The notes beneath the pieces were generated by a model. It made no database searches, was not told the origin of the DNA, and worked only from the letters and a program-made list of their open reading frames with translations. Source: a virus (taxonomy: Duplodnaviria > Caudoviricetes). From it: DNA of 64,000 nucleotides. The stretch covers positions 96,001-160,000 of IMG/VR virus record IMGVR_UViG_3300031555_003442. The stretch is one strand, 5' to 3'. The position numbers and the translations under genes are program-made. Below, in pieces: positions 1 through 64,000 of the stretch; the stretch's first letter is position 1, and every line of letters starts with the position of its first letter.

Positions 1-2
1 AT

Positions 3-182
3 ATCCAACTCGGCTACTACTGGGAAGACAGTTTCGACGTGGTGGCCAACCCCGAGAATTTCAACCTTCGGTCAAACTGGATGTACCGCCAGGTCGACCT
101 CAACACTTTCAAGGTTCTCCTTAAAGACGTGGTCGATGGAATCAAGAAATCAAAGGAAGTCGAAAATGCTGAGACAGATTAA
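3..182 (+). CDS. hypothetical protein, 5'-truncated by window edge
   Basis: Open frame IQLGYYWEDSF...ENAETD* ending in TAA at 180-182, overlapping the next start. Confidence 0.6.
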   Translation: MQLGYYWEDSFDVVANPENFNLRSNWMYRQVDLNTFKVLLKDVVDGIKKSKEVENAETD

Positions 183-441
183 CAATGATTATGTCAATCT
201 TAATCTAATCGAGGTCGTACGCCCGATTGAAACGGACGGTAAGGTCACTGACTACGAAATCATTTTGGTTTCTGGCCGTACTTACATGGTCAACAAGAAA
301 GTAGGCGATTCTATCCGCCTTGCTATGAACGGGCGTAATGCAAAGGTGGTGGTAGAACGGGCCGCACCTAAGAAGTCGCCCGCCGACCTTCAGACCGTTT
401 TGCAGGCAGCAAGGAATGTTAACAGCCCGTTTAAGAGGTAA
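166..441 (+). CDS. hypothetical protein
   Basis: ORF with AAGGA RBS before ATG 166. Confidence 0.65.
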   Translation: MLRQINNDYVNLNLIEVVRPIETDGKVTDYEIILVSGRTYMVNKKVGDSIRLAMNGRNAKVVVERAAPKKSPADLQTVLQAARNVNSPFKR

Positions 442-447
442 GTTAAA

Positions 448-1074
448 ATGGCTGATTGGCTTAATAATATCAAAGCATGTGGTGACCCGCAACTTGAACT
501 CCGTGCCGTGAAACTCTTCGAAGAGTTCAAACAGGTTGTTGTCAAGGCTGGTGTCGAAAATCCTGACGAATTTGCTGAAAACATGTTCGACCGAATCATG
601 CACCTTTACAAGAGCACCGAAAGGGTGTATCACGTAGGCCCGCATGACAACGTAATCGACTCGTTCTTCGCAAAGTATCGGTTCCTTAGCAATTTCGAAC
701 CATGTACGGTCGTGTACGACGGAATGACCTATTCTTGCTCAGAGGCTGCATATCAGGCTGCAAAGACGACAGATGTATCACTCCGTATCGCTTTCACTAC
801 GATGAACGGCTCTAAGGCTAAATACGCTGGTCAGAAACTCACGTTGCGACCCGACTGGAACGACATCAAGGTGAATGTGATGTACGAAATCGTTAAGGAC
901 AAGTTCAGCCGCAATCCAGAATTGAGAGTAAAGCTACTCAATACGGGTGACTTGCAGCTCATCGAGGGAAACTACTGGGGTGACACCTTCTGGGGAGTCT
1001 GCAACGGAAAGGGCGAAAACCACCTCGGAAAGATTCTGATGAGGGTCCGCAAGGAACTGTCCGAAACACCGTAA
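448..1074 (+). CDS. NADAR (YbiA-like) family protein with N-terminal extension
   Basis: FLSNF, SEAAYQAAK, KFSRNPELRVKLLNTG, LIEGNYWGDTFWG and GENHLGKILMRVR motifs. Confidence 0.92.
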   Translation: MADWLNNIKACGDPQLELRAVKLFEEFKQVVVKAGVENPDEFAENMFDRIMHLYKSTERVYHVGPHDNVIDSFFAKYRFLSNFEPCTVVYDGMTYSCSEAAYQAAKTTDVSLRIAFTTMNGSKAKYAGQKLTLRPDWNDIKVNVMYEIVKDKFSRNPELRVKLLNTGDLQLIEGNYWGDTFWGVCNGKGENHLGKILMRVRKELSETP

Positions 1075-1089
1075 TTTTCAGGAGTTCAC

Positions 1090-1428
1090 ATGTTGCATTT
1101 TGCCCCAGTAAAACGTGACGAAGACCAGAAAGTCGGGTATTCAACGCTTGGCGGAGTTTACCTCCATGGCACTTTGGAGACGTTTTTCGATTACGACCTC
1201 GTGACTATACACACATTGGACGTTCTTGAATTTTTGGAAGGGGAAGAGAACGGATTTGACGGTGTCGAGGTAGTTGTCGAGGGATATCCAGATAAGGTTC
1301 TGCTGTATGCATGGAAACCCACAGGAAATTGCCCACTCCCACATCGTGGGATTCTTGTAGATGCAGGTGACACCAAGTCAATCTGTTATGCGAAGGCAAA
1401 TTTCGATAGAAGGAGTGCATGGCTATGA
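1090..1428 (+). CDS. hypothetical protein
   Basis: ORF with AGGAG RBS, in operon. Confidence 0.7.
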   Translation: MLHFAPVKRDEDQKVGYSTLGGVYLHGTLETFFDYDLVTIHTLDVLEFLEGEENGFDGVEVVVEGYPDKVLLYAWKPTGNCPLPHRGILVDAGDTKSICYAKANFDRRSAWL

Positions 1429-1688
1429 CCTACATTTATTGGGAAGATGAATTCAAATGGGGCATGTATGGCGCCCATGGCAAGGGTGGAGTACCAGGAA
1501 CTGGAATTGTCGTTAACCCGACTGCTCCGTTTAAGGGTGTATGCCAGCGTTGCGGTAAGCGTCTCAATGTCCGCCATTACCCGTATTCCCCCGTAGATAA
1601 CAACTTCGGCGTATATTGTGAACACTGCATGAAAGAAATTGACGAGGAAATGTCGGCTCCCGACGAGTTTTCAGAAGAAGAGCTTTAA
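1425..1688 (+). CDS. hypothetical Zn-ribbon protein
   Basis: CQRC...CEHC; AGGAG RBS; ATGA overlap with upstream stop. Confidence 0.65.
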   Translation: MTYIYWEDEFKWGMYGAHGKGGVPGTGIVVNPTAPFKGVCQRCGKRLNVRHYPYSPVDNNFGVYCEHCMKEIDEEMSAPDEFSEEEL

Positions 1689-1709
1689 ACATTAACAAGG
1701 AGAAATACC

Positions 1710-1919
1710 ATGGCAAAGGAATTTGAAGTTACATACACGGTCAAGCGTAAGTTTACCATCCCCGATACGGCAACGGATGAAGAATACGATGCCATGAAGG
1801 ATATGGTGGTCGCTGCCATGTCCAAGGAAGGAGTTCAAGGTGACGTGAAAGTCAAGCTCACCGATGCCCCTGACGAAATCAGGCAGAAGTACATCATCAA
1901 CAAGGAATGCCAGGATTAA
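1710..1919 (+). CDS. hypothetical protein
   Basis: AAGGAG RBS. Confidence 0.7.
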   Translation: MAKEFEVTYTVKRKFTIPDTATDEEYDAMKDMVVAAMSKEGVQGDVKVKLTDAPDEIRQKYIINKECQD

Positions 1920-1940
1920 ATCTGAAAAGGAAATATCTTT

Positions 1941-2579
1941 ATGGGAAAGCAGCCCTACAGTAAAAAAGAAATTGAGGGACGAATCGCCTCGTTCAAGTCC
2001 AAACTTGACGAGATGTACAAGATTTTGTACGAGGCACAGTTTGTTCCGCATAATAGTCACTCCAGGGACATGTTGTATGATGCGATGGACCATGTGGAAC
2101 ATTGGCTTCAATGGCATACAAACGAGTTTGAACGTGAAGATATATTCAATGGAATCCGTAAAGCCATCAAACGAGATGCGGAAAAATATGGGTTCCCAGC
2201 GTATGTCAACAAGACTACATTCTGTTCTTTGTTGCATGTTGATGAACTTGCCGCCAAGTTGATTGACGGAACATATCACCTTGTTCCTATTCCGACATCG
2301 TATGAAGAATATCGTTGGTGTACTGGATATGAGCCAGAGGATGGCATGGTGTGTTTCAAACTTATTGTCAAAGACAATGACGACAATCAAGTTGGCACTT
2401 ATTCTTGGACTGAATGTCACACCAAGGAAAAGGCCTCCGAGTGTAGGGAACCTTGGATGATAATTAAGGATTGCCCACCTAGTAGGAAACGTAATCTCCC
2501 GCCTACCGATGAAATAAAGCCAGGAGACAAATTTTCTGACTATGACACAAAGAAGCCGAATCTTACCGACCTGTTCTAA
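1941..2579 (+). CDS. hypothetical protein
   Basis: 212-aa ORF with AAGGA RBS. Confidence 0.75.
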   Translation: MGKQPYSKKEIEGRIASFKSKLDEMYKILYEAQFVPHNSHSRDMLYDAMDHVEHWLQWHTNEFEREDIFNGIRKAIKRDAEKYGFPAYVNKTTFCSLLHVDELAAKLIDGTYHLVPIPTSYEEYRWCTGYEPEDGMVCFKLIVKDNDDNQVGTYSWTECHTKEKASECREPWMIIKDCPPSRKRNLPPTDEIKPGDKFSDYDTKKPNLTDLF

Positions 2580-2589
2580 TGGAGAGATG

Positions 2590-2850
2590 ATGGAATATAC
2601 AGATGATGAACTGGCTCAGGCGGATTTCTATGGGGTCAGCCCTGATGTAATAAGGGCGAAGCTGAGGCCGACTGAACATCGTATTCTTGTGAAGGAAGAC
2701 GGCAAGCTGTGTTCGAAGGTTGTATCCGATGCCGAATACAAGGAGCTTAACAGACCGAAATTCAGCAATCGTACTGGAAAGTACGATTCTGAACAGCAAA
2801 GGTATGGCTCATCTTTCAATGTTCGGAATACCGTTTTTGGCAATGTTTAA
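2590..2850 (+). CDS. hypothetical protein
   Basis: GGAG RBS; ends just before a terminator. Confidence 0.65.
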   Translation: MEYTDDELAQADFYGVSPDVIRAKLRPTEHRILVKEDGKLCSKVVSDAEYKELNRPKFSNRTGKYDSEQQRYGSSFNVRNTVFGNV

Positions 2851-2990
2851 TCCGCATCACTCCGATGCGGGTTTTCTTTTTGTTCTTGTTCTACCTTGTA
2901 CTGCATGTCCAGTACCAGACGGGTATTTGCGTTCGGGTCGCTGTTGGTTAGCATCAGGTGGGTATCGACTGGGTCCAAATAGGTGTTCAT
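2847..2990 (-). CDS. 47-aa hypothetical protein, not in ORF track
   Basis: GGAG RBS then MNTYLDPVDTHLMLTNSDPNANTRLVLDMQYKVEQEQKENPHRSDAD*; fills the intergenic gap. Confidence 0.45.
   Translation of the reverse strand: MNTYLDPVDTHLMLTNSDPNANTRLVLDMQYKVEQEQKENPHRSDAD
2851..2881 (+). terminator. intrinsic terminator
   Basis: CCGCATC-actcc-GATGCGG hairpin followed by a T-rich tract. Confidence 0.7.
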
Positions 2991-3035
2991 ATCGTCTCCG
3001 TTGCGGCAATGTTAAAATATATTTTTGGCGATACC

Positions 3036-3064
3036 TTGCCAGGATTGAAAAAAATATGTATATT
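3036..3064 (+). promoter_or_regulatory. sigma70-type (early) promoter
   Basis: TTGCCA-N17-TATATT. Confidence 0.7.
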
Positions 3065-3095
3065 CATAAAAAGTCTTTATACAGGAGCGTTCAAA

Positions 3096-3500
3096 ATGAG
3101 AATCTTGAAAGTTTGTGCCGATGTGCGTTACACTACGGACGCAGAAATCTTTAACCCAGATACGAGCAAGTTCGAAGAGGACACAAATGCCAAGATGCCC
3201 TGTCTGAAGGGAACCAACTGGTGCCCCGAAGTCGATGTCGACCGTGGTGTAATCATCAACTGGACGCAGGGTGTTGAAGCTATTCTTCACTACAAGGTTT
3301 GTGACTGCTTCTCGGCGGAATTCCTTGTTGACGGCAAGAGCACTCTCAAACCCTACGAAGGATATGTACCTGACTGCATGTGCCCTGCGGACGAGGGATA
3401 TGGCGACTACATCGACATGCATGTTAATCCCGACGGTTCAATCGATGATTGGAAACTGTCTGTGTTCGAACGTTTTCTGTTTGGCTGGGAGAACGCATAA
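3096..3500 (+). CDS. conserved phage hypothetical protein
   Basis: AGGAG RBS; HYKVCD and YVPDCMCP..EGYGDYI motifs seen in phage hypotheticals. Confidence 0.75.
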   Translation: MRILKVCADVRYTTDAEIFNPDTSKFEEDTNAKMPCLKGTNWCPEVDVDRGVIINWTQGVEAILHYKVCDCFSAEFLVDGKSTLKPYEGYVPDCMCPADEGYGDYIDMHVNPDGSIDDWKLSVFERFLFGWENA

Positions 3501-3952
3501 TGTCCCTGGATATCATCCTTAAATGGGGAAAGGGCCGTGGACGGAAGTCCGACAGCCGCAACATCACCCACAATGCGGGTAAGATTGCCCAGCACGTAGT
3601 TCTCTACGATTTTCAGGGCGAGGGCCAGGTTACCCTCTATGACGTGCTGTGGAACCATGCCGACAAGAAAATGAAGGCGAGGGAACTCATCGAGGACCTT
3701 AGCAACGGGTTGCGCCTTCTTTCCGAAAATGCCAAACAGCTGAAACGGTACGAGACTATCATCAAGAAAGAACCCGAGATGAAAAACGGGAAGATGGAAA
3801 TCAGGAATCTCCCCAAGGAAAAGTGGTATGTGTGGGGTAGTGTCGAGGAAACGGACCAGTACGGGAGAAGATTCGGTCTAATCCCGTTCGTTGAAGACAT
3901 CCTGCTTCTCTGCATCAAGCATCCTGAAGCCGACGTTGAATGGAGCCGCTAG
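3500..3952 (+). CDS. hypothetical protein
   Basis: TAATG coupling with upstream gene. Confidence 0.7.
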   Translation: MSLDIILKWGKGRGRKSDSRNITHNAGKIAQHVVLYDFQGEGQVTLYDVLWNHADKKMKARELIEDLSNGLRLLSENAKQLKRYETIIKKEPEMKNGKMEIRNLPKEKWYVWGSVEETDQYGRRFGLIPFVEDILLLCIKHPEADVEWSR

Positions 3953-3953
3953 C

Positions 3954-4457
3954 ATGATTACAATAGACTATTTCAAAAAGATTTGCTGTAACACCCTCGG
4001 GGAAAAGAACTGCCGTTTCGAGTATATCAAGGAACCGCCTGATGGGGATATCTACACCGTCCAGTGCTGGTTCAAGAACGAGAACAGCCAGTTTGCCCTT
4101 GAAGAACGCAAGGTCGCCTCAATCTTCCTGTATGAAGACGGTTCGTCTCTTGTGTGCGTCAAACCGTATGGCAAGCACGATTCGTACGGAACCGAATGGC
4201 GCTTCAAGTTCAAACGCCTCATGAAGAAGCACACTCTCGTGTATGTCAAGTACGACAGGCTTATCGAAGAAATGGCGATGGACTTCAAGAACATGTTCGG
4301 CAACACCGAAGAAAGTATCTACTCCCTGTTCTGGTCTATTTACGGCATGGAATGGCCTCCTGCGGCCTATCAGATGGCTTCGCATCTTGTGGAAGTCATG
4401 CGTTTAAGGGACAGAAGAGCAACAATAGAAGGAGGCGACAATGCCCAATCTACCTAA
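3954..4457 (+). CDS. hypothetical protein
   Basis: GGAG RBS, tight operon spacing. Confidence 0.7.
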   Translation: MITIDYFKKICCNTLGEKNCRFEYIKEPPDGDIYTVQCWFKNENSQFALEERKVASIFLYEDGSSLVCVKPYGKHDSYGTEWRFKFKRLMKKHTLVYVKYDRLIEEMAMDFKNMFGNTEESIYSLFWSIYGMEWPPAAYQMASHLVEVMRLRDRRATIEGGDNAQST

Positions 4458-4926
4458 ATTCTACTACCGTGACCTCAAAGTCCGTGGAACCTGCTACCAG
4501 GAATTGCCTGAACGGGATATCTTCATCCGTAAGTACGTCGGGAGGGATGGATTCGAACGTGAGAAGTGGATACGCAGACATCCGAAGTTTGATGCAAAGT
4601 GGCGTTACCACCACATGGTCGAGAGGGCCTTGGCGAATGGCGAGGCACCGACCCATCCTCTCATGATGAGACGCTACTTCTTCAAGCGTTGGTTCACTAC
4701 TATGCAGAGTGAGTTCTGGCAGCACTTCCTACCTGAGTTCAAGCTAAGTATTTTGAAAGAGCTGATGCGTATGGTCAACCAATATGTGAATACGGGGAAG
4801 GTAGGCGAGAAGATGGCCGAAAAGGGAACCAAACTCGATACCGTATTTTCTGTCTTTCTGCACTCAGCACAGAACGTTGCCATAAAGAAAATGGAAAAGA
4901 ACGTAGATTCAATTCCACTGGAGTAG
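4441..4926 (+). CDS. hypothetical protein
   Basis: GGAGG RBS. Confidence 0.7.
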   Translation: MPNLPKFYYRDLKVRGTCYQELPERDIFIRKYVGRDGFEREKWIRRHPKFDAKWRYHHMVERALANGEAPTHPLMMRRYFFKRWFTTMQSEFWQHFLPEFKLSILKELMRMVNQYVNTGKVGEKMAEKGTKLDTVFSVFLHSAQNVAIKKMEKNVDSIPLE

Positions 4927-4937
4927 AAGGAGTTAAC

Positions 4938-5279
4938 ATGTTCAAATACGTCATGAACAGTTTCTGGCTGGACTTTCAGCTGTTCCCGCATTTCATGTGC
5001 TACATCCTCGGTGTCGCCATCAGCGATATCATCATGTTCGCAATCTTGCTTTTATACCATCCAGCGATAGGACTTGCGGTATGCGCTGTTGCGGCCTTTT
5101 CGGCTGTCTGCGCCATTAAAATGTATGGTGACGGCATGGATGAATCCCACCACGACATGTACATCACCTACATGATGGTGTCGGAAATCCTCTCTGGTGC
5201 AATCTTCATCCATGTCGCATGGTGGTTATTCAAAATCCCGTTGACCATAATCGAATACCGCAAGCTGGAACAAGAATGA
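4938..5279 (+). CDS. hypothetical membrane protein
   Basis: About three hydrophobic segments; AAGGAG RBS. Confidence 0.7.
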   Translation: MFKYVMNSFWLDFQLFPHFMCYILGVAISDIIMFAILLLYHPAIGLAVCAVAAFSAVCAIKMYGDGMDESHHDMYITYMMVSEILSGAIFIHVAWWLFKIPLTIIEYRKLEQE

Positions 5280-5872
5280 AAATCTATTTCGTTAGACACG
5301 CCCCAACTTCCGCAAACAGTACTGGCACCATGACGGTCGGCTACGAGAATGCCGACATAACGCTGTGGGACAAGCCAGAGGACTGGGAAGAAACCGTAGG
5401 TTGCCACATCCCCGACGAGGCACGCAGGGTAATCCTCAGTTCCCCGACAAGGCGTTGCATCAGCACCGCAAAGCTGCTGTTCGATAGATGTCCGACCGAG
5501 CTGAGCGAACTTCTCGGTGAGTTCGACTGCAAGGCCCTCGGCCATTTGAAATTCTGGGCGATATCCGCAGCTGAGTTCAACCAGAAGGTGTTCCTGCCCG
5601 CAGCAACTATGGAAAGCCGTGCAAGAGCCATCCTGAGCGAACTCGTGAACAATGTACGGCATGAGGAACAGGTGGATTCTTTTGTCGCCATATCCCACGG
5701 TATGGTGATACGCTACATGTATCATTTTCTCAACGGCAACCCAGGCATTTCCGCCTACAAGGTAATCAACTCGGTTGGATTCCGCTTTTCGAACCTCGAC
5801 CTGCTCGTGGTTGACACCGACAAGTTAAAAACAGAGGCCTACCACTGGAAGGACCCTATAAAGCATGCGTAA
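5276..5872 (+). CDS. histidine phosphatase (phosphoglycerate mutase-like) family protein
   Basis: IYFVRHA, SSPTRRCISTA, LGEFD and ISHGMVIR motifs. Confidence 0.85.
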   Translation: MKIYFVRHAPTSANSTGTMTVGYENADITLWDKPEDWEETVGCHIPDEARRVILSSPTRRCISTAKLLFDRCPTELSELLGEFDCKALGHLKFWAISAAEFNQKVFLPAATMESRARAILSELVNNVRHEEQVDSFVAISHGMVIRYMYHFLNGNPGISAYKVINSVGFRFSNLDLLVVDTDKLKTEAYHWKDPIKHA

Positions 5873-5947
5873 AGATGCCAATATATTGGCGGTTTCGTGT
5901 AATTTCGGCATGAAAGCGCTAACATTTTGGCATAACAGGAGCAAACA

Positions 5948-6214
5948 ATGAAACTGAGACTTATTGAATATCCCCGAGAAAACAAGTCGACTGTTTGGAT
6001 GATTCAGACAGAAGAGGCGAATGGCACGAAAGAATACCTTTACTTCTTCATGGGACATATTGCACATGCAAGAGAAGACGACGAATTGGCGAAAAGTCAT
6101 GCCGAATTCTACGATTATATCCGTGCTGTTGGTGCTTTTCACGCCATTAAGGACATGTTAACTCGTGCAAGGCACAAAGGTGGGCCACGAGTGGTTCTGG
6201 AAGAGGATATATAG
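5948..6214 (+). CDS. hypothetical protein
   Basis: AGGAG RBS. Confidence 0.65.
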   Translation: MKLRLIEYPRENKSTVWMIQTEEANGTKEYLYFFMGHIAHAREDDELAKSHAEFYDYIRAVGAFHAIKDMLTRARHKGGPRVVLEEDI

Positions 6215-6571
6215 ATGATGAATTTCATAAAGTTTGAATATCTGGTTGCATGCGCCATGTATACGTACGGGACGCAATGTATCACCATGCGTGACCTGAA
6301 CGAATACCGCATGAAGCTGGAGGCCGAGTTCAAGAAGCGGAATATCGAAGCGATGTTCCTGTTTTCCAGCAAGTATGCCTATGAATGCGTACACGACAAT
6401 CCCGACGTATTCGAGTTAATATGTGACGGGACTGCCGTTCGCCGCAATGACGAGGTATCTATTGACGACCTTATAAGCAAGTACCTGTCCTACATGTCGA
6501 ATGACGACCTGCTGGCGGTAACCGCCGTCAAGAATGCGTTGGATGAAAAAGTTATCGAGGTTAAAAAATGA
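6215..6571 (+). CDS. hypothetical protein
   Basis: Abuts upstream stop. Confidence 0.65.
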   Translation: MMNFIKFEYLVACAMYTYGTQCITMRDLNEYRMKLEAEFKKRNIEAMFLFSSKYAYECVHDNPDVFELICDGTAVRRNDEVSIDDLISKYLSYMSNDDLLAVTAVKNALDEKVIEVKK

Positions 6572-6711
6572 CTTTCAGAGAATACAGGAAAGCGGTCAAG
6601 GAAACCGTTGTATGGTTCTGGAAGGATATTGTCTACCAGGCGGGTGACACGGCAAAGACGCTTCGAATTGCAGTTAAGTTCGTGAAGGCTTCCGTTCCAC
6701 GGAGTACATGA
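6568..6711 (+). CDS. 47-aa hypothetical protein, not in ORF track
   Basis: ATGA overlap, GAGG RBS; MTFREYRKAVKETVVWFWKD... Confidence 0.45.
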   Translation: MTFREYRKAVKETVVWFWKDIVYQAGDTAKTLRIAVKFVKASVPRST

Positions 6712-6790
6712 TATCGTTGAACTCCTTGTCGCTCACCGAGGACAGGTAATCTTTAAGCTCCTTTATGATTGCGTCATTTTTATCTGCCAT
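6674..6790 (-). CDS. 38-aa hypothetical protein, not in ORF track
   Basis: MADKNDAIIKELKDYLSSVSDKEFNDIMYSVERKPSRT*; AAGGA RBS and its own promoter. Confidence 0.5.
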   Translation of the reverse strand: MADKNDAIIKELKDYLSSVSDKEFNDIMYSVERKPSRT

Positions 6791-6821
6791 AATTGGTATC
6801 CTTGTTTTAATTTCTTATCTA

Positions 6822-6850
6822 AATATAGTTAAAACTATCCACACGGTCAA
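6822..6850 (-). promoter_or_regulatory. sigma70-type (early) promoter
   Basis: TTGACC-N17-TATATT on the minus strand. Confidence 0.65.
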
Positions 6851-6878
6851 GATTTTAACGAAATTCCCTGACGACCTC

Positions 6879-6907
6879 TTGCCAAGCGGCATCGAAATAG
6901 GTATATT
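6879..6907 (+). promoter_or_regulatory. sigma70-type (early) promoter
   Basis: TTGCCA-N17-TATATT. Confidence 0.7.
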
Positions 6908-6938
6908 TATAAAAAAGTTTCATTACAAGGAGAAACCT

Positions 6939-7223
6939 ATGTTCGGTATCGAACCTAATCTTGACAAAGTGTTCGGCGGAATGTTGAAGCCGAAGCAGCA
7001 GAAACTCGTTGACTACACGCAGTACCGTATGGAACGTGATTCCGTCCGATACGAAATCTTTGGCCGCAAGGTGTGCAACTCAGCCCTTATGTGGCATGAG
7101 GATACCCGCTTCTGGTTTGACCGTGAAAACATGGTCATCGTCCCCGAATTTAGCCCGTACATGGATGTTATGGGTGCCAAGCTGTTCCCTGATACGCTGG
7201 CCCGTTACGGAATCCACGCTTAA
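6939..7223 (+). CDS. hypothetical protein
   Basis: AAGGAG RBS before ATG 6939, downstream of promoter. Confidence 0.7.
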   Translation: MFGIEPNLDKVFGGMLKPKQQKLVDYTQYRMERDSVRYEIFGRKVCNSALMWHEDTRFWFDRENMVIVPEFSPYMDVMGAKLFPDTLARYGIHA

Positions 7224-7240
7224 TCCGTTCGGAGGAAACT

Positions 7241-7981
7241 ATGGGTGAAATCCACGAGTACATGAGCGCATATCCTTACTATGACGAGAACAAGTGGTGT
7301 TGGTCCATCGAGAACCCGAATAAGGATAACGCCCTGTTCATGCGTTACCGTGCCAGGAAGGACAAGAATTACCGCAACATGGACAAGCTTCCGTTCTTCG
7401 ATTCAATCGAGAAGGATGCCAACCAGTTCGGGATGCATTCGTGTACCTTTACCGACATCTTCGGAATTACATGGAATGGAACGAAGGGTTGTCAGATGGT
7501 TTCTGACGACCCTGACTACGAGCAGCACCTGTACTACTATGACGAGGACAGCGACGGGTACCTTGTCTCCGACGAGTACACGCAGGACAATCCGCCCGCT
7601 GATTTCGTCAAGCTGCGTAACCCGAGATGGGATATGTGGGTTGATGTCAAGGGTATCAAGACGCTCTACTACAAATGGGTTCAGAACAATAACCACCTGT
7701 TCAAGGATTCCGTGTTCTATGCGGAATACGATGACGGTACTAAGCTTTCGTTCTACGACGTGATGGGTCTGATGCACGGACTGAAACGTCTTCGTCCAGA
7801 CCTCTACGATGGTGTCCTTCCAGAAATTGAACGCCATTTCGAGAACCTGCGTGATAACGAACGTGCCGAAGTCAGGGAGTTCTGGCCGGGGATGACCGCC
7901 CGGGAGTATTTCGACAAATGGAACAATGCCATGGACTACTCCGAAAAGACGGGTGAGCCAATCCCTACGGACGGGGCATAA
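7241..7981 (+). CDS. hypothetical protein
   Basis: 246-aa ORF, GGAGG RBS. Confidence 0.8.
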   Translation: MGEIHEYMSAYPYYDENKWCWSIENPNKDNALFMRYRARKDKNYRNMDKLPFFDSIEKDANQFGMHSCTFTDIFGITWNGTKGCQMVSDDPDYEQHLYYYDEDSDGYLVSDEYTQDNPPADFVKLRNPRWDMWVDVKGIKTLYYKWVQNNNHLFKDSVFYAEYDDGTKLSFYDVMGLMHGLKRLRPDLYDGVLPEIERHFENLRDNERAEVREFWPGMTAREYFDKWNNAMDYSEKTGEPIPTDGA

Positions 7982-8001
7982 TTACAATTAAAGGAAAAAA
8001 G

Positions 8002-8511
8002 ATGAAAACGATTCGCAACTCGGTTTTTGAAACCAATTCCAGCTCCTGCCATGTAATCACCTTGCTGAACTCATACGAAATGGAACAGTTCAATAATGGT
8101 GAACTGCTCGTCGAGTTCGGCAGGAGCCAAGGCGCAAAGATTGTCGCAAACTTCGTTGAGAAGTTCCGTTTCGGCTATGAACTCGAACGCTTGCAATTCG
8201 GCTACGATTACAAGGAGGAAAAACCCACCTATTACGACCTTCCGAGGGAAAGCTTGGGGAAACCGAGAGATGCCTTGTGGGATTTGCTTCAGGAAGGCAT
8301 GAAGACTCATATCGAACATTTTGATGACAAGGTTGCCTCGATATTCTCTGATGTCGGTGTAACGGATGATTTGTATATCGAACGGGTTAAAAGCTACATC
8401 GAAGACTTTGCTGGTGTATCGACCGTTAATCACCTCATGGAAGACATGACGACATACACGATGCCTAACGGCGAGGTTATGCATTTCAGTTGTCATGAGT
8501 TCGAGTGTTAA
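8002..8511 (+). CDS. FETNSSS-motif phage hypothetical protein
   Basis: N-terminal MKTIRNSVFETNSSSCH, typical of a widespread uncharacterised phage family. Confidence 0.75.
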   Translation: MKTIRNSVFETNSSSCHVITLLNSYEMEQFNNGELLVEFGRSQGAKIVANFVEKFRFGYELERLQFGYDYKEEKPTYYDLPRESLGKPRDALWDLLQEGMKTHIEHFDDKVASIFSDVGVTDDLYIERVKSYIEDFAGVSTVNHLMEDMTTYTMPNGEVMHFSCHEFEC

Positions 8512-8512
8512 T

Positions 8513-8956
8513 ATGAGAACGTGGCTAAAAATAAGTATCCTCAGGAGTGCTGCTGACAACGGTTACCGTCTGGCGATAGACGGTACGCTGATTGACCAGA
8601 AGCCACCTGCGGGTTCATCCGACATTGAACTGAGTACCCACAAGCTAGCCGACCTTCTTGACCTTGACACCCTCGTTGATATGCTCAAGTACAAGAATGA
8701 CTGTGAAGAGTTGAAAAAGCTCTTCTTCGTCTCCAACAGGGAGTTGTCCGACTGGGTTGACGCCAAGAAGGGACGCCGTATTCATGTGGTCCAGCCGAAC
8801 CAGATGATTAACCAAGGGGTATCCCACGATACTTGGCCGTACACGGAAGACACGGCGGAACTTAACGCCAGGAACGCAGGAGACATCTTCGTTGTCGAAG
8901 CGGGCTCCAGCACCCTGAACCACCTTACCCGAAAGGCTATCGGATTGGAATTGTAA
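8513..8956 (+). CDS. hypothetical protein
   Basis: Operon spacing. Confidence 0.65.
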   Translation: MRTWLKISILRSAADNGYRLAIDGTLIDQKPPAGSSDIELSTHKLADLLDLDTLVDMLKYKNDCEELKKLFFVSNRELSDWVDAKKGRRIHVVQPNQMINQGVSHDTWPYTEDTAELNARNAGDIFVVEAGSSTLNHLTRKAIGLEL

Positions 8957-8969
8957 TGCGGAGAATGAT

Positions 8970-9293
8970 ATGGATGAGATGATTCCGTCCAGGGCTTTGG
9001 AAATCACTTTGGAATGGCTGGCGAAGTTCAACCGTCACGAGTACTTCACGAAGGAACTCTACAAGAAGCTACCCGCCTACAAGGAATGCGGCATTCGCCG
9101 TGAGAAGACCGAAATCCAGGTTGCGTTCATCTGCAAGGCGTTGCGGCTGAAAGGCATTTATACGACCCCTTGCGGAGTCGCCTGGTCCCACATCTGGGAC
9201 GATGTCGGGACCGTAGACCTATATCTTGAACGGTACGAGCCTATCATCGAAGGCTACGTGAAGTGGTGCGAAAAACAGAGCAAGAAGGGATGA
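8970..9293 (+). CDS. hypothetical protein
   Basis: GGAG RBS. Confidence 0.65.
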   Translation: MDEMIPSRALEITLEWLAKFNRHEYFTKELYKKLPAYKECGIRREKTEIQVAFICKALRLKGIYTTPCGVAWSHIWDDVGTVDLYLERYEPIIEGYVKWCEKQSKKG

Positions 9294-9514
9294 ATATGAT
9301 TGACGAGGTTCATAACAGGACGTTGCTTATGGAACATAACTTGAAGACCTCCCTCCTGTGGAAGAATATCTACAAGTTTTCATCCAAGTGGAATCTGGCT
9401 ATAATCTGCGTTGCATTTCCAGAAGCCGTCCTAGAACAACTGAAACGGGATTTTGTTGCGGCTTATCCCGACAAGGATTTCGACACCGAGTGGGAAACCT
9501 GCAAGGCCGAATAA
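9290..9514 (+). CDS. hypothetical protein
   Basis: ATGA overlap. Confidence 0.6.
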   Translation: MNMIDEVHNRTLLMEHNLKTSLLWKNIYKFSSKWNLAIICVAFPEAVLEQLKRDFVAAYPDKDFDTEWETCKAE

Positions 9515-9619
9515 ACCGATGTCCCGTAGTTTAACTGGAAAAATGTGGCCCTCCGAAGGCCAAGACGTGCGTGTTCGAATCACGTCGGGACAACTACACA
9601 TCAAACCATGGAGATTCTT

Positions 9620-10135
9620 ATGGAAGAAATCATAACGAACGGCTGGAACAACATCCAGAAATATGCACCGCCGCTGAACAAGGAAATTTTCATCTTGACT
9701 GAAGATGACTTGAACCCGTCTGTGGCAATATGCCGAATGGCCCCAGCAAATAAGCTCACCTGGACGGTAAACAAGGAAGGAATGGTCCTGTGCTACGACG
9801 TTCCCTGTGGGAATTACCATTCATGCAATGGCTCGAAGATAAGGTACTGGAAAGAAATCGACCGTCCTTATGTCAAGGGCCGTCCAGAACAGGATAAAAT
9901 TCAGTCCGCAGTCGAAACGCTCCTGAAGCTCCCTGTAAAAGAACGCTATTCTCTCTTGTTCGGAACGGTCAAGGAACCTAATGTTGCCGACGCAGATGAA
10001 CATGAAGCGTACCTGAAATGCAAAGATACAGTCAGGCAGGCCGTTCATGACTATATCAAAACGGTAGGCCATGACTTGACGGACGCTGAAAAGATGTCTA
10101 TATCACACATATCCGAGTTTGCGTTGAATGCATAA
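9620..10135 (+). CDS. hypothetical protein
   Basis: GGAG RBS before ATG 9620. Confidence 0.65.
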   Translation: MEEIITNGWNNIQKYAPPLNKEIFILTEDDLNPSVAICRMAPANKLTWTVNKEGMVLCYDVPCGNYHSCNGSKIRYWKEIDRPYVKGRPEQDKIQSAVETLLKLPVKERYSLLFGTVKEPNVADADEHEAYLKCKDTVRQAVHDYIKTVGHDLTDAEKMSISHISEFALNA

Positions 10136-10403
10136 GTTAAGTATGCCCATGTGCGATATCCCAATTTCAGCAACCGTGGTGCGACTTGCACCAACCATGA
10201 AGATGATTGGGCAGAAGGTTGCAGCAAGACGCAAACAGCTGATGATAACCCAGAAGGACCTTGCCGAGATGGCAGGCGTCTCTGTACGCACGGTATCCCA
10301 GATTGAATCGGGGAAGGCAAACCCGACTGTCAATCAGCTTGGCGACATCCTTAAACAAATCGGGTTCGTAATCAGTTTGCAAGACCGTGTCGTAATCGAG
10401 TAA
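10128..10403 (+). CDS. XRE-family helix-turn-helix protein
   Basis: RRKQLMITQKDLAEMAGVSVRTVSQIESGKANPT; start codon uncertain. Confidence 0.88.
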   Translation: MHKLSMPMCDIPISATVVRLAPTMKMIGQKVAARRKQLMITQKDLAEMAGVSVRTVSQIESGKANPTVNQLGDILKQIGFVISLQDRVVIE

Positions 10404-10417
10404 TCAAAGGAGGTTGT

Positions 10418-10693
10418 ATGAGACCTGAAAACTGGGTTGAATTAGGGCAGAATGATACAGTGCAGTTCGATGTCCACTGCGTTATGAAGAAGTGCTGGGC
10501 AAACGAGTTCCTGTCCATGCTGGCAGACATGCAGCGTCTCGGCGAGATGGGCTGCAGCAGGATGAGGGGCATGTATTGCGACGGCGATGGAGACTTCCGT
10601 CCTAAGTTTAGCCACAACCTCGAAGGGTTCACCGAGACCGAGCACAGGGTAAGCAAGGCAGACCCAGACATTTGGTTCTGGGATGCGGGGTAA
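10418..10693 (+). CDS. conserved phage hypothetical protein
   Basis: GGAGG RBS; DGDGDFRPKF motif. Confidence 0.7.
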   Translation: MRPENWVELGQNDTVQFDVHCVMKKCWANEFLSMLADMQRLGEMGCSRMRGMYCDGDGDFRPKFSHNLEGFTETEHRVSKADPDIWFWDAG

Positions 10694-10697
10694 TACT

Positions 10698-11219
10698 ATG
10701 AAAGATGAACAGTATAAGGATTTTATCCAAAAGTGCCATCCTGAACTCGTAGCGGAGGCGGAATCTTTCATCAATGGCGATACGGAGGAGCCTACGCCAA
10801 AGCCGAAGAAACGTAAGAAAATGGACCGTAGCAGCTGGGAGTACATCTGCCGTTTGATGCCAAAGTTGAAGAACTTGGCACATGTCCGCATATCTGGTGG
10901 CGGAATGGGAAGAATGGATGGGTGGTATGTATATACCGTAGCTACCGTCGGATGCCGTAAGGAGAAAGTTGGCATCAGTATATGGGCGCACGATTACAAG
11001 TGTGGCAAGGATTTCCGTGAAAAGATTCCTCTTACGCCAAAGGAGCACTATCTCGAATTTTATACTAGGTTCGGCAACGCCTCCACATCGTGCTACCAGA
11101 GCATGACTAACTTGCCTGGTCATATATGCAAGGATGGGCACGGTAACGTCTATCCTACTGACATACCTCACAAGAGAAAAGAAATCTACCGATATCTTGG
11201 AATAGAGCCAAAGGAGTAA
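10698..11219 (+). CDS. hypothetical protein
   Basis: Operon spacing. Confidence 0.7.
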   Translation: MKDEQYKDFIQKCHPELVAEAESFINGDTEEPTPKPKKRKKMDRSSWEYICRLMPKLKNLAHVRISGGGMGRMDGWYVYTVATVGCRKEKVGISIWAHDYKCGKDFREKIPLTPKEHYLEFYTRFGNASTSCYQSMTNLPGHICKDGHGNVYPTDIPHKRKEIYRYLGIEPKE

Positions 11220-11221
11220 CT

Positions 11222-11539
11222 ATGGGTGTAGACTACAAATGGGGCGGAAGCGCTGGCGGAACCCGTTTTGGGCAGGAGATTGACCGTGTCGCCAAGCTAT
11301 TTGGCGGCAAACGAATCGAGGGAAGCAAGGGGCCCAATAAGTTCGGGCTTCCAGACGGGACAAACCCGTGCGTCGTGAAATTCTTCGACCACCTGTACGG
11401 ACCGCTTAGCATCGAAGAGACGAAGGAAGTCTGGAATGAATTCCAGAAGCATCCTGAAATCGAGAAAATCATGCCTGATATGTGGAACGAGTTCAAGTGC
11501 GACGCTAAGTACGGCGAAGGTTTCGAGTTGAGTTACTAG
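11222..11539 (+). CDS. hypothetical protein
   Basis: AAGGAG RBS. Confidence 0.7.
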   Translation: MGVDYKWGGSAGGTRFGQEIDRVAKLFGGKRIEGSKGPNKFGLPDGTNPCVVKFFDHLYGPLSIEETKEVWNEFQKHPEIEKIMPDMWNEFKCDAKYGEGFELSY

Positions 11540-11551
11540 GAGGTTGGTTGT

Positions 11552-11908
11552 ATGATTAAAGACAAGGAAGCGTACAGGGCAAAATGCACCGAGCTTTTGA
11601 ACAAGAAGGAAGAACTGATGGACAGCATCAGTGCTGTTGAAGCGGTCAAGGAATTGTTGGAAAAATACAATGTTCACCACTTGTCCGCATTGAAGGCGAA
11701 GCTTGAAAAGGAATATGATGATACCGAATATGCGTACGAATATCTCACCAAGGAAGAAGATGAAGTCTTTTCACAAATCACCAAGGAGTTCAGCGGCAAC
11801 CAGATTGAATGCTGGTTTGCACAGGGTTATGACATGGTGGAGTTGGTAAATGCCTACTTGCGTGGGGAGTTGGAAAAGTTCAAGGAGAAACCAAATGAGC
11901 ACGAATGA
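11552..11908 (+). CDS. hypothetical coiled-coil protein
   Basis: GGAGG RBS. Confidence 0.7.
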   Translation: MIKDKEAYRAKCTELLNKKEELMDSISAVEAVKELLEKYNVHHLSALKAKLEKEYDDTEYAYEYLTKEEDEVFSQITKEFSGNQIECWFAQGYDMVELVNAYLRGELEKFKEKPNEHE

Positions 11909-12356
11909 AAACAATGGTTGCGAACTGTTCGACGCCTACCTTACCGCAAAGAAGGCGTTGACTACACGTATCAAGAATGTTCTGGAAATCCTTGCCAAGT
12001 TCAAGGCGTTGGACGTTACTCCGTCCGAAGCTGCAGAGGCGGTCGCACAGGAAATCACACAGGTTTCCAGCCACCAGTGGAGATACAATTCAGGCCATGA
12101 AACAATCTATTGCGAACATAGTTATGGACACCGTTCGTATGGATGCTTCAAAAAGTGTACGGTGAAGATTCCTGTCAAGTACCTCAACATGAAAGACGAT
12201 GAAATCTACAAAGAGAACAGGGAAGCTGCACTTGCCGCACTGGAAGCGAAGAAGGTCGAAATTGAAGCTCAGATTGAAGAGAAGACAAAGTCGATGAGGA
12301 GCTATCTGAAAAGGATTAACTCCGAGATTGACTCTTTGAAGGAAGAGGATGAATAA
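11895..12356 (+). CDS. hypothetical protein
   Basis: AAGGAG RBS before ATG 11895. Confidence 0.7.
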   Translation: MSTNENNGCELFDAYLTAKKALTTRIKNVLEILAKFKALDVTPSEAAEAVAQEITQVSSHQWRYNSGHETIYCEHSYGHRSYGCFKKCTVKIPVKYLNMKDDEIYKENREAALAALEAKKVEIEAQIEEKTKSMRSYLKRINSEIDSLKEEDE

Positions 12357-12638
12357 ATGCAGGACCAGACGATTACATTCCACTGGCGTACATTCGAGGA
12401 GGAAACGCCGCAGTCTGGCAAGGAAATCCTTGTAAAGACCCCAGCTTCTCCCCTGTACTGGTGGACACGCACTACTGTCTTCGGCAGGCACATGCAGCTA
12501 GCTTGCCTTACATACCTCAGTAAGGCGAAGAAGGACGGACTGCTGTGGTGCTACTGCGACGAAATAGACGAACAGGCGCCACCCGATTGGGATGGCGTCT
12601 ATAACCACGGTGGACGGAGGACTGATGGAAAAGCCTAA
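12357..12638 (+). CDS. hypothetical protein
   Basis: Abuts upstream stop. Confidence 0.6.
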   Translation: MQDQTITFHWRTFEEETPQSGKEILVKTPASPLYWWTRTTVFGRHMQLACLTYLSKAKKDGLLWCYCDEIDEQAPPDWDGVYNHGGRRTDGKA

Positions 12639-12792
12639 CAAACTTGTCTGGACGGACTTGGTATCGGACGAGTTGAAAGAGATGCTTTTCAACCTGAAAT
12701 CCGACAACGGGGTTGTCCCGTTAGGAACCGTTGACAAGCTTATCCAGCTTTTCGTGAATGATATCGAACGGTTGGGTAATCAGTCTTCGTAA
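12625..12792 (+). CDS. hypothetical protein
   Basis: GGAGG RBS. Confidence 0.55.
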   Translation: MEKPNKLVWTDLVSDELKEMLFNLKSDNGVVPLGTVDKLIQLFVNDIERLGNQSS

Positions 12793-13553
12793 TCGTCGAA
12801 GAACAGGCCGTACTCCCTCATCCATGCACGGGCCCCGATTTGGTCGGCCCGTTTTTTCATTTCCTTCACGTTGAAGTTGTACACGTCCCACCAGGGGATT
12901 TCAACAAGGAGGAAACTCGACTTTGCACCCATAGCCTCTACACAGAGCTTGTAGAAGGCGTTGTCCTTGCCGTTGGTCGCCGAGGATATGATAATCTTCG
13001 TGTCCTTTCGGTTGAGAATGGTCGGGAAAATGAGGTTGACAACCTTTTCCTGATACTCGTCCTTTGCGAACGCAAAGTCGTCAAGGAACAGGTACTTGAA
13101 CATCGGTGCATCCTGCCTGCTGATGGTGCTGTAAGTCTGTGCAGATATTGCCGAGTTGTTGCCGTTGTTCCAAATCAGGTGTTCCGTTGAATTGATGAAA
13201 ACGCCATCCTTGGCCCATTCCTTCGGCAGGTTCTTTAGAGAGAAGTCTATCTTGCCCAGAAGTTCGCACGAGCGTTCCATCTTGGTCGAAACCACTGCGA
13301 TTGAAGCGTTCGGCTCGAACAGCAGCTTGTGCATGATGAACAGCGTCGCTTCAAGCGTGGAGCCAGACTGTCTCGGCTGTTTCAGAATCAGGTTTCTCTT
13401 GTCGCCGCAGATGGGCGGGAGCTGCATCAGGGTTAGAACCTTCCGCTGGTAACCCCTCGTGGACATGCGTTCTGTCCCGTGGCAGTTCTGTACATAGGTG
13501 AATTTGGCAAGGTCGAAAATGTTGTCCTTGCAGTTAAGGAATGATTTACTCAT
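12780..13553 (-). CDS. T4 gp17-like large terminase ATPase domain only, catalytically degenerate
   Basis: YQ adenine-binding motif (RGYQR), Walker A-like PRQSGST (K to S), Walker B LFLDD (DE to DD), motif III IIISSATNG, terminal WMREY; no nuclease domain. Confidence 0.8.
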   Translation of the reverse strand: MSKSFLNCKDNIFDLAKFTYVQNCHGTERMSTRGYQRKVLTLMQLPPICGDKRNLILKQPRQSGSTLEATLFIMHKLLFEPNASIAVVSTKMERSCELLGKIDFSLKNLPKEWAKDGVFINSTEHLIWNNGNNSAISAQTYSTISRQDAPMFKYLFLDDFAFAKDEYQEKVVNLIFPTILNRKDTKIIISSATNGKDNAFYKLCVEAMGAKSSFLLVEIPWWDVYNFNVKEMKKRADQIGARAWMREYGLFFDDYED

Positions 13554-13633
13554 ATTGTACCCCGTGTGTTTACCAGTAGACGGAATTGCCGACTGGCCGA
13601 AGCATAATTAAAGTATATTTTTACGGGTTTCCC

Positions 13634-13662
13634 TTGACAGAAACGGTGTTTTGAGCTATATT
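13634..13662 (+). promoter_or_regulatory. sigma70-type (early) promoter
   Basis: TTGACA-N17-TATATT. Confidence 0.75.
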
Positions 13663-13679
13663 GTCAAACGAGGTATATT

Positions 13680-14099
13680 ATGAGAATGCCTGTATTTTAC
13701 TACAGAATGAAGCACAAGTTGCTTGCGTTCATCGACCGCAACTTCACTGGCTGTGCATACTGCAACGAAAAGAAATTGTGGAAGATGTTCGGCGAAAAGT
13801 GCGTCCCGCTGGACAACTTCAATACTCTGATTGACAGCGTCCCAGTCGGAGACAGCAAGACGAAGTACGCCTGCTACTTCTACCCCAAGCAGCGCCGCAT
13901 CGAGGTTAGCCGAGTGGACGAGAACGGGAAGTACATCACGGTCGAATCCATCTTCGTACACAACTGCCCCGAATGCGGAAGGCCGTTGCCGTATACGCTA
14001 GATAGAAAGAAAAAGAAGGAAAAGGTGGTCATCGCTTCGACGCCCAAGGGCCCTAACGTGTTCTACGACATGTGGAAAAAAGAGGCCGAAACAAAATGA
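13680..14099 (+). CDS. Zn-ribbon hypothetical protein with terminase-like C-terminal peptide
   Basis: CAYC...CPEC; ends KVVIASTPKGPNVFYDMWKKE. Confidence 0.7.
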   Translation: MRMPVFYYRMKHKLLAFIDRNFTGCAYCNEKKLWKMFGEKCVPLDNFNTLIDSVPVGDSKTKYACYFYPKQRRIEVSRVDENGKYITVESIFVHNCPECGRPLPYTLDRKKKKEKVVIASTPKGPNVFYDMWKKEAETK

Positions 14100-14341
14100 G
14101 GACAAAGATTATCTATAGGGGTTCCGTCTGGCGGGACTATTACTGCGAAGTCAACTTGAAGCAGTTGAGCAAGGAACTTGCGGACGAGTTGATGGACTCT
14201 TCCGATATTTCTACTTGCCTTAATACCCATATCATCAACAAGGAGCTGACTCCTGACGATGTGGTAAAACTTATTGCCTTCCTCAAAGAGAAGGAAGTTT
14301 GGAACAATGTGGCCCGTCTGGTCGTCAATGAAGATGGTTAA
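14096..14341 (+). CDS. hypothetical protein
   Basis: ATGA overlap. Confidence 0.6.
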   Translation: MRTKIIYRGSVWRDYYCEVNLKQLSKELADELMDSSDISTCLNTHIINKELTPDDVVKLIAFLKEKEVWNNVARLVVNEDG

Positions 14342-14343
14342 AA

Positions 14344-14538
14344 ATGCGTTATAGGATAACTAAATGCCTGATGGAGAAGTACGGCCTCATGGAGTCTACC
14401 GTGAAGATTATGCTCCTAGGTCACGGCACGTTCATACAAGAGGCTGAAGAAAGCGGGATGGACCCAGAGGTGGCCGCCGAAGCCATCTATACGAAGTCTA
14501 TACGGAATGGCAAGACTTACAGCGTTAATCCGAGGTGA
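14344..14538 (+). CDS. hypothetical protein
   Basis: Operon spacing. Confidence 0.55.
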   Translation: MRYRITKCLMEKYGLMESTVKIMLLGHGTFIQEAEESGMDPEVAAEAIYTKSIRNGKTYSVNPR

Positions 14539-14540
14539 AA

Positions 14541-15089
14541 ATGAAAGAAGAACTTACTTTTGAGGATGTCTGTGCCTATATCGACCAGCTTGTCGATAAG
14601 AACGACGAGACAACGATTAGAAAGGTAGTCGACGAAGCCCAGTCGGGAATTGGCCGCATTTTTGACAACAGGATGAAAGCCCTAGAAGAGAAAAAGGAGA
14701 AGAAATTCCTGCTCATCGTCGACAGTTTCGCCCCGCTTGCCGAGTGCCTCGAATCTGGTGCCGAAATCGACGAGTATTCAAGTAACATCGCTGTCCGTGA
14801 AGTCTCACGGGAATACTTCTACGGCAATGACGAGCTGACCCCTCCCTTCGTCAATAGAACTTTCGGGGAAGGCAAGCCAGTAGACTATGACTGCATGGTG
14901 TATGCGATAGACATTCTCCGTAAGGCCACTAAGCACCCTGGCTTATATATGTATTGGAAAAACAGCGTGTGCTACTCCGACGAAGGCACCAAGTACCTTA
15001 AATCCCTATTCGAGTTCATGTACACCGTCATGGACAACGCATGCACATGTTACAGGAGTAAGAAACAGCGATATGAAGACGCAAACTAA
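14541..15089 (+). CDS. hypothetical protein
   Basis: GAGG RBS. Confidence 0.7.
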   Translation: MKEELTFEDVCAYIDQLVDKNDETTIRKVVDEAQSGIGRIFDNRMKALEEKKEKKFLLIVDSFAPLAECLESGAEIDEYSSNIAVREVSREYFYGNDELTPPFVNRTFGEGKPVDYDCMVYAIDILRKATKHPGLYMYWKNSVCYSDEGTKYLKSLFEFMYTVMDNACTCYRSKKQRYEDAN

Positions 15090-15093
15090 GCGT

Positions 15094-15570
15094 ATGAGGA
15101 TTCCCTTCTCGAAGGAAGCTCTCAGGAAAATGGTAACATTCGGACATTCCATGTACGCCACTCCCGAAAAGGCAGAAGAATGCGGCGGGTTGGAATACTG
15201 CCCGAAGCTGTTCAGGGTGTACAACGACCTTGGCGACAAGGACTATATGGAGTATGATTTCTACGGAGAACGCCCTGTCAGGGCACGATGCTATATCGAG
15301 AGTATAGCGACATGTCCACGCTCACCGCTCAACCCTGACTCTGACGACCCGTGGAAGCTCTGTGCGATAACACTCATGATGAGCATGATGGACAGCAAGT
15401 TCGATGACCTTGCCTATAAGAAATCAGAGCTGGAATCCGCCGCACTCGAACTGATAAAGGAATGTGCTGCCAAGTTCAATTACAGCCTCTCGGTATCGGA
15501 AAATCTCAAATTCAACTATTACAGGCACCGTTGGGACGTGTTCGTTCCAGGTGGACAGGATATTCAATGA
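15094..15570 (+). CDS. hypothetical protein
   Basis: Operon spacing. Confidence 0.7.
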   Translation: MRIPFSKEALRKMVTFGHSMYATPEKAEECGGLEYCPKLFRVYNDLGDKDYMEYDFYGERPVRARCYIESIATCPRSPLNPDSDDPWKLCAITLMMSMMDSKFDDLAYKKSELESAALELIKECAAKFNYSLSVSENLKFNYYRHRWDVFVPGGQDIQ

Positions 15571-15704
15571 AACCGTTTAATCCGTATCACTACGCATTGG
15601 CACTCGTATTGCCAGCAAAGCATAAGATGGTTCCGCCATCGTGCCGTATAGTTCCTATGCCGTACTCAATGAATCCATGTAAACAGTATCGCCGTGTAGG
15701 CTGA
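15567..15704 (+). CDS. small hypothetical protein
   Basis: ATGA overlap, AGGA RBS. Confidence 0.45.
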   Translation: MKPFNPYHYALALVLPAKHKMVPPSCRIVPMPYSMNPCKQYRRVG

Positions 15705-15711
15705 GGATATC

Positions 15712-16599
15712 ATGCACTTTAAACAAGAATTCAAGTTCAGGCTTGGCGACAGGGTTATCTACAAGGACCCGAACTCAGGTGAAACCGAAGAAGTCACCAT
15801 CAGGCAGAGAACCCTCAGGATAGACAAGGACGGACAGAAGGCGTCCTATGTGTGCAGGGAAGGTAACCACAAGCATGTCTCCTACTGGGATGAAATGACC
15901 GAGGAGAACCTGTCCTTTGCTGGTGAAGAACACGGAACTGACGTGGTTGATGGCGACATCCTTGACGGGCTCGGCGAACACCTCGAAATAGGTGACACCG
16001 TGTTCTATGACGTGTATTACAGTGCCAATGGAATAAGTGTCAAAGACCGTGTTCCGAACGTCGATTTTACCTTTGCAAAAGAGCTTGAAATAGACTACTT
16101 CAAGCTTGACTGGTATATCGAAGTAGGGTTCAAAGACGGTAAAGTGGTTGACAACGTGGATAAAGTGTATTACGACCAGCATGTACACGGCAAGCTGACT
16201 TTCGAGGACCTGACTGTTGGTGAGAAACGGTACGGCATGCCAAAGGGATTCCCGTTGTGTGAATGGGCTATGAGTACCCATAAGACCATCGGTGAGAACT
16301 TCGCTCAGGAGTATGTCGCAGCCCTTTCAAGACCTGGATATGCGTTGATTGGCAAAGATGATGCCAAGAAAGCGTGGGGGTCTCGGAACGAAGGTGAACA
16401 TGATTTCTATGCAATCAAGCGGTGGCTGACCCATCTGGGAAAGTTCGACGAGGTTGCAAAGCTGATGGACGAAAGGAAGTCGAAACCGAAGCCGACAAGG
16501 AAGGCCGTCAAGAAACAAAAGGATTCAAGCATTGACGACATCATGGAAAAACTGAAATCCGACCCGAAGCTGCTTGCCAAGGTCAAGAAAATGCTTTAA
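15712..16599 (+). CDS. hypothetical protein (possible SH3/KOW-like segments)
   Basis: 295-aa ORF; FRLGDRVIY and LEIGDTVFY segments. Confidence 0.75.
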   Translation: MHFKQEFKFRLGDRVIYKDPNSGETEEVTIRQRTLRIDKDGQKASYVCREGNHKHVSYWDEMTEENLSFAGEEHGTDVVDGDILDGLGEHLEIGDTVFYDVYYSANGISVKDRVPNVDFTFAKELEIDYFKLDWYIEVGFKDGKVVDNVDKVYYDQHVHGKLTFEDLTVGEKRYGMPKGFPLCEWAMSTHKTIGENFAQEYVAALSRPGYALIGKDDAKKAWGSRNEGEHDFYAIKRWLTHLGKFDEVAKLMDERKSKPKPTRKAVKKQKDSSIDDIMEKLKSDPKLLAKVKKML

Positions 16600-16610
16600 G
16601 GAGGCATCGT

Positions 16611-17037
16611 ATGGCAGAAAAGGAAGAAAAAGAAGAAAAAGGAAGTGTACAGGGAAAGACCCGACTTGGTTGAAGCCCTGAAGGGAACGTATATCCGTCC
16701 GTTCATAAAGATTGATGACTGGATTGGGCAAGAATCCGATGCTTTCGCCGAAATACGGTCGATTTCAGAAGTCGTAGGCCAGACAGCAGTGAAATTGATT
16801 CTTAGAAAGGTATCTTTTGCCAGGACTCAGAACCATACCGTAATCACCTCGGAAGACGAAACTCCATGGTGGGTGTTCAAGAAGAATGCCGATGATGAAC
16901 TGACCGTCGAGATGATACTTGCCCACAGGATTAAGGTGTCCCGTGAAGAATTCGTCGAATTTGCCAGAAAGACACTAAACCAGTCTTTACAGGTGATGGA
17001 AGACATGGGTATCTCCAAAGAGGAAATCCTTCGCTAA
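16611..17037 (+). CDS. hypothetical protein, apparently frameshifted in an A-rich 5' tract
   Basis: Strong AAGGAGG RBS and ATG at 16611 are out of frame with the 16645-17037 body. Confidence 0.5.
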
Positions 17038-17041
17038 GTCA

Positions 17042-17049
17042 TATAAACT
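17042..17049 (+). promoter_or_regulatory. putative late promoter box TATAAACT
   Basis: 28 nt upstream of the GNAT start. Confidence 0.65.
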
Positions 17050-17076
17050 TAGCAGGAGACGCTAAACCAAGACTGT

Positions 17077-17625
17077 ATGATGTTCACCAAGAAACTTATT
17101 ACCAAGGAACTCGTCGATGATGCACATCGTCTGTTCAAGCTCATATTCCCGAAAGAGAATCTGTACGAGGATGGAAGCGTAGAAAGCTGCTTCACACAGT
17201 GCCTTAAACCGCACAACGGACTGTGGCACTACTGGATTTGGTCTTTGAGCGATGTCGATTGCCCGATGGGGAAGTACATCGGCCTGTCTGGGATATACGA
17301 GGAAGAGGCTGACCCTGAAAGCGCTTGGCTTGGTTGGCTCGGTGTGTTACCAGAATACCGTCGTGAACGGTTCGGTACACGGATGCTCAATGCGTTCCAG
17401 ATGGAAGCGAGGCAAACTGGATACAAGTACGCAAGGATTTACACCAACGAAGGAAACGTGGCCGCAAGGGGCCTGTACGAATCCGCTGGGTATACCATGG
17501 AAAGGCTCGACTACAAGGCGCCAGACTATGTCCTTACGGATGGAGACGTGGTCATATACTCGTTGTCTCTGGATAAAGAAAAATGGCCGCTACGCCCTTG
17601 GGCTAGCAGACCATTGATGTTTTAA
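17077..17625 (+). CDS. GNAT acetyltransferase
   Basis: WLGWLGVLPEYRRERFGTRML (motif A) and NVAARGLYESAGY. Confidence 0.88.
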   Translation: MMFTKKLITKELVDDAHRLFKLIFPKENLYEDGSVESCFTQCLKPHNGLWHYWIWSLSDVDCPMGKYIGLSGIYEEEADPESAWLGWLGVLPEYRRERFGTRMLNAFQMEARQTGYKYARIYTNEGNVAARGLYESAGYTMERLDYKAPDYVLTDGDVVIYSLSLDKEKWPLRPWASRPLMF

Positions 17626-17637
17626 TCTGTGATAAAG

Positions 17638-18306
17638 CTAATCGTTAATTTGATTCGCAAAATACGTTAATGTATCTAAAACAAACTTGTTCAGGACTGA
17701 GCCTGCCGGGTGATTTACCATTAGTGCAAAACATTTATCATAGTCATGTAACTTAAATCTACTTATATCGTTGCTTCCTCTGTTGTCAAGATAAGTTAGT
17801 GTGGAACATGCTGGCGCTAGTGACAATATCCATGGAACTGCCATAGAATCGGCAATCACCAAAACTTTTGGACCTTGTGGATAGTCTAGTCGGGTGATAG
17901 TAGATATGCAATGGCTGTTTGCGTATATGTGATACTCTGTCGGTGGATTTACGAGATTGTATAAAATGGTTGCGTCTCCTGTTGTAGTATGTCCATTGTA
18001 CTCGCTCATTTTATATTGTCCGATTTTTGGTACGAAATACTCTATATTTTTACCATCGGCATTTATGTTTATATTTTTTGTGTTTTCATTTAACCTCAAA
18101 TCGATATGTTCATCCACACAAGCGAACTGTAAAAAACGTATTGCTTCGGTAGGCAACCAATGATGTTTTCCATTCCTTCTACTCCAGTAAAAGAAATGAC
18201 TCCAAATGCTAGTCCAATTGATTACATTTACGTTCGGATGTGCATATTTGACATAGCATTTGTGGTCTATAGATGGGGCGATGAAAAAATTGATTTTACT
18301 AATCAT
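17638..18306 (-). CDS. hypothetical protein, possibly SGNH/AlgX-like glycan-modifying
   Basis: KVLVIADSMAVPW...YLDNR; last gene of the glycan operon. Confidence 0.5.
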   Translation of the reverse strand: MISKINFFIAPSIDHKCYVKYAHPNVNVINWTSIWSHFFYWSRRNGKHHWLPTEAIRFLQFACVDEHIDLRLNENTKNININADGKNIEYFVPKIGQYKMSEYNGHTTTGDATILYNLVNPPTEYHIYANSHCISTITRLDYPQGPKVLVIADSMAVPWILSLAPACSTLTYLDNRGSNDISRFKLHDYDKCFALMVNHPAGSVLNKFVLDTLTYFANQIND

Positions 18307-18322
18307 TGGTCATGTCCTTGGC

Positions 18323-19456
18323 TTACATGATGTAGGTGTTCACAAACTCTCTGACGCAACCCTGCCCACCATTGGTTTTCATAATATGAATGTTTGGAAT
18401 GACTTTTACCGTTGAGTCTGCATCAGATGGGCAAGCGGCTATTCCAACTTCAGTCAAACAATCTATATCGCCTACATCGTCTCCTATATAAGCAACGTAT
18501 TCGAGATTGATACCAAGCTCAGAGCATAACCCCTTCAATACGGTTATTTTATCGGTTACTCCTTGGAATAAGTAATCAACGTGCATTTTCTTGGCTCGAT
18601 GAGAGACGATGTTTGTGTTTTCCCCAGTGATGATTGCTGTTTTAACATTGTTCTCATGCAACATCCTGAATGCTACACCATCCTTCGTATTGAACTTTTT
18701 CATCTCGTTACCGTCTTCGGTATAATACATACCGCCGTCAGTAAGGACTCCATCTACATCACTAACAAACAGTTTTATGTCTGATTTAGATTTACGCTTA
18801 GAACGCATAATGCTTTCGAGTATAGTCCAATCCGTTGGCTCGTCAATTTCCGTTCCCGTGTATTCTGGCATCTCGTATATACCAATCTTTCCGCTCAGTC
18901 GGTTTTTATCCCTCTTGATGTTCTGTACTGAATTGATATAGAATGCCCCGTTTTCCATATACATGCCATCGAAGTTTTGCCTCCGTGGTCTATTTCTATA
19001 ATCGTAGTTTTTGCTAGTGCCATCGGCATTCCAAAAGAACCTGAAATTTTTCACACACGTAAGAATGCTGTCGTACACTCCAGTGTGATACATTTGAAGT
19101 GCTTCTTCAAAATGTTTTGTTTCGGTCAATGGTGATGTCGCTTGTACTAATACGAAGGTTTCATCGGTTAGATTGGCCGCATTGATGTATTCAAGCATTA
19201 CACTTTCAGTGCTTGCGGTATCGTTAGCGTTCTCTTCAGACCTTCGGTAAACATAGACTTTTGTGTAGTGTCGTGATAACACCGTTTTCTCAATAATGTC
19301 GGAATCAGTTGCTACGATAATCTCGTCAACCGAACCGCAGGCTTCCAGTGCCTCGATATTCCAACAAACAAGAGGCTTTCCACAAAAGTCCTTGATGTTT
19401 TTCAACGGGATGGATTTGCTACCACCTCTAACAGGTATAAATGCAATCGTTTTCAT
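18323..19456 (-). CDS. neuA: acylneuraminate cytidylyltransferase fused to a KdsC/YrbI-type HAD phosphatase
   Basis: IPVRGGSKSIPLKNI, QATSP, ENGAFY and EID; C-terminal DVDGVLTDGG and YIGDDVGD. Confidence 0.93.
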   Translation of the reverse strand: MKTIAFIPVRGGSKSIPLKNIKDFCGKPLVCWNIEALEACGSVDEIIVATDSDIIEKTVLSRHYTKVYVYRRSEENANDTASTESVMLEYINAANLTDETFVLVQATSPLTETKHFEEALQMYHTGVYDSILTCVKNFRFFWNADGTSKNYDYRNRPRRQNFDGMYMENGAFYINSVQNIKRDKNRLSGKIGIYEMPEYTGTEIDEPTDWTILESIMRSKRKSKSDIKLFVSDVDGVLTDGGMYYTEDGNEMKKFNTKDGVAFRMLHENNVKTAIITGENTNIVSHRAKKMHVDYLFQGVTDKITVLKGLCSELGINLEYVAYIGDDVGDIDCLTEVGIAACPSDADSTVKVIPNIHIMKTNGGQGCVREFVNTYIM

Positions 19457-19457
19457 A

Positions 19458-20330
19458 TTACCACTTTACTTGGTTCTTCTTCAATTTGTTCCGCTGAACT
19501 TTTTCGATATCCAAGATATCCTCTTTCTTGTAGCTCAATGACTCATAAACAGCATGGACATCTCGGACAAGTTTCCTCATTCCGTCAGGTTCCAAACTTG
19601 CGGCGTGGTCAGTGCCCTTCCAGGTTCTGTCTAGGGTAAAGTGACGTTCTATCCATTGAGCACCAAGGGCGACTGCTGCACTGTCGACGGCAATTCCAAG
19701 ATGATGCCCAGAGAATCCGATTGATTTTACCCTTCCTGAATACAGCTCGATTAGTTTCGGCAATTCCAGAAGGCAGATATCCTTAAACGGTACTGGATAT
19801 CCGCTTGTGCAATTGTAAATCACCAAGTCCTTGTTTCTCTTATTGTCTTCGAAGAAACGGATAATCTGTTCTTCTTCATCTCGTGTTGTCATACCGAATG
19901 ACAAATGGATTTCTCCACCGAAATTATCACAGAGATATTGAAGCATCGGCTTGTTTAGGTTACATGCAGATGGTATTTTGATGAGACCTGGGTTCAGTGA
20001 GGCAATTTCCTTCGCTGATGTCATGTCCCAAACAGATGTGGAATACTCAATCTTGTATTCGTCACACCAGTCCTTCAACTGCTTGTGTTGGTCGAGAGAA
20101 AGTTCCAGAAATTCCCTGTGCTCTCCATAAGTGGCACCATACGAGTTTTCTGGGTGTGGATGCGGTGCGTTGTACTCTTCTGCGGTAAGCAGTTCCTTGG
20201 GGCAACGCTTTTGAAATTTAACCACATCGGCTTTGCAATATGTAGCCGCAGTTTCTATCAACTGCTTGGCTATGCTCATCTCACCCTTGTGGTTGCATCC
20301 GATTTCAGCTATGACTTTTGGGTAGTTCAT
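19458..20330 (-). CDS. neuB: N-acetylneuraminate / KDN-9-phosphate synthase family (short form without C-terminal antifreeze-like domain)
   Basis: VIAEIGCNHKG, VVKFQKR, KIPSA, CTSGYP, GFSGH and IERHFTLDRTWKGTDHAASLEP. Confidence 0.95.
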   Translation of the reverse strand: MNYPKVIAEIGCNHKGEMSIAKQLIETAATYCKADVVKFQKRCPKELLTAEEYNAPHPHPENSYGATYGEHREFLELSLDQHKQLKDWCDEYKIEYSTSVWDMTSAKEIASLNPGLIKIPSACNLNKPMLQYLCDNFGGEIHLSFGMTTRDEEEQIIRFFEDNKRNKDLVIYNCTSGYPVPFKDICLLELPKLIELYSGRVKSIGFSGHHLGIAVDSAAVALGAQWIERHFTLDRTWKGTDHAASLEPDGMRKLVRDVHAVYESLSYKKEDILDIEKVQRNKLKKNQVKW

Positions 20331-22324
20331 TTTTCACCTCCATTAGCAACAATGAATACTGTTATAAGTCGTTCAAATATATATCCGAAGAATAGATACT
20401 GATGGTCTTGTTTTTGGTCTGGATGGCACCAGTCCGTCCGTTTCTTCAACATGCGGTCGGAGAACTTGACATAATCCTCGTATGTACTTAGGTTGTTCCG
20501 AGTAATGATATCGTTCATTACGCTCCAGGCAAATTCCATACACTTAACAAAGAATTCCCATTTGTATATGCCATGTCCACCCATATAGAAGGTTGTCCCC
20601 TCAAATGGAGTGAGATATTTTGACGTCTCGCCGTATAGCTTTTTGATTGAGGTAATCATTTCTTTATACAATGGTTCACCATGAGAGAAAATGAAGCCTC
20701 CCTTCAGTGTTCTTCTTTCGCATACCTTCCTTTGAGGTATGAACATACGGTTCATCTTTTGCGGTAGGTCTAGTTGCTCTCTCCAATTAGCAAATCCAAC
20801 ATATGGGGAATATTTGTTGTTTTTCCATACATAATACATCTGAACAAATTCGCCGAAGAAATCATGCAGATTGTTCAGGCTATCTCCATCTATCGTTGAT
20901 GTTGTGTCGTATAATACATCAAATGGTTTTGAACGCAGCTTAGCTTTCAGTTCTGGCTTGTGGTACGCTACGTATAGTTTGGTCAAGTAGGCGTAATTTA
21001 TGTTTTTGTTGTTTGATACTGGCCTCTTTTGGCTTTGGGTTTCTAATGTATTCAAATCTGAATAGTAAACTCGTTTTTTAGCGATAACGTCTAGCCAATA
21101 GCCAAACGTGGTCTCGAATATGTATCCGATAACACGCTTATTTTTTTCCTTATTGAACCGAGATTCTTTCATCCATTTTTGAATAAGCGGAAAGATATAT
21201 GATGCGTACTCATTCAGCAAGGCGGAAGATGCGATGAACATATTGCAGTTTGCCGTATCTGCTATGGTAGTCCCGTATTTCTTCGTATTTAGTTTGGCAT
21301 ACCGCCAAAACTTATCACACTCTGCTTTAACCGTCTTGAATTTCGCTCTGTACAGGAAGTCATACCTTTTTATATTTTTCCTATATGATGCACAAATGCA
21401 ATCATACTTGCTAAGCAGTTCCTTGATTTCTTTCGAACGTAGGTATTGGCGTTTCTTGTTGATGAAATACCTACGATAGTGCTCCAATCCGACAATCTTC
21501 GCTTTACTATGTTTCCATAGGTAGTACAATCCTGTGCATTCGCAATACCATTGATTCATATCGTCAATGTTATCTAGCTTATGTTTCTTGTCACCAAAGA
21601 ACTTTGTTCTCGTTATGTCATTTGACGCTTCATTGAACGCATTGTCAGAACGACCTACGGTATAAATTTCTATCTCTTTCGGTGTGAAATATAAGTCTTG
21701 CTCTTCAGCATCAAAGTATCTGATGTTGTAGAAGTTGATTTCGAGTTTCAATTCATGCAACGTACCTTGCTTGATGCTAGGCATTAGACGTTTTCTATTG
21801 ATGTTGTCGACGGCTTTCTGTAGTTCAGCTTGAACGAACTCTTTGTATTCCTCCCTTGTCATATCATCCAACGCAACGGTTACGATGAGTTTGCGGTAAG
21901 ATGAGTTTGAATTGTTTGTTAGTTCGGATAGATGAGACTCTTCAATTTGCGTTAAACTTAGTGATTCTCGGTTGACAAAGTACCAATGCACCCTCTTTAC
22001 ATCCGTTTCAATGGGTGCTTCTTTCCATACGTCGTTTGAACTAAGCAATGTTGCATTGGCCGATTTGTGTTTTTGCTCTGACTTTCCTGATACTGCCACG
22101 GGACGAGTTGGTGTTGGGTGAGATGCGCTTCTCATCATCTCCTGCAAGGAATCTAGTGGTTTTCCGCTGTTAAATACGAAGTTGGGCATCTCCCTGCGTC
22201 TGGCTGTGGCTTCTGCGGTATCTCTTTCTACCTTAGATGGAAGCTTCGGATTTGTCACTGCGGGTACATTAACCCGAGGTGCATTACGCATCCTGTTCAG
22301 AATGTCTTCAAAAGACGTTCCCAT
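20327..22324 (-). CDS. glycosyltransferase-like protein with two DUF4422 (GT111-like) domains and a long N-terminal extension
   Basis: NQWYCECTGLYYLWKH..VGLEHYRRYF..GYIFET, and a second copy FGEFVQMYYVWKN..VGFANWR..GYIFERL; AAGGAG RBS before ATG 22324. Confidence 0.75.
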   Translation of the reverse strand: MGTSFEDILNRMRNAPRVNVPAVTNPKLPSKVERDTAEATARRREMPNFVFNSGKPLDSLQEMMRSASHPTPTRPVAVSGKSEQKHKSANATLLSSNDVWKEAPIETDVKRVHWYFVNRESLSLTQIEESHLSELTNNSNSSYRKLIVTVALDDMTREEYKEFVQAELQKAVDNINRKRLMPSIKQGTLHELKLEINFYNIRYFDAEEQDLYFTPKEIEIYTVGRSDNAFNEASNDITRTKFFGDKKHKLDNIDDMNQWYCECTGLYYLWKHSKAKIVGLEHYRRYFINKKRQYLRSKEIKELLSKYDCICASYRKNIKRYDFLYRAKFKTVKAECDKFWRYAKLNTKKYGTTIADTANCNMFIASSALLNEYASYIFPLIQKWMKESRFNKEKNKRVIGYIFETTFGYWLDVIAKKRVYYSDLNTLETQSQKRPVSNNKNINYAYLTKLYVAYHKPELKAKLRSKPFDVLYDTTSTIDGDSLNNLHDFFGEFVQMYYVWKNNKYSPYVGFANWREQLDLPQKMNRMFIPQRKVCERRTLKGGFIFSHGEPLYKEMITSIKKLYGETSKYLTPFEGTTFYMGGHGIYKWEFFVKCMEFAWSVMNDIITRNNLSTYEDYVKFSDRMLKKRTDWCHPDQKQDHQYLFFGYIFERLITVFIVANGGEK

Positions 22325-22356
22325 CTTTACGCTCTCCTTAGATATTTCTATCTTGT

Positions 22357-22368
22357 AGTTTATAAACT
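22357..22368. promoter_or_regulatory. palindromic bidirectional late promoter AGTTTATAAACT
   Basis: Contains TATAAACT on both strands, 33 and 29 nt from two divergent starts. Confidence 0.7.
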
Positions 22369-22396
22369 GATATCGTAACAAGGATTTTTACCACCT

Positions 22397-22756
22397 ATGA
22401 TAGAGACGCTTTGCTGGCTTTCCGGCATCCTCGGGGCATTCTTCTTCGCAATCAACCTTGCACCTCAGATAGTCAAGTGCTACCGTACCAAGTCCTGCGG
22501 GGGAATCAGCCGCATGTTCCTGGTATTCGCCTTCTGCGGCAACATATTCAGTGCGATATTCGTGCTGTACACGAACCTGAAGACGGGCCTGTGGCAGTAT
22601 CCAATCTATTTCAATTACGGAGTGGCCACCACCCTTACTGCCGTGCTCACTGTGATGAAGGTCCGCTACAGCCTCCGTTCCGCCCATGTAAGGAACTCGA
22701 TACCCATAATGGGTTATAACGGCTCGTTGGAATACATTTACGACGAGGCGGCTTGA
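22397..22756 (+). CDS. PQ-loop / SemiSWEET-like membrane protein
   Basis: LAPQIVKCYRTKSCGGIS, three transmembrane helices, YFNY. Confidence 0.82.
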   Translation: MIETLCWLSGILGAFFFAINLAPQIVKCYRTKSCGGISRMFLVFAFCGNIFSAIFVLYTNLKTGLWQYPIYFNYGVATTLTAVLTVMKVRYSLRSAHVRNSIPIMGYNGSLEYIYDEAA

Positions 22757-22781
22757 CAAAACCAGTAGAATCGTGTATATT
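22753..22781 (+). promoter_or_regulatory. sigma70-type (early) promoter
   Basis: TTGACA-N17-TATATT. Confidence 0.75.
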
Positions 22782-22789
22782 TAACTGGC

Positions 22790-23071
22790 ATGAAGAAGCT
22801 GAAGAAATACCTTTCCCTGATGGATGTCCCGTACACCGAGAAGGACAGCGGCGGCAAGCCGATGGTCCAGTTCGAGTACATGGGCGTCGTTTACGCCATC
22901 CTGCGGTCCGCATCCGGCAAGGACATGTACTGTGTCCTCATGGGTTACAACACAAGGGTTCCGAGCGGGCTCGTTATGGGGTTCGACAACTTGAAGGAAT
23001 GGGTCCACCGCCTGATGTATCCAGAAGATTTTGAATCGGAATTGGACGACCCCCTTGACATGTGGCTGTGA
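22790..23071 (+). CDS. hypothetical protein (nearly leaderless)
   Basis: ATG 9 nt after the -10 box. Confidence 0.65.
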   Translation: MKKLKKYLSLMDVPYTEKDSGGKPMVQFEYMGVVYAILRSASGKDMYCVLMGYNTRVPSGLVMGFDNLKEWVHRLMYPEDFESELDDPLDMWL

Positions 23072-23083
23072 ATTGCGTATATT
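23055..23083 (+). promoter_or_regulatory. sigma70-type (early) promoter
   Basis: TTGACA-N17-TATATT. Confidence 0.75.
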
Positions 23084-23113
23084 TAGGCTATGTCCACCAA
23101 ATGGAGATGAATC

Positions 23114-23383
23114 ATGGCCGAACAGATAAAAGCCCGTTGCGACAGCAACCAATTCAACCGTTGGGGCGCCACTGACGACCCCAAGGACCTTACGGTCGGA
23201 AAGGAATACGATGTCGACTTCGTTGTAATCCACGACAGTTACACCCAGGTCTACCTCGTAGGTGACTGCCATGCCTACAACTCGGGCAACTTCTCCTTCT
23301 TCGACAAGTACGGGGATGAAATCGACATTGTCGATTACTTCAACCACCAGCTCGGCATACACAAGTGTTGGCCGAAGAAGTAG
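23114..23383 (+). CDS. hypothetical protein
   Basis: GGAG RBS; LTVGKEYDV. Confidence 0.7.
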   Translation: MAEQIKARCDSNQFNRWGATDDPKDLTVGKEYDVDFVVIHDSYTQVYLVGDCHAYNSGNFSFFDKYGDEIDIVDYFNHQLGIHKCWPKK

Positions 23384-23386
23384 AGC

Positions 23387-23593
23387 ATGAGCGTAAAATG
23401 CAAGAAATTCCAGTGCTGGACGTGGAGTCCGTTCATGCTTGTCGGGATTTCCCCGAAGATTGAGTACTATTGCGGTGAATGCGGCAAGTACAACACGGGC
23501 CGTTTCGACTCCAATAGCTATGACAGGGAGGGCGGCCACCTGCGGTGCTCCCATTGCGGGACAGAAAATATAATTCCCGTGTCGGTTGTCTGA
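23387..23593 (+). CDS. Zn-ribbon hypothetical protein
   Basis: CGEC...CSHC. Confidence 0.65.
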   Translation: MSVKCKKFQCWTWSPFMLVGISPKIEYYCGECGKYNTGRFDSNSYDREGGHLRCSHCGTENIIPVSVV

Positions 23594-23604
23594 CGAGGTG
23601 CCCG

Positions 23605-23841
23605 ATGCCAATACACAAGTACGGAGTAGACCTACCTGAACGCTTCAAGGAGTATAAGCCATACTACCGTTACATGAAGCGTTGCAAGGGGTTCCGTGAA
23701 GCTCTAATGCATGGCGGAGCCGTAGTGCATGACTATGACTTGAATACGACCATGCATCTTAGGCTGCGAAAGGACGGCAAGACCATCTACGACGATGCCG
23801 CATGGTATTTCTTCGAACACACGCACGATGTGCTAACATAA
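23605..23841 (+). CDS. hypothetical protein
   Basis: GAGG RBS. Confidence 0.6.
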   Translation: MPIHKYGVDLPERFKEYKPYYRYMKRCKGFREALMHGGAVVHDYDLNTTMHLRLRKDGKTIYDDAAWYFFEHTHDVLT

Positions 23842-23865
23842 CAGGTAATTCAAAGGAGATTGACT

Positions 23866-24381
23866 ATGTTCTATATCGAACGAAGCGTGCAGGGCCCTCC
23901 CCTGTGCAGCGACATCCACGACTGCTACGGCATGATGGAAGACGGCGAACTCGGCTGGATTCGTGACGGCCTCCGTGCCATCGGTTTCGAGACCAAGATT
24001 GAAGCCGAAGATTTCGCAATGAGCCACGGTTTCAACCCCTGGGTTCCAGCCAGTGAGTACGACCCACGCTACCTCATCGTCGAGGAACTCCGTGTTCCCG
24101 AGATTGGCGACATCGTAAAGAAGCACAACGCAAGGCTCTCGGTTGGCATATTCGGTGGAGGCCCCATCATCTCGTGGGAAAACGAGAAGTACTGCATCAA
24201 GGTCGTGACCAACACAGACGTGGACAGCTCCCCGTCGAGGGACCGACCCGAGTACGTCTATGTCGTAGGCGCCCGTCTCATGGACACCGAAACCAATACG
24301 GTAGTCGACGAGGTTTTCAACCCGACCTACGAACAGATGGAAGATTTCGTCAACAAGGGCGTCACGGAACACGGGGTGTAA
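23866..24381 (+). CDS. hypothetical protein
   Basis: AAGGAG RBS. Confidence 0.7.
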   Translation: MFYIERSVQGPPLCSDIHDCYGMMEDGELGWIRDGLRAIGFETKIEAEDFAMSHGFNPWVPASEYDPRYLIVEELRVPEIGDIVKKHNARLSVGIFGGGPIISWENEKYCIKVVTNTDVDSSPSRDRPEYVYVVGARLMDTETNTVVDEVFNPTYEQMEDFVNKGVTEHGV

Positions 24382-24383
24382 CC

Positions 24384-24647
24384 ATGGTCAAGAAACCCAT
24401 CGAAGAACTGGTCGATGTCATAAAAGGCCATATCGACGAGAGCAAGCTCAGTATTGGCAGCGACCGTCTCCACATAACGGTTACCGACGAGGTGGACATC
24501 ATCATCGAGCTGTTCGGCCCGATGTACGACGTGTGGATTCAGAACCATGTCGAAGGCGAGGGCTGCACCGTGGCCAGGAACGAGGACCGCTTCCAGGTGG
24601 CATCCTTCATCCTGTCGGTATTTACATTGAACGGGGTAAAGAAATGA
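24384..24647 (+). CDS. hypothetical protein
   Basis: Operon spacing. Confidence 0.65.
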   Translation: MVKKPIEELVDVIKGHIDESKLSIGSDRLHITVTDEVDIIIELFGPMYDVWIQNHVEGEGCTVARNEDRFQVASFILSVFTLNGVKK

Positions 24648-25003
24648 CCACGAACGCTCCCAACAAGTACAAGCTCAATCCGTTGAAGATGCCTACCGTG
24701 GCGTCCCCCGCACCTCCCCCGATGAAAGGTGTGCCGTTCTTGGACATCTTTGCACTGCAAGAGGAAGTCAAAAGGCTCCGCAAGGAAAACGAGAATATCA
24801 AGAAGGGATTGCCAGTATGGAGGAAGGCATCTGGTCTCGACAATGTCGGCGACAACACGTGGTGCATCCTGTACAGCAGGCTATACGGCATTGGAATCGG
24901 GTATTGGAGCACTCACTACGGATGGATGTTCCACAAGGAAAACCTTATCCAGACGGACAGCGTCACCCACTGGATGCCGTTCCCAGACGCACCGAAGGAT
25001 TGA
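24644..25003 (+). CDS. DUF551-like domain protein
   Basis: C-terminal VTHWMPFPDAP. Confidence 0.7.
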   Translation: MTTNAPNKYKLNPLKMPTVASPAPPPMKGVPFLDIFALQEEVKRLRKENENIKKGLPVWRKASGLDNVGDNTWCILYSRLYGIGIGYWSTHYGWMFHKENLIQTDSVTHWMPFPDAPKD

Positions 25004-25005
25004 TT

Positions 25006-25251
25006 ATGCGATTCAGAATTATCAAGGAAACGATTGAAAAGGACGACGGGTCGACCCAAGTCTTTTTCTACCCGCAGAAGAAGGGATGGTTCTTCTGGAA
25101 CTACTTCTACTACTATGACGGAACCTGCCCGTTCGAATACCGTTTCGGGACAGCTGATGAAGCCGAGAGATTCATCGAAAGGGAAGTCAAGAACAACAGT
25201 CCTTCGGCTGTCGTAGTAGTGAAGGAATTTACAGTAAAGCGCAACGGGTAA
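25006..25251 (+). CDS. hypothetical protein
   Basis: MRFRII...YPQKKGWFFW. Confidence 0.65.
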   Translation: MRFRIIKETIEKDDGSTQVFFYPQKKGWFFWNYFYYYDGTCPFEYRFGTADEAERFIEREVKNNSPSAVVVVKEFTVKRNG

Positions 25252-25254
25252 ATC

Positions 25255-25770
25255 ATGGAAGAGCTTACCGAAGAACAGAAGAAATTCAAGGAGGAGTCGC
25301 TCGAACTCCTCAGACAGTCCAACGATGCCGACTACAAGAAGTTCCTGAAGAAGGTTAACGAACTTGCCAAGCGCAATCTCCCCCTCGATACGAAAATCGA
25401 GTACGTTACTGGACGTTGCTGCGGTTTTGAAGGCATCGGAATCATCCTCAGCGGCGTCATCAGGTGGAAAAACCAAATCATACTCGCCCGTTTCGACCGT
25501 CCGATGCGTACCAAGCGTGAAGGCGGGGAATGCCACGCATGTGTCGACATTTTCTCGCTTGGCCGTGCTACGCTCGAACTTGAACCTAAGCAGGGCGAGT
25601 ATGTCATCTTCGAGACCACCATCGGCGACAAGGACACGTTCTGCAAGATTGTCAACAGCATGTGGGACTACACAGACCATCGTGGATACCTCGTCGAAGA
25701 CCCGCACAAGATGTTCGGCTTGAAATCAAAGGCGGATGTACCAGATTTCGTTGAAACAGATAGGGAGTGA
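25255..25770 (+). CDS. hypothetical protein
   Basis: Operon spacing. Confidence 0.7.
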   Translation: MEELTEEQKKFKEESLELLRQSNDADYKKFLKKVNELAKRNLPLDTKIEYVTGRCCGFEGIGIILSGVIRWKNQIILARFDRPMRTKREGGECHACVDIFSLGRATLELEPKQGEYVIFETTIGDKDTFCKIVNSMWDYTDHRGYLVEDPHKMFGLKSKADVPDFVETDRE

Positions 25771-25783
25771 CGATTATCCGTAT

Positions 25784-25822
25784 AAAAGTTGGGCGTTCAT
25801 GCTGTGATGAACGCCCTTTTTC
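25784..25822. terminator. bidirectional intrinsic terminator
   Basis: GGGCGTTCAT-gctgtg-ATGAACGCCC with flanking A/T runs between convergent genes. Confidence 0.75.
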
Positions 25823-25832
25823 GTAACATTTT

Positions 25833-27593
25833 TTAGAATTCTAATTCTTCGTCTGGGTCCAGTTCATTCACTCGCCCGTTCCCGTCGTAGAACATGTCAT
25901 CGTCCGTGTCGTTTGGATTGTCTGAGTCATATTCTTCTTCGGATGTGCGTACACGTCCTCCGTAGGTCGGTGCTTCGTCTGGATACAATTCTGAGGCTAT
26001 ATCGTAATCGGAGGGGGTTTCATCTGCGGGTTCGTCTGTATTTGCGGGCAGCCATAGTATCTTGGTTACAACCTGGAATGGATGTCCTGGCTTATGATAT
26101 TCTTCATAACCCAATACATTACCGTTTTCATCTGGCTGGATGCTATCGAAACTCATGTGATTGACTTTTACGCTCAACGGATTGAACTCTGGAGTAGAAT
26201 ATCGTTGAAGCTTCGACACCTTGAACTCATCAGGCTCTCTGGTGGCAAGGTCACGGGCTTTCTTGTACCCGTTCAGGAAATCATCGTAAGTTTTGTCACG
26301 TCGTATACCCAATATGTTTTCACGGGAATTAGAGCTCATCTCGCCAATACATCCGACATCGGGCCCTTCTTTTTCGAGGGGGACCGAATTATCAAAGGCA
26401 TCGCTCGGTAACCAGATGTACTTTTCACTGATGTATTCAAATCCAGATTTCCTACCATATTCGAATCCCCAGGCGTTTCCATTTGTATCTTCAGGAATAC
26501 TATCGTAATTTACGTATTGTGCCTGGTTTTCCTCAGTATCAATGAGTGGCATACGATACTTTTTAATCGGTCCGACATCGCCATACGATGCAAATTTATC
26601 ACGCTGTTTCAGAAAATCAGCGTAACGCATCTTTGATAAGCTGCTTAAAGCTGAATGTCCATGCCGTGATACATAAACGAAGCCAATATCATCGTCGTCG
26701 GGTTCTTGTGTTTGTCCAAAAGAACCTTCGAGGCAAACCTTTGTTATCTTGCCGACCGCTTCCATCTGATTCTTGCTAAGGCCGAGCTGGCTTACGCCTT
26801 CCATGAAAATCTTGATTCTTTTATCCATATCGTTACCATTGGTGGATTCACCCAATAGTTTATCACTTTTCTTTTCCATGAAGTTTGTAATCGTCAGGCG
26901 GTCACCCATGATTTCCTTCAATCGGTTCAAATCTGGGTTGAACCCCTGTCTGGCAATATCGTCCCTGGCCCACAGGTTGAACAGGTCTTCATAAATGATA
27001 GCCTGCAAGTCCGTGTCGAATCGCTGCCATTTTTCGAAATCTCCATAGTATTTGGTGAATGTTAATGGATATACACGGGTTCCCTCACCCTTGTGTATGC
27101 GTCCCCACATGAGCTGTTCGATGTTCAGGTCTTCCATAGGAACGTTTTCACGAACGTTGATTGCACATGCTTGATTTCGTACACCAAATTCGTCTATTCG
27201 GTATTTTTTGATGTTTTCTGGGGTGCATTCAAGCGATACAATCAATGCTGCTTGACCTATATCTTCAATGAATGGCTTTCCCGTTGAAAACCATATACAA
27301 TTAGCTTCCCCGTTATCGTGGATGCGAAGGCCAGTAGTCAGAATGCTCCTAAGGTCATCATCGGTAAGCCCAGTCATGTAGCCGCAAATGTGGTACAGTT
27401 TAGGGTAGCTTGCTCCGTCTACCGCCTCTTGGAAGATGTGCATTTGTTGCAGATGTTCTTTCGCCTTTTTCTCGGATTTGTGCGAAGACAGGATTTCACC
27501 TGTTTCGTGGCTCTTGATTACCCACTCGGCCAGTTCGCCCTTTGAGTTGCGATGGCCTTTCATGTGGCAGACATATTCGTATAGAGGTTGCAT
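25833..27593 (-). CDS. multidomain putative virion (head-internal) protein with possible ADP-ribosyltransferase-like domain
   Basis: Late box 28 nt upstream; LYH..SILTTGL..IWFS segment; internal duplicated domain; acidic tail. Confidence 0.6.
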   Translation of the reverse strand: MQPLYEYVCHMKGHRNSKGELAEWVIKSHETGEILSSHKSEKKAKEHLQQMHIFQEAVDGASYPKLYHICGYMTGLTDDDLRSILTTGLRIHDNGEANCIWFSTGKPFIEDIGQAALIVSLECTPENIKKYRIDEFGVRNQACAINVRENVPMEDLNIEQLMWGRIHKGEGTRVYPLTFTKYYGDFEKWQRFDTDLQAIIYEDLFNLWARDDIARQGFNPDLNRLKEIMGDRLTITNFMEKKSDKLLGESTNGNDMDKRIKIFMEGVSQLGLSKNQMEAVGKITKVCLEGSFGQTQEPDDDDIGFVYVSRHGHSALSSLSKMRYADFLKQRDKFASYGDVGPIKKYRMPLIDTEENQAQYVNYDSIPEDTNGNAWGFEYGRKSGFEYISEKYIWLPSDAFDNSVPLEKEGPDVGCIGEMSSNSRENILGIRRDKTYDDFLNGYKKARDLATREPDEFKVSKLQRYSTPEFNPLSVKVNHMSFDSIQPDENGNVLGYEEYHKPGHPFQVVTKILWLPANTDEPADETPSDYDIASELYPDEAPTYGGRVRTSEEEYDSDNPNDTDDDMFYDGNGRVNELDPDEELEF

Positions 27594-27620
27594 AGGGGAA
27601 ACCAGATAGTTTTCCCCTAC

Positions 27621-27628
27621 AGTTTATA
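27621..27628 (-). promoter_or_regulatory. putative late promoter box TATAAACT
   Basis: 28 nt upstream of ATG 27593. Confidence 0.7.
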
Positions 27629-27630
27629 CC

Positions 27631-27810
27631 TCATGATAACGCATTACTGATGATATCCCGTGCGACTTCAATGCATGCATCACCAAATCGCCATCCGTTG
27701 TTGATGCGGTCATCGAACCTGTCGGCAATGTCCAATGCGTTGTTGCAGTTAGACAGTTGCTTAATATGGTACGAGACCACTTCCTTGTACTCTTGATAAT
27801 CTAACGCCAT
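27631..27810 (-). CDS. hypothetical protein
   Basis: AGGT RBS, in operon. Confidence 0.55.
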   Translation of the reverse strand: MALDYQEYKEVVSYHIKQLSNCNNALDIADRFDDRINNGWRFGDACIEVARDIISNALS

Positions 27811-27821
27811 TTTAATACCTA

Positions 27822-28121
27822 CTAAAACTGGCATGCCTTGCGTTCGACACGGTAATGGCCGTCGTTCGCATACTGGTATTTCTCCCTCGTAAGTCGGTCT
27901 CCGTAATTAAGGGTGATGCTTTCGACAATGACATTTTCCGTGTTCATTTCGAATTTAAGGTCGAAATCGCAGTTGGTCTTGGCGATGAGGATACCCTCGT
28001 GGTAGATTAACCCCTGGAAACCGTCGGCCTTGCATTCGCATCCGCCGAACACGCCGAAGATGCTCACTAGCAGGCAGAGTGCCCCCAGGAAATACATTAC
28101 TCGTTTTGCTTCCTTGCTCAT
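27822..28121 (-). CDS. hypothetical protein with N-terminal TM/signal segment
   Basis: AAGGAG RBS. Confidence 0.65.
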   Translation of the reverse strand: MSKEAKRVMYFLGALCLLVSIFGVFGGCECKADGFQGLIYHEGILIAKTNCDFDLKFEMNTENVIVESITLNYGDRLTREKYQYANDGHYRVERKACQF

Positions 28122-28137
28122 ACTTTATCTCCTTTAT

Positions 28138-28479
28138 TTAAAACGGTAGTTCCTCATCCACAGAAGGGCTAGCCTCCTTGGGAGGGTTGAATGGTGGGTA
28201 ATACTTTCCCTTCACGTATTGCCTCGGGCGGTTCCATTTCTCGTACAGGAGGAAGGGGAGAAGGACCCTGCTTACGAATCGGTACGCCAGAATAATCTTG
28301 GTAGCGAACCTTCCGTGGAAGTCTTCTGGGTACATCTCGTTGAGCTCTCGGTACGCTTCATCGTCGGAAACCTGTTCGCCATAGTAATCCCCAGTGATGC
28401 TTACATAGATTTCGCTGAAATAAACGCAGTTGCGGCAACAAGATGTTGCGTAGCGACGGCAACGGTCACATACAATCAT
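28138..28479 (-). CDS. Cys-rich hypothetical protein
   Basis: CDRC..CCRNC; ends DEELPF. Confidence 0.65.
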   Translation of the reverse strand: MIVCDRCRRYATSCCRNCVYFSEIYVSITGDYYGEQVSDDEAYRELNEMYPEDFHGRFATKIILAYRFVSRVLLPFLLYEKWNRPRQYVKGKYYPPFNPPKEASPSVDEELPF

Positions 28480-28784
28480 TTTGTTTCCTTGTTGAAAGCG
28501 ATGTTTTCTACCTGTTCGGCACCGAATTCTACGATGGTCGGGATGTAGTCGTCCTCGTCCTCATCGTTGAGGTCACGGCAAGCACGTTCGGCCTGCCCCA
28601 GGGATGAGTAGTGAAGGCCAGTCGCAGGGTTGTCACTACACTCACAGAATCGAACCTTCTGCAACCAACCTCGGTTTAGAATCTTGCCTTTTATCTTCCA
28701 CTGTACGAATACCATCCAGAAATGGAATGAGACATCCTTCGTAGGGAAATTGCGTTCTTCATATGGAAGTGCTGTTCTACCCAT
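28476..28784 (-). CDS. hypothetical protein
   Basis: Operon spacing. Confidence 0.65.
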   Translation of the reverse strand: MGRTALPYEERNFPTKDVSFHFWMVFVQWKIKGKILNRGWLQKVRFCECSDNPATGLHYSSLGQAERACRDLNDEDEDDYIPTIVEFGAEQVENIAFNKETK

Positions 28785-28786
28785 TG

Positions 28787-29170
28787 TTATACCCCCATGT
28801 CTGGTGTACGGCAGCCGAGATTGTTTGACTTCGGCTTTGCCTTGCCGTCATTCCAGCACTTGAACTGACATTCTGGGCAGGACGTGTAGTAGTCCACAAT
28901 CACCTCGGGTATCCATGTGTCGGTGCCGCTGATGTTGCGTTCGCTCTGGAGTTCCCGTGTCTTGCATTCAGTGATTTTCGTCTTGAACTCGCATCCGCAT
29001 CTCGGGCACTTAAAGTCGAAGTACGGATTGCCGTGCTTGGTAATCTCGGTCGAGTCTGCCACAGGCTTGTTGGCTTGCTTGTCGATAGATTGCGGGTCGA
29101 TATCGTCGACCGCTTCAAACCAGCCCCAGAATGTTTTCCACGATTTTTTAATCAGTTGTTTGATATCCAT
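28787..29170 (-). CDS. Zn-ribbon hypothetical protein
   Basis: FKCPRCGCEF...CPEC. Confidence 0.7.
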   Translation of the reverse strand: MDIKQLIKKSWKTFWGWFEAVDDIDPQSIDKQANKPVADSTEITKHGNPYFDFKCPRCGCEFKTKITECKTRELQSERNISGTDTWIPEVIVDYYTSCPECQFKCWNDGKAKPKSNNLGCRTPDMGV

Positions 29171-29171
29171 G

Positions 29172-29411
29172 TTATCCCTTCTTTTCTTCACGGTCATCGA
29201 CAGTCAATGACAAGATAATCTTTTTGCCAGTAGGGAGTTTCCATGTGATTTCATAGGTATCGCTCCCCTTTTCAATCTTTCCCTTCATGTACTCGGCGAC
29301 GGCACAGAGCGCCTCGTCGGTTACATCGTTCTTCTTCTTCCAGACGCCAGGTTTTGTTATTGTTCCTGCATAGATTGCTGCCATACCGCAGCCGACGTGG
29401 TATTCCGCCAT
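29172..29411 (-). CDS. conserved phage hypothetical protein
   Basis: IYAG...KNDVTDEALCAV; AAGGAG RBS. Confidence 0.7.
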   Translation of the reverse strand: MAEYHVGCGMAAIYAGTITKPGVWKKKNDVTDEALCAVAEYMKGKIEKGSDTYEITWKLPTGKKIILSLTVDDREEKKG

Positions 29412-29431
29412 GTTTACTCCTTGTTTAAAAT

Positions 29432-29474
29432 TTTAGAAACCAGCTCAGGTGGGTTCGACTCCCAAGGGCGTGCA
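29432..29474 (+). pseudogene. tRNA-like 3' half remnant
   Basis: T-arm-like TGGG-TTCGACT-CCCA plus a plausible acceptor 3' strand; no 5' half. Confidence 0.35.
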
Positions 29475-29475
29475 T

Positions 29476-29739
29476 TCACGTCGACTTTTCTGGATGAAGC
29501 ATGACGTGGAGCGGTATGCCGTACTGAATCGGGGTTTCCTTCTGCTCTTCACGGGCCGCTTTCAGCAAGGTGATGATTTCACCCTCGGTGGCACATCCGC
29601 AGTCCTGCTCGTCGATGAGCAGCGTAGTTTCTTCTTCCGAATGGTGCTTGCGGTATTCTGCCAACAGTATGTCAAATACTTCTGTGGAAACAAGGACGCA
29701 CTTGTCCAGAGTCTCGATGGCGTTTTCGATTGAACACAT
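29476..29739 (-). CDS. hypothetical protein
   Basis: First gene after the minus-strand promoter. Confidence 0.6.
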   Translation of the reverse strand: MCSIENAIETLDKCVLVSTEVFDILLAEYRKHHSEEETTLLIDEQDCGCATEGEIITLLKAAREEQKETPIQYGIPLHVMLHPEKST

Positions 29740-29803
29740 GTATTTTACCCGATTGGTTTAATTTCAGTTTTTCGCAATGTTTAATTGGTTTCCTCGCCGT
29801 ATA

Positions 29804-29832
29804 AATATATTTTAAATATGTAAATTTGTCAA
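29804..29832 (-). promoter_or_regulatory. sigma70-type (early) promoter
   Basis: TTGACA-N17-TATATT on the minus strand. Confidence 0.75.
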
Positions 29833-29842
29833 GAGGAAACCA

Positions 29843-30040
29843 ATGCTTCCATACGAAAATAATGAACCTGGATTGGTTCACCAGTATCAAGCGGAGTGTC
29901 ACGACCCCGCCATCGGGGCCGAATGCCACAATCCAGCCATCCAGGCAGAGGCGTCCGACCTCGTGCGTAAGAACTGTGCTGGATTTCGTCGCATAAATTA
30001 CGATGCAAACGGATTTCCCGTCCCTAATGAAACTTGGTAA
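29843..30040 (+). CDS. 65-aa peptide with AECHxPAI repeats
   Basis: AGAGGA RBS; repeats conserved at protein level with synonymous changes. Confidence 0.6.
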   Translation: MLPYENNEPGLVHQYQAECHDPAIGAECHNPAIQAEASDLVRKNCAGFRRINYDANGFPVPNETW

Positions 30041-30050
30041 CGGGGATGTC

Positions 30051-30079
30051 TTGCCAAAATATGGAACATTGTCTATATT
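30051..30079 (+). promoter_or_regulatory. sigma70-type (early) promoter
   Basis: TTGCCA-N17-TATATT. Confidence 0.7.
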
Positions 30080-30116
30080 TTGACTGATTGCGTACTTTTC
30101 AAAATGGATTTAATTT

Positions 30117-30890
30117 ATGATTATTATTGACCCTCACCCGTTCGTATTCAAGCAGGTCAAGACCATGCTTGGAGAATTGTGCAACAAGCCCAAGTATGAA
30201 AAGACCATGGTCGTGCTCGGGTACAACGTGATGGCGTGTTCCGAAGCAAGACGCCTTAAAGCGAAGCATCCCGACCACAAGCTCGTTATTTACAACATGG
30301 AGCAACTCTACCGTGGGAGCCCATGGATTAACTCGAATACGAGAGCATGGTTCGAACAGGCTGATGAAATTTGGGATTACAACCTTGAAAACATCAAGTT
30401 CTTCGCCGAAGTTCTCGGCTACAAGGCCTCCTACCATCCAGTAAAGTGGGTCGAGTCCCTTAAAACCCTGGAACAGGTGAAGCCAGAGGACATGCTTTAC
30501 GACGTGCTGTTCTATGGCGAGGAGACTCCGAGAAGAACCAAGCTTATAGGGGCGATGCGTGCGGCACACCGTGATTGGGCGATAATTACGGCAACTGGCG
30601 TAACTGGAAAGGCTCTCGACTACCTCATAGCCCACTCAAAGATTATCCTGAACGTGCATGCTTTCCCACAGTACCAGTGCCAGGAAATCGTTCGCATGTT
30701 CTACCCGCTAATCAACGGGAAGTGCATAGTCAGCGAACCGTCCAAGAACGACGGCTATGCGGGCGATGCAATCGTCTATTCATCCTACGACAACATGATT
30801 GAAACAGTTAAGGGTCTTCTTACCGATGGCAAATGGATTAACGTCGCTTCTGAGGCGTCTGATAGGTTCCGCAGACACACCACCAAGTAG
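30117..30890 (+). CDS. putative GT-B glycosyltransferase (CgeB / Glyco_trans_1_2-like)
   Basis: YNMEQ, WDYNLEN, DVLFYG..RR, SKIILNVH, EIVRM and IVSEPS. Confidence 0.65.
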   Translation: MIIIDPHPFVFKQVKTMLGELCNKPKYEKTMVVLGYNVMACSEARRLKAKHPDHKLVIYNMEQLYRGSPWINSNTRAWFEQADEIWDYNLENIKFFAEVLGYKASYHPVKWVESLKTLEQVKPEDMLYDVLFYGEETPRRTKLIGAMRAAHRDWAIITATGVTGKALDYLIAHSKIILNVHAFPQYQCQEIVRMFYPLINGKCIVSEPSKNDGYAGDAIVYSSYDNMIETVKGLLTDGKWINVASEASDRFRRHTTK

Positions 30891-31722
30891 TGAGCCTGTA
30901 AAGGAAACCAAGCCTCCTAGCAAAGTGTACAAGTACACTGTCATCGAGTGTATCCTCGAAGGCTATGAGCCATTGCGGGAAGTCAAGCACGCCAAGTCCG
31001 ATGTCCATTACCTGCTGATAACCGACAACAAGAGACTGAAGAGCAAGACCTGGGATGTACACCACATTTCCGAATACCCGTGCCTGTCTGGAATCAACGA
31101 CGTTATAGGGATACTGAACTATGTCCGCTACCACACGTTCGAGTTTGCGGACACCGCAGTGTCCATATACATCGACGCCAGCATGATGATAAACAAGCCG
31201 CTGGACAAGCTCTACGAGGACTTTGTCAACTCCAATTCGGATATCGGGCTCGCCATACATCCGTACAGGACGAACGTGTACGAGGAACTAAATGCGTGGC
31301 ATACGGCCCGTGGTCTTTCCGCAGAGGAAGTGACCGCCCAGAGGAAGCTGTTCGCAAAGACCTCGTTCAACAAGGCAGTCCTGTTCCAGTCTGGTATCAT
31401 CATCCGAAGGAACGTGAAGATTGTCCAGATAATCGACGACATAACATGGTCCTTCCTGAAACTGACTGGGGTGAACTGTTCTTCTGCGAGGGTTGACCAG
31501 ACCGTCCTTACCTATGTACTCGCCACTTATTTCAGCGGGGTGAAGTTCCTCCTGTTCACGCAGCACCTGATTCAATCCAGTTACATCACATGGTGCAAGC
31601 ACGGTTCTGACCAGCCAATCCTCATAGACAAGAGGTACTATGTCAGGCCGTCCGTGTTCGGTGTACTCGTGAACCCTTATATGATTGAACCGACAGAATC
31701 GCCTGGAAATAAGATAATTTAA
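30826..31722 (+). CDS. DUF616 (TOD1/MUCI70-like) glycosyltransferase-like protein
   Basis: GYEPL, SIYIDAS (DxS), HPYRTNVYEE, GIIIRRN and RVDQ. Confidence 0.75.
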   Translation: MANGLTSLLRRLIGSADTPPSSEPVKETKPPSKVYKYTVIECILEGYEPLREVKHAKSDVHYLLITDNKRLKSKTWDVHHISEYPCLSGINDVIGILNYVRYHTFEFADTAVSIYIDASMMINKPLDKLYEDFVNSNSDIGLAIHPYRTNVYEELNAWHTARGLSAEEVTAQRKLFAKTSFNKAVLFQSGIIIRRNVKIVQIIDDITWSFLKLTGVNCSSARVDQTVLTYVLATYFSGVKFLLFTQHLIQSSYITWCKHGSDQPILIDKRYYVRPSVFGVLVNPYMIEPTESPGNKII

Positions 31723-31758
31723 CTACGACGGCTTACGATGGCCGCCAAGGATACTTGA

Positions 31759-32895
31759 ATGCAGTTTGGTGTTATCGAGAAGAGAATTACACGTTTATGG
31801 AACAAGACCCCAGCATTGCTCATCGGACCTCCTGGAATAGGAAAGACGCAGTTCTGCCGTGGCCTTGCAGCAAAGCTTGGATTGAACCTTGTCTGCCTCG
31901 ACTGTTCGCAGTCGGGGGACTCTGGCGACCTTATAGGATTGCTTGAAATTGAGAACCATGTACACCACCATACGAAACCCGCCTGGATGGACACGACGGA
32001 AGCGACCCTCGTCTTCATCGACGAAATCAACAGGGCCAAGGGCGAAATCATCGCCGCCCTGATGAAACTGTGTTCCCCAGAACAGTCGTTCAACGGTTTC
32101 ACTCTCCCAGAGGGCTCCCGTGTCGTTGTCGCAATCAACCCTTCCAGCGTGGATTCCAACCAGGTGCTTCCAATCAACCGTGCGCTTTTCACCCGTTTCG
32201 CCAGATACCACGTCGAGGTGGACGCTAAGTACTGGTGCAGGTGGGCCGCAAACGCTGGAATCAACCAGACAATCATACGCTTCATCGACAGCCACAACAA
32301 CGCCCTCTATGTGGATGATACCGAGCTTGATTCGGAAGACGAAAACACGGCCAACCCCCGTTCATGGGAGAATTTCGCCCGTCTTTTCGACAACGCATAC
32401 AAGGCGGGCGACTATGTGGACGAAAACGGCCTGCCAAGACCAGGCGGGATGGAAACCCTGCTGGTAGACGCCACTTCCACGCTCGGCCCCGACATGGCCA
32501 AGACTTTCACCGAATGGTTCAAGAAGAACGGGAATAAGCTCGATGCAGAGGATGTTCTTCATGCGAACGAATGGGACTGGGTGAAATTCAAGAGTATCAT
32601 CGACGGGATGAGCGCAATGCAGCTTACAAAGCTGAGCGATGCCATCGTCAGCAAGATGGCGAACGCCTACGAGAATTCAAGGCAGACGAGGACTATGTCC
32701 CTGAACTTCTGGTACTACTACTTCGCAGTCAAGCCAGAGATAAAGGCCCAGATGTACAACATGCACCTGATAGACCTTGTCCTGCAGATTTCCGAGGGAA
32801 AGGACAACTGGCTCTCTCGCCTGAGGGAACATGTCGGCGAAGATAAGAAGATGATGCTCAAATCCAGTTTCAGCGAGTTCAACCAGGTTAACTGA
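31759..32895 (+). CDS. MoxR-like AAA+ ATPase
   Basis: GPPGIGKT, FIDEINR, AINP, ALFTRF and NPRSWE. Confidence 0.9.
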   Translation: MQFGVIEKRITRLWNKTPALLIGPPGIGKTQFCRGLAAKLGLNLVCLDCSQSGDSGDLIGLLEIENHVHHHTKPAWMDTTEATLVFIDEINRAKGEIIAALMKLCSPEQSFNGFTLPEGSRVVVAINPSSVDSNQVLPINRALFTRFARYHVEVDAKYWCRWAANAGINQTIIRFIDSHNNALYVDDTELDSEDENTANPRSWENFARLFDNAYKAGDYVDENGLPRPGGMETLLVDATSTLGPDMAKTFTEWFKKNGNKLDAEDVLHANEWDWVKFKSIIDGMSAMQLTKLSDAIVSKMANAYENSRQTRTMSLNFWYYYFAVKPEIKAQMYNMHLIDLVLQISEGKDNWLSRLREHVGEDKKMMLKSSFSEFNQVN

Positions 32896-34211
32896 TGTCC
32901 GCTCTCAGCAAGATAGAACAGGCCAAGGTAATTCTAGGCTCCGTGAATCCAGCCGCCATGTGCTACATAAACATGGCGCACCCTATCGTCGAGGACGACA
33001 GGACGGCTACGCTCATGCTCGACGCACACATTCCTGGGGAACTCTACCTTGTCGCAAACAGCGGCTGGGTCAACAGGATGGACATGAGCGACCTCGCCAA
33101 GATTCTTTACATAGAGGCTTCCCGAATTGCGTTGCAACATGTGACCAAACGTGCGGTCGACAACAAATTCAATCTGCTTTCGAGCGACATAATCTGCTAC
33201 TCGATGGCGAGGGGATGCCTCACCCTGAACGGAACGTCCTTCCCAGACTCGCTGGACAGGAGCAAGGCGAACATCTACTACGAGCAGGGCAAGGTGCTGT
33301 ACAAGCACGAGACTGGAAATGAATGGACGGACGAGTGCGATTTCCACGAGAGGGTGGCCATGTGGATGGAACGGGCCGCCAACAATTCTGACGACGGGGA
33401 TGCCGACCCAGATTCTGACGGCCAGCCTGACGAATCGGCTGGTGGCGACGGCGATGGAAGCCCGCAGGGAGCCCTCGATGCATACTTCTGTGACGAAACC
33501 CGTTCCGAGAACTGGTCGCCCAACGAGACCGTTTCGAGCGACATCGCCATGGAGACGAAGCATCTCGAAGAGAACGGAGGGTTCGACGGGACTGGCTGGG
33601 GCCTGAGCGCAGGGAACATCATGCTGAAGATTCTTGCCGCACAGGAACCTCCCGTAGATTACAGGAGGATAATCCGTTCGTTCGTCGGCACGGTCGTTTC
33701 CCAGCGTACGGAATCGACCCGACTGAGGCAGAACAGGCGTTACAACCTGCTGTTCCCAGGCCAGCGTTCCGTATACGACTGCAAGCTGCTCCTTGCCGCA
33801 GACTCGTCTGGTTCTATGGATGACGACGACCTGTCTGCTGCTGGTTGCCTTATAGCAAAGATAGCGACTGGATGCCAGATAGACTACTGCTGGTGGGACT
33901 GTAACTGCACCCTGCCGAAGACATTCAAGCGTGGATTTTCCAAGAGCGGGTTCGATGTCGAGGGACGTGGCGGGACGAACCCCCAGTGCGTTTTCGACAT
34001 GCTCGGGGATAATAAACTGATGGGGAAGTATTCGGGCATCATCATCTTTTCCGACATGATTTTCGACGAGATACCTAAACCAAAGGGCATTCCAGTCGAC
34101 AACATGCTGTGGATATGCACCGCTGACGGTAGCGAGCCCCCGAGCTGGGTTCCACGCCGTAGGATTATGCGGTGCAAGGAAATTATGAGTTGCATCAAAA
34201 AAAGGACTTGA
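32895..34211 (+). CDS. DUF2201-type protein: degenerate metallopeptidase-like domain plus VWA domain
   Basis: MIDAS DSSGS, GRGGTN and FSD; YIEASRIALQH where HExxH is expected; coupled to the AAA gene. Confidence 0.85.
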   Translation: MSALSKIEQAKVILGSVNPAAMCYINMAHPIVEDDRTATLMLDAHIPGELYLVANSGWVNRMDMSDLAKILYIEASRIALQHVTKRAVDNKFNLLSSDIICYSMARGCLTLNGTSFPDSLDRSKANIYYEQGKVLYKHETGNEWTDECDFHERVAMWMERAANNSDDGDADPDSDGQPDESAGGDGDGSPQGALDAYFCDETRSENWSPNETVSSDIAMETKHLEENGGFDGTGWGLSAGNIMLKILAAQEPPVDYRRIIRSFVGTVVSQRTESTRLRQNRRYNLLFPGQRSVYDCKLLLAADSSGSMDDDDLSAAGCLIAKIATGCQIDYCWWDCNCTLPKTFKRGFSKSGFDVEGRGGTNPQCVFDMLGDNKLMGKYSGIIIFSDMIFDEIPKPKGIPVDNMLWICTADGSEPPSWVPRRRIMRCKEIMSCIKKRT

Positions 34212-34236
34212 ATTTTTGTACAAGTATGGTTATATT
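34208..34236 (+). promoter_or_regulatory. sigma70-type promoter
   Basis: TTGAAT-N17-TATATT. Confidence 0.6.
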
Positions 34237-34289
34237 TATATGTATATAGTTAGCTTGTTCATAATATAGTTAATTAAATCGAGGCTATT

Positions 34290-34538
34290 ATGAAGAAAAT
34301 GTTGTTTATCATTGCGGTGCTTGCTGCTTTCGCTTTCTCGAAGCAGACATACGACACCAAGTGTTCAATCCTTGTGGCGAACGGTCAGTCCGTTACATAC
34401 AGATGCACCAACGGAATGGATGTTACCCTCGTGTTCGCACCCGACGTGAAGATTCCGACAAAGGTTTTCTACGACAGCAAGACTGGCTTCTTCGACCCAG
34501 ATACCGAACGAAAGTTGAAGGTCAACATCAATAAATAA
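34290..34538 (+). CDS. small exported protein
   Basis: Signal peptide MKKMLFIIAVLAAFAFS. Confidence 0.7.
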   Translation: MKKMLFIIAVLAAFAFSKQTYDTKCSILVANGQSVTYRCTNGMDVTLVFAPDVKIPTKVFYDSKTGFFDPDTERKLKVNINK

Positions 34539-34550
34539 TGTGGTTCCGAT

Positions 34551-37490
34551 ATGAGTGAGACGCAAGAACTTCCAAAGAAGAAGATGTGGTCGACCATATA
34601 CCATGATACGGTCAACGACAAGATGTATATGTGGTATGTGGACGGCACGACCGATGTCCTCCCCGTCAAGCACCGTTCCTACACGAACCGTCTGGGTGAA
34701 TTCGGTGCCGTAGAATGCGGCATGAAGGACATTTTCGGAAACGAGGTTTACGAATTCTACCTTTCCCACAACGAAGAAAAGGAAATCAAGCGCCAGTACC
34801 AGGGCACGCTTAACCATTTCAACGAGATTGATATCGACCCACGATGCCGATTCCTGCAGCAGCTCTATGAAGGCTATGATATCGAACACCCGAACATCAA
34901 GGATATCAACCTCTGCTTCATGGATATCGAAGTGTCGACCGAGGGTAGGTTTCCTGTCCCTTGGTTGGCCGAATATCCGATTAACCTCATCGTCCTTAAC
35001 TTCCCCGAGTATTCCGTGCAGTTTGGAACGCTCGACGTGGATGAGGCTACCCTTGAAAAGTACAAGGAACTGAACTGCCGGTATATCAAGTGTTCCACCG
35101 AACAGGAACTGCTCACTGCGACTTTCAACTACATCAGGGAACACGGGGTTGACATCCTCTCTGGATGGAACTTCTCTTACGATACCGAGTATACATACCG
35201 TAGGGCCAAGAAGTTCGGAATCCCCCTCCCGCTCATGTCGAGAATGCCGAAGGGATGCGAAAGGGCTTACTTCGACGAGAGAAAGCGTGAACTCCATGTG
35301 GCCGGCACGGAAGTTATGGACTTCCTCGCCCTCTACAAGAAGTACACCTTCTCGGAAGAACCCAGCTACAAGCTCGATGCAATCGGTGAAAAGGAAGTGG
35401 GCGAGAACAAGGTTCCGCTTCCAGACGGATACCTGTCGTGGAAAACCTACCCGTCGTTGTTTGCGTACTATAACGTGATAGACGGTGTCCTGTGTAGAAA
35501 AATCCAGAACAAGACAAAGATGTTCGACCTTGCGCTCATGTCTTCTGCCGAGGCCCGAGTGCCGATTACATCGGTGTTCGAATCCAAGAAGATGATGGTG
35601 GGCTTCGTCCTGAACCACCTGCACAAACAGAACATGGTGTTCCCCGTTTACAGGCCGACTGCGAAGGAGGAATACCCTGGCGCCTTCGTGTATTCAGTCC
35701 CAGGTTTCTACAAGATTGAAGTGTCGTACGACTACCGAAGCCTGTACCCGTCAATCATGATGACGTTCAACATCAGCCCCGAAACCAAGGTCATCAAGCC
35801 TATCGACTACGTGCTGACGGAAGAGGAGAAGAAAGTCCTCATCAGGTCGCCTTGGACGCACAACGGGCAATATCAGGTGTTCTACCGAAAGGATGTCGAG
35901 GGTATCGTCCCGCAGGTTACTAGAAAGCTGTTCAACGGTCGTGCCGAACTGAAGATTAAGAAGAAGCAGGCTGAAAAGGACGGTAACGAAGAACTGATGA
36001 ACATCTACGACATGATGCAGAAGGTGTACAAGGTTCTCGGTAACTCACTGTACGGCTTGCTCGGTACTCCGTTCTTTGCGTTCTACGATATCGACAATGC
36101 TGCTTCAATCACTGGCTACGGTCAGAGGCTCATCAAGTACACCTGCAAGCACCTTGCAGACTACATCAACAACGACCTTGCTCTCGACCAGAGGTTCATC
36201 GACACGTTCGGATACTCCCCGAAAATCAACAAGGATTACTGCGGCGAGATATTCTGGAATGAGGCGAATGTTGACTTCGACGATGTGGAAAAGGCTACCG
36301 AATGGGGTTACGACATCACGAGCGACATCCTGCAAAGAAGAATGTCCCACGGTGATACCGACTCGTTCTACGCCAAGTTCGACGACATCTACGAGGAGTT
36401 CAGCAAGAACCAGGGCAAGAAGGTCCAGGTCGTCGTATATGACGGACACCAGATTATACAGAAGAACGAATTCGATGCGATGGACGAGATGGCATACAAG
36501 AAGAACTTCGCCCTCATGGCCCATACCTACTGCCCCGATGTCTACGACAAGCCATCGAACAGGGAGCCTCAGGAAATCAAGGGCAGCAAGTTCAAGTTCT
36601 CCAAGTTGCAGATTATGTACAAGGACGGCATGATTTCGAACAAGCGATACCGTGTCATCGTGAACCGTTACCGCCTCACCGACTTCTGCCGCATGCTCGA
36701 CGCATCAATCCTCGAAGAAAAGCTCGACGAGTACATGCTTGGCTACGCTTCCTCATGGGGATTCCGTACGAACGAGCTGTTCCTGAAACGTGAAAAGTGC
36801 ATTTACAAGACCATCGTGACGGCCAAGAAGAAATACATCTGCGTGGCCGAATCGAACGAAGACATCGTCTACCTTGACAAGAAGAAGGAAGACCTGCCTA
36901 TCCACCCGCACTACGCAATCACGGGTCTCGAAATCGTGCGTTCATCAACGACCATGTTCTCACGAGAACGTATGATGAACACCGTGGAACTCATGATGGA
37001 TACCATGGACAGGGAAACCCTACGCAAGCGTGTTGTCGAAATCAAGGACGAGTACACGCAGAAGATTATCGACAAGTCGTACCTCGATATCTCCTGCCCG
37101 TCTGGTGTCAAGGAAGAACCTCCCGAGTACACCGAGATGATTAACTTCCCGAAGGAAGAGTTGAAGAAAATCGACTGGCGCCGCAAGGCAGCTTCCGTAT
37201 GGAACTACCTCATCCTCAATGACAGTGAACTCATGAAGTTCCCTTACGAACCGATTCACGCTGGCGACAAGATGAAGTACATCAAGGTGTGCGACAACCC
37301 GTTCGGTATAACCTCTATCGGTTACACTGGCGATGTAGTCCCGCCTCGTCTTCTCCAACTGTTCCAGCCCGATTGGGAAGGCCACTGGAAGGTGACCGTC
37401 TCCAACATCCTTGGGCGCCTATTCAAGGCTGTCGGATGGGGCGAGAACATCGAGGAAGACCAGACCGAAATGATGTGCGACCTGTTCTAA
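34551..37490 (+). CDS. family B DNA polymerase (T4 gp43-like) with 3'-5' exonuclease
   Basis: ExoI DIE, ExoII GWN..YD, ExoIII YNVID, motif A DYRSLYPS, motif B KVLGNSLYG, motif C GDTDS, KKKY, GLEIVRSST. Confidence 0.96.
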   Translation: MSETQELPKKKMWSTIYHDTVNDKMYMWYVDGTTDVLPVKHRSYTNRLGEFGAVECGMKDIFGNEVYEFYLSHNEEKEIKRQYQGTLNHFNEIDIDPRCRFLQQLYEGYDIEHPNIKDINLCFMDIEVSTEGRFPVPWLAEYPINLIVLNFPEYSVQFGTLDVDEATLEKYKELNCRYIKCSTEQELLTATFNYIREHGVDILSGWNFSYDTEYTYRRAKKFGIPLPLMSRMPKGCERAYFDERKRELHVAGTEVMDFLALYKKYTFSEEPSYKLDAIGEKEVGENKVPLPDGYLSWKTYPSLFAYYNVIDGVLCRKIQNKTKMFDLALMSSAEARVPITSVFESKKMMVGFVLNHLHKQNMVFPVYRPTAKEEYPGAFVYSVPGFYKIEVSYDYRSLYPSIMMTFNISPETKVIKPIDYVLTEEEKKVLIRSPWTHNGQYQVFYRKDVEGIVPQVTRKLFNGRAELKIKKKQAEKDGNEELMNIYDMMQKVYKVLGNSLYGLLGTPFFAFYDIDNAASITGYGQRLIKYTCKHLADYINNDLALDQRFIDTFGYSPKINKDYCGEIFWNEANVDFDDVEKATEWGYDITSDILQRRMSHGDTDSFYAKFDDIYEEFSKNQGKKVQVVVYDGHQIIQKNEFDAMDEMAYKKNFALMAHTYCPDVYDKPSNREPQEIKGSKFKFSKLQIMYKDGMISNKRYRVIVNRYRLTDFCRMLDASILEEKLDEYMLGYASSWGFRTNELFLKREKCIYKTIVTAKKKYICVAESNEDIVYLDKKKEDLPIHPHYAITGLEIVRSSTTMFSRERMMNTVELMMDTMDRETLRKRVVEIKDEYTQKIIDKSYLDISCPSGVKEEPPEYTEMINFPKEELKKIDWRRKAASVWNYLILNDSELMKFPYEPIHAGDKMKYIKVCDNPFGITSIGYTGDVVPPRLLQLFQPDWEGHWKVTVSNILGRLFKAVGWGENIEEDQTEMMCDLF

Positions 37491-37496
37491 ACAAGA

Positions 37497-37531
37497 GAAA
37501 GCGGCCCGATGTTCGGACCGCTTCCTTTTTT
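37497..37531. terminator. intrinsic terminator between convergent genes
   Basis: AAGCGG-cccgatgttcgga-CCGCTT followed by a T tract. Confidence 0.7.
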
Positions 37532-37549
37532 GCATTGAGTAAAATTTGT

Positions 37550-39115
37550 TTATGCGCCCTTGAAGGCTTTCTGTGCCTCGGCAGTCTTTTTCCGCACGTC
37601 ACCGATAACGGTGCATATAGACTGAACGTCGGACAACAGCTTGGTTCCATCACCCTTCTTGACATCTTCGAGCATGGCGTCGGCAGTTGCGATAAGGGTT
37701 TCGAGCTTATTTGTAAAAGCGTTCAAATCCTCGGCTGTCATGTCGTTGGAGTGTGCCTTCTTGTACATCTCGATGTGATGCTTAATCGTTTCCTTGTAGT
37801 TCTCGGCAAGGCGGAGCCAGTTCTTCTTGTAATTCTCATCGTCGAGCGCCCTCAGTCCAGAAGTGAACTGGTTCATCTTCTGTGCTTCGGTAATGCCCAT
37901 CAACTCGAAGAATAGTTTCAGGGATTTCTTTATAGCGTTACGGCTTTCGGTTACAATCGTATTGATTGCGACCTGTGCCTCATCCTGCGTCTTTTTACCG
38001 CTGAGGAACTCTTTCGTGATTTCCTCGACCTTCTTCTTGTCGGCTTCGTCAAGAGTCTTCACGTATCTCAGGTCGAGATAATCCTCGATGTTTTCGCTGA
38101 GTCTGACATTATTCGATTCGTTCTCTTCTGGATTCATCCAACCCATCGTACTGTTAGGGTCGTTTGAGTTGAGCTTAATCCTTCCAAGATGGTACTTGTT
38201 GACGGCGATGTTCATCAAGTAAGCGGAGAGTGCAGCGGGCGTTTTCTGTCCGTTAAACTTGCTATTGCAGAAAGCAACGAAATTCTTGTATTCGGCCATC
38301 TGATTTACAAACCGCATTTTATCATCATCGCTAAGTATGTCAGCAGAATACTTCTTTGGTGCCTTCTCAAACAGCATTATCCTACGATGAATGTTTTCGA
38401 TTTCCTCATCGAAATCTTTGAGTTCATCATAGAATTCCTCTCTGTCGTTATTTGCGTCATTTCCTTCGAAGTAATTCTTCAGTGCATCCAACATGTTATC
38501 AACAATGTCCTTCATGTCCTTTTTGACTACGTCGAAACACCACTCGGTACGAGTAATGTTAAACCATGCCTGGCCTTTCTTGAGGAATGAGCTAACAGAC
38601 GGAGGGAGGGTCTCGTTGCATTCATCGTAAAACATGAGGAAGTTGCTGTACATGTACAGTACACGTAGAGCGTTCTTCTTGATTGGCCATTGTCCCTCGT
38701 TTCCCGAAAGTGTCAAGTATTGTTTGTTCTTCTGGACTTTGGCTGCTATATCGCTTGGAAGATTCTTCAGATTGTCTAGGAGACCGTTCCAACCCTTTTC
38801 GTCATCAGAAACGCTTGGAGTATAGACGTCGTTAGCCGACCCGAAATCATACTGGTCGTCGTTCGCTTCCTTTGCCTTGAACTCGGGGTCTGCCGATGTA
38901 TTTGCATTTGCATTTGTGGCTTTTGCCGTGTTCTCCTCGGTGGACACACCGCCGACGGTAACTTCCTCGTAGTTGTAGTTTGCGTCTATTGCATTCCAGT
39001 CGCAATTTTCCTTCTGCATGATTTCGTTGACCTTGGCACGGAGTTCGTCCTTCGTGCGGAGTACGTCATCTACTCTCTTGCCTTCCTTGTTCAACAGATA
39101 GTATTTCGTTTCCAT
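37550..39115 (-). CDS. hypothetical helical protein, putative virion protein
   Basis: Third gene of a late operon; AAGGAG RBS. Confidence 0.7.
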   Translation of the reverse strand: METKYYLLNKEGKRVDDVLRTKDELRAKVNEIMQKENCDWNAIDANYNYEEVTVGGVSTEENTAKATNANANTSADPEFKAKEANDDQYDFGSANDVYTPSVSDDEKGWNGLLDNLKNLPSDIAAKVQKNKQYLTLSGNEGQWPIKKNALRVLYMYSNFLMFYDECNETLPPSVSSFLKKGQAWFNITRTEWCFDVVKKDMKDIVDNMLDALKNYFEGNDANNDREEFYDELKDFDEEIENIHRRIMLFEKAPKKYSADILSDDDKMRFVNQMAEYKNFVAFCNSKFNGQKTPAALSAYLMNIAVNKYHLGRIKLNSNDPNSTMGWMNPEENESNNVRLSENIEDYLDLRYVKTLDEADKKKVEEITKEFLSGKKTQDEAQVAINTIVTESRNAIKKSLKLFFELMGITEAQKMNQFTSGLRALDDENYKKNWLRLAENYKETIKHHIEMYKKAHSNDMTAEDLNAFTNKLETLIATADAMLEDVKKGDGTKLLSDVQSICTVIGDVRKKTAEAQKAFKGA

Positions 39116-39130
39116 GGTAATCTCCTTGAT

Positions 39131-40339
39131 TTATTTGAGCAACGCACTCAGGGTGTGTTCCTTGGGTTGTTCATTGGACTGTTGAGTGGTGTTCTTGGAT
39201 GCTGGCTGTTCGGCAAGTTCCTTTGCAACGCTTTCGTCAACGCATTCGCTCGCCTTGATTTCGTTACCGTACCTCAACGTACCAGGCTTCATCTTGTCGC
39301 CCTTGTCACCAGAGCATGTTCCGACCCACCAGTTGTACTGGGTTCCCACGATAGGGAAGATGTGCTTTCTGAAGTAAGTCCTTGCGGCGGCCTTGGACTT
39401 GAAGTATCCGATACGGACACGCCATACGTCCTCACGGGTCGTGTTCTGGGCAAGACCGTCATACTGGTACGTGTACACGCCTTGGATTCCCTTCAATGAG
39501 AGGGCCCTTGCCTTTTCCCTTGCGACCGCACCGTCTTCCTTGCTCGGCGAGAACAGGTTGATTACGAAGTTGTGAGTTGTGCTGCACTTCCCTTTATATC
39601 TCGGGTCATCTGCTGGATGGAAGTCGTCGTCCTTCCACTTATATGCAGCGGCGGGCGCCTTCTTCTTTGTTGGAACTGGCTCGCCTTTTGTCTTAGTACC
39701 GACATCAGATTCTTTATGCGGTTCCTCTTTCTGAACAGGGGCTGGACATACGGGCGGGCATTCAGCCTTTGGTTGTTCTGGCTTCGGTGCTCCCTGCCTT
39801 ACTGCCTGAGGAGGTACCATCTGAGGTGGAGGAGGCGGAGGGGGAGGCGGAGCTTGACGAACGGGAGCCGAATACTGTTTTTCCATTTCCCACGGGTCAA
39901 CATTGTGCATGTTTACAACAGTGCGCTGGTCGTATTCCCTCGGGTCAATTCTTGGCCTTGGGGAATACGCTGCGATGTTCTCGTAGTGCTTGAGTGCGGC
40001 AGAGCCTTGTGGATTCTGCTTATGCCAGTTGATTACGTTTGCACCTGTCGGTGGTTGCGTCGGTTCGTCGTTTGCTACGGCGTCATTTCCGTTTACGACC
40101 AGCTTTCCGCCCTTTTCATTGTAGCTGGTTGAAAAGCGGGTTCCATTCGGGAATTGCTCAAATTGCACATATCCACCTTCAAACAGTGCGTTGTGTGCGG
40201 TAACGACCTCCTCAACAAGCTCACGAGGAGCGACTTCACTTATGGCTTCCATGAACGCCTTCATGCGCTTCTTGGCCATCCTCTTTGGACTGATTGTACC
40301 TTCCATAAGAGCCTTATCGTATTGTTCCATCTTGTTCAT
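39131..40339 (-). CDS. Pro-rich putative virion protein with C-terminal SPOR-like domain
   Basis: VWRVRIGYFKSKAAA; poly-Pro run; shared N-terminal leader motif. Confidence 0.6.
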   Translation of the reverse strand: MNKMEQYDKALMEGTISPKRMAKKRMKAFMEAISEVAPRELVEEVVTAHNALFEGGYVQFEQFPNGTRFSTSYNEKGGKLVVNGNDAVANDEPTQPPTGANVINWHKQNPQGSAALKHYENIAAYSPRPRIDPREYDQRTVVNMHNVDPWEMEKQYSAPVRQAPPPPPPPPPQMVPPQAVRQGAPKPEQPKAECPPVCPAPVQKEEPHKESDVGTKTKGEPVPTKKKAPAAAYKWKDDDFHPADDPRYKGKCSTTHNFVINLFSPSKEDGAVAREKARALSLKGIQGVYTYQYDGLAQNTTREDVWRVRIGYFKSKAAARTYFRKHIFPIVGTQYNWWVGTCSGDKGDKMKPGTLRYGNEIKASECVDESVAKELAEQPASKNTTQQSNEQPKEHTLSALLK

Positions 40340-40357
40340 AGCATTCTCCTTAAACAG

Positions 40358-41944
40358 TTATGCTGCATCGCTTGCATCAAACATTTTCTTCAACATGTCC
40401 GCATATCCAGGGATGTCCAACGCCTCGTTGATAGCGGCTTGGTCGATTGGGCTTGCATTGTTGTATGTATCGAGCAATTCAGTAGCGGCTTCCTCGTCAC
40501 CACCGTTCAGATACATAAAGTAAGCGGCGAGGGCGGCACCAAGCAGTGTACCGACTGTCTTACCCGTAGTGCTGTCGAATCCGAGGAACCTTGCACCGAT
40601 ATTACCTGCTGCACCGCCACCGAGAACGTACAGAACCTTCTTTACGTTATCAATCGTTGCTCCGTCACCGTTGCCCAGTTTCACATCGAGTTCTTCGGGC
40701 TTGCTGAAGAAGTCCCAAACCTTGTATCCGCCATAGCCGAGAGCGCCGACGGCAGCGAGCTTCAATCCTGCCCATGCACCGATTCTCAGCTTGTTTATCG
40801 TACCGAGGATAGGGAACTTGTCAAGCAAGCTGCCAAGACCGCCGATACGTCCGAAATTTCCGTAGAAAGGACGTCCGAACTGGTCAATGAACATACCACC
40901 GTTCCTGCCCATCTGCTTGAACATCTTGTCCCTCTGCAACCTCTGAGCGAACGGGCTTTCCGTACCCCTGAGACCGTTATTGAAGCCAAACCCACCAAAG
41001 CCGTTATTGAAGCCAGCATTCGCTTGTTGTGCATACTTGGCTTCTTGATTGGCCATACGGATACGGGAATTGATGTCGTCTATTTGGTTCGAATACTTCG
41101 CATTAGCCTCGTCAATAGCAGCCTTGAATTTATTTGCTGCGTTCCTTTTTTGTGCTTGCACAGAAGACTCTTTCAGTGAATTACTGGCCGCTCTTCTATC
41201 TATACGGGCTATTTCGGCATCGTATTCCATCTGGGCCTTATTGTACTCGTTCTGCCACTTGTTCTTCAGGTTGTCCCTCATGTTTTCCATTTCCTTGACC
41301 TGGAAATTTCTTGAACCGTTCTTTAAGCCAAGGTTCGTCATTTCGTCGAACTCGGTCCCGCCCTTGGTTGAAGCCTTGGCTCTAAGGTCTTCCATGTTCT
41401 GACGATTCTTGGTTCTCTGGTTGTACAACTTGTCTAGCTTATTGGCTGTCTTGTGGCTGACCAGATTCGGGTTGATGTTCATGGTCTTGTCCAACTGTGC
41501 GGACAGTGCGGCATCCTTAGCTGCCAAGTTGCCGTACTTATTTACCCTATTGGCACTACGGCCCGCTTTCGAGAAGAGGTTCTTAAACCATTGCCATGCG
41601 TTTCCGACACCTTCTGCAAGGATTTGCACCTGCTGGTCGTCGAGGCTTTCAAGGAATGACTCCTTCTCGGTGTCGCTCATGCTGTCGACCAATGCTTTCA
41701 AATCCTGTTGGTCTTCAAGGCTCATCATTGACGGTGCAGTTGCGACATCCTGGATTACCTGCTCGTTGGCTGCGGTCTCTACCGAATCATCGACGGCATT
41801 CTTTACGGCATCAGCCACATTTTCCGCCATCTGTTCGGGGGACTGGTTCTCGAAAAGAGCTGTATGGAGCTTCATGACCCCTTCCAGCTGGTTAGCCGAG
41901 AGAATCTTACCCGCCGCCTGCTCAAAAAGTGATTTGTTGTTCAT
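40358..41944 (-). CDS. putative virion protein with coiled coil and C-terminal glycine-rich hydrophobic helices
   Basis: Late box 28 nt upstream of ATG 41944; AAVGALGYGG, LGGGAAGNIG and TLLGAALAAY segments. Confidence 0.7.
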   Translation of the reverse strand: MNNKSLFEQAAGKILSANQLEGVMKLHTALFENQSPEQMAENVADAVKNAVDDSVETAANEQVIQDVATAPSMMSLEDQQDLKALVDSMSDTEKESFLESLDDQQVQILAEGVGNAWQWFKNLFSKAGRSANRVNKYGNLAAKDAALSAQLDKTMNINPNLVSHKTANKLDKLYNQRTKNRQNMEDLRAKASTKGGTEFDEMTNLGLKNGSRNFQVKEMENMRDNLKNKWQNEYNKAQMEYDAEIARIDRRAASNSLKESSVQAQKRNAANKFKAAIDEANAKYSNQIDDINSRIRMANQEAKYAQQANAGFNNGFGGFGFNNGLRGTESPFAQRLQRDKMFKQMGRNGGMFIDQFGRPFYGNFGRIGGLGSLLDKFPILGTINKLRIGAWAGLKLAAVGALGYGGYKVWDFFSKPEELDVKLGNGDGATIDNVKKVLYVLGGGAAGNIGARFLGFDSTTGKTVGTLLGAALAAYFMYLNGGDEEAATELLDTYNNASPIDQAAINEALDIPGYADMLKKMFDASDAA

Positions 41945-41971
41945 AGTTGTACTCAATGCTTTTCTGTAAAG

Positions 41972-41979
41972 AGTTTATA
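41972..41979 (-). promoter_or_regulatory. putative late promoter box TATAAACT
   Basis: 28 nt upstream of ATG 41944. Confidence 0.7.
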
Positions 41980-41997
41980 ACTTTTTCTGGGCCACCC

Positions 41998-42026
41998 TTG
42001 ACATTTGGAGACATTTTTAGTATTTT
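41998..42026 (+). promoter_or_regulatory. sigma70-type (early) promoter
   Basis: TTGACA-N17-TATTTT. Confidence 0.7.
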
Positions 42027-42045
42027 TCCACAAAAAGGGAAACTC

Positions 42046-42843
42046 ATGGAAGAAAAGGTTCCTAACTTATATAAGTTACACGATATCCTATGGAGTTCGT
42101 TCAGGGATATCTATTTCGAGGAGGAAGGTCACCGTTACACCGATTCTGAGGGTAACGAGTATAAGTCCGTCTCGACAGTAATCGAAGAGCATCATGACGA
42201 GTTCAAGGACAAGGAAGTCGCTCCGCACACGGCTGCAAAGATGACCAAGGAACTTGGACGGGTCGTGACCCCGAAAGAAGTTCTCGCCATGTGGAAGGAC
42301 AAGAACGATTACGGAAAGGATATCGGGCACGAGGTACACAGCGTAATGGAAAACCTGTGGGCCAGAAAGTCCTATTACCACAAGTTCAAGAAAAAGTACA
42401 AGTATGACGACATACAGGCCGACTTCGACAGGCGTATACCGAAATGCAAGGCCCTGTTTGCAAAGCTGTCCGAAAGGTATGTTCCAATCAGGACTGAACT
42501 TCCCGTCTACGACAAGAAGCACCTGATATGCGGCACGATGGACATCCTCCTTTACGACAAGACGACGGACAAGTTGGTAATCGGGGACTGGAAAACCAAT
42601 TCTCACCTGGATTTCGAACCGAAGCCGTACACGACCATGATGTATCCGCCGTTCGACAACTTGTACAATCTCAATTACCATCACTACTGCATCCAGCTAA
42701 GCATGTACAAGGCGATACTGGAGTTGAACACCCCGCTTAAAGTCGGTGCGATGTGGATATGCCACATTCCAGCCGAAGGCGATGCGAAACCCTACGGGAT
42801 AACCGACGTTTCCGACGTAATCAAGAGGACGATACTGGCATGA
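42046..42843 (+). CDS. PD-(D/E)XK exonuclease
   Basis: HRY..SVSTVI, GHEVH, TELPV, GTMD..IGDWKTN and QLSMY. Confidence 0.88.
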   Translation: MEEKVPNLYKLHDILWSSFRDIYFEEEGHRYTDSEGNEYKSVSTVIEEHHDEFKDKEVAPHTAAKMTKELGRVVTPKEVLAMWKDKNDYGKDIGHEVHSVMENLWARKSYYHKFKKKYKYDDIQADFDRRIPKCKALFAKLSERYVPIRTELPVYDKKHLICGTMDILLYDKTTDKLVIGDWKTNSHLDFEPKPYTTMMYPPFDNLYNLNYHHYCIQLSMYKAILELNTPLKVGAMWICHIPAEGDAKPYGITDVSDVIKRTILA

Positions 42844-43325
42844 CCTTCAATGAGATAGACAGGATGCTTCTGGGTTGCGGGCTTTCTAAAAACGTGGTGA
42901 ATACGTGGCAATCCGCTGTTTCCAGTGCATACTATTTCTCGTCCGCATGCAAGTACGACGACGCCTCGTTCCTGGCGAAAATGGCCGAAACATGCGTGGC
43001 AATGCTCGGGGAGACTACACTCCGTCTTTACCCTTTCTACGACCCGATAGAGATAAACGAGCTGTCCTTCAACGACGACAGCGCTTTCAATAGCAGCATC
43101 AGTCTCGACAAGCTGGAAATGACCCCTCAGGGCAAGCTCGTGATGGATTTTTACGAGAAATATGCGGCCAACCCGATGCTAAATCGTATAAACAACAGGG
43201 TGACTGTCAATTCTGTGTCGCTCAACGATGTTACCCCAGGTTTCAAGACGTTCGTCGTGGACATGCTCACGATGCAGCGTAAAATCAGGCAAATCAAGGC
43301 GGACAGGATATTATCGGACTTTTAA
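42840..43325 (+). CDS. hypothetical protein
   Basis: ATGA overlap. Confidence 0.65.
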   Translation: MTFNEIDRMLLGCGLSKNVVNTWQSAVSSAYYFSSACKYDDASFLAKMAETCVAMLGETTLRLYPFYDPIEINELSFNDDSAFNSSISLDKLEMTPQGKLVMDFYEKYAANPMLNRINNRVTVNSVSLNDVTPGFKTFVVDMLTMQRKIRQIKADRILSDF

Positions 43326-43404
43326 CGGCAATGCTGATTCCGCACAGCCAGCACGCCGAGAAGATGCTGAATAATGCGGTTCACCCTAATCAAAGGATGC
43401 TAAA

Positions 43405-43746
43405 ATGAAAAACGAAGCATACAAAAACAGGATTGCGGAGCGTTCCCACTCTACCGTGGGCTGCGACGTAAACAGCGACCTCGGCAAGATTAACCTCCGT
43501 GCCGCAAGACACCTCGAACGTGTCATCAGCAAGTGCAAGACCCAGACGGAAATCCGTCACGAGATGAAGCGTCTCCAGGACAGCGCCACCTTCATGAAGA
43601 AGCGCCACGACAAGGAGTACTACTCCCGCATCATCTCCGTCCTCCGTGAAGCGAAGGATGCCGTGGATGCCTTCCAGCGTGATGACATGAAGACGGTGTA
43701 CCAGATACACTCCAACTTCATGAAACAGGCTGCTAAGCATACCTAG
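43405..43746 (+). CDS. hypothetical protein
   Basis: AAGGA RBS; followed by a hairpin at 43761-43793. Confidence 0.7.
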   Translation: MKNEAYKNRIAERSHSTVGCDVNSDLGKINLRAARHLERVISKCKTQTEIRHEMKRLQDSATFMKKRHDKEYYSRIISVLREAKDAVDAFQRDDMKTVYQIHSNFMKQAAKHT

Positions 43747-43805
43747 TATTTTCAACCAAAGGGAATCTCGCCCGTTCATTACGGGTGGATTCCTGTTCCA
43801 ATTTT

Positions 43806-44192
43806 ATGAGTAAAAACGAACCGATTAACAACACACGCACACCAGTTATCAAGGAAGAGCCATGGATGTTGCAGGAAGCCATGACGGTCGGCCTGAAATT
43901 CCTCTACTCTACAACAGAGGGTTGCGAACAGAACGAGGTAATCTATGTCTTTATCCACCGTTTCAATATCGTCAGGATACGGTTTACGGTAGACACTGCC
44001 CATGGCATATTCCGTTCTGGACATGTCGACCAGATTGGTCACTTGCATTACAAGGAAGGCGAATTTTCGTTCGACGCCCGTCCGAACTGCGGAATGGTAT
44101 TCGCCGTACACGACGAAAGGGAGGCCATAGACGCTTTATTCGCCGTGCTGAACAAGAAGTTGATAGAAGACGACCCGAATAATATATTTTAA
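43806..44192 (+). CDS. hypothetical protein
   Basis: ORF within a plus-strand run. Confidence 0.65.
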   Translation: MSKNEPINNTRTPVIKEEPWMLQEAMTVGLKFLYSTTEGCEQNEVIYVFIHRFNIVRIRFTVDTAHGIFRSGHVDQIGHLHYKEGEFSFDARPNCGMVFAVHDEREAIDALFAVLNKKLIEDDPNNIF

Positions 44193-44228
44193 CTAAGCGA
44201 AAGCAAACCTAATTCAGAGGTATTTTTT

Positions 44229-44828
44229 ATGCAAAACGACCCTATCCTTGGTCTACTGAGCGGACTTATCGGAGTCCCAGAGGAAGAAATTCTGAGTGCG
44301 CTAAACAAGAGTTGTGCTCCTACCCCCGTCTCTATCAGGATGCCGAGACATCCGAGCGAATGGGATTCTCAACGCACTCAACCACAGCCGAAGGAAAGAG
44401 CTCTTTCCAGCAACCAGGAAATGGCCAACAAGATTAACGAGCTGTACAACGAGCTTAACCAGAAGGACAAGGACCTTAGGGAAGCCCGAGAAAGCGTAAG
44501 ACGCATGCAGGACAGCTTGCGTGATTTCAGAAAACGTGCGGAGGATGCCGAAATGAAGGCGGCATCAACACTTGCCAGCTACAACACGCTTTCCGCACAG
44601 TACAACAGTCTTTTCGACAAGTACCGTGCTGCGAAGGCTGCTCTCAGGGCGGCACAGAACAACAGCGTTTACAAGTGTTCCAACCCATTCACCGTGGCAA
44701 GTTTCGACCCTGCCGTTCCTAATGCCGATGAATATAGGGAACAGGTTGTCAACCCTAAAGAAGTTGACGCCATCGACATCCCTCTCGCTACCGCAGAAAG
44801 CATCATCAGGAAGATTCAGGGGTTGTAA
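44229..44828 (+). CDS. coiled-coil hypothetical protein
   Basis: GAGG RBS; heptad-like region. Confidence 0.7.
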   Translation: MQNDPILGLLSGLIGVPEEEILSALNKSCAPTPVSIRMPRHPSEWDSQRTQPQPKERALSSNQEMANKINELYNELNQKDKDLREARESVRRMQDSLRDFRKRAEDAEMKAASTLASYNTLSAQYNSLFDKYRAAKAALRAAQNNSVYKCSNPFTVASFDPAVPNADEYREQVVNPKEVDAIDIPLATAESIIRKIQGL

Positions 44829-45307
44829 TGGATATTTCCAAGTTCTGCAACGAAGAAGGAATAATCCCGAAGGAAACTTACGACAAGCTCTACAACGAGT
44901 ACAAGACTAAGTGCGACGGGATTATACCCCTTGGTGAAAAGTATGTCATGAACAAGGCTGGAACCGTCGGCCAGGTTGAACTCCCCGAGGGTTCCACTTT
45001 CATTATCGAGCTTGCTTACACCCCTACCATACACAGGATAGACATCGTCATCCTGTCCGAGGACGGACCGTGCATAGCGTTCGACGACATCGACGAATTG
45101 CTTTCTGTCCTGAAAACTTTCGATTTTTCCGTCTACAAGAAGGAACTGCTGGAAAAGCTCGACTTCCTAAGGGGCGAGACAATCAAGCTGTTCAAGATGA
45201 TTCAGGCAAACGACGTGGAACTCCTTCTCGAACTGAAGGGGGTCTTCCGCAAGATTGAACAACATGCCGAGGAAGCTGACTATTCAGTCAAGATTAAAGA
45301 TAGGTAG
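44828..45307 (+). CDS. hypothetical protein
   Basis: TAATG coupling. Confidence 0.7.
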   Translation: MDISKFCNEEGIIPKETYDKLYNEYKTKCDGIIPLGEKYVMNKAGTVGQVELPEGSTFIIELAYTPTIHRIDIVILSEDGPCIAFDDIDELLSVLKTFDFSVYKKELLEKLDFLRGETIKLFKMIQANDVELLLELKGVFRKIEQHAEEADYSVKIKDR

Positions 45308-45310
45308 ATT

Positions 45311-45817
45311 ATGCTAGTTACTAGAATTTTGAAGCTCTGCAAGGATTGCGGACTGGAAAACGACCCAGTAAAGGCTGGCGTCGACATGGGTACAACAATG
45401 CCGATTAAGAACGGCAAGTGGACCGAGAAGAAATACTTCGACGGCGAGTCTGGCTACGCCATGTGCCTTACCCCGAAGCATGTTCCCGAAAAGTACTACG
45501 ACCGTGGTGGAAACGAAATCCTCTACATGGATACGTTCACTTCGGAAAAGGACGGGACATTCATGAAGAACCTCACCCTGTTCCTTCCCATGATGAGCCG
45601 AGGCGGAAAGCTGATTTTCGTAAAGCGTGCCGTCGCCTCGGAAATTTACCGAAAGGACCTTATAATGGACGGAATCGAAGAATCGTTCATCATCGGCGAG
45701 GACTCCTATGAATCCTTCGTTCCCGAAATCCAGGTTCCCGAATGCGAGGACGCCGTAGTAGAAATTATCAAGAAATACATCACCAATGTCGCAGCCGTAT
45801 GCCGCACATTGGTATAA
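45311..45817 (+). CDS. hypothetical protein
   Basis: Operon spacing. Confidence 0.7.
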   Translation: MLVTRILKLCKDCGLENDPVKAGVDMGTTMPIKNGKWTEKKYFDGESGYAMCLTPKHVPEKYYDRGGNEILYMDTFTSEKDGTFMKNLTLFLPMMSRGGKLIFVKRAVASEIYRKDLIMDGIEESFIIGEDSYESFVPEIQVPECEDAVVEIIKKYITNVAAVCRTLV

Positions 45818-45820
45818 ACT
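45813..45820 (+). promoter_or_regulatory. putative late promoter box TATAAACT
   Basis: 26 nt upstream of ATG 45846. Confidence 0.65.
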
Positions 45821-45845
45821 GTAGTTGATTTATAGAGGATTGCTC

Positions 45846-48701
45846 ATGAGCGAATATACCAAGGAAGAATTGCAAGAAATCGAAAAGGAACTCGCAGATT
45901 TTAAGCGTATGGCTTCGGAGAGGACTTCCCCTGTCGCCATATTCATGCCGATTATAACGGGTTTCGATTGGGTCCCTGCACGTCACGGTGAAACACAAAC
46001 CATCGTGCTTGCGTCAAACTATGAAGACAAAATCGACAACGGATGCGTGATATACAATCCAGCATTCATTCATCAGCTGGCAAAAGACCGAGATTATGCG
46101 ACATTCTTTGCCATAATCGCTACGATGGGTCTTGGCATCGAGTGCGGATATTATGACTACCGTCATGGCGAGGGCGAGGCACATACTAAGGCCGTGCAGA
46201 TGATGATGGCCCATTCCAACATCTTTAAGCGAATAATGGGCAACAACCAAATCCTCAACGAACGACTTGCCGCATTGCAGGCGTTGTATGAGAATGAAGC
46301 TGTCCTGCAAGGCGTCGAAAAGGTTTGTGAAAGCCTCGATAAAGAATTTGAAGATGACGACTGGAACTTGGAAACCCTCAGAAACTACATCCGTATGTTC
46401 CAACAGTACGTCTCTCAGCAGCTCCCGCCAGCATTTTCTGGCTCTCTCCCGCAGCAAGATGACCCTCAGCAACAGGGACAGCAAGGTCAGCAGGGACAGC
46501 AAGGCCAGCAAGGACAACAACAGCAGGGACAACAGGGTGATAACGGACAATCCCAATCAAGCCCGTGGGGTGCAGTTGTTCAAGACCAGCCGCAGTCACA
46601 GCAAAATCAACAGCAGGATGGCCAACAGGACGGTCAGCAGGGCCGGCAAGGTCAGCAAGGACGGCCTGGTCAGCAGGGACGCCAGTCTCAACAGAATCAA
46701 CAGCAGGATGGCCAACAGGACGGTCAGCAGGGCCGGCAAGGTCAGCAAGGACGGCCTGGTCAGCAGGGACGCCAGTCTCAACAGAATCAACAGCAGAATG
46801 GCGGTCAACAGGGCGGTGAGCAGAAGAGTGCCCAAGAGATTTCAAAGAATGTCATGAAGAGTGCCATGCAGGCTAACAAGGCTGCACAGAATTGTAGCAA
46901 GCAGTGTGGTCAAACTTCCGATGCAAAGCAGGCTGCCCAGGAAATGCAGCAGGCTTCCCGTTCGATGAACTCCGCCATGAAGCAGTACAAGCAAGCTGCT
47001 GAGGCAGGTGACCAGCAGGGCATGGAACAGGCCGCTCAACAGATGCAGCAGTCTGCCCAGGAAATGCAGGAAGCTTCCCAGCACATGAAACAGGCAATGG
47101 AACAGGCTGGTATGGACCCGTCTGATAGCAAGGATGTGCAATCAATGGAACAGGCTGCCGAAGATGCACAGCAGGCCGCACAGGATGCACAGAACGGTGC
47201 CCAGCAGGCTTCCAATGGTTCTGATGGTCAGGATGGTTCTGACGGTTCTGACGGTACTGGCGACAGCTGGGATGGTGACGGCGACGGTGATGGAAACGGC
47301 GGCACCGACGGAAGTGACGGAACTGAAATAGAAGGTTATGGCCCTATGTCGTTCGGCAAGGTTCCGATGCAGGGAAGCAACCGCAGCGCACAAGGAGGCG
47401 ATGTCGAAGGCGGCGAGTTTGGCGACGAAGGTGATGAGACTTACGATGGCGGTTCATCTAGCGGTCAGCCAGGTCAGCAATCCTCCAATGGTCAGAGTGG
47501 CTCTAATGGTTCACAGTCCAGTGGTACAGACGATTCTGGTGAAGGAAATTCACCCAGCAGTATAGACGGAAGCGACGACCAGCAAAATGGTGCAGGCTCT
47601 GGCGGTTCAGGTGGACTTGGCGGCAAGCACATCAATCTAATGGGATTGAATAACAACATAGCTCAGTTTGCCAACGACACGAGTACATTCTCACGGGTGC
47701 AATCAAGTTCTGTAATGGCTGGTTCAGGCGAAAGCAATTCCTTCATGAACAATTTGGAAAATGTTAAATCCGAGATAAACAGCAACATAGAGCTCAAGCA
47801 AAAGTGCGCTAATGCCGAGGAACAACGGCAGATGCAAGAGCTTAACTCTAAGATAAATGACCTAAATAACGATGCGAACTTGCATATCCGTAGCGATATG
47901 AAGTTGAAAATCGCAGCTGACCTACTCCGCAAGGCAAGGACCCCGAGACGCACGGCAAACATTGATGGCGAGATTAGGAACATGAATAATCCTACCCGAA
48001 GTCACTTTTCCACGGGAGGATTTAACACGTATGACGACTTCACACCATCGGTTCTTATTGCGATTGACGCATCACGCTCTATGTGGTGTAAACGAAGCAT
48101 ACTTCTCGGTGCAACAGGGCTTCTTGCAGATATTGCACAGAAATTGCGTGGTGCTAAGCTTAGGTATGCAATGTGGGATGACGCTTGTGATGTACCAAGG
48201 GTATTCAACCTTAACGTAGCTAAATCTCTCGCTAATGGTAGCGGAATTGCTGTACAACCAGTGGAAGCGGTTCTGCAAACATCGGTCGGTAGAGGCGGTA
48301 CTAACATATATAGCGTTGCTGACCGTTTGACACCGTTCGTGTATCCACCTGAGGTTGATGCTAATGGAATCCCGTTATCGAAAAAGGTACGTACTCGTAA
48401 GTACGCTCCTGAGGAGAAGAGAAAGTACAACCTTACGTTCGGTACGGATTATGACCTAATCATAATTTACAGCGACTTCTATTTCCCGTCCAATAACTCT
48501 ATCCCGAGCGACAAGGCAGAGATGCGTTATATGTTTGACCAGATTGACTTGAAGAAACTATGCTGCATCTGTTGTGACACCGATGGAGAACGCAAGACTC
48601 CAGAAACATTCAAGAAAAGTATTCTTGGCTGGTACTCCTACGAGACATGGAAAAAAGAGATTGAGGTATACGCCCTCGAAAAACTCTATGGAAATAAATA
48701 G
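45846..48701 (+). CDS. large DUF2201-like/VWA protein with Gln/Gly/Ser-rich linker
   Basis: IYNPAF N-domain; C-terminal IAIDASRSM, GRGGTN and IIYSD. Confidence 0.75.
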   Translation: MSEYTKEELQEIEKELADFKRMASERTSPVAIFMPIITGFDWVPARHGETQTIVLASNYEDKIDNGCVIYNPAFIHQLAKDRDYATFFAIIATMGLGIECGYYDYRHGEGEAHTKAVQMMMAHSNIFKRIMGNNQILNERLAALQALYENEAVLQGVEKVCESLDKEFEDDDWNLETLRNYIRMFQQYVSQQLPPAFSGSLPQQDDPQQQGQQGQQGQQGQQGQQQQGQQGDNGQSQSSPWGAVVQDQPQSQQNQQQDGQQDGQQGRQGQQGRPGQQGRQSQQNQQQDGQQDGQQGRQGQQGRPGQQGRQSQQNQQQNGGQQGGEQKSAQEISKNVMKSAMQANKAAQNCSKQCGQTSDAKQAAQEMQQASRSMNSAMKQYKQAAEAGDQQGMEQAAQQMQQSAQEMQEASQHMKQAMEQAGMDPSDSKDVQSMEQAAEDAQQAAQDAQNGAQQASNGSDGQDGSDGSDGTGDSWDGDGDGDGNGGTDGSDGTEIEGYGPMSFGKVPMQGSNRSAQGGDVEGGEFGDEGDETYDGGSSSGQPGQQSSNGQSGSNGSQSSGTDDSGEGNSPSSIDGSDDQQNGAGSGGSGGLGGKHINLMGLNNNIAQFANDTSTFSRVQSSSVMAGSGESNSFMNNLENVKSEINSNIELKQKCANAEEQRQMQELNSKINDLNNDANLHIRSDMKLKIAADLLRKARTPRRTANIDGEIRNMNNPTRSHFSTGGFNTYDDFTPSVLIAIDASRSMWCKRSILLGATGLLADIAQKLRGAKLRYAMWDDACDVPRVFNLNVAKSLANGSGIAVQPVEAVLQTSVGRGGTNIYSVADRLTPFVYPPEVDANGIPLSKKVRTRKYAPEEKRKYNLTFGTDYDLIIIYSDFYFPSNNSIPSDKAEMRYMFDQIDLKKLCCICCDTDGERKTPETFKKSILGWYSYETWKKEIEVYALEKLYGNK
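46605..46796 (+). repeat. exact 90-bp tandem repeat (about 2.1 copies) within a CDS
   Basis: Units start at 46605, 46695 and 46785 (partial). Confidence 0.9.
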
Positions 48702-48720
48702 CCCATAGCCAATTATGAAA

Positions 48721-48753
48721 ATAAAGCCCGTCCTTGATAAGGATGGGCTTTAT
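48721..48753. terminator. bidirectional intrinsic terminator
   Basis: ATAAAGCCCGTCCTT-gat-AAGGATGGGCTTTAT. Confidence 0.8.
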
Positions 48754-48754
48754 T

Positions 48755-50176
48755 CTAGGCTTCGGCCTTCTGTAATCGAATCCGTTTTGCGAACTGGTTT
48801 CTCGTAAGGACGATTGCCTTTTCACGGGGTGTTTTCTTCAAGTGCAACTTATGCGACATTGCCAGCATTTCTCCGAGAAGCTCCGACGGCTTTACGCCGA
48901 GCTTCATGAAGTCGTCGGCTGTCGCCTCTGGCTGCTTCATGAGTTCACGGTAGTTGTGGAGTCTGTCTGCGAGAACTTCCTCGTAATGTGTGTATTCGAT
49001 TTGCACGCCACGGCCAAAGTGGTCGCAACGGGCCAGCAACATCAGGTCTTCCGCATGTTTCGTCTGGTCGAACATGTGGTTGAAAGCGTAGTCCGTAGCG
49101 TCGTTGCCCACATACATGTTCGGTTGCATGTGCAGGACGGTCAGGTTCTGAACATACGAGCGAATCGAGTTCGGCATCCTGAGACGGTCCATGAACGTGT
49201 CGATGAGGGGTTTCGCCGCCTGGTCGTGACCGTATGAAACGAGACGCTGCTTAACCTTGTGGAAGAACGTGGTCTTCGCCTTCCCGAAGTCATGGCAGAG
49301 AGCGGCCAGCATGAATCCGTAGGGGTTATCCGCACGGTCTCTAACCTTTGCCGCCTCGTCGAGTACGAGCATGGTGTGTTCGAACACGTTTCCTTCTGGA
49401 TGGAACTCGGGGCACTGCTGAGTCTCGATTAACGCAGTCAGTTCGGGAAACCAGTAACCGAGTGCGTCCATTTCGAGCAGCTTCCTGAAGAAGATGGACG
49501 GCCTGTCGGCTTTCATCAGGGCCTTGTGCATTTCCGATTCGACCCGTTCACCCGACAGGGCTTCAAGCTTTCCCGAAATTGAACGGGACAGTTCAATTGT
49601 CTCTGGGGCGATGCCGAAATTGAATCTGGCTGCGAACTGTGCTGCTCGGAACACTCTGAGGGCATCCTCTACATAGGTCTCGTCGCAAACGTGACGGATG
49701 GTCTTGCTTGCGATGTCGTCGCAACCCTTGTGGCAATCCACGACTTCATCGGCCTCCACATCGTACATGAGGGAGTTGATGGTGAAGTCCCTGCGACGGC
49801 TTGCCTCGTCGACACCCATGAACGGGTCTACGGACACGGCGAAGTCGGTGTGCTTGCAACCGATGCAGTGTTCCTTGCGAGGCATTGCGATGTCAAAGTC
49901 GTAACCCTTGATTCCGTACACGCCGAAAGAGGAGCCCTTCTTCAATGCGGGGCTTCCGCTAACCTCGAAAAGGATTTTCTCGATTGTGGATGCATCGAGA
50001 CCGTGAATCTCGAAGTCGATATCCTTGTTGTCCTTCCCGATGATTGCATCACGGACAAAACCGCCGACGACATACGCCTTTCCGCCAGCAGACGAAACCG
50101 CATGAACGAGTTTCATCATGCAGGACACGTTTCTGTCGTCCTTGTTCTTGTCAAAGTATTTCTTTATTTCAGTCAT
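48755..50176 (-). CDS. cca: class II CCA tRNA nucleotidyltransferase with HD domain
   Basis: VGGFVRD, DIDFE, RRDFTINS, EDALRVFR, ERV, HPEGNVFEH and CHDFGK. Confidence 0.93.
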   Translation of the reverse strand: MTEIKKYFDKNKDDRNVSCMMKLVHAVSSAGGKAYVVGGFVRDAIIGKDNKDIDFEIHGLDASTIEKILFEVSGSPALKKGSSFGVYGIKGYDFDIAMPRKEHCIGCKHTDFAVSVDPFMGVDEASRRRDFTINSLMYDVEADEVVDCHKGCDDIASKTIRHVCDETYVEDALRVFRAAQFAARFNFGIAPETIELSRSISGKLEALSGERVESEMHKALMKADRPSIFFRKLLEMDALGYWFPELTALIETQQCPEFHPEGNVFEHTMLVLDEAAKVRDRADNPYGFMLAALCHDFGKAKTTFFHKVKQRLVSYGHDQAAKPLIDTFMDRLRMPNSIRSYVQNLTVLHMQPNMYVGNDATDYAFNHMFDQTKHAEDLMLLARCDHFGRGVQIEYTHYEEVLADRLHNYRELMKQPEATADDFMKLGVKPSELLGEMLAMSHKLHLKKTPREKAIVLTRNQFAKRIRLQKAEA

Positions 50177-50885
50177 TCGGTTCCTCCGATGTACCGATTT
50201 CTTTTCCGAGATACTGAGCCACTATCTTGTCTCCATCCATATTATCCGACTGGTCCATAAGGCACTGTACTCCAAGTTCGTGCAGGTGCATTTCGGCATA
50301 TGAGTTGACCTCCGCCTTGGCCTTCACTACGATGTTGCCCATTTCCTCCATGAAACGTGTTCTGAGGAAGTTCAGGTTGGCTACGCTGTTGGTGCGGAAG
50401 CACTTCATGTTGTCCAGCATTTCCTTCATCTGCGTCTTTGACATGGGCTTTCCGCTTGCGATGGCATCAGTCAGTTCTTTCTCGAAACGCTTGATGCCGT
50501 TGGAAAACTCGTCGAAATGCTCGTTCGTAGACTGGAGATACTTGTCAGCCGTTGTATCTTCTTCTGGGCGAGACATAATCTTGCCGTCAACCTTTGTAAT
50601 TGTGCAAGGAACACCTTCCGCCTGTCCACCGCAAGTCAGGAATTCTGCCCACTGCAACGGGGTCATTTCCAGTTCGATGTACGGCTGATTGTCCGTAAGG
50701 ATGCTAGTGTCGGATTCGTCCCCTCCGTGGCAAATTACTTTTGCCCTGTCAATGCGGATGCATACGGGGTGGCTTGTCTTGATGGCGGAACCGAACATCG
50801 GTTGGGGAGCACCGAAATACGGACGGCTCCAAGAGATGGTTCCCATGTAATCCTTGCTAGGCAATTCGTCAAATGTTCTACTCAT
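50169..50885 (-). CDS. conserved phage hypothetical protein
   Basis: MFGS...IELEMTPLQWAEF..GVPCTI. Confidence 0.75.
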   Translation of the reverse strand: MSRTFDELPSKDYMGTISWSRPYFGAPQPMFGSAIKTSHPVCIRIDRAKVICHGGDESDTSILTDNQPYIELEMTPLQWAEFLTCGGQAEGVPCTITKVDGKIMSRPEEDTTADKYLQSTNEHFDEFSNGIKRFEKELTDAIASGKPMSKTQMKEMLDNMKCFRTNSVANLNFLRTRFMEEMGNIVVKAKAEVNSYAEMHLHELGVQCLMDQSDNMDGDKIVAQYLGKEIGTSEEPND

Positions 50886-50911
50886 GATTATATCCTTATG
50901 TTGATATCATA

Positions 50912-50940
50912 AATATAACTAATTAAAAACGACTTGTCAA
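50912..50940 (-). promoter_or_regulatory. sigma70-type (early) promoter
   Basis: TTGACA-N17-TATATT. Confidence 0.75.
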
Positions 50941-50961
50941 GGGGATTTTGGTAAAAATACG

Positions 50962-50984
50962 AAAAAAGTCCCCGAAGGGACTTT
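50962..50984 (-). terminator. intrinsic terminator
   Basis: On the minus strand GTCCC-TTCG-GGGAC followed by TTTTTT. Confidence 0.8.
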
Positions 50985-51013
50985 AATGTTAATTCATTTT
51001 GATTTGGATAGAC

Positions 51014-52690
51014 TTAGGACTTGTCGTCGTGGGTTACCACTTCAAAGTCATCATCGTCGAGTCCGTCCAGCTCGTCCAGCTCGTCCTCGGTAAAGATATC
51101 ACCGTCAGCAGTTATTCCACCAAGAGCAATTTGCAGCTTGTTGAAAGCGTTGCTTACATCCTCGTCAGTGACTTTTCCTTTTTTGTCGAGTTTGGGAGCG
51201 ATTCGGTCGGTACGGTTTTTCAGGTCGTCCATCATCGTCTTGTAGTAAGTCGAAGTTAAGGCAGACGGGTCCTTGGTATTGGCCAACTTGTTGAAGTATG
51301 TGTTTCTATTAACCTCGAATTCCAAATCATCCAGATTCTCGCCACCCATGGTTTCGTTAGCTTCATTCCATGCATCTGTATCAAGCTTGCATGCGGTTGA
51401 CGCAGCCTGCCAATCTTCGATTGCACGGAAGATGATGTTCGGAAGGTCTGATGCCTTTACGCCAACGATGTCATATTCTCCATCCTTTTGAGGAGAGTAT
51501 CCACGTCCACGTATTGTAAGGTTGTAGCTGAGAACTTCCTTCATTTGCGTGATGTCTTGGTACAACGGGTGGGAATCTGGCAGACCCAATCCAGCGACAT
51601 GTATGTCGCATACGAGAGTGTCGAGAGGTCCAACTTCCTCCTCGTAATCGACATTGGGAACGACAATAAGAATTTTACGGCCAGTTTCCTGGTGAACGCA
51701 TACGAGAGCTTCAGATACCTCGTCGTATGTAACCTGGAATATGGGTTTCTTCTTTTTTGTCATTTTTTCGCCGAGCTTGACATCGAGGAATGCTGCCAGA
51801 GCCTTGAGCATTTCCTCGTAAGTATGGTTCGTCTGGGCGTCTTGGAATGTATTACGGTCTCGGAAATCTTCATCCAGCAGGGCGCCCATCTTGTCCAATC
51901 TAGCATCAAGCATCTGGCACAGTTCGTCGATAGACTTGGTCTGTGCCTCGCCCTTTGTGAACAGAGTATATTTCGTCCTGTTGCTGGTGTATTGCGTGGA
52001 GCAAATCTTTTCTTTGAGCTTCTGGCATAATTTATCAACGCCGTCCGTTGAAAGAAGAGATTCACCCATAACATTTGATATAATGTGTTCATCGACTGAG
52101 CTACGCTGTCTCAGTCTACCTGAGAGGTCATTGAGCAAATCTTCTAAATCTGTGTTTTTGGCCTCTTCTGTGCTGAACACTGGATATGAATGTCCAGCGA
52201 GCGTGCAGGTCTGTTCGCAAATCGTTTCTTTGAGCTTTTCGTCAAGGGGTTCGTCATCCAACAGGGTATTGATTGCGTCTCGCCTGTCTTCATCGGTTTC
52301 GCACCAGGAGAGGTCATCCTCGAAATACTTGAATGCAATGTTATAAAGGGTGTCCTCATCGGCGTCGAGCAACTGTCTAAGTTCAACCTCTGCCTTAGCC
52401 CATACTTGCCTAGCGGCAGACAATTCCTGTGGGGTATAATCGAGGTAAGATGAATAGTACTTCTTGGCCACTGACATAATGTCATCCAGTGTTCCACCAA
52501 GCTTCATCAGGTCTTCCTTAGCAGCTTTCCATATTTTCGATACGCCGTAGTCGGATGCAGGGTTCCTCAAAGAGGACATGCCAAGGGTTTTGACATCTGT
52601 TACGCCACGTCTTTTGGCGATATCTTTCACCCTATCCTTGGAGTACGGGAGGGATGTACCGAATTCTTTGTTGAGGTCTTGATTTTCCAT
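51014..52690 (-). CDS. acidic hypothetical protein, putative late protein
   Basis: 558-aa ORF with late box 28 nt upstream. Confidence 0.7.
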   Translation of the reverse strand: MENQDLNKEFGTSLPYSKDRVKDIAKRRGVTDVKTLGMSSLRNPASDYGVSKIWKAAKEDLMKLGGTLDDIMSVAKKYYSSYLDYTPQELSAARQVWAKAEVELRQLLDADEDTLYNIAFKYFEDDLSWCETDEDRRDAINTLLDDEPLDEKLKETICEQTCTLAGHSYPVFSTEEAKNTDLEDLLNDLSGRLRQRSSVDEHIISNVMGESLLSTDGVDKLCQKLKEKICSTQYTSNRTKYTLFTKGEAQTKSIDELCQMLDARLDKMGALLDEDFRDRNTFQDAQTNHTYEEMLKALAAFLDVKLGEKMTKKKKPIFQVTYDEVSEALVCVHQETGRKILIVVPNVDYEEEVGPLDTLVCDIHVAGLGLPDSHPLYQDITQMKEVLSYNLTIRGRGYSPQKDGEYDIVGVKASDLPNIIFRAIEDWQAASTACKLDTDAWNEANETMGGENLDDLEFEVNRNTYFNKLANTKDPSALTSTYYKTMMDDLKNRTDRIAPKLDKKGKVTDEDVSNAFNKLQIALGGITADGDIFTEDELDELDGLDDDDFEVVTHDDKS

Positions 52691-52717
52691 GGTTAAACCT
52701 ATCCTTCTTTCACTTAT

Positions 52718-52725
52718 AGTTTATA
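52718..52725 (-). promoter_or_regulatory. putative late promoter box TATAAACT
   Basis: 28 nt upstream of ATG 52690. Confidence 0.7.
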
Positions 52726-53566
52726 ACTGCTCGGTGGGTTCGGTCTTGGGTTCGTCGCCCATATCGTTGAACAGGTCGTCGCTTGGCGGTGACGGCCTCC
52801 TTGGGTCCAGCTTCTCGATATCATACATCTTTGCCCATAGCTTGTCGTCGTCGAGGTTGGAGTTCAATTTATCAGCCTGCTTCTTGTTTGCGAGCGTCTC
52901 GTACTTTGCGGCGAGCAGGTTCTGGTTGTTAACCGCCTTGATTGCGGTTATTACTTCTTCGCTGAAATGGTACTTGCTCGCATCACAGCAGCAAAGCCAG
53001 TATGTTTCCATCTCGTTTGCCTTCTTTTCGACAAATCCTTTAATCGGATTGAAGTCCTTCTGTAGATGGCGGCTCATTATACCCATGTGGAGATTTTGTG
53101 AAACAGCACCGAGAGCATCGCTGGATGTAGGATGTAAGTATCGGCCTTGGTTCACAAACCTGTGGATAGCGTGGTTCACCTCGTGAAGGAATATCGCCGC
53201 CTCCTTCACCGTAAGCTTCATGCGGATAGTCTTCTCGGAGACCTTAACCAATTCTTTCGGACGGAGATATACGGTTCCTGATGCCGATGGCGGCAATTCA
53301 ATCGATGGACTTCCTTGGGTGAACTCTCCCGTTCCGATACTGTGTGCTCCGCCAGCAAAGTCTGGAACATCTGGGCTGTTTATCGTTAGTTTCGGGGCGG
53401 CAAAAATATCCTTATCCTCCGAATACTGGACTAGGCGCATTAGGTTGGCCTCGATTGCCTTTCCAAGTTTTCCGCCTTCGTCAGGCGTGTCCACAAACAG
53501 TCTGGACATCTTTTCGCTAGGAACCACGATTTTTTTCTTAACTGGAACTGCTATCCATTCTTCCAT
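52721..53566 (-). CDS. putative zincin metallopeptidase (HExxH)
   Basis: AAIFLHEVNHAIH with downstream ANEMET. Confidence 0.55.
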   Translation of the reverse strand: MEEWIAVPVKKKIVVPSEKMSRLFVDTPDEGGKLGKAIEANLMRLVQYSEDKDIFAAPKLTINSPDVPDFAGGAHSIGTGEFTQGSPSIELPPSASGTVYLRPKELVKVSEKTIRMKLTVKEAAIFLHEVNHAIHRFVNQGRYLHPTSSDALGAVSQNLHMGIMSRHLQKDFNPIKGFVEKKANEMETYWLCCCDASKYHFSEEVITAIKAVNNQNLLAAKYETLANKKQADKLNSNLDDDKLWAKMYDIEKLDPRRPSPPSDDLFNDMGDEPKTEPTEQL

Positions 53567-53593
53567 ATTTAAACCCTTAGTTTAATCAACTCT

Positions 53594-53601
53594 AGTTTAT
53601 A
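53594..53601 (-). promoter_or_regulatory. putative late promoter box TATAAACT
   Basis: 28 nt upstream of ATG 53566. Confidence 0.7.
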
Positions 53602-54295
53602 ACCCTATGCGTGGGGGTTCGATGAAAGAATCAATATCTCGTTCAAATATGTAAGAAAGCCTGTCTTTTATCAACGAGTACCTACCTATCGCCATCTGCA
53701 TGTAGGTTTCCTTCTGCAACAGCACGTTTACCGGCTGCTCGTGCAGGAAACGGCTTATGGTGAACCGTAGGCCGTGCTGCTGGAAGTTGCCGAGTTCAGT
53801 CAGCCCAGTTCCCGTCCTGATGTAATTCTCCTTTATCGCCAGCTTCTTCGGAGTCCATCCCAGTGATTCGAGATAGTTCATTATGTCCAGCTTTCGGACA
53901 AGGGCTATGTCGCACTGGATGATGTCTGACGGGGTCTGGATATCTGGACGGGCCGCCTGAGGGAGCCATACGAACGAGAACAGGTCGTTCGTATGCTGCG
54001 GGTCGATTAGCCACCCAAGACGGTGCTGCTGGTGGTAATGGTTGTCCATGTATCCGATTTCCAGCGAGAATGTCGATAGGGGCTTACCGATGTACTTCAC
54101 TGCGGCCTTCTCGTCGCAGGTCAGGTCCATTCCGTTTATGTGGACTACGAGGTCACTTCCCGCCTGTTGCTGGTCGGCGTCTGTGACACGGGTTATGTAT
54201 CTCATGTGGGTGGTCTGCGGGTAAGCGACTGTGTCGAGATAATCGTTTACCACTTCGGCCAATCTGGTGTCTTCTTTCCTTGTACTCTGTGGCAT
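53597..54295 (-). CDS. restriction-endonuclease-fold (PD-(D/E)XK-like) protein
   Basis: QQAGSD...DEKAA...TFSLE pattern. Confidence 0.55.
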   Translation of the reverse strand: MPQSTRKEDTRLAEVVNDYLDTVAYPQTTHMRYITRVTDADQQQAGSDLVVHINGMDLTCDEKAAVKYIGKPLSTFSLEIGYMDNHYHQQHRLGWLIDPQHTNDLFSFVWLPQAARPDIQTPSDIIQCDIALVRKLDIMNYLESLGWTPKKLAIKENYIRTGTGLTELGNFQQHGLRFTISRFLHEQPVNVLLQKETYMQMAIGRYSLIKDRLSYIFERDIDSFIEPPRIGL

Positions 54296-54310
54296 CTATA
54301 CCTTTACGAC

Positions 54311-54604
54311 CTAGTCGTGGTAACGGGTGTAGTCTGAAACGGTGATGATGTAGGAACCGTGCGGGTAATCCCCGTTGCTTTCCCTCGATGTCACGCAATC
54401 GGACGGGAAATGCGACTTCACCACGTTGAGCACTTCGTGTATCACGGTGTCCCTCGGAGCGGTGCGTCGTCCAGGTGCAGGGTTGATAACAAGCTTGAAC
54501 GAGTTCCCGCTTTCGGGAAATTCGATGAAACCGTTGTATCCGTAGTGGCCGGTCTTGTCGGTAAGGTCGTCAATAAACTTGGAAATGATTTCGTCACGCT
54601 TCAT
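54311..54604 (-). CDS. hypothetical protein
   Basis: GAGG RBS after promoter. Confidence 0.65.
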   Translation of the reverse strand: MKRDEIISKFIDDLTDKTGHYGYNGFIEFPESGNSFKLVINPAPGRRTAPRDTVIHEVLNVVKSHFPSDCVTSRESNGDYPHGSYIITVSDYTRYHD

Positions 54605-54633
54605 TGTGATACCTCTCGGGTTATTTTTATTGA

Positions 54634-54662
54634 AAGATAGATAACGGGAGCAAGTATGTCAA
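54634..54662 (-). promoter_or_regulatory. sigma70-type (early) promoter
   Basis: TTGACA-N17-TATCTT. Confidence 0.65.
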
Positions 54663-54686
54663 GTAGAAAAAATACTTAGCGAAGCC

Positions 54687-54715
54687 TTGCCAAATCCCAT
54701 AAATTGTTTTATATT
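54687..54715 (+). promoter_or_regulatory. sigma70-type (early) promoter
   Basis: TTGCCA-N17-TATATT. Confidence 0.7.
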
Positions 54716-54737
54716 TCTAATTATATGAGGAAATTTT

Positions 54738-54851
54738 ATGAATCAGAACCAGATTGAAAACAGCAGTGAACAGAAAGATGACTTTCCTTGGATGGAAGTC
54801 ACCGTAGCATTGGTAATAATCGCCGTCCTTCTCGTTCTTGCGTGGACCTAA
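54738..54851 (+). CDS. 37-aa membrane peptide, not in ORF track
   Basis: GAGG RBS; MNQNQIENSSEQKDDFPWMEVTVALVIIAVLLVLAWT*. Confidence 0.6.
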   Translation: MNQNQIENSSEQKDDFPWMEVTVALVIIAVLLVLAWT

Positions 54852-54852
54852 T

Positions 54853-55266
54853 ATGAGTACCAAGATAAATACATTCGAACAGCTAGACAAGGCCCTTTCT
54901 GATAACGGCATCGTCCCTATTAAGAAGGGTCAATTCGACGATGAAGACCGTTGTTGCACTGACGTGTCGTATGAATACCATTTGGCGACTGACGGGAGGC
55001 AGGAAGTTCCCTTAATCACGGTGGAATACTGCGTCTCTGGCAAAGGTGATATCTTCATGATATTGAGCGCCGAGATGTTCGACGTAACGCTTGACGAAGA
55101 CGGTTCCATCATTGGACGGGCTGATGAGGGAATGTGCTTGTTGGATGAAATCAACAAGGCCTGTCATCTTCCCCGTTGCATGTCGAAGACTTTCAACGCC
55201 TCCTACCAGAATGACGAGGTAGAGGCAAAACTTGCAGAAATTATCGAAACAAAACTAAAGAGGTAA
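54853..55266 (+). CDS. hypothetical protein
   Basis: Operon spacing. Confidence 0.65.
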   Translation: MSTKINTFEQLDKALSDNGIVPIKKGQFDDEDRCCTDVSYEYHLATDGRQEVPLITVEYCVSGKGDIFMILSAEMFDVTLDEDGSIIGRADEGMCLLDEINKACHLPRCMSKTFNASYQNDEVEAKLAEIIETKLKR

Positions 55267-55269
55267 ACC

Positions 55270-56331
55270 ATGTCATATTCTAACCTTGACATCTTCATGA
55301 AGGAATACGAGAGCATCGAAGCGAAAAGAACCCTCGTCCCTGGCCTTCCCGTGTGCATCCGTCTTGACGGACGTGCTTTCCACAACGTGACCAAGAATTG
55401 CTTGCGTCCATTCGATGACGAGCTCCGAGAGGTCATGTGCCGTGTAACGACAGCACTCATGGAAGAATGCAATGCTGTAATCGGTTATACCCAGTCCGAT
55501 GAAATCACCCTCGTCCTGAAACCGATGGCCCATATCGGCGATTACTACTTCGGTGGTCGAATCCAGAAGATTTGCAGCATGCTTTCCGCTGTTGCAAGCG
55601 TGAAGTTCAACTACCTCGTGCATGATGTCGAGTTCACCAAGCTTGAACGTCGCATCGGAGGCCGCACTGCTTACTTCGATTGCCGTGCTTGGAACGTGCC
55701 GCACATGGACTTTGCCGCCCTCGTCCTCAGCTGGCGACAGGCAGACGCAATCAAGAACTCAATCAGCATGGTCGCACAGTCGTTGTATCCCCACAATGAA
55801 CTTCTCGGCAAGAACAGCGACGACAAGATGGATATGATTAAGAAGAAAGGATACGCCATGAAGTGGAATGCGAAGTCCTGGTCTGGCGAATGGTTCTTCG
55901 ACAAGGAAGCTATGAACATGCAGGGTGTCTTTATCGTCCGCAAGCTCATCACCCGTCAACTCACCATGGAAGAACTTGAAAATCTCCCGCCGATGCACAA
56001 GGCAAGACAGAACCCCGACATGACGTTCCTCCGTCACGCATATATCCGCTTTGCTGGTGTTATCCTCCGCAATATCACGAACCAGGCTGGATACCTGTTC
56101 AATGGCGAGGTTCCGCATTTCCGCCCGACAGAGGTTCCGACCGAGATTACGGCAACAGACAAGTTCTTTGAAGTTCTCCGCTTCTTGAAGACGGCCTCTC
56201 CCGAAAAGAGGAAGAAGGCAGAAGCTGAGCTCCGTAACGCAGGTATCTGGGATGCGCTCAAACTTGACGACTTCGCCAACCTTTTTGAAGCCAATGAACA
56301 AGAAACCAAGAAGAATGTGGAGGAACAGTAA
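55270..56331 (+). CDS. thg1: tRNA(His) guanylyltransferase / Thg1-like protein
   Basis: IRLDGRAFH, PFD, GYTQSDEI, FGGRIQK, FDCR and WRQADAIKNS. Confidence 0.92.
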   Translation: MSYSNLDIFMKEYESIEAKRTLVPGLPVCIRLDGRAFHNVTKNCLRPFDDELREVMCRVTTALMEECNAVIGYTQSDEITLVLKPMAHIGDYYFGGRIQKICSMLSAVASVKFNYLVHDVEFTKLERRIGGRTAYFDCRAWNVPHMDFAALVLSWRQADAIKNSISMVAQSLYPHNELLGKNSDDKMDMIKKKGYAMKWNAKSWSGEWFFDKEAMNMQGVFIVRKLITRQLTMEELENLPPMHKARQNPDMTFLRHAYIRFAGVILRNITNQAGYLFNGEVPHFRPTEVPTEITATDKFFEVLRFLKTASPEKRKKAEAELRNAGIWDALKLDDFANLFEANEQETKKNVEEQ

Positions 56332-56864
56332 TGGAAACCGCATACGATTCCGCCCCAGAAACCAACAAGCATCGTGACTTCGTTCGCATGCTGATGTATA
56401 GTGTTGCAAAGGACATCATGAACCAAGCTGATGACCTTCGCATCCTTATGTACACCACTGCAAAGGACATCATGAACAGGGCTGACCATCATGATGACTC
56501 CAAGTTGCTTCCTCCCGAGAAGGAATTGTTTGACGAGTACACGCCGAAGCTCAAAGGCTGTACCTATGGCTCACCAGAGTACAACGAGTTCTTAAAAGGT
56601 CTGAAACAGGCTCTTGAACATCACTATGCAGAAAACAGGCATCACCCCGAACATTTCTCCAACGGAGTGAACGGGATGAACCTTGTCGATATGATTGAGT
56701 TGATTTGCGACTGGTTCGCAGCAACGATGCGACATGATGATGGCGACATCGACAAGTCTCTTGAAATCAACAAGGGACGTTTCCACATGGATGACCAGAC
56801 GGTTGCACTCCTCAAGAATACGGTCGATACATATTTCCGCCAGTTCAAACACGAGGACTACTAG
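56331..56864 (+). CDS. DUF5662 (HD-like) family protein
   Basis: HDDSK, HHYAENRHHPEH and LVDMIELICDW. Confidence 0.8.
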   Translation: METAYDSAPETNKHRDFVRMLMYSVAKDIMNQADDLRILMYTTAKDIMNRADHHDDSKLLPPEKELFDEYTPKLKGCTYGSPEYNEFLKGLKQALEHHYAENRHHPEHFSNGVNGMNLVDMIELICDWFAATMRHDDGDIDKSLEINKGRFHMDDQTVALLKNTVDTYFRQFKHEDY

Positions 56865-57272
56865 GTGTTTACGTCATACTTTGCACAGGTGCCTAACATC
56901 GAGTATCCAGTGTCTATCGCCAGGATTAACCCCGAGTGGTACGACAGAGCGTCATACCCGAAGTTGGCCCCGTCAAAGGAACTCCTGTACGATTTCAAGT
57001 ACGGTTTCCACAGGGGAGACAAGGACTTCTATACCGACGTGTTTCTGAAATATCTCGACACGCTTGATTTCAAGGAAGTGATGTCGGAGCTTTCGGCGAT
57101 ATACGGCCCAGATGTCCTCGACCGTCTCACGCTTGTTTGCTACGAGAAGCCAAGCGAATTTTGTCATAGGCATCTCGTTGCAAACTGGCTGACTCAGCAT
57201 GGAGCCGACATCTCTGAACGTAAGTTTAATGAACTGCCAAGCATTATAGACGATGTTCTGGACTTAATGTAG
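56865..57272 (+). CDS. DUF488-like protein
   Basis: TSYFA, LAPSKEL and LVCYEKPSEFCHRHLVA. Confidence 0.8.
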   Translation: MFTSYFAQVPNIEYPVSIARINPEWYDRASYPKLAPSKELLYDFKYGFHRGDKDFYTDVFLKYLDTLDFKEVMSELSAIYGPDVLDRLTLVCYEKPSEFCHRHLVANWLTQHGADISERKFNELPSIIDDVLDLM

Positions 57273-57293
57273 AATAGTTACATAGCAAAGTAG

Positions 57294-57324
57294 AAAACCC
57301 ACGGTTAAATCCGTGGGCTTTTTA
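57294..57324. terminator. bidirectional intrinsic terminator
   Basis: CCCACGG-ttaaat-CCGTGGG with flanking A and T runs. Confidence 0.8.
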
Positions 57325-57372
57325 TTTGGCTATATCAACCAAAAGTTTTGCTACTATGAACAATCGCTGAAA

Positions 57373-58341
57373 TCAGTACCAACCTAAATCCTTTGGACTG
57401 ACATGCTTGTCGCCGACCGTCAGTTCAATCGGGCGGTTGTTCCGTTCAACCGTTTCCTTGCACTTGCGTTCGACACCCTTCCACTGTTCCTTCTTGATGG
57501 CGGCCCGTCGTGCTCCTTCTTTGTCGCCATACACTTCGGACAGCTTCGCCTGGGCATTAAGGTAAGCCAGGTTGCCCATCTTTCCTAGTCTGGCACACAT
57601 TCTGAGCAGGGAATCTTTCTGTTCAGTAATCTTCTCACCGTACGCAATCACGAGAGATTGTGTATTGACAAGGGTTTCTTCCAGGTACTTGATGTATGCA
57701 AGTGACACTCTATGATACTGTTTCTCTTCCTCTACGGATGAAGCGATATCATATTCACCACACCTATCTTCACCGTCGAAATGTGCCTTTATCTTGGCAA
57801 TGGCGGCATCGTACGCTTCACGGCTATTGATGTCATATTCATCGGTTTCACCCACTGGCATTACCTTACAATCTCCCTTGGAGATTGCCTCAACAACAGT
57901 GGTGATTTTCTCAATCAATGTATCAAGTTCAAAGTGGCCGGAAAATTTCCAAGTGTCAAACTGTTGTTCTGGATTCTTGGTGTTGTGAGCTTCCCAACAC
58001 AGATTATACTCATCGTTGCACCAGAAAATGTGACCAATGACTTCATCAGCAAGATAAATTACAACTCGGTCTTCCGCCTTGTTCAGTTCAAATTTCAACT
58101 TACTCATCGTGGCTTTCTTCGGTTCGGATATTTCGCCGCATAGGAGGCCTGTAAGATAAAGCCTTAGTGTAGCGTTCAACTGCCTGACGATTGATTCTGG
58201 TGAATACCAGTAGTTGGTATTTACCTGTTTATGGTCTAGCATCTTGACCACTTCCATCCTGGCGGTGTTTCCCTGTACACCGTGTTCGTGAAGACATTTC
58301 AGTACATCCTGAACCGATGTCATGCTGCATGTATTGCTCAT
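57373..58341 (-). CDS. hypothetical protein
   Basis: 322-aa ORF, GAGG RBS. Confidence 0.75.
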   Translation of the reverse strand: MSNTCSMTSVQDVLKCLHEHGVQGNTARMEVVKMLDHKQVNTNYWYSPESIVRQLNATLRLYLTGLLCGEISEPKKATMSKLKFELNKAEDRVVIYLADEVIGHIFWCNDEYNLCWEAHNTKNPEQQFDTWKFSGHFELDTLIEKITTVVEAISKGDCKVMPVGETDEYDINSREAYDAAIAKIKAHFDGEDRCGEYDIASSVEEEKQYHRVSLAYIKYLEETLVNTQSLVIAYGEKITEQKDSLLRMCARLGKMGNLAYLNAQAKLSEVYGDKEGARRAAIKKEQWKGVERKCKETVERNNRPIELTVGDKHVSPKDLGWY

Positions 58342-58426
58342 AAGATTCCTCTTGAATTATGTTATACCCATTAAATTACATTATTTTGCTTTATCGAACT
58401 ACTTTTACCCAAAATTCTAGTTAAAC

Positions 58427-58651
58427 CTAAAAAATAGTTTTGAAGATGATTAGTTTCATAGGGTCAGAAAGAAAACTATCGTCTTCTTTTTGCGGGTGCT
58501 TGGCACGTTCCTCATATTCTATCCGATGCTTTTCTTTTACGGATGCTCGCTGTTCGGGTGTCATACACAAATAGGCAGCAACGCCACTGCAAATCGCAAC
58601 GACAATTATTATACCAATCAGCATAAGTTGGTCTTTTAGGTCCTTATCCAT
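58427..58651 (-). CDS. small membrane protein
   Basis: N-terminal transmembrane helix. Confidence 0.65.
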   Translation of the reverse strand: MDKDLKDQLMLIGIIIVVAICSGVAAYLCMTPEQRASVKEKHRIEYEERAKHPQKEDDSFLSDPMKLIIFKTIF

Positions 58652-59346
58652 TTATATGTCCTCAATAATGCTTCAATCCGTTCCTTTACATCCGTCCACT
58701 TATCAGATATAGAAAGATAGTTCTTATTTTTCTCCGTAGCCAAATCGTTATGGTGCTGTAATCTTGCCATAGCACCATAGTAATTTTCAGCATACGTGGC
58801 TATTTGACGGGTTTTCCTCAGGCTGTCCTGTTTCATATTCCGCAATTGGTCATCTTGATACCTTATTACTTGCTTGTATGCCTCGGTATCGTGAAAAAGG
58901 GAGTCACGTTCCGAAATGAGACGGGCATTTTCTTCCTTCAATGCGGAAATCTCGGTATCTTTATTTGTCTTCAGTATATCCATAGCCACCAACTCGCCCT
59001 GCTTCTCTGCCAATGATGCTTCGAGTTGTTCAACTTTGTGTTCCAGATATGCTATATACTTCTCTTGCGACACTGGATGCTCTGTATCATACAGGTCAAC
59101 AAATTGGTTGGCACCAAGCCACGGGCTCTCGCTCGTTCCATCCAGTACGATTGCATCTACGGTCTCTTCGTGAGGATGCAGAATATATCCTTCACCATAG
59201 GGCTCAATCGTACACACGTTTACCCCAAGATGTAGGTCGTCAACGGACAACTTGTTATCCGTCAATGTGAAGGTGTACCTATCGTTATACCCTTCTTCGA
59301 ACGCTAGCCGTAAGCTAGATTCAATAGCGTCTAATGACCATTCCAT
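58636..59346 (-). CDS. coiled-coil hypothetical protein
   Basis: GGAG RBS; YIAYLEH segment resembles YIKYLEE of 57373-58341. Confidence 0.7.
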   Translation of the reverse strand: MEWSLDAIESSLRLAFEEGYNDRYTFTLTDNKLSVDDLHLGVNVCTIEPYGEGYILHPHEETVDAIVLDGTSESPWLGANQFVDLYDTEHPVSQEKYIAYLEHKVEQLEASLAEKQGELVAMDILKTNKDTEISALKEENARLISERDSLFHDTEAYKQVIRYQDDQLRNMKQDSLRKTRQIATYAENYYGAMARLQHHNDLATEKNKNYLSISDKWTDVKERIEALLRTYKWIRT

Positions 59347-59555
59347 CACGTTGACTCCACTTTTATCGTTCCGTTGAACCCCATCTCACGGATGTCTTTT
59401 TCAAGTTGATTTGCAGACATCCAGAAGTTTCTTGTATAGCCACGACCGAGAACATAGGCGTAGAAACGGTCACAGTCTTTTGCAATATGAATTTCGTCAT
59501 CATACTTTTGTGCGTTTTCAATCACTTCAATCAGTAGAATCGGTTGCGACATCAT
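59346..59555 (-). CDS. hypothetical protein
   Basis: GAGG RBS. Confidence 0.6.
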   Translation of the reverse strand: MMSQPILLIEVIENAQKYDDEIHIAKDCDRFYAYVLGRGYTRNFWMSANQLEKDIREMGFNGTIKVEST

Positions 59556-59603
59556 CTTTTAATCCTCTTTGATATCCGTTCGGGGTTGTGGTCGGGATGG
59601 TTA

Positions 59604-60209
59604 CTAGGCAATGTTAACTGTTAGCGATGCCATAGTCTCATTAGAACGAGGGTCAACATAGGCAACAACTGCCGTCTTCGTTCCGTTTAGGTTAGCATCA
59701 CGCACAACCTTGATGACTCCATTTATCATGCCGCACCTATCCTCCGCATCGCTCGGTGCGAACCAGTCCTGACAAGGAAGCGTCTTCAATTCTTCCTCGG
59801 TGTCTGTACCGATGTAGACAACGTTGCCACAATACTTACACTGCTTTTGAAGCTCGGAGGAAGCGTAGCCCAACTTATACACCACATACAGGGGATGGTT
59901 CTCCTTACACACGTAAGGCACAATTTTGTCAAACCTCGCATCAAAATTATCGTCGTCAGGGTCGGGTGTCGTTTTCGGAAAATATCCCCACATTCCGTTC
60001 TCTTCGCACTGTTCATATCCCAGCTTCTTCAGGATATACTCGCAGCCTGCTGTGAACACATCGGGTACTTCTACCGCCAGATGCTCCATTCCGTCACTGC
60101 CTTCCACCAGACACTCTTCCTCACGGAGAATACGCTGGATTTCCTGGCGGCTCGGAATGAAATTGTCATCAAGTTCATTTGGAAATTGCGGATTTAATGA
60201 GTCACTCAT
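59604..60209 (-). CDS. hypothetical protein
   Basis: AAGGAG RBS before ATG 60209. Confidence 0.7.
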   Translation of the reverse strand: MSDSLNPQFPNELDDNFIPSRQEIQRILREEECLVEGSDGMEHLAVEVPDVFTAGCEYILKKLGYEQCEENGMWGYFPKTTPDPDDDNFDARFDKIVPYVCKENHPLYVVYKLGYASSELQKQCKYCGNVVYIGTDTEEELKTLPCQDWFAPSDAEDRCGMINGVIKVVRDANLNGTKTAVVAYVDPRSNETMASLTVNIA

Positions 60210-60284
60210 AGTTATCTCCTTGTCAAATTTGTTCATCAACATAAAAATACATTTTTCAGTAGGCTATGTCCACCCAATGTGTTG

Positions 60285-60473
60285 CTAGTTGGAGTTAGCA
60301 GACCACCAGGCATCTTGCATTTCACTCAAATCATCCCGAATTTCTAACAACTGTTCATAATAATACTGATATTTGGCGTCAGCTACATCTTCATTGAGTT
60401 CAGCTCGTTGTTCAATATAACGTGCAAACTCAATCAGCTTATTAGACATTTCTTTAATTTTTTCTTTTGTCAT
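60285..60473 (-). CDS. hypothetical protein
   Basis: GAGGAG RBS. Confidence 0.6.
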   Translation of the reverse strand: MTKEKIKEMSNKLIEFARYIEQRAELNEDVADAKYQYYYEQLLEIRDDLSEMQDAWWSANSN

Positions 60474-60549
60474 ATCTACTCCTCTGGTGTAGTTTTAGCC
60501 ATTTTTGGGCGTTTTATAGGACAGTAACACTTTGGGTGGACGTAGCCTT

Positions 60550-61329
60550 CTATAATATGCCTTGATTTAGTCTATCATTCTCAGCTAACATCTGGGCAAC
60601 AGCACAATGCTTTAATGCCCACTCCCTTTCCTTCTTGGTTATCCGTCGCTTAGGAAGGTAGGACATTGTCGTTTCGTCCAACCCTAATGCTTTCGCCGCA
60701 TCGCTATATAGGTGGTGGTAGGCATAGCGTGAGATGTATATGTACCAGTTTGTCGTGACAGGCAGTTTTGTCATATGCGTGGTATGACCGTTAATCTTGA
60801 CTACTGTACTGGTTACATCATTATCTTTTTTCCCGTCGATGTAAGTTTTGACTCTCTTCTGGGATACAGTGTATTCATAATGCCCGCTCATGTTGCCGCC
60901 TTGACCCCAGTAGTCGATTGCCTTCAAGTCCCCGTTTTGGTGGTAAGTGAACCCGAAAAACTCGTACCAGTCGCCGTCGTATGCTTCACCAAGACGGTTC
61001 CACACGTACTTAGGACGGTTGCTATCACCATCATACTCTATGATGAACAGCCTATTTCCGTTTATTCCTTTTTTTACTCGGCATCCGCCCTCTGAATCAT
61101 ACAGGTATGTGTCGGAATAACGGTCTGGTCTAATCTTATCATGCCATTGCCATTCGTTGACTTTTCTGTGGTAGGCGCTCGTACAGCGTCCAAGTGAATC
61201 CTTTTCGATGAACAGGTCGCTATATACCGCTCCTAGAATGCCACGCATACCATCACCGTAGTATTCACCGTGATGGTTATGCGAGAAATCAGGCGGATTT
61301 AGTTCAGGAGAGCGGATTTCTTTGCTCAT
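60550..61329 (-). CDS. hypothetical protein
   Basis: GAGGAG RBS. Confidence 0.7.
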   Translation of the reverse strand: MSKEIRSPELNPPDFSHNHHGEYYGDGMRGILGAVYSDLFIEKDSLGRCTSAYHRKVNEWQWHDKIRPDRYSDTYLYDSEGGCRVKKGINGNRLFIIEYDGDSNRPKYVWNRLGEAYDGDWYEFFGFTYHQNGDLKAIDYWGQGGNMSGHYEYTVSQKRVKTYIDGKKDNDVTSTVVKINGHTTHMTKLPVTTNWYIYISRYAYHHLYSDAAKALGLDETTMSYLPKRRITKKEREWALKHCAVAQMLAENDRLNQGIL

Positions 61330-61338
61330 GGCATCTCC

Positions 61339-61710
61339 TCATCGTTTTGATTGCTTGACTCGATTCAGCAGTGCGGGAAGGCCACCCATGACGGGGATTC
61401 CAGTTCCGCCTAATCCGAGGTAGACGTATTTCATTTTGCCGTCATATTCCTTGCGAATCAGTGCGATGGGATGGATTCCCTGCGGGTTGCAATAGAACAC
61501 CCTTGCGAACTGTACTGAACCGCTCATTACCATCGTGTTCGCAAACTTGATTGCATCGTCGGCCTTCGTAAAGTATAGGGCCTTGTGGCCTTCCATAACG
61601 AACTGGGTCTTTTCTTCCGTCGTTTCCTTTCCGACGAACCCGTTTTTCGTGTTGATGTAGTAGGTTCTCAACTTGTCCAGGTCTGCTGCCTTAATTTCGT
61701 TCGGGTTCAT
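61339..61710 (-). CDS. hypothetical protein
   Basis: GAGGGG RBS. Confidence 0.7.
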   Translation of the reverse strand: MNPNEIKAADLDKLRTYYINTKNGFVGKETTEEKTQFVMEGHKALYFTKADDAIKFANTMVMSGSVQFARVFYCNPQGIHPIALIRKEYDGKMKYVYLGLGGTGIPVMGGLPALLNRVKQSKR

Positions 61711-61711
61711 A

Positions 61712-61981
61712 CTACCCCTCGTAATTCATCATTAGATACTGGATTAGGTCTTCAAATGACCAGTAGAACGTAACATCCTGCGGTTTTGCAGAATAGTCGT
61801 GCTTTACGACCTCGTAGCTGTCTTCGCTGTGCGGATAGACAAGAATCCACAAGTCATTGTAGAGAAGCACCTTGATATACGCACCGTTTACCGAGTTCGA
61901 GTGGTATTCGAACGTGAAATCCGTCGGGTACAGTTTGTCGAATAGCCGTTTAAGGCTGCAATCGTTACTTTCGTTAGCCAT
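61712..61981 (-). CDS. hypothetical protein
   Basis: GAGG RBS after promoter. Confidence 0.65.
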   Translation of the reverse strand: MANESNDCSLKRLFDKLYPTDFTFEYHSNSVNGAYIKVLLYNDLWILVYPHSEDSYEVVKHDYSAKPQDVTFYWSFEDLIQYLMMNYEG

Positions 61982-62002
61982 TTCGCACCTCTTTTTGGTA
62001 AA

Positions 62003-62031
62003 AATATAGCATAAAATCCAATTCCTGTCAA
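62003..62031 (-). promoter_or_regulatory. sigma70-type (early) promoter
   Basis: TTGACA-N17-TATATT. Confidence 0.75.
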
Positions 62032-62067
62032 CTCTGGTAAAAATAACGCTTATTTTGCCAAATTCCC

Positions 62068-62096
62068 TTGACGATACTTAGATAAATATGTATATT
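62068..62096 (+). promoter_or_regulatory. sigma70-type (early) promoter
   Basis: TTGACG-N17-TATATT. Confidence 0.7.
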
Positions 62097-62133
62097 TCTA
62101 TCGTCAAACCAAACAATAAATGGAGGATTCCTC

Positions 62134-62247
62134 ATGAAAAAGAAAATAATTGCCGCACTCATCTACATCGCAACTGCAGTCGTTGTCGTATTAATTGAAC
62201 GTAAGGCAAAAAACTTTGTTGTCGAAGTCTGTTCTGAAAAGGATTAA
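62134..62247 (+). CDS. 37-aa membrane peptide, not in ORF track
   Basis: GGAGG RBS; MKKKIIAALIYIATAVVVVLIERKAKNFVVEVCSEKD*. Confidence 0.6.
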   Translation: MKKKIIAALIYIATAVVVVLIERKAKNFVVEVCSEKD

Positions 62248-62267
62248 AATACACGAACTATAATCAA

Positions 62268-63563
62268 CTATGCAAAAGTGTATATAGAATAGCACTTTTT
62301 GATATAGTTCTTGCTGAAGACTGCGTTCTGGACATAGTCCCTAAGCAGGAAGCGGTATTTCAGTCCCGTTTCTTTGATTTTTGAGAATAGTGCTTTCCAG
62401 TCATCCACCGAACCGAGTGTTTGCTTCCATTGCTCATCTCGAAACTGTACATTGAATCTTGGATAGAACCATCCCTTATAGAATTTCTTGTATGCTCTGC
62501 GAGCAATCTCTATGCTGGCAGCAACCATATCTGGCGTAGTCTCGTTGCCGTATGAGAAGTTGCCCACGATTGACGAATATGCCGGGTTTACCTCGACCAA
62601 TTCATACTTATGCAGGTTGGCAAGCATCTTCAGCTTGTTCACAAACAACCGTCGTTCCCATTTGTTGTTGCACAGCTTATTGAGCTTCTTGCCTTTCTTC
62701 ATGTCCTTCGGCTTGATTGTCAGGTCCTCGATAGCAACAGTCTTGCACTTCCATACATCCACCAGCTTGCTTATTTCATGCGCTATCGCAAGAGTCTCGT
62801 GCCTTAACTTGTTCGTAATGTACTTGGAACTGGAATCTGTGCTTGATTTTCCCGAAGAAATCGTCAGTTTGCACAAATCGAATACCTGCTTGTGCAGTAC
62901 CTTGAAGTCGTCATTCTTATTGAACTCTATCACGGACACCCCGATATAATTCGGGTTCATGTCTATTCCCAATACACGTCTGGTTTGCAATGCTTTGTAC
63001 TCGGCATCGTAGATAAGACTCTCTTCGTATGTAAGCCACACATATTTGTCGGACATCTTGACGGTAACGGTTATCTTGTTATTTTCCGCAAGTTCCTGCA
63101 CCTTGGAAAGTTCAGCGGAAATCTTCTTCCTCATCGGAAGGAACTTGATTTCTACGTGCCTTTCTTTATTCGGCTTGTATATAAGCCGTTGATTGTCGAG
63201 GTCGAACGAGAACAATCGGTTTCCCTTGCGTAGTTTCTCGCCCTGGATTCCGATAGGGAACGTACGGCGATACTTGAACGTTGCCTTGTCTATCAAGCCA
63301 CGCATATACTGCCGTAGGTTGTTCTTTCCACCAAACAGGATATGCTTGTTACCATTCAGCTTGTACAGTGCTGCCGCTTCCTTTATAGCGGATTGGATGA
63401 ACCCGCTGTTGTGGTCGAATCTTGCATTGCAGTAGGCACGGACTTCCTTCTCTTCCAGTCCGTCTTGGAAACGGTTAAAAGCAACTCGGACGATACTGCT
63501 GAACATCCGCATGTCATTCAGTACATCCACCTCGTTGCATATCGTAAGTTTAACCGTCTTCAT
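62268..63563 (-). CDS. TnpB-related RuvC nuclease (IS200/IS605 accessory TnpB-like), no Zn finger
   Basis: RuvC-I VLGIDMNP, RuvC-II AIEDL, VNPAYSS and RuvC-III PDMVAASIEIARR. Confidence 0.85.
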   Translation of the reverse strand: MKTVKLTICNEVDVLNDMRMFSSIVRVAFNRFQDGLEEKEVRAYCNARFDHNSGFIQSAIKEAAALYKLNGNKHILFGGKNNLRQYMRGLIDKATFKYRRTFPIGIQGEKLRKGNRLFSFDLDNQRLIYKPNKERHVEIKFLPMRKKISAELSKVQELAENNKITVTVKMSDKYVWLTYEESLIYDAEYKALQTRRVLGIDMNPNYIGVSVIEFNKNDDFKVLHKQVFDLCKLTISSGKSSTDSSSKYITNKLRHETLAIAHEISKLVDVWKCKTVAIEDLTIKPKDMKKGKKLNKLCNNKWERRLFVNKLKMLANLHKYELVEVNPAYSSIVGNFSYGNETTPDMVAASIEIARRAYKKFYKGWFYPRFNVQFRDEQWKQTLGSVDDWKALFSKIKETGLKYRFLLRDYVQNAVFSKNYIKKCYSIYTFA

Positions 63564-63662
63564 AATCAAAAATCCTATTCAGAAGGTCGAGTTCCGAATA
63601 GGATAGAGCAGCATTGCTGCCGTCAAAAATCTATTAATGTAAGGAATCTCGACCATTCCCTA
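63564..63662 (-). ncRNA. putative structured RNA / leader with kissing loops
   Basis: Three hairpins; loops GGUCGAG and CUCGACC are exact reverse complements. Confidence 0.6.
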
Positions 63663-63667
63663 TCATA

Positions 63668-63675
63668 AGTTTATA
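63668..63675 (-). promoter_or_regulatory. putative late promoter box TATAAACT
   Basis: Immediately upstream of the structured RNA. Confidence 0.6.
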
Positions 63676-63724
63676 TATTTATAACTACAAATCATAAACC
63701 GTTTGCTGTTTTTTTGTTATTTTC

Positions 63725-63753
63725 TTGACAAACTACGGAAACTATACTATATT
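63725..63753 (+). promoter_or_regulatory. sigma70-type (early) promoter
   Basis: TTGACA-N17-TATATT. Confidence 0.75.
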
Positions 63754-63790
63754 TGTTAATAGAATTCAATAATTTTCTATAAAATCGAGT

Positions 63791-63843
63791 TAACATTTTT
63801 CTGATTCTAACATTTCGAAATGTTAATATCAAGAAAAATGTTA
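63791..63843. repeat. nested inverted repeat built from four TAACATTT boxes
   Basis: Outer arms TAACATTTTTCT / AGAAAAATGTTA; inner perfect palindrome TAACATTTCGAAATGTTA. Confidence 0.75.
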
Positions 63844-63871
63844 GTAAACGAAAATTTACGTTTGGTGTTTT

Positions 63872-64000
63872 ATGTCGAGTAAACCTATTATTTCATTTCG
63901 TATTGAAAACGAGCAGCAGGATGGGATTACCACGCTCGATGCCATTGCATCTGGGTTTCTACTTGTTGTTGCATACGTTGTTATAACCTGTGCGTTGAGC
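63872..64000 (+). CDS. hypothetical membrane protein, 3'-truncated by window edge
   Basis: MSSKPIISFRIENEQQDGITTLDAIASGFLLVVAYVVITCALS... Confidence 0.5.
   Translation, partial: MSSKPIISFRIENEQQDGITTLDAIASGFLLVVAYVVITCALS

Follow-up and report, generated by a model that had tools for sequence, protein, structure and literature searches.

Selfish nuclease genes of a group of gut and rumen jumbo phages are preceded by a structured leader RNA of about 95 to 100 nucleotides (nt), in which the loop of a promoter-proximal hairpin (H1) is the exact reverse complement of the loop of a second hairpin (H3) lying next to the start codon. The two loops covary among relatives, the structure is specific to the sense strand, the base of H3 pairs a conserved Shine-Dalgarno motif with its complement, and the leader is associated with mobile nuclease genes, among which it has been exchanged as a module. 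With moderate confidence, we propose that it acts in cis as an expression gate on these genes, combining attenuation with Shine-Dalgarno sequestration and locked by the kissing contact between the loops.

The leader was analyzed in a stretch of 64,000 nt (the window), which covers positions 96001 to 160000 of a 177.8-kb source record. CheckV estimated this record to be 42% complete, and because a record of such length represents less than half of the genome, the virus is a jumbo phage. The contigs that carry close relatives of the gene behind the leader reach 473 kb, and some of them were binned with Prevotella or Bacteroidaceae. No match to the locus was obtained by megablast in the phage collection. 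The features of the locus, in window coordinates, were as follows.

63771..63788, minus strand: approximate left border of the mobile unit (TCGATTTTATAGAAAA...), where homology between units in different contexts starts.
63769-63741, minus strand: predicted sigma-70-like promoter P1, TTGAAT-17-TATAGT, from a consensus scan and conserved in other unit copies.
63675-63668, minus strand: phage promoter-like box TATAAACT, read in the sequence and conserved in leaders.
63659-63643, minus strand: H1, GGAAU[GGUCGAG]AUUCC, loop at 63654-63648 (sequence, fold, alignment A5, and RNAalifold).
63621-63607, minus strand: H2, GGCAGC-AAU-GCUGCU, a spacer hairpin (sequence, alignment, and RNAalifold).
63604-63572, minus strand: H3, 13 bp, AUCCUAUUCGGAA[CUCGACC]UUCUGAAUAGGAU, loop at 63591-63585 (sequence, alignment, and terminator-like scan).
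63576-63573, minus strand: Shine-Dalgarno-like AGGA in the 3' arm of H3, paired to UCCU (sequence and alignment).
63571-63564, minus strand: U tract and spacer UUUUGAUU, from H3 to the AUG (sequence and terminator-like scan).
63563, minus strand: AUG of the 431-aa open reading frame (ORF) (sequence).
62268..63563, minus strand: gene for a 431-aa TnpB/Cas12f-like RuvC nuclease without a zinc finger (Pfam PF27229 SSO2105_N and predicted fold).
62245..62440, minus strand: covarying structure that runs from the last part of the ORF into the 23-nt right end (...UUGUAUUUUA) (compensatory changes).

Every element named in the original prediction (three hairpins, box, and ATG) was found on the minus strand as described. 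The kissing-loop structure itself is real: the H1 loop (GGUCGAG) and the H3 loop (CUCGACC) are exact complements and the loop helix was 100% paired in both of our alignments. One detail needs correction: five U residues do follow AGGA, but the first of them forms the last pair of H3, so that the unpaired run is UUUU rather than UUUUU. The RNA fold of the leader had a z-score of -3.75, and none of 200 shuffled sequences folded as well. H1, H2, and H3 were all predicted independently by RNAalifold. In our register, 70% of the H2 cells were paired in alignment A5, and RNAalifold preferred a GGCA/UGCC register; in class B, one of the other leader classes, 5 of 6 H2 pairs covaried (alignment A6). 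A single-stranded linker, RGUUU(A/G), is conserved on the 5' side of H2 in all leader classes.

The box TATAAACT occurs nine times in the window (1.3 copies expected). At the leader locus, it lies 104 nt from the ATG, and H1 starts 8 to 9 nt past it (5 to 9 nt past the promoter box across copies); for the other eight boxes, the distance to the ATG was 25 to 32 nt, mostly 27 nt. These measurements agree with the contrast of about 105 versus about 28 nt noted originally, and the extra sequence of about 77 nt upstream of the TnpB-like gene does consist of the structure. The box had been labeled a late promoter, a label for which we found no support: searches with PHROGs and Pfam recognized no structural-protein families among the box-bearing genes. 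A strong sigma-70-like match (TTGACA-17-TATATT, 11/12) was also observed on the plus strand at window positions 63725-63753, in the left part of the unit and directed away from it.

Comparison of related leaders indicates that the loop pairing is under selection. About 35 distinct leaders on related jumbo-phage contigs contained 16 distinct loop codes (twelve 7-mers and four 9-mers), all perfectly Watson-Crick complementary. Loci of the closest orthologues, which were retrieved by protein alone and not by the RNA pattern, had all three hairpins and carried GGACGAG/CUCGUCC, GAGCGAG/CUCGCUC, GGGCAAG/CUUGCCC, and CUGGUCC/GGACCAG where the window has GGUCGAG/CUCGACC. In alignments A5 (17 sequences) and A6 (10 sequences) taken together, 189 of 189 cells of the kissing helix were Watson-Crick pairs. 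Compensatory changes between the loops, for which the original prediction proposed a test, were observed across these relatives, with two-sided changes at 4 of the 7 pairs in A5 and 3 of the 7 pairs in A6.

Control searches gave a consistent picture. Some 50 nt upstream of the H3 stem pattern, which was searched with a free loop in viral contigs, the loop recurred as its exact reverse complement in 13 of 13 phage-type contigs, and none of 10 chance matches to the pattern (nine in unrelated prokaryotic genomes and one in giant-virus contig L147) had such a partner. L147, the 14th viral-contig match, belongs to a giant virus and was counted among the controls. Our own detector called kisses of at least 7 in a single one of 200 shuffled leaders, compared with 12 of 59 distinct upstream regions of the gene family. 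Because the loops change together in relatives, chance matches have no partner, and shuffled sequences rarely kiss, we regard the leader as more than a chance arrangement. Further copies were found in whole phage records with two covariance models (R1 and R2) and the same detector. Both models are blind to the diverged leaders with 9-nt loops, among them the second copy in the window's phage, and this class was identified by inspection and with the detector. Loops evolve about 3 times faster than stems. Diversifying selection on the loops was considered and dropped, since loop divergence (0.20) was below synonymous divergence (0.44). No consistent third partner site for the loops was detected in 27 loci, each searched over the gene itself, 1.5 kb on its 5' side, and about 2 kb on its 3' side.

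The structure belongs to the sense strand, i.e., to RNA, because G-U pairs occur on that strand only (at two adjacent H3 stem positions in 12 of the 17 sequences of A5) and the stems are much shorter when read as antisense. The upper stem of H3 covaries, and the UCCU/AGGA base was invariant in all 27 sequences of A5 and A6. In the window, AGGA lies 9 nt 5' of the AUG and is paired with UCCU, which bears out the earlier statement that H3 buries this motif in a phage that uses such motifs. Shine-Dalgarno-like purine motifs preceded 55 of 81 predicted starts in the window (68%) versus 12 to 16 of 81 in control windows (15 to 20%). Bacteroidota rarely use Shine-Dalgarno motifs for their own genes; the window's phage is rich in them although its relatives were binned with Bacteroidota.

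The resemblance of H3 to a terminator, also proposed at the outset, held in a terminator-like scan, which H3 passed with 13 bp, 4 G-C pairs, a 7-nt loop, and the tail UUUUGAUU. In most copies (sense-strand rows), at least 5 U residues fall within the first 9 nt past H3, and the start codon follows 5 to 9 nt past the end of H3 in the same orientation. The U tract is weaker in the 9-nt-loop class (UUUCU and UUCUUUAUU). One leader (L179) has a free AAGGAG downstream of H3, and masking of the Shine-Dalgarno motif is therefore not the universal function. Neither an antiterminator nor an alternative conserved fold appeared in the predicted folds (a single fold, RNAalifold). By inspection, pairing between H1 and H3 was limited to the loop-loop helix, extendable to 11 bp in class B; an antiterminator alternative was dropped for this reason.

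The gene behind the window leader encodes a TnpB-like nuclease, as originally proposed, judging from its predicted structure. Foldseek comparisons of the predicted fold had Cas12f, TnpB, and Fanzor proteins as top matches (E values of 1.5e-9 to 1e-5, probability of 1.0). Two residues of the RuvC D-E-D triad (D201 and D345) are invariant, and the third (E279) is at least 90% conserved. A tblastn comparison with the ISCaje4 TnpB gave 32% identity. PF27229 (SSO2105_N), a precomputed assignment, is the sole Pfam family of the protein; searches of a local Pfam copy, including OrfB_IS605, gave no match, and the protein has no CxxC pair of the zinc-finger/TNB type. Profile searches against PDB sequences also had no match, so that a fold search was needed.

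The sequence context indicates that this gene is mobile rather than domesticated. Homology between units extends from about 225 to 237 nt upstream of the ATG to 21 to 29 nt past the stop codon, with none beyond, and delimits a unit of about 1.55 kb with sharp borders in at least 6 different contexts. Neighbors of the unit across these contexts include genes for a single-stranded DNA-binding protein (SSB), a glycosyltransferase, an EcoRI-type methylase, a TROVE protein, and a 2169-aa protein. About 125 nt separate the leader from the left border, which places it inside the unit. On pig-gut and rumen phage contigs (L123-L126 and L007/L051), orthologues 83% identical to the window protein are located 48 nt past a gene for a 208-aa serine recombinase (Pfam Resolvase), a pairing that represents an IS607-like layout. 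The sharp borders and this layout leave the description of the nuclease as domesticated unsupported. The unit also has a structure of its own at the 3' end of the gene, covering the last 170 nt or so of the ORF and the 23-nt right end, in which 8 of 38 predicted pairs show compensatory changes. One hairpin in it (GAAACGGGA...UACCGCUUC) switches between G-C and A-U pairs in 7 of 17 sequences, and a long-range stem (AGAACUAUA/UAUAGUUCU) crosses the stop codon. The structure lies at the site expected for an omega RNA and probably represents that of the zinc-finger-less TnpB family.

Leaders of this design are found in front of genes of several kinds: SSO2105-type TnpB, two canonical TnpB lineages, and NUMOD3/DUF559 endonuclease-like genes. 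The canonical TnpB genes with the leader belong to at least two lineages and encode OrfB_IS605 and Cas12f1-like TNB domains, and the homing-endonuclease-like genes encode NUMOD3, I-TevI zinc finger, and DUF559/MTES_1575 domains. One further leader-bearing gene encodes a 160-aa protein without known function. At one locus (L048), a window-type gene lies behind a class B leader, a class otherwise found on canonical TnpB genes, and this combination implies that the leader is exchanged as a module. The leader is also optional, since the recombinase-linked orthologues have the box, 28 nt, and the ATG without the structure, and kissing loops occur in only the 12 of 59 upstream regions mentioned above. 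Because three TnpB lineages and homing-endonuclease-like genes carry the design, and leader types have been swapped between families, the leader is an autonomous cis module and not a guide scaffold for one protein.

Several leaders may coexist in one genome, always with different loop codes: CTGGTCC, GGTCTGG, CTGGTAC, and TTGGCAGTC in G002, and GGTCGAG and GTGGAGTTC in G000. A second kissing leader of unrelated sequence was found in the window's phage, about 8.3 kb past the window end (L164:8300-8440, minus strand, equivalent to about 168.3 kb of G000:C1). It comprises a TATAAACT box and two hairpins, A with loop GUGGAGUUC and B, of 16 bp, with loop GAACUCCAC, and it precedes a canonical TnpB gene. 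Other loci displayed further arrangements. Two window-type units lie head to head at L046:719-854 (minus strand) and L046:1373-1508 (plus strand), with codes GGACGAG and GGGCAAG, respectively. A DUF559 and C2H2 endonuclease-like gene with a 9-nt kissing leader (L183; G001:C1 65721-68849) interrupts an array of phage tRNA genes that has at least 17 members. At G010:C1:78859-78957 (L198), a leader-like element with CCCGUAC/GUACGGG loops and a U8 tail is followed not by an ORF but by a stretch that is rich in G+C and possibly structured. Finally, paralogues 60 to 67% identical to the window protein (L010, L011, L013, L015, L021, and others) have, at positions -45 to -1, TTGACA, a variable perfect palindrome, GTATATTTA, 4 to 6 nt, and the ATG. 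The palindrome (e.g., ACTATG-ATAG-CATAGT) changes from copy to copy, and the arrangement is near-leaderless.

These observations can be combined into a model of the gate. Transcription would start just past the TATAAACT box (or, in some copies, past a sigma-70-like promoter), placing H1 at the extreme 5' end of the transcript, and H3 would form directly before the start codon. With AGGA paired to the upstream UCCU and a U tract behind it, H3 should end transcription in a large fraction of cases and keep ribosomes off the read-through transcripts. The 7-nt loop of H1 would dock on the 7-nt loop of H3, with all seven bases paired as in ColE1-type complexes, and thereby lock a compact closed fold. 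As a net effect, production of a potentially harmful nuclease would be limited to low-level leakage. We infer the transcription start, the termination, the translational repression, and the contribution of the kiss from the invariant base of H3, the use of Shine-Dalgarno motifs in the phage, the U tail, the short distance (5 to 9 nt) from H3 to the AUG, and the equally short distance from the box to H1. Some observations do not fit the model easily. A strong local hairpin alone would suffice to sequester or terminate, and the strict retention of the kiss is not explained by the model. In addition, the U tract of the 9-nt-loop class is weaker, AAGGAG is free in L179, and a conserved alternative fold, as for a switch, is missing from the predicted folds.

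Three functions had been suggested originally: an upstream guide scaffold, a discrete small RNA (sRNA), and an attenuator or translational switch. The last appears to fit best. The sRNA would be a stable molecule of about 95 nt that begins at the promoter, includes H1 and H2, and ends at the H3 terminator; the kiss would tie its two ends together, and the molecule would act in trans. In one form of this reading, the loop code would provide copy-specific control of coresident elements, as in ColE1 RNA I/RNA II or the c4 immunity of phages P1 and P7. The succession of a promoter-like box and a terminator-like H3, the different codes of all copies within one genome (and of the adjacent L046 units), and the fast evolution of the loops are consistent with an sRNA. 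We nevertheless consider it unlikely: a start codon of like orientation follows almost every copy at 5 to 9 nt, which would be unnecessary for an independent sRNA, and a Shine-Dalgarno-like motif is built into H3. Moreover, the loops diverge less than synonymous sites, with no sign of diversifying selection, and the 27 loci searched had no third complementary site. A regulated riboregulator is a rather improbable alternative. Here, the closed leader would be unfolded or cut at a defined moment, either by a phage or host factor that reads the kissing shape whatever the sequence, in the manner of Rop, or by a helicase or RNase, and the leader-bearing nuclease genes would form a regulon. Conservation of complementarity but not of loop sequence would be expected under such a regime, as would the occurrence of one architecture on unrelated genes and behind two promoter types, and the conserved RGUUU(A/G) linker before H2 could be a further part of it. 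The factor is hypothetical, however, and the predicted folds offer no conserved alternative. More broadly, it is doubtful, though conceivable, that the loop pair serves as an address code, with which either the terminated leader would act in trans on transcripts of its own element only (copy-specific control or incompatibility) or a phage protein would read the kissing shape and switch the nuclease set during infection.

That the leader is a guide-RNA scaffold, i.e., a 5'-placed omega RNA for the TnpB-like protein, is extremely unlikely. The leader does adjoin a TnpB-like gene with only 23 nt between its stop codon and the unit end, and IscB omega RNAs are encoded upstream of their gene. Nonetheless, homing-endonuclease-like genes and three TnpB lineages carry the leader and have swapped its types (as at L048), its position about 125 nt inside the left border implies that no flanking guide is available, a separate covarying structure occupies the usual 3' position, and some orthologues have no leader at all; this part of the original prediction is accordingly disfavored. 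A feature of the DNA without RNA function is very unlikely as well. The leader could consist of transposon-end hairpins or of a quasi-palindrome kept uniform by template switching, given that it is inside a mobile unit and that template switching might correct the interrupted inverted repeat (AA[loop]UU) made up of the two loops (L1 and L3) with their flanks. Yet the G-U pairs in the stems correspond to A-C mismatches on the other strand, where the hairpins are much shorter, the leader is not at the unit ends, and H1 keeps a fixed distance of 5 to 9 nt from the promoter box. A self-cleaving ribozyme or riboswitch was rejected on account of the absence of a conserved junction or core and of any Rfam match.

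An expression gate of the kind proposed would matter for several reasons. No selfish genes are more common in large phages than those for TnpB and homing endonucleases, the Cas12 genome editors descend from TnpB, and almost nothing is known about how the expression of such nucleases is controlled inside a phage. Covariation over 16 loop sequences establishes the loop-loop contact of this compact, modular leader. If the gate reading is correct, the leader would provide a transferable part for tight control of toxic nucleases, as well as a natural model of an intramolecular kissing contact that tunes a terminator or ribosome-binding site. The phage TnpB genes concerned are still mobile units with a guide RNA-like structure at their own 3' end, not domesticated ones.

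Comparisons with databases and literature revealed no earlier description of the leader. A search of window positions 61500-64000 against Rfam 15 (E value of ≤10) returned only four matches, each subthreshold and on the opposite strand, to families of snoRNA, miRNA, and lncRNA. At seven related loci with other leader classes (E value of ≤0.1), the matches were tRNAs and subthreshold Plastid-ycf2 and YrlA, all in the tRNA array of L183, and no leader family was among them; the novelty suggested originally thus withstood the Rfam check. Literature searches on TnpB in connection with kissing loops, with translation control by untranslated regions or stem-loops, and with jumbo phages found nothing relevant.

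Among known systems, leader hairpins regulate the homing-endonuclease genes of T-even phages (I-TevI, seg, and mob); likewise, IS200 tnpA has a Shine-Dalgarno stem-loop and a left-end terminator, and IS10 shows fold-back inhibition. In its proposed mode of action, our leader comes closest to these systems, with which it shares a selfish nuclease or transposase gene, a phage promoter box nearby, and a hairpin that buries the Shine-Dalgarno motif next to the start codon, presumably to keep expression low. By its paired motif close to the start, H3 qualifies as a Shine-Dalgarno-sequestering repressor hairpin, with L179 as the exception. The late promoter of the T4 homing-endonuclease leaders is inside the hairpin, so that late transcripts, which are devoid of the 5' arm, escape repression; in the window, by contrast, the box lies 63 nt upstream of H3, before all hairpins. 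We know of no T-even, IS200, or IS10 leader with a second hairpin whose loop covaries with that of the sequestering hairpin. Like intrinsic terminators and attenuators, the leader has a stem-loop of 12 to 14 bp followed by a U tract between promoter and ORF. Unlike attenuators, it has no competing antiterminator fold among those predicted, and its terminator loop is docked by an upstream hairpin, which, to our knowledge, is not a described feature of attenuators.

The leader resembles ColE1 RNA I/RNA II and P1/P7 c4 RNA in having fully complementary 7-nt loops, a sequence that is free as long as it remains complementary, and coresident copies with different codes. Those systems act between two RNAs (for c4, a processed RNA and the mRNA of its own operon), whereas both loops here are in a single leader of about 95 nt. 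Antisense transcripts are complementary by default, which the two loops of the leader are not, and Rfam C4 gave no match. TnpB omega RNAs (reRNAs) and IscB omega RNAs (HEARO) are likewise structured RNAs encoded beside the gene for an RNA-guided RuvC nuclease. TnpB omega RNAs, however, comprise the 3' end of tnpB and the right end and take the guide from the flank, while the leader is 5', inside the unit, and without an adjacent guide; unlike omega RNAs, it is neither specific to nor coinherited with one nuclease lineage, and it had no HEARO match. The leader is therefore a member of none of these classes (T-even and insertion sequence leaders, ColE1/c4 RNAs, or omega RNAs), and, matching no Rfam family and no description in the literature searched, it represents a new variation on a known regulatory theme.
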